DNA of 10,774 nt, from NCBI GenBank assembly GCA_050293845.1, contig JBNKNM010000195.1:1-10774 (forward strand). Direction: 5' to 3'. This document shows, piece after piece, positions 1 to 10,774 of this stretch. The notes under the pieces were generated by a model. It was not told the origin of the DNA and searched no databases. It saw only the letters and a list, made by a program, of their open reading frames with translations. Source of the stretch: Pseudobacteriovorax sp. GTDB lineage: Bacteria > Bdellovibrionota_B > Oligoflexia > Oligoflexales > Oligoflexaceae. The number at the start of each line of letters is the position of its first letter. Position 1 is the first letter of the stretch. The position numbers and the translations under genes were made by a program.

Positions 1-411
1 AGCATTCGTGAAAGGTTAACAGAATTACTAGACTTGACTCACCTCTCGGAAGATCTTTTAAACCGATATCCTATTGAATTATCTGGTGGTCAACGTCAAA
101 GAGCTTCTCTGATCAGAGCTTTGATGCATAACCCTGTAACAATATTCTTAGATGAGCCACTTGGGGCTTTAGACCCGATGACACGCTTTGATCTACAAGT
201 TGATCTTAAACAGATATTTAAAAAACTTAATAATACAGTTGTCCTTGTCACTCATGATCTGCTTGAAGCTAAATATCTTGCGAATGACATTCATATTTTA
301 AAAGACGGGAAGATCATACAATCGGGATCCTATAATAACTTAAAATCGAACCCTAAAAATGAGTATATTAAAAAATTTTTCACCGCTGCACATAGCGACC
401 ATGAGAGCTAA
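1..411 (+). CDS. Osmoprotectant (glycine betaine/choline/proline) ABC transporter ATP-binding subunit, C-terminal part; 5'-truncated by the window
   Basis: Frame 1 is open from base 1 (SIRERLTELLDLTHLSEDLL...), so the TTG at 34 is not the true start. Contains ABC signature LSGGQRQR, Walker B/D-loop IFLDEPLGALD and H-loop VTHD. Ends 2 nt before an Opu-type SBP-permease gene. No CBS domains at the C-terminus. Confidence 0.92.
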   Translation, partial: SIRERLTELLDLTHLSEDLLNRYPIELSGGQRQRASLIRALMHNPVTIFLDEPLGALDPMTRFDLQVDLKQIFKKLNNTVVLVTHDLLEAKYLANDIHILKDGKIIQSGSYNNLKSNPKNEYIKKFFTAAHSDHES

Positions 412-413
412 GT

Positions 414-1898
414 ATGAAGAAAATACGATTGCTGAATTTAGTGATTATCTATTTTTTCCAACAGCTTGTGATGGGAGAACTGCAAGCTCAGGTCATCAAA
501 GTAGGGTCGAAAAAATTCACTGAAAGTGTGATCTTGGGAGAGATTATATCCCAATTATTATCCAAAAAAGGGTATAACGTACAACATAGAAAAGAATTAG
601 GAGGAACCCAAATCCTATGGCAAGCCCTTTTAAGAGGTGATTTGCAGCTATATCCCGAATATACTGGCACTATCACCCATGAAATACTTCAAATTCCAAA
701 GCTTAAAGATTTTGAAGATTTGAAGACCACTCTTAAAAGTAAAGGTATAGGGATTACGGCTCCATTTGGTTTCAATAATACCTACGCCATGGGAATGCGA
801 CGTTCCCATGCAAAAAAACTTTCCATAAAAACCATTTCAGACCTGAAAAACTTTACTCAGCTCATCTTTGGGATGGGTCATGAATTTCTCGATCGTAAGG
901 ATGGCTGGCTTGGATTAAAAAATACCTATCAGTTAAACCCTTCTGTGGTTAAAGGTATGGATCATGATATCAGCTATAAAGCGATTCACTCTAAAGCCAT
1001 TGATGTAACTAGCCTTTATACAACAGATGCCGAAATAGATTTTTATGATTTAATAGCTCTTAAAGACGATAAAGACTATTTTCCAAGATATGACGCTCTC
1101 ATTGTATACCGCCTGGATGTGCCACCTAAGGTTAAAGGAGTATTACAACTTCTTGAAGGCAAAATATCTGAAAAGAAAATGATCAGATTAAATGCTGATG
1201 CTAAAATCAATGGTATTCCAGGTGTCAAAGTAGCTGGAAACTTTCTCAAAGAAACTTTTGGAATCGAGAATGAAAGCAATCAACTGACCTTATACGATGC
1301 CATATACACAAGAACTGTAGAACATGTCATACTGGTTTCCATATCCTTGATATTAGCTATCGCTGTAAGTCTTCCCATAGGCTACTTCTGTTCTTTATCT
1401 CCATTTATGAGAAATTTTAGTCTACCTTTGGTAGGATTAATTCAAACAATTCCAGCCCTGGCATTGTTAGTAGTTATGATTCCTCTTTTCGGAATTGGAC
1501 GCACACCAGCATTAATAGCTCTATTTTTATATAGTTTGCTACCAATCGTTAGGGGAACTTATCATGGCTTTATCACAATCTCCAAAGAAATACGCGAATC
1601 AGCAGATGCCCTTGGCCTTCCTCCCATTAAAATCTTTTGGCAGATACATTGGCCCCTTGCTTTGTCTTCCATATTAAATGGTGTAAAAACATCTGCCGTG
1701 ATAAATGTGGGGACCGCCACTCTGGGTGCTCTCATAGGAGCGGGAGGGCTTGGTCAGCTAATACTTAAGGGTATTCGCCTCGATAACCATGAGCTAATTC
1801 TTGCAGGAGCAGTCCCTGCAGCTGCTCTCGCTCTGATCGTACAGTGGCTCTTTGATATTATTGAAAAAATATTTGTATCAAAAGGATTAAAGCTATAG
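414..1898 (+). CDS. Fused glycine betaine/osmoprotectant ABC transporter substrate-binding protein + permease (OpuAC-type SBP N-terminal, BPD_transp_1 TMD C-terminal)
   Basis: N-terminal signal-like segment; OpuAC/YehZ motifs VGSKKFTESVILGE, YPEYTGT, GFNNTYAM, YTTD, LKDDKDYFPRYDA; permease motifs QTIPALALL, LYSLLPIVRGT, EAA-like ESADALG and GALIGAGGLG. Confidence 0.93.
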   Translation: MKKIRLLNLVIIYFFQQLVMGELQAQVIKVGSKKFTESVILGEIISQLLSKKGYNVQHRKELGGTQILWQALLRGDLQLYPEYTGTITHEILQIPKLKDFEDLKTTLKSKGIGITAPFGFNNTYAMGMRRSHAKKLSIKTISDLKNFTQLIFGMGHEFLDRKDGWLGLKNTYQLNPSVVKGMDHDISYKAIHSKAIDVTSLYTTDAEIDFYDLIALKDDKDYFPRYDALIVYRLDVPPKVKGVLQLLEGKISEKKMIRLNADAKINGIPGVKVAGNFLKETFGIENESNQLTLYDAIYTRTVEHVILVSISLILAIAVSLPIGYFCSLSPFMRNFSLPLVGLIQTIPALALLVVMIPLFGIGRTPALIALFLYSLLPIVRGTYHGFITISKEIRESADALGLPPIKIFWQIHWPLALSSILNGVKTSAVINVGTATLGALIGAGGLGQLILKGIRLDNHELILAGAVPAAALALIVQWLFDIIEKIFVSKGLKL

Positions 1899-1915
1899 CC
1901 CTTTACGCAAAGGGT
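1898..1915 (+). terminator. Possible weak hairpin between convergent genes
   Basis: GCCCTTT-ACGC-AAAGGGT immediately after the permease stop. Short stem and no U-tract, so weak support. Confidence 0.25.
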
Positions 1916-1988
1916 GGGCTGAAATTATGGCTAATTAAAATTTCTCAGAAGGCTTTCGTAGCATCGTCGCTCTAAGTGGATTAATATT

Positions 1989-2603
1989 CTACCGATTTTT
2001 ACTACCATAACGCCCATCAGTCATAGCACAAAAACCGATTTCTGTAACAAAGTAACCAGGATAATTTTCAGACCAAGTACTGCCTTTTCCATGTTTAAAC
2101 CCCATATTATGGGCAACCTCATGAGTAATTACATTTACCCACATATCCTCTTCTGCAATACTAGAATTCTTTTCCAATGTGCTATGAATAGCATCTTTGC
2201 TCAAGTCTATTTCAAGATTTTGAATTGTATAATTGTTACGCTCTACCCGACTGATTCCAACTTTTGCTTGACCAAGCACTCCCGAGCGAAGTTCCGCCTT
2301 ATGGATAACTATTGAAACTTTACGTGATTTATTGATAACGGGAATGCTATTGCCCCATTTTTTTCTAAGCCGATCTTTATTTTCTTTGGAGCTATTCCGG
2401 TAACCACAATTAGCTACTTTGGCTTTTGCTAAGTTTCGAAAGGCTTTTTCTGCAGCAGTCTGGATGAGTTGCTGGTCTTTTTCTCCCCATGCGGAAGTTG
2501 GCAAAAGTTCTACAGTGACTTGAATTTCTTGCGAGTAAATTGGTGTAAGCCCAATATAAAAAACCAAAAGAACAAAATAAACATGAAAAGATAAACGACT
2601 CAT
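1989..2603 (-). CDS. Secreted zinc metalloprotease-like protein (zincin, extended HEXXHXXGXXH motif)
   Basis: Hydrophobic signal peptide (about aa 1-24); HEVAHNMGFKH at aa 161-171; only two Cys (C66, C192); strong SD AAGGGAGG upstream of the ATG. Confidence 0.8.
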   Translation of the reverse strand: MSRLSFHVYFVLLVFYIGLTPIYSQEIQVTVELLPTSAWGEKDQQLIQTAAEKAFRNLAKAKVANCGYRNSSKENKDRLRKKWGNSIPVINKSRKVSIVIHKAELRSGVLGQAKVGISRVERNNYTIQNLEIDLSKDAIHSTLEKNSSIAEEDMWVNVITHEVAHNMGFKHGKGSTWSENYPGYFVTEIGFCAMTDGRYGSKNR

Positions 2604-2801
2604 TGTAATCCTCCCTTATAGCATGCACATCTGGATTATACTATAGTTCATTACTACATGATGCAAGCAGTGAATAAGCTAACGACCTGTGATCGAAAGT
2701 CTAACCTCAAAAAGTAATACTGACGGACATCAAAGAAAAGCGTATCTTAAGAAGCTAAGGTTTTCCAAGGTAAATTGTGGTATTCAGGCTGGATAAAATC
2801 A

Positions 2802-3482
2802 CTAGGGAAAGTAAAGAATACCTATAGAAAGGCTTTCTCGAAAATGCCTTTTATTCTCAATAATGGCTTCTTTTTTTCCGAGAGAAATACGATCAAGTTC
2901 TATAGGAACAGCATCGATCCCGATAAATTTTATATCGACTGATATAGCGCTAAAATCCAATTGTGCACCTACTCCTAGCCGTATAGCAGCATCAAGTGAA
3001 CGTTCAGCAACTGTTCCTGAGACCCTTCTAAGGTTCTGAATACTAACACCGAGCCCCGCTTCAACATAATATATGTCAGGAGCAAACCGATATAAAGAGC
3101 TAAGAGTTCCCATGCGATATTCATTTCTTCGAAAAAGCATCTTTAAGTCACTGACAATAATAGCATTTTCTATGAAACGTTGAATGGTTATTCCAACCAA
3201 GTCTTCTCCACGCACTAAACCTCCTCCCCAATCTCCACCTTCCGACTCTTCATCATGGTAAAGGGAATCGAGTTTCTCTGCAGTATCATCTAAAGGTTCG
3301 ACCTGATCGACAATGTCTTCGTCGTTAAAATCAGAATTGACATCAATATCTATGTTAGGATCTGCAGGATTTAGCTCTTCTTGAGTAGCATCACTATCGG
3401 CTGTGTCATCAGAGTTGCTCTGCTCTTGAGCAAAGCATAAGCAAGGTATGATAAGGATTAGTATGATGATATGATATCGCAT
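2802..3482 (-). CDS. Exported protein with an acidic N-terminal linker and a probable small outer-membrane beta-barrel domain
   Basis: Signal peptide ending CFA|QE; D/E-rich low-complexity region about aa 19-84; amphipathic strands (YYVEAGLGVS, IRLGVGAQLDF, ISVDIKF); C-terminal LSIGILYFP resembles a beta-signal. SD AAGGAG overlaps the upstream gene's stop. Confidence 0.6.
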   Translation of the reverse strand: MRYHIIILILIIPCLCFAQEQSNSDDTADSDATQEELNPADPNIDIDVNSDFNDEDIVDQVEPLDDTAEKLDSLYHDEESEGGDWGGGLVRGEDLVGITIQRFIENAIIVSDLKMLFRRNEYRMGTLSSLYRFAPDIYYVEAGLGVSIQNLRRVSGTVAERSLDAAIRLGVGAQLDFSAISVDIKFIGIDAVPIELDRISLGKKEAIIENKRHFRESLSIGILYFP

Positions 3483-3490
3483 GTAACTCC

Positions 3491-4510
3491 TTAGACTTTG
3501 TTAAATTCTTTTATGAGCTTACGATATAGCCCTCTAATAGAAGATTTTAAACTATAGAACGTATTGATACCATTTATAACAGAGTTTTTGCCAATAGGAC
3601 CTAAAGAAGCAGCTAGCTCTAAAACTATCTTCTGATAGTATTCAGTAAAATGAAGTTTTTCGTATTTTTTCAATAGATGTCCCGAAGGACTCAAATCCGA
3701 TAATGAACTCAATAAATTTCCAAGGTTATGGTCGGTTGTATTATCACCTTCTTCAAATAAAGCAATAGCTACCACAAAGGCAAAAGGATTAAAGGTAGCT
3801 ACATTGCGAAGGTTTGCTACTATTTTCCGTGTCTCCCAGAATATCAGCTCCTCGCCTGGTCCATGGGGAAGGCAATTTAAACAATCTTCAATGAGTGAAA
3901 CATGTTCCATTTCCTTATGAATATAATTCTGCAAGATAGGTGTGAAAGCCTTATACTTAAGGGCGGGAGATAACGAACTAACAGTATTCCTTGAGATGTA
4001 AACATGCTGCCATAAGTAAACTCTGCTTATTTTTTCTAGCTTTGTAGCATTACGATCTACTTCCTTTAGCTTATCATAAAAAATATGAACTTCATTAAAA
4101 TGCCAAGGTGAATCTAAAAACCTATGAATAACCACAAGGGGATCATAAAGCCCTGTTCCAACAATTTTTGCACTTTTTAAAACAGAATCTAGGAATATTT
4201 GCATATCAGGTAAGCTGGTAGGCTTAGGAACTGGCGGCTCCTTTTGCAGATAAAGTCCATTCTTGCGTATTATATTGAATGTTTGTATAAGACTTAATCG
4301 CTTATATCCAACCACATCACTTCCTAACAAAGCTCTCGCAACTTTATTTATCACCTTAGGGTCACCTAACATAGCCAGCGAAATATCTTTTAGAGGTATT
4401 TCAAGCCTATAGGAATGACCATCATAAAACACTTCTAAGGTATTATTAGGGCCAGGTTTAATTCTACAATCATGCTTAAGTGTTAATCGAGATTTCCAGT
4501 TCGTATTCAT
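3491..4510 (-). CDS. Heme-oxygenase-like (HDO/TenA/PqqC fold) protein with an N-terminal RRE/PqqD-like winged-helix domain; metal ligands look partly degenerate
   Basis: 339-aa ORF. aa 1-90 show a three-strand then helices pattern ending IIRKNGLYL, followed by a Pro-rich linker. The helical C-domain has YLWQHVYIS...LSPAL, YIHKEMEH (EExxH-like), ALFEE and KLHFTEYY (at the expected H..xxH position). Fold call is pattern-based. Confidence 0.55.
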   Translation of the reverse strand: MNTNWKSRLTLKHDCRIKPGPNNTLEVFYDGHSYRLEIPLKDISLAMLGDPKVINKVARALLGSDVVGYKRLSLIQTFNIIRKNGLYLQKEPPVPKPTSLPDMQIFLDSVLKSAKIVGTGLYDPLVVIHRFLDSPWHFNEVHIFYDKLKEVDRNATKLEKISRVYLWQHVYISRNTVSSLSPALKYKAFTPILQNYIHKEMEHVSLIEDCLNCLPHGPGEELIFWETRKIVANLRNVATFNPFAFVVAIALFEEGDNTTDHNLGNLLSSLSDLSPSGHLLKKYEKLHFTEYYQKIVLELAASLGPIGKNSVINGINTFYSLKSSIRGLYRKLIKEFNKV

Positions 4511-4817
4511 AGTGCGACCACAGACATAGCAATTATCGGAGTTAGTTCACCAAGAGGGTTCTACATGCTACAAAATCATATCACCACCCTAGTACAGTAG
4601 TTGAATTTTCCATTTATCTTTGAAAAAGTAAAAAGCTGAAAACAAACAATTTTTCAGATCCCAAATGACCTAATCAATATGATGTTTTCTAAGTGAAGCA
4701 ATTCTTAAGCCAAGTTAAGCTGATGTAAATATGATGGCTGTTGTGGCAAATATTTAGACATTGTAAAAAAAATTTCATAGAGAGTAGATTAACTTAGGTG
4801 ACCTTTAATACACACTT

Positions 4818-5567
4818 TTAGCCCGTTTTATTCGTCAAGCTTTTTAGAATACCTCTCATGATTTTCAAATATGATTGTTGTTCTGAAATTAGCGGAAATA
4901 GCTCTGCTATACACTCATCATGATAAGGTGCCATACCTCCATGAGCCATCAAAATTTTATGAGGTTGCATCCGCTGATAAAGCTCTAAAGATTTTTTAAA
5001 CTTAAGAGGGTAGTTTACTGGAAAGGGCGGTATAAACCGAGATTTAACTTTAAGAATATTATCGGCAACATAAATAGTCTTTGATATTTTATGGTATATA
5101 GAAATATCTCGATCTGTATGACCAGGTGTTTCCAAAATAGACCACTCTGGAAAACCAGGAATACTGTCTCCGTGTTTTAGGTAAAAGTCTGGCTTAATAG
5201 TCCTATCATACCAAAGGTACTTTATATCCTTACCCATTCGATGGGCCACCCAGTAGGCTAATCCCACGTCAATGAGGTGGTAAAATATACCGGAAACACC
5301 ATGATACCACTGCTTCTTCTGAAAGCTTGAAGCAGTCGGTATACCATATTTTTGCTGGAAGAGCCCTACCCCCCCCGCATGATCTGGGTGCATATGGGTT
5401 ACCAAAATCATCTTCAAATGTGAAAAGTTTCTCTTTAGTTGCTTTTCAATATAGTTTTTTACCGTCGCTACATCACAGCGACAGCAACCATCTAACAACA
5501 AGATTTTCCTGGGATAAACAGCGAGATAAATACTTTGGATGTGTCCCTCTATTTCATGTATTTCCAT
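4818..5567 (-). CDS. MBL-fold metallo-hydrolase (glyoxalase II-like)
   Basis: LLLDG, THMHPDHAGG (HxHxDH), TPGHT, YVAD and MAHG motifs in canonical order. Confidence 0.92.
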   Translation of the reverse strand: MEIHEIEGHIQSIYLAVYPRKILLLDGCCRCDVATVKNYIEKQLKRNFSHLKMILVTHMHPDHAGGVGLFQQKYGIPTASSFQKKQWYHGVSGIFYHLIDVGLAYWVAHRMGKDIKYLWYDRTIKPDFYLKHGDSIPGFPEWSILETPGHTDRDISIYHKISKTIYVADNILKVKSRFIPPFPVNYPLKFKKSLELYQRMQPHKILMAHGGMAPYHDECIAELFPLISEQQSYLKIMRGILKSLTNKTG

Positions 5568-5704
5568 CCCAGAAGCGTCTCTCTTGTAATAGCAAACCCT
5601 AAGCGACGAGCATATAGAATTAATCCATAAATGTTAATACTTAAATCTTACTCTCGTTCTTTATATGGTAACTGCTAGATTATTGCATATAGATACATAT
5701 ATCA

Positions 5705-5729
5705 ATGCATTAACATGCATTTAAATGCA
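5705..5729. promoter_or_regulatory. Palindromic operator candidate (MarR-like)
   Basis: Perfect 14-bp palindrome TGCATTTAAATGCA at 5716-5729, overlapping the imperfect ATGCATTAACATGCAT at 5705-5720. Lies just upstream of the SD/ATG of a marR-like remnant and upstream of the divergent MBL gene. Confidence 0.45.
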
Positions 5730-5741
5730 CAATTTAAGGAT

Positions 5742-5880
5742 ATGGCAATAATCCGGTAATGATTTGATACGACAAGGTGTATTCACGGGTAAATCACTAG
5801 AACGAATCGGCTTATTAGCCAAAAAAGACCAATACGAGCTTCTCAGCCAAAGCTAGTCCATTGGAAAAAACAAGCTCACT
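5742..5880 (+). pseudogene. Decayed MarR-family regulator remnant
   Basis: AAGGA SD then ATG at 5742. The frame reads MAIIR**FDTTRCIHG*ITRTNRLISQ, resembling the MarR N-terminal 'C-x-x-x-K/N-I/L-x-R-x-x-R-x-I' helix, with three in-frame stops. The end coordinate is approximate. Confidence 0.35.
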
Positions 5881-5998
5881 TTTACCGACTGCAACTTTAT
5901 ACCCCGAATATGAAAAATGTTATTATTCGCTATGCTTCAGTAAATAATAACGGATGGATCATGGCATCGACATTATTTTTGAATCCATAGAATAATGA

Positions 5999-7033
5999 TC
6001 ACCGCTCCAAATCAAGCAGCCACTGTTTTCTTCTCATACCACCAGCATAGCCTGTTAATGAGCCATCACTGCCGATAACACGATGGCAGGGGATAACTAT
6101 AGCAATGCGATTCATCCCATTAGCGCGAGCTACGGCTCTGACAGCATGGGGTCTTCCCATATTCTCGGCTTGTTTTTTATAGCTCTTTGTTTCTCCATAG
6201 GGAATAGTTTGCAGCTCCTCCCATACCAGTTGCTGAAAATCTGTACCTGGAGTAAGTAATGCGATAGAAAATTTCTTTCTTTGACCTGCCATATACTCTC
6301 TAACTTGCTGCTTAGCCGTCTCTATATGACAATTAGTGCCCGGAATAAAAACTCCATTTAAACGCCGGCTAAGATCCTCAAACTCAGTTTCTAACATGCG
6401 ACGATCTGTAAACTCAAGTAAGCACAAACCCTCTTCGGTTGCTGCTGCAAACATGGGGCCGATCTTTGTAGCAAAGCGATGCAGAAAGATCCTCTGCTTA
6501 CCAGTTTGATTCTTAGGAGCAGCACCGAAAATTTTCAAATATTGGTGATGAAAGCCGCTTAAAGAGTCATAACCTAAACCAAATGCTGCTTGTGTTACGC
6601 TCACTCCTTGAACCCTAATGACCTCATAAGCTGTATTCAAACGGATCAAACGTTGATAGGTTTGAAACGTCATATTGTGATGTTTTTTAAACCACCGGCG
6701 TACTGTATTTGGTTGTAATCCCCGTTTTCTAAGCTCTGTATCTGTTATCTTAATAGCCGGTTCGCGAAGAATTTCTGCTATTAATCTGGCTATGTCCTTC
6801 GGAGCTTGACTTTGTAGCTCCATCGGCTTGCAAATCTTACATGGGCGGTAACCATGCTTTAATGCCTCTTCCGCAGATTGATAAAACACAACATTCTTCG
6901 CTAGAGGTTTCTTAGCGCGGCACGAGGGACGGCAAAATATCTTCGTTGTTTTAACAGCGGTTATAAATTGACCCTCATAGTCATTTTTTTTTTGACCAAT
7001 AACATCATACATTTCTTCAAAAGTCAGCTTCAT
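5999..7033 (-). CDS. ada: Bifunctional Ada: methylphosphotriester sensor/AraC-type regulator fused to O6-methylguanine-DNA methyltransferase
   Basis: Zn-binding AVKTTKIFCRPSC...YRPCKIC; AraC HTH (SVTQAAFGLGYDSLSGF); Ogt domain GTDFQQLVW, IPYGET, RAVARANG and active-site IPCHRV. Confidence 0.96.
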   Translation of the reverse strand: MKLTFEEMYDVIGQKKNDYEGQFITAVKTTKIFCRPSCRAKKPLAKNVVFYQSAEEALKHGYRPCKICKPMELQSQAPKDIARLIAEILREPAIKITDTELRKRGLQPNTVRRWFKKHHNMTFQTYQRLIRLNTAYEVIRVQGVSVTQAAFGLGYDSLSGFHHQYLKIFGAAPKNQTGKQRIFLHRFATKIGPMFAAATEEGLCLLEFTDRRMLETEFEDLSRRLNGVFIPGTNCHIETAKQQVREYMAGQRKKFSIALLTPGTDFQQLVWEELQTIPYGETKSYKKQAENMGRPHAVRAVARANGMNRIAIVIPCHRVIGSDGSLTGYAGGMRRKQWLLDLER

Positions 7034-7242
7034 AGCTCTGCCTTAACTCAGGATGTGGAGTTTGCATCATCGCTCCTCATGGAGCCTTGGAGTGATAGTT
7101 CACAATATAGTCATAGACCAAAGCTTTGGAAAATAACTACCGAAAACTTAACAAGTATTTTTATTGCCAGTAACTTTTAAGATAAAACATAATCTTTTTA
7201 ATCACTTAAATCGATCTTTACATCCAGGAATCAGAATAGTTC

Positions 7243-7365
7243 CAGGGTCCGCAAAATCATTCGCTTACTGCGTTATGCCGACCTTCCGAAATCCTCACCT
7301 ACCTTAGTTCACTGCCGTTTAGTAAGCTCGTCATGCCTGGCATTAGAAGCTTTTCGAATTCCTTA
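7243..7365. repeat. Degenerate RPE1/MITE-like palindromic intergenic element
   Basis: Imperfect terminal inverted repeats AGGGTCCGCAAAA / TTTTCGAATTCCT. The core CTGCGTT...GAAATCCTCACCTACCTTAGTTCACTGCCGTT resembles, from memory, the RPE1-type core GAATCCTCACGTAC..GTACGCTGCGGTT. Confidence 0.4.
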
Positions 7366-7415
7366 GCTATTGCAAATGTAATGGATCCAGTAGAGTTTTT
7401 ATTCCTAAAAAGAGG

Positions 7416-7442
7416 AAGGTCATCTAATCTTTAGATGACCTT
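7416..7442 (-). terminator. Perfect 12-bp hairpin, possible intrinsic terminator
   Basis: AAGGTCATCTAA-TCT-TTAGATGACCTT; on the minus strand it is followed by CCTCTTTTT. Confidence 0.5.
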
Positions 7443-7914
7443 GAAGAGAAGAAAGTGCTAGGTTTTGATTTACGGTCGGTTGATTTTGGGATCAATATAC
7501 TCTTCGGAGGCACAAGGGACAGAATTTAATAAATCGGATTATTCTAATAAATTCATGTGGATAAATATGGTAATTATTTTGAAAACATATAATTATTATA
7601 ACATGCTTAATATACGAGATATTTTTTAAATTTTAAAATTATACCTACGATATTTTGAAACGAATTAGGTTACCAAATCGGAAAAGCCAGCTCAACGAAA
7701 TGTAAGTTACCGACAAGGCCTAGGAATCTACAAAATGGTGGGCATGCACACTAGAAACACTATGTCCCAAGGCTTTTAGAATCACCCCCCCTTATTCCTC
7801 ATGGATAAATCAGCAATTTTACAACTTTTTCGGTAATTATCCTAGCTTGCCGCCAGAATGTTTTTTGTTACTCTTGGCGAACTTATCACTCCATAAATAC
7901 TCGAGGAATTAAAT

Positions 7915-9240
7915 ATGTTACATCAACTAATTTATGGGACGGCTTTGTTTGCTTCCCTCACTGCGTTTGGGCAAAAAGGACCGGCGGTACCAAGTCTGGC
8001 CATGACGACCATCATACAGGAAAACACTGCTGGCTTCTGTAGCGTAAACGGCAGTGTGGATAACGATAGAGCGGGTTTCACTGGCGATGGATTTGCCAAT
8101 ACGATAAATGCCAACGGCAATGGTGTTAACTGGCAAATCGAGGTCAGTCAGGCGGGAACATATAGCTTACAATGGCGCTATGCCAATGGCAGTGGTAGTG
8201 GCAGTAGTCGTCCTGGTGACGTGATGATTGACGGTGAAACCCAGTTTTATGGTGTAGCCTTTCCCCCAACGGGTGCCTGGACAAACTGGGCCGAGAGCGG
8301 GACGGTGGAATTGTGGCTGGATCAGGGTAGCCACACGATTCGCCTGCAAGCTATTACCGCCGAGGGGTTGGGAAATATCGACTATTTGAGTATCACTGGA
8401 AACAGCAGTGTCAGTGGAGGGACTTGCGAAACTTCAAATCCTGGTGATGGGTATCCCCGAGGTAACCCACCCGTTCCCAGTGCCGGTTGTGGCTCCCCCC
8501 CCGGTTTATGGAGCGGTACCCACAGAATGTCGAGCGCGGGTCTCAATCGAGAGTACATTGTCTCTGTTCCAGAAGGCTATAACGCAAACAAGCCCTACCG
8601 ACTGATTTTTGGGATGCACTGGTTAGGTGGAAGCGCCGAAGCCGTGGCTGATTGGTCAGGATATTATGGACTCGACGCGCGCGACACGGAGGAAACCGCT
8701 ATATTCGTTGCACCACAGGGATACACAGATAACTGGCCTTGGCGAGGAAATGACAACCGGGACCATATCTTCTTTGAAGAGCTGTACGCGCACCTCGCAT
8801 CTAATTTATGCGTCGATGTATCAAGAGTCTTCTCCCTTGGGTTCAGCTTCGGCGCAATGTACACCAACGCCCTATCGCAAACCCATCAGGATATCCTGCG
8901 AGGTGTCGTGGTGTATGCTACCGCCGACTACAACATTTACTTCCCGGCGAACACGGGCAAGCCCCTTGCTTACATGGGGGTCCATGGCCTGAACGACGGG
9001 ACCTGTCCCATCAGTTCGGGGCGGCGGTCTAGAGATAGGTTCGTGGAGAACAATCGATGTGTGGCACCTAGTAGCGTACCTGAAGCTCACCGCGGAAGCG
9101 GCCATGTCACCTTCGATTTCGACTGCCCGGATAATTACCCCGTGCGCTGGTCTACATTCGATGGAGGACACACATATCCGCCAAACAATTCCGGTGAATG
9201 GGCGCAGGATGAGACCTGGGAATTCATCTCACAGTTCTAA
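7915..9240 (+). CDS. Secreted carbohydrate esterase (CE1, feruloyl/acetyl-xylan esterase-like) with an N-terminal CBM35-type module
   Basis: Signal peptide; IQENTAGFCSVNG...GFTGDGFANT...WRYANG...TGAWTNW...NIDYL typical of CBM35/CBM6; PSAGCG start of the esterase domain; GFSFG nucleophile elbow, HGLND (Asp) and FDGGH (His). SD GAGGA upstream. Confidence 0.88.
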   Translation: MLHQLIYGTALFASLTAFGQKGPAVPSLAMTTIIQENTAGFCSVNGSVDNDRAGFTGDGFANTINANGNGVNWQIEVSQAGTYSLQWRYANGSGSGSSRPGDVMIDGETQFYGVAFPPTGAWTNWAESGTVELWLDQGSHTIRLQAITAEGLGNIDYLSITGNSSVSGGTCETSNPGDGYPRGNPPVPSAGCGSPPGLWSGTHRMSSAGLNREYIVSVPEGYNANKPYRLIFGMHWLGGSAEAVADWSGYYGLDARDTEETAIFVAPQGYTDNWPWRGNDNRDHIFFEELYAHLASNLCVDVSRVFSLGFSFGAMYTNALSQTHQDILRGVVVYATADYNIYFPANTGKPLAYMGVHGLNDGTCPISSGRRSRDRFVENNRCVAPSSVPEAHRGSGHVTFDFDCPDNYPVRWSTFDGGHTYPPNNSGEWAQDETWEFISQF

Positions 9241-9359
9241 TTCGGCAGTCGGAAAATCTGGCTTTCTGGGTTGATAGATGATTATATTGCCATCGATCTT
9301 TTGGTCGATGTGCAATTTTTAGAATATTGAGCCGCAATCCCACCTGGTGGCCCCATATC

Positions 9360-9683
9360 ATAAAACATTATAGACCAGCCTCTACAGCTTTCCACATACG
9401 ATCGATTTCCATCTGATGGCCACACTCCTTGCAGCAAAAAGAATCTTCACCCCCACCAAAGCTCAATCAGGTCTTTGTAGCTAGACCTCAATGGCACCAC
9501 CGACTGTCTCTCAATTTCTAGTAACAATACCAGCCGACCAACAACCACACAAACCTTCGCTGTAAGTCTGCTACGATTATGCGGCGACTGAAGCCCGTAG
9601 TGACGAATTCGCTTAAACCTTGGTGGAAGAATCTGCTGAACCATCCACCCAATAAATCTTATGACATGGTCATAGCATCGATC
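9360..9683 (-). mobile_element. IS91-family (Y2) transposase C-terminal remnant, frameshifted pseudogene
   Basis: Minus strand reads RFIGWMVQQILPPRFKRIRHYGL, matching the IS91 motif FI.R...H.LP..F..IR.YG. After a frameshift in the G-run near 9450 it continues GEDSFCCKECGHQMEIDRMW, the terminal CxxC ribbon. The N-terminal/HUH part is missing. Confidence 0.8.
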
Positions 9684-9686
9684 ATC

Positions 9687-10229
9687 TCATGGAACCTCGG
9701 TTTTTGGAGAATGTCGATGTTCTTTAGGATGAACTAGGTATTTGCTCAAAGTTCTTAAAAATGCTCGAATCTTTTCTTGTAAACAATCATCGGATAAGGT
9801 TTTGAGCCAATCCAGTGATTCATGAGATTTATTCATCTGTGCAACAAAATATTTTAGGGCTATGCGATCTTCTGCTTTTATGGGTAATTTGAAGGCTTGC
9901 AACAGTACGAGAAGTAGTTCGTGGGTCTGGTATATCTTAAAAAATAATGATAAAAGCGCATCGGTAGTTAAGAAAGACGAACCGACTTCACGGTGGTAAT
10001 TTGTTAATCGCTGTCCTGCACCAAGGCAGTCGTAGTGGATACAACCATTAAAACCTAAGCTATGACGTTCATTATATATGGCACACTTACCTGAGGGCAA
10101 TAGGTTGGGGCAAGGTAAGCCTGTTTTCTTATCTATGGCAAACATTTTTCCTTTATTAAAGTGGAAAGCAATACAACACCAAGATAAGCATTGGGTACAA
10201 TCCGATTTTAATTCGAATTCTAGTTTCAT
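9687..10229 (-). CDS. Cys-rich protein (CxxCxxxCC cluster) similar to the N-terminal domain of YisX-type pentapeptide-repeat proteins, lacking the repeats
   Basis: DCTQCLSWCCIAF...FAIDK..G.PCPNL....CAIY.....GFNGCIHYDCLGAGQ matches the YisX-N pattern. SD AAGGAG upstream of the ATG. Confidence 0.75.
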   Translation of the reverse strand: MKLEFELKSDCTQCLSWCCIAFHFNKGKMFAIDKKTGLPCPNLLPSGKCAIYNERHSLGFNGCIHYDCLGAGQRLTNYHREVGSSFLTTDALLSLFFKIYQTHELLLVLLQAFKLPIKAEDRIALKYFVAQMNKSHESLDWLKTLSDDCLQEKIRAFLRTLSKYLVHPKEHRHSPKTEVP

Positions 10230-10699
10230 TTAAAACTCCTTGAACAAAAATTTCCATGGTTTCTCGGGAGTTTTTTACTGGGTAAAAATGGGGAACAAGG
10301 CTATTTAGAGGCTGAGGAACACCTATAGATGAAGGCGCAGTGAAACAATATTCACCGAGATTAATCCTAGGTCCCAAATGTTCACCTAGGCGAAAACTGC
10401 AAATCTTATCCGTAGAGCAATTACGTAACGATTTCAGTATTAATAGCAAGTCTTTTTGGCGTAAAGAGGAATTTTCCTGATAATGCATAAATAATAGGTG
10501 TAATCAACAATCTTGTAAAGCTTTTTAATAGGATAAGATGTCACCTGTCATAGATTATAGACCTAATAAGCTTTACTACTAAACTTTTTTAATACATTCT
10601 TTTCTAGGTTAAGCTACACATTTTCTACGGATTGTGAAACTTACCTAGTCGATAGTTTTTTCTTAGCCTTTGCTCAGTGCTGGAATGAAAGCTGTTTGT

Positions 10700-10774
10700 G
10701 TCAATTACCCCCACCTAAAGGAGGGGGCTTGTGAGGTGACTCGCAAGGGAGACTAGTTGACCAGACCACTAGCA
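10700..10774 (+). ncRNA. 5' end of an IscB-associated omega-RNA (HEARO-like) scaffold / IS200-IS605 left end; truncated by the window end
   Basis: GTCAATTA (10700-10707) pairs with TAGTTGAC (10754-10761). Enclosed are the hairpin CCCCC-A-CC-TAAA-GG-A-GGGGG (10708-10727) and the hairpin CTTGTGAG-GTGA-CTCGCAAG with a GNRA loop (10728-10747), followed by CAGAC. This matches the GTCAAC-w-ACCCC..CTAAAG..GGGGCTT...GTTGACCAG start of HEARO/omega-RNAs. Confidence 0.8.

Follow-up and report, generated by a model that had tools for sequence, protein, structure and literature searches.

The 5' end of an IscB omega-RNA at a contig end of a Pseudobacteriovorax genome bin, and the multi-copy element to which it very probably belongs

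Known IscB elements and the present locus

HEARO RNAs, the omega-RNAs of IscB, are a curated family in Rfam; how they work is known, and so are IscB elements present in multiple copies. Two described systems provide the comparison for the locus treated here. The first, ISGst5 of Geobacillus stearothermophilus, encodes GstIscB and is IS605-like and non-autonomous. According to the available portion of Meers et al. (bioRxiv 10.1101/2023.03.14.532601), the HEARO region lies at the right end (RE) of the transposon, and the target-adjacent motif (TAM) abuts the left end. The wild-type GstIscB TAM is TTCAT, 5' of the left end, and the same motif is read by TnpA and by IscB. The criterion for an omega-RNA in that text is a position on the same strand within 500 bp upstream of the iscB ORF. 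The second system is OgeuIscB, with the guide at the 5' end of its omega-RNA and the TAM at the 3' side. The accessible part of Kato et al. (PMC9640706) gives a guide of about 17 nt, of which 16 nt are sufficient, and reports that mismatches at TAM-proximal positions 1–14 abolish cleavage.

The window, the whole stretch of 10,774 nucleotides analysed here, is contig C195 of a 741-contig genome bin (G000) and ends where that contig ends. Its last 75 nt, 10700–10774, are confirmed as the 5' terminal part of an omega-RNA of IscB (family HEARO in Rfam), as an earlier note made without tools or database searches had proposed; 75 nt are thus enough for an omega-RNA to be recognized by reading the sequence. 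The favoured interpretation, to which we assign a probability of about 0.9, is that these 75 nt open the omega-RNA of an IscB-encoding, non-autonomous element of the IS200/IS605 family, about 1.63 kb long. The likeness to ISGst5, as far as the available text describes it, covers the non-autonomous IS605-like nature, a guide derived from the flank and a TTCAT TAM at the left end. TTCAT is the reverse complement of ATGAA, the motif found at the far end of the present element, so geometry and TAM are the same as in the GstIscB element. The host differs, about 26 copies are present here, and none of the ten tnpA loci examined in the bin has matching ends. The earlier note had placed the omega-RNA at the left end of the element; this has to be turned round, as the HEARO region marks the right end in the convention of Meers et al., in the portion available.

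The protein is compared through P0002, a 442-aa sequence returned by a search with an IscB fragment on contig C321 of the bin; it may stem from a close relative and not from this genome. By inspection it follows the plan of OgeuIscB (PLMP, RuvC-I, bridge helix, HNH, RuvC-III and a C-terminal TAM-reading part), and the guide and TAM occupy the same sides as in the OgeuIscB–omega-RNA complex. The differences are its length of 442 residues and the TAM, which is of the NNRR/NWRRNA type in the accessible part of PMC9640706 and ATGAA here. With a curated RNA family, a well-studied nuclease, the standard arrangement and a TAM already described for another IscB, the locus is an ordinary, well-preserved example.

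The omega-RNA scaffold at the contig end

The features at the end of the window are as follows.

10453–10699, no strand assigned: flank with an element-free paralogue (C158:7290–7547, minus strand, 85% identical)
10680–10699, plus strand: predicted guide segment, host DNA just outside the element (sharp repeat boundary between 10699 and 10700)
10700, plus strand: the transposon begins here, at the end that Meers et al. (available portion) call RE
10700–10774, plus strand: scaffold, first 75 nt of the omega-RNA at its 5' end (cmscan; 75/75 identical to C10:338–264)
10700–10761, plus strand: P1, outer closing helix around P2 and P3, 10700–10707 with 10754–10761 (HEARO alignment, covariation, MFE fold)
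10709–10727, plus strand: P2 hairpin with C-rich arm, UAAA loop and G-rich arm, 10709–10715 with 10720–10727 (alignment, MFE fold)
10728–10747, plus strand: P3 hairpin of 8 bp with one U-G wobble, 10728–10735 with 10740–10747 (alignment, MFE fold)
10764–10774, plus strand: start of a long-range helix and of the next scaffold stem, with partners beyond the contig end (HEARO structure line)

As read from the sequence, the scaffold spans from GTCAATTACC at 10700 to TAGTTGACCAG at 10754–10764. A cmscan search with E-value reporting matches 10700–10774 to positions 1–65 of the 211 positions of HEARO (RF02033) with 36.1 bits (E 5.9e-6), and flags the match as truncated on the 3' side by the contig end. 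At the Rfam gathering score the window has no HEARO match (36.1 against 83 bits), because only 65 of the 211 model positions fall inside the contig. P1–P3 resemble the family in sequence and structure over these positions. Unlike the consensus, the window has a P3 that is 4 bp longer on each side through insertions, and this copy is cut short by the assembly.

The nested three-stem fold at 10700–10764 is confirmed as real and more than chance, including the G-U wobbles and the GNRA tetraloop seen in the unaided reading. P1 contains one U-G wobble in both the Rfam alignment and the MFE fold, and the P3 tetraloop is GUGA (10736–10739). The scaffold piece has an MFE of -29.2 kcal/mol, against -17.8 ± 2.8 for 200 shuffled sequences (z -4.08), none of which folds as stably. 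For covariation, the window was aligned with two diverged copies from the same genome and nine metagenome relatives, 12 sequences in all. In the three-stem domain 95.1% of cells pair, compared with 28–51% in slid controls. Both sides have changed in 7 of the 22 pairs, five of these in P3, so that compensatory changes are found in 5 of the 8 P3 pairs; the covariation score was reached by none of 500 shuffles.

The scaffold continues in an identical copy elsewhere in the bin. The match on C10 runs on past its 75 identical nucleotides, and C10:338–101 is a full HEARO covering all 211 model positions with 119.7 bits (cut-off 83). Two diverged copies score 99.1 and 98.4 bits. These data bear on the alternative that 10700–10774 marks the edge of an IS200/IS605 element of the TnpA/TnpB type, or of some other repeat, and resembles HEARO by chance. 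The genome does carry 23 matches to the Y1 transposase (Y1_Tnp) as well as other repeat families. Against this stand the identical copy on C10, whose full HEARO passes the cut-off and leads into iscB codons, the covariation behind the stems, and the control genomes, which gave no HEARO match. Ends like these are also absent from the ten tnpA loci examined, where only matches of 9–12 nt, at chance level, were found. A TnpA/TnpB-only IS end, which the earlier note had named as one outcome that would overturn its reading, is thus contradicted, and a chance likeness is scarcely credible.

The repeated element and its iscB gene

The 75-nt omega-RNA start recurs throughout the bin. Twenty-four places match 67–75 nt of 10700–10774 with at least 98.6% identity, and 16 of them agree at all 75 positions (75/75). 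For 23 of these places the distance to a contig end is at most 78 nt. The likeness among copies begins exactly at the G of GTCAA (10700), and upstream of this break the flanks all differ among the 34 copies and fragments listed. A recurrent 75-nt sequence with differing flanks marks the edge of a high-copy element that short-read assembly did not cross; the contig stops 75 nt into the element because there are many near-identical copies, put at roughly 26. The IscB element accounts in this way for the stop of C195 and for about 50 other contig ends of the bin. Contigs from public sequencing runs show the same edge. In run X1 a 131-nt unitig that extends 84 nt past the window end has a depth of 284.8, against 7.68 in the flank, and neither depth nor depth ratio is a copy number. 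Seven public-run contigs reach 10699 with different preceding sequence, and a 1664-nt contig of run X3 ends with 10700–10774 without a single difference. Among the public-run contigs listed, the bins 10524–10683 are without cover, which proves nothing.

In the identical copy on C10 the iscB gene follows the RNA on the same strand. Its ATG is found 306 nt downstream of where the scaffold starts; 10 codons can be read before the contig end, and these encode the first 10 residues of P0002. P0002 scores 342.7 bits on the NCBIfam model NF040563 guided_IscB (cut-off 175) and carries the Pfam domains RRXRR and HNH. The PLMP motif, the RuvC-I aspartate, an arginine-rich bridge segment, the HNH motif and the H..D motif of RuvC-III can be picked out by eye. 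At the other terminus, iscB C-terminal codons stand at 27 or more contig ends of the bin, and at 17 contig ends the reading is 100% identical to the C-terminal 21–34 residues of P0002, which therefore has the same termini as the element ends of this genome. Between them, residues 297–434 match C462 at 99.3% and residues 12–193 match C321 at 90%, where the 173-aa IscB fragment scores 202.7 bits on guided_IscB. Residues 194–296, the HNH region, have no real match in the bin, and no intact iscB is present there; the unmatched HNH part indicates that the interior of the collapsed repeat is missing from the bin. The earlier proposal of an iscB or isrB gene thus holds for iscB: judged from P0002 and its HNH domain, the protein of the element is an IscB and not an IsrB.

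C10 and P0002 together give an element length of 1634 nt, made up of 306 nt of omega-RNA and spacer followed by the 442-codon iscB; the X3 contig of 1664 nt fits this expectation. The agreement of the window's 75 nt with the majority form points to a young copy, and for the same reason it is likely that the window copy carries a full iscB. Alternatively, this copy may have been orphaned or have suffered an internal deletion, with no working iscB behind the omega-RNA, which could at best use IscB supplied in trans by other copies. Derivatives of this kind do exist in the genome: omega-RNA-only mini-elements without iscB on C387 and C67, a mini-element of about 210 nt at C99:17452–17665, two copies with an internally deleted 193-aa ORF that is near-neutral (dN/dS 0.82), and the iscB of C321, which stops after 173 readable codons. 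They have all diverged, however, either to 70–88% identity or in their 5' ends. The 75 nt of the window, in contrast, match the majority form at 100%, and the X1 unitig (284.8 against 7.68, depth not being a copy number) indicates that most copies are alike for at least 84 nt past the window end. An orphan is accordingly the unlikely alternative here, and a full-length IscB element the preferred one.

The closest sequences found are IscBs from metagenomes, namely P0003 and P0004 (74% over the fragment) and the proteins of loci L085–L092 and L100 (71–79%). Of ten metagenome loci tested, whose IscB is 56–79% identical, nine carry a full HEARO that precedes the ATG by about 300 nt, and the tenth contig starts inside the RNA. 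These relatives share with the present element the scaffold start about 300 nt before the ATG and the ending in ...TTTG followed by ATGAA, the latter motif lying at the stop codon in 11 of 13 readable loci (9 of 10 distinct ones). They differ in being single loci on metagenome contigs. Among named genomes, with the records of the window genome itself left out, no relative exceeds 55% over near-full length; a 67-residue N-terminal fragment (L075) reaches 72%.

Insertion sites, and the predicted guide and TAM

The copy-specific flank, with its break between 10699 and 10700, identifies the guide, which on sequence grounds would be the 16–20 nt ending at 10699. The earlier note had given it as 10680–10699. 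Its boundary is exact, all listed flanks differing up to that point, and its length is not necessarily 20 nt: by analogy with OgeuIscB (available part of the source), the working guide is probably 16–17 nt, 10683/10684–10699. The far ends of the element were located by a 19-nt anchor. All 27 that are readable show the same 45 nt or so ending in ...TTTG (one in ...TTTA), then ATGAA, the reverse complement of the GstIscB TAM as given in the available text, and then diverge. With a fixed motif, ATGAA, at one end and no target duplication, this insertion feature of IS200/IS605 elements is present. The 26 guide-side flanks contain neither a conserved motif nor a target duplication; Shine-Dalgarno-like motifs occur in 5 of 26, against a background of 7.6% (p 0.04), which is too weak to use. 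The genome offers a natural set of about 26 guide/flank pairs with a fixed TAM for one 442-residue IscB.

A stand-in for the empty site is provided by a paralogue of the flank. The 247-nt non-coding stretch 10453–10699 occurs twice in the genome, and in its second copy, on the minus strand of C158, the guide homologue is followed immediately by ATGAA, with the element absent. The element therefore sits between guide and ATGAA. The comparison with empty alleles in related genomes, recommended earlier, yielded no orthologous site: intergenic DNA does not align with that of G001, the only same-genus genome, whose coding DNA is 68–73% identical to that of the window genome, and none of the other 39 relatives matches. 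The far-end partner contig of the window copy was not found, as the DNA downstream of the C158 site matches no far-end contig and resembles only C78, at 66%.

By analogy with the described systems, the element would be maintained as follows. (i) Transcription from the flank would yield an RNA that begins with 16–20 nt of host sequence, up to 10699, as its guide. (ii) Scaffold-bound IscB would cut DNA that reads as the guide sequence followed by ATGAA. (iii) Guide plus ATGAA would be the joint left after excision by TnpA. (iv) Repair of the cut from the sister chromosome copy would put the element back. The nearest upstream gene in the window (9687–10229) lies on the strand opposite to the omega-RNA, and a sigma-70 scan of the upstream plus strand found only a weak promoter-like site with 9 of 12 matches, which is not evidence. 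A 183-nt contig from an RNA library, X8, is identical over 10700–10774, but it could stem from residual DNA or from a copy in a different organism and so is no proof of transcription. Elsewhere in the genome a single near-cognate site for the window guide occurs, on C158, with 14 of 16 positions matching beside ATGAA and mismatches at positions 10–11. TAM-proximal mismatches at these positions abolish cleavage in OgeuIscB, as far as the accessible text of Kato et al. goes, so that trans-targeting is unlikely and the C158 site is probably safe from the window guide. For none of the other 21 guides tested does the genome contain a site beside ATGAA with at most three mismatches.

Hairpins near both ends can be seen by eye on one strand: P2 at 10709–10727, and a similar hairpin about 20 nt from the far end. 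P2 probably also serves as the predicted subterminal hairpin for the TnpA transposase. At C19:9329–9374, between two genes, lies a 46-nt remnant with a single hairpin, in which the scaffold start is fused to the far-end hairpin; both element ends are joined at the P2 hairpin.

Many insertions lie on the start codons of host genes. On the coding strand ATGAA is a start codon followed by the beginning of a Lys or Asn codon. At 14 of 33 far-end junctions an open frame of at least 80 codons runs from the ATG of ATGAA, compared with 16.7% of the 23,617 genomic ATGAA sites (binomial 4.5e-4); example junctions are C46:105, C52:71, C192:72 and C19:9376. Twelve of the 14 junction ORFs have Pfam domains. 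In seven the profile alignment begins no later than residue 11, which identifies the ATG as the start codon of the host gene itself. Because the last two bases of the element are TG, the iscB stop codon (TGA) takes its final base from the A of the TAM and overlaps the host ATG; 7 nt before that ATG, within the element end, stands a GGAG. It is put forward tentatively, as somewhat less than an even chance, that this IscB element family is a 'start-codon docker' that slips between the ribosome-binding site and the start codon of host genes. A docked element would borrow the host promoter and 5' UTR, the latter becoming the guide, to express omega-RNA and iscB, and would hand translation back to the host gene by coupling, so that insertions at gene starts would be tolerable. 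The pattern could be read in two ways: as a by-product of the motif together with selection against insertions inside genes, or as a way to insert at gene starts without silencing the genes. If functional, it adds to how such elements coexist with their hosts. In the available literature on TTCAT and IscB, 'start codon' occurs once in Meers et al., in another context, which is no proof that the pattern is absent from print.

Copies assembled through inside contigs are all degenerate (C14, C275, C99, C19, C387, C67 and C221). This is expected from assembly bias, yet it shows that decay is common. C14:43954–44837 and C275:455–1333, both on the minus strand, are diverged copies (87–88%). Their HEARO still scores above the cut-off, and each has an open 193-aa ORF that has lost the bridge helix, RuvC-II and HNH, so that RuvC-I runs directly into the RuvC-III motif. 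The idea of a domesticated mini-IscB was rejected on the dN/dS ratio over 184 codons, given above, and the two ORFs look like the products of decay. The iscB fragment at C321:4853–5371 (minus strand, 173 codons) departs from P0002 after residue ~180, and the DNA behind it is unrelated; the ends of C10 and C321 fit together head to tail, save for 1 nt missing at the joint. A repeat of about 77 nt, with at least 12 diverged copies (C462 on both sides of an N run, C8:1855–1931, C454, C209, C384, C71 and others), abuts a truncated iscB in C462 just upstream of the RuvC-III motif.

In G001 an IscB match is lacking, and the scaffold finds only omega-RNA-like bits of about 31–35 nt. On its contig C125 a scaffold-start match (10827–10861, 89% over 35 nt) and a far-end match (12189–12263, 75% over about 75 nt) lie 1.4 kb apart on one strand; the pair may be a strongly decayed element. 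The mini-elements of the window genome at C387:~1150–1621 and C67:~7590–8052, both on the minus strand, have HEARO scores of 77.5 and 37 bits. Each runs from HEARO through a short spacer to the far-end hairpin and ATGAA, and each precedes the start of a signal-peptide gene. The deletion layout is common to both, which suggests that it was the mini form that moved. The shorter mini-element on C99 stands before a gene that starts MKIGISTGGGDCPGLN.
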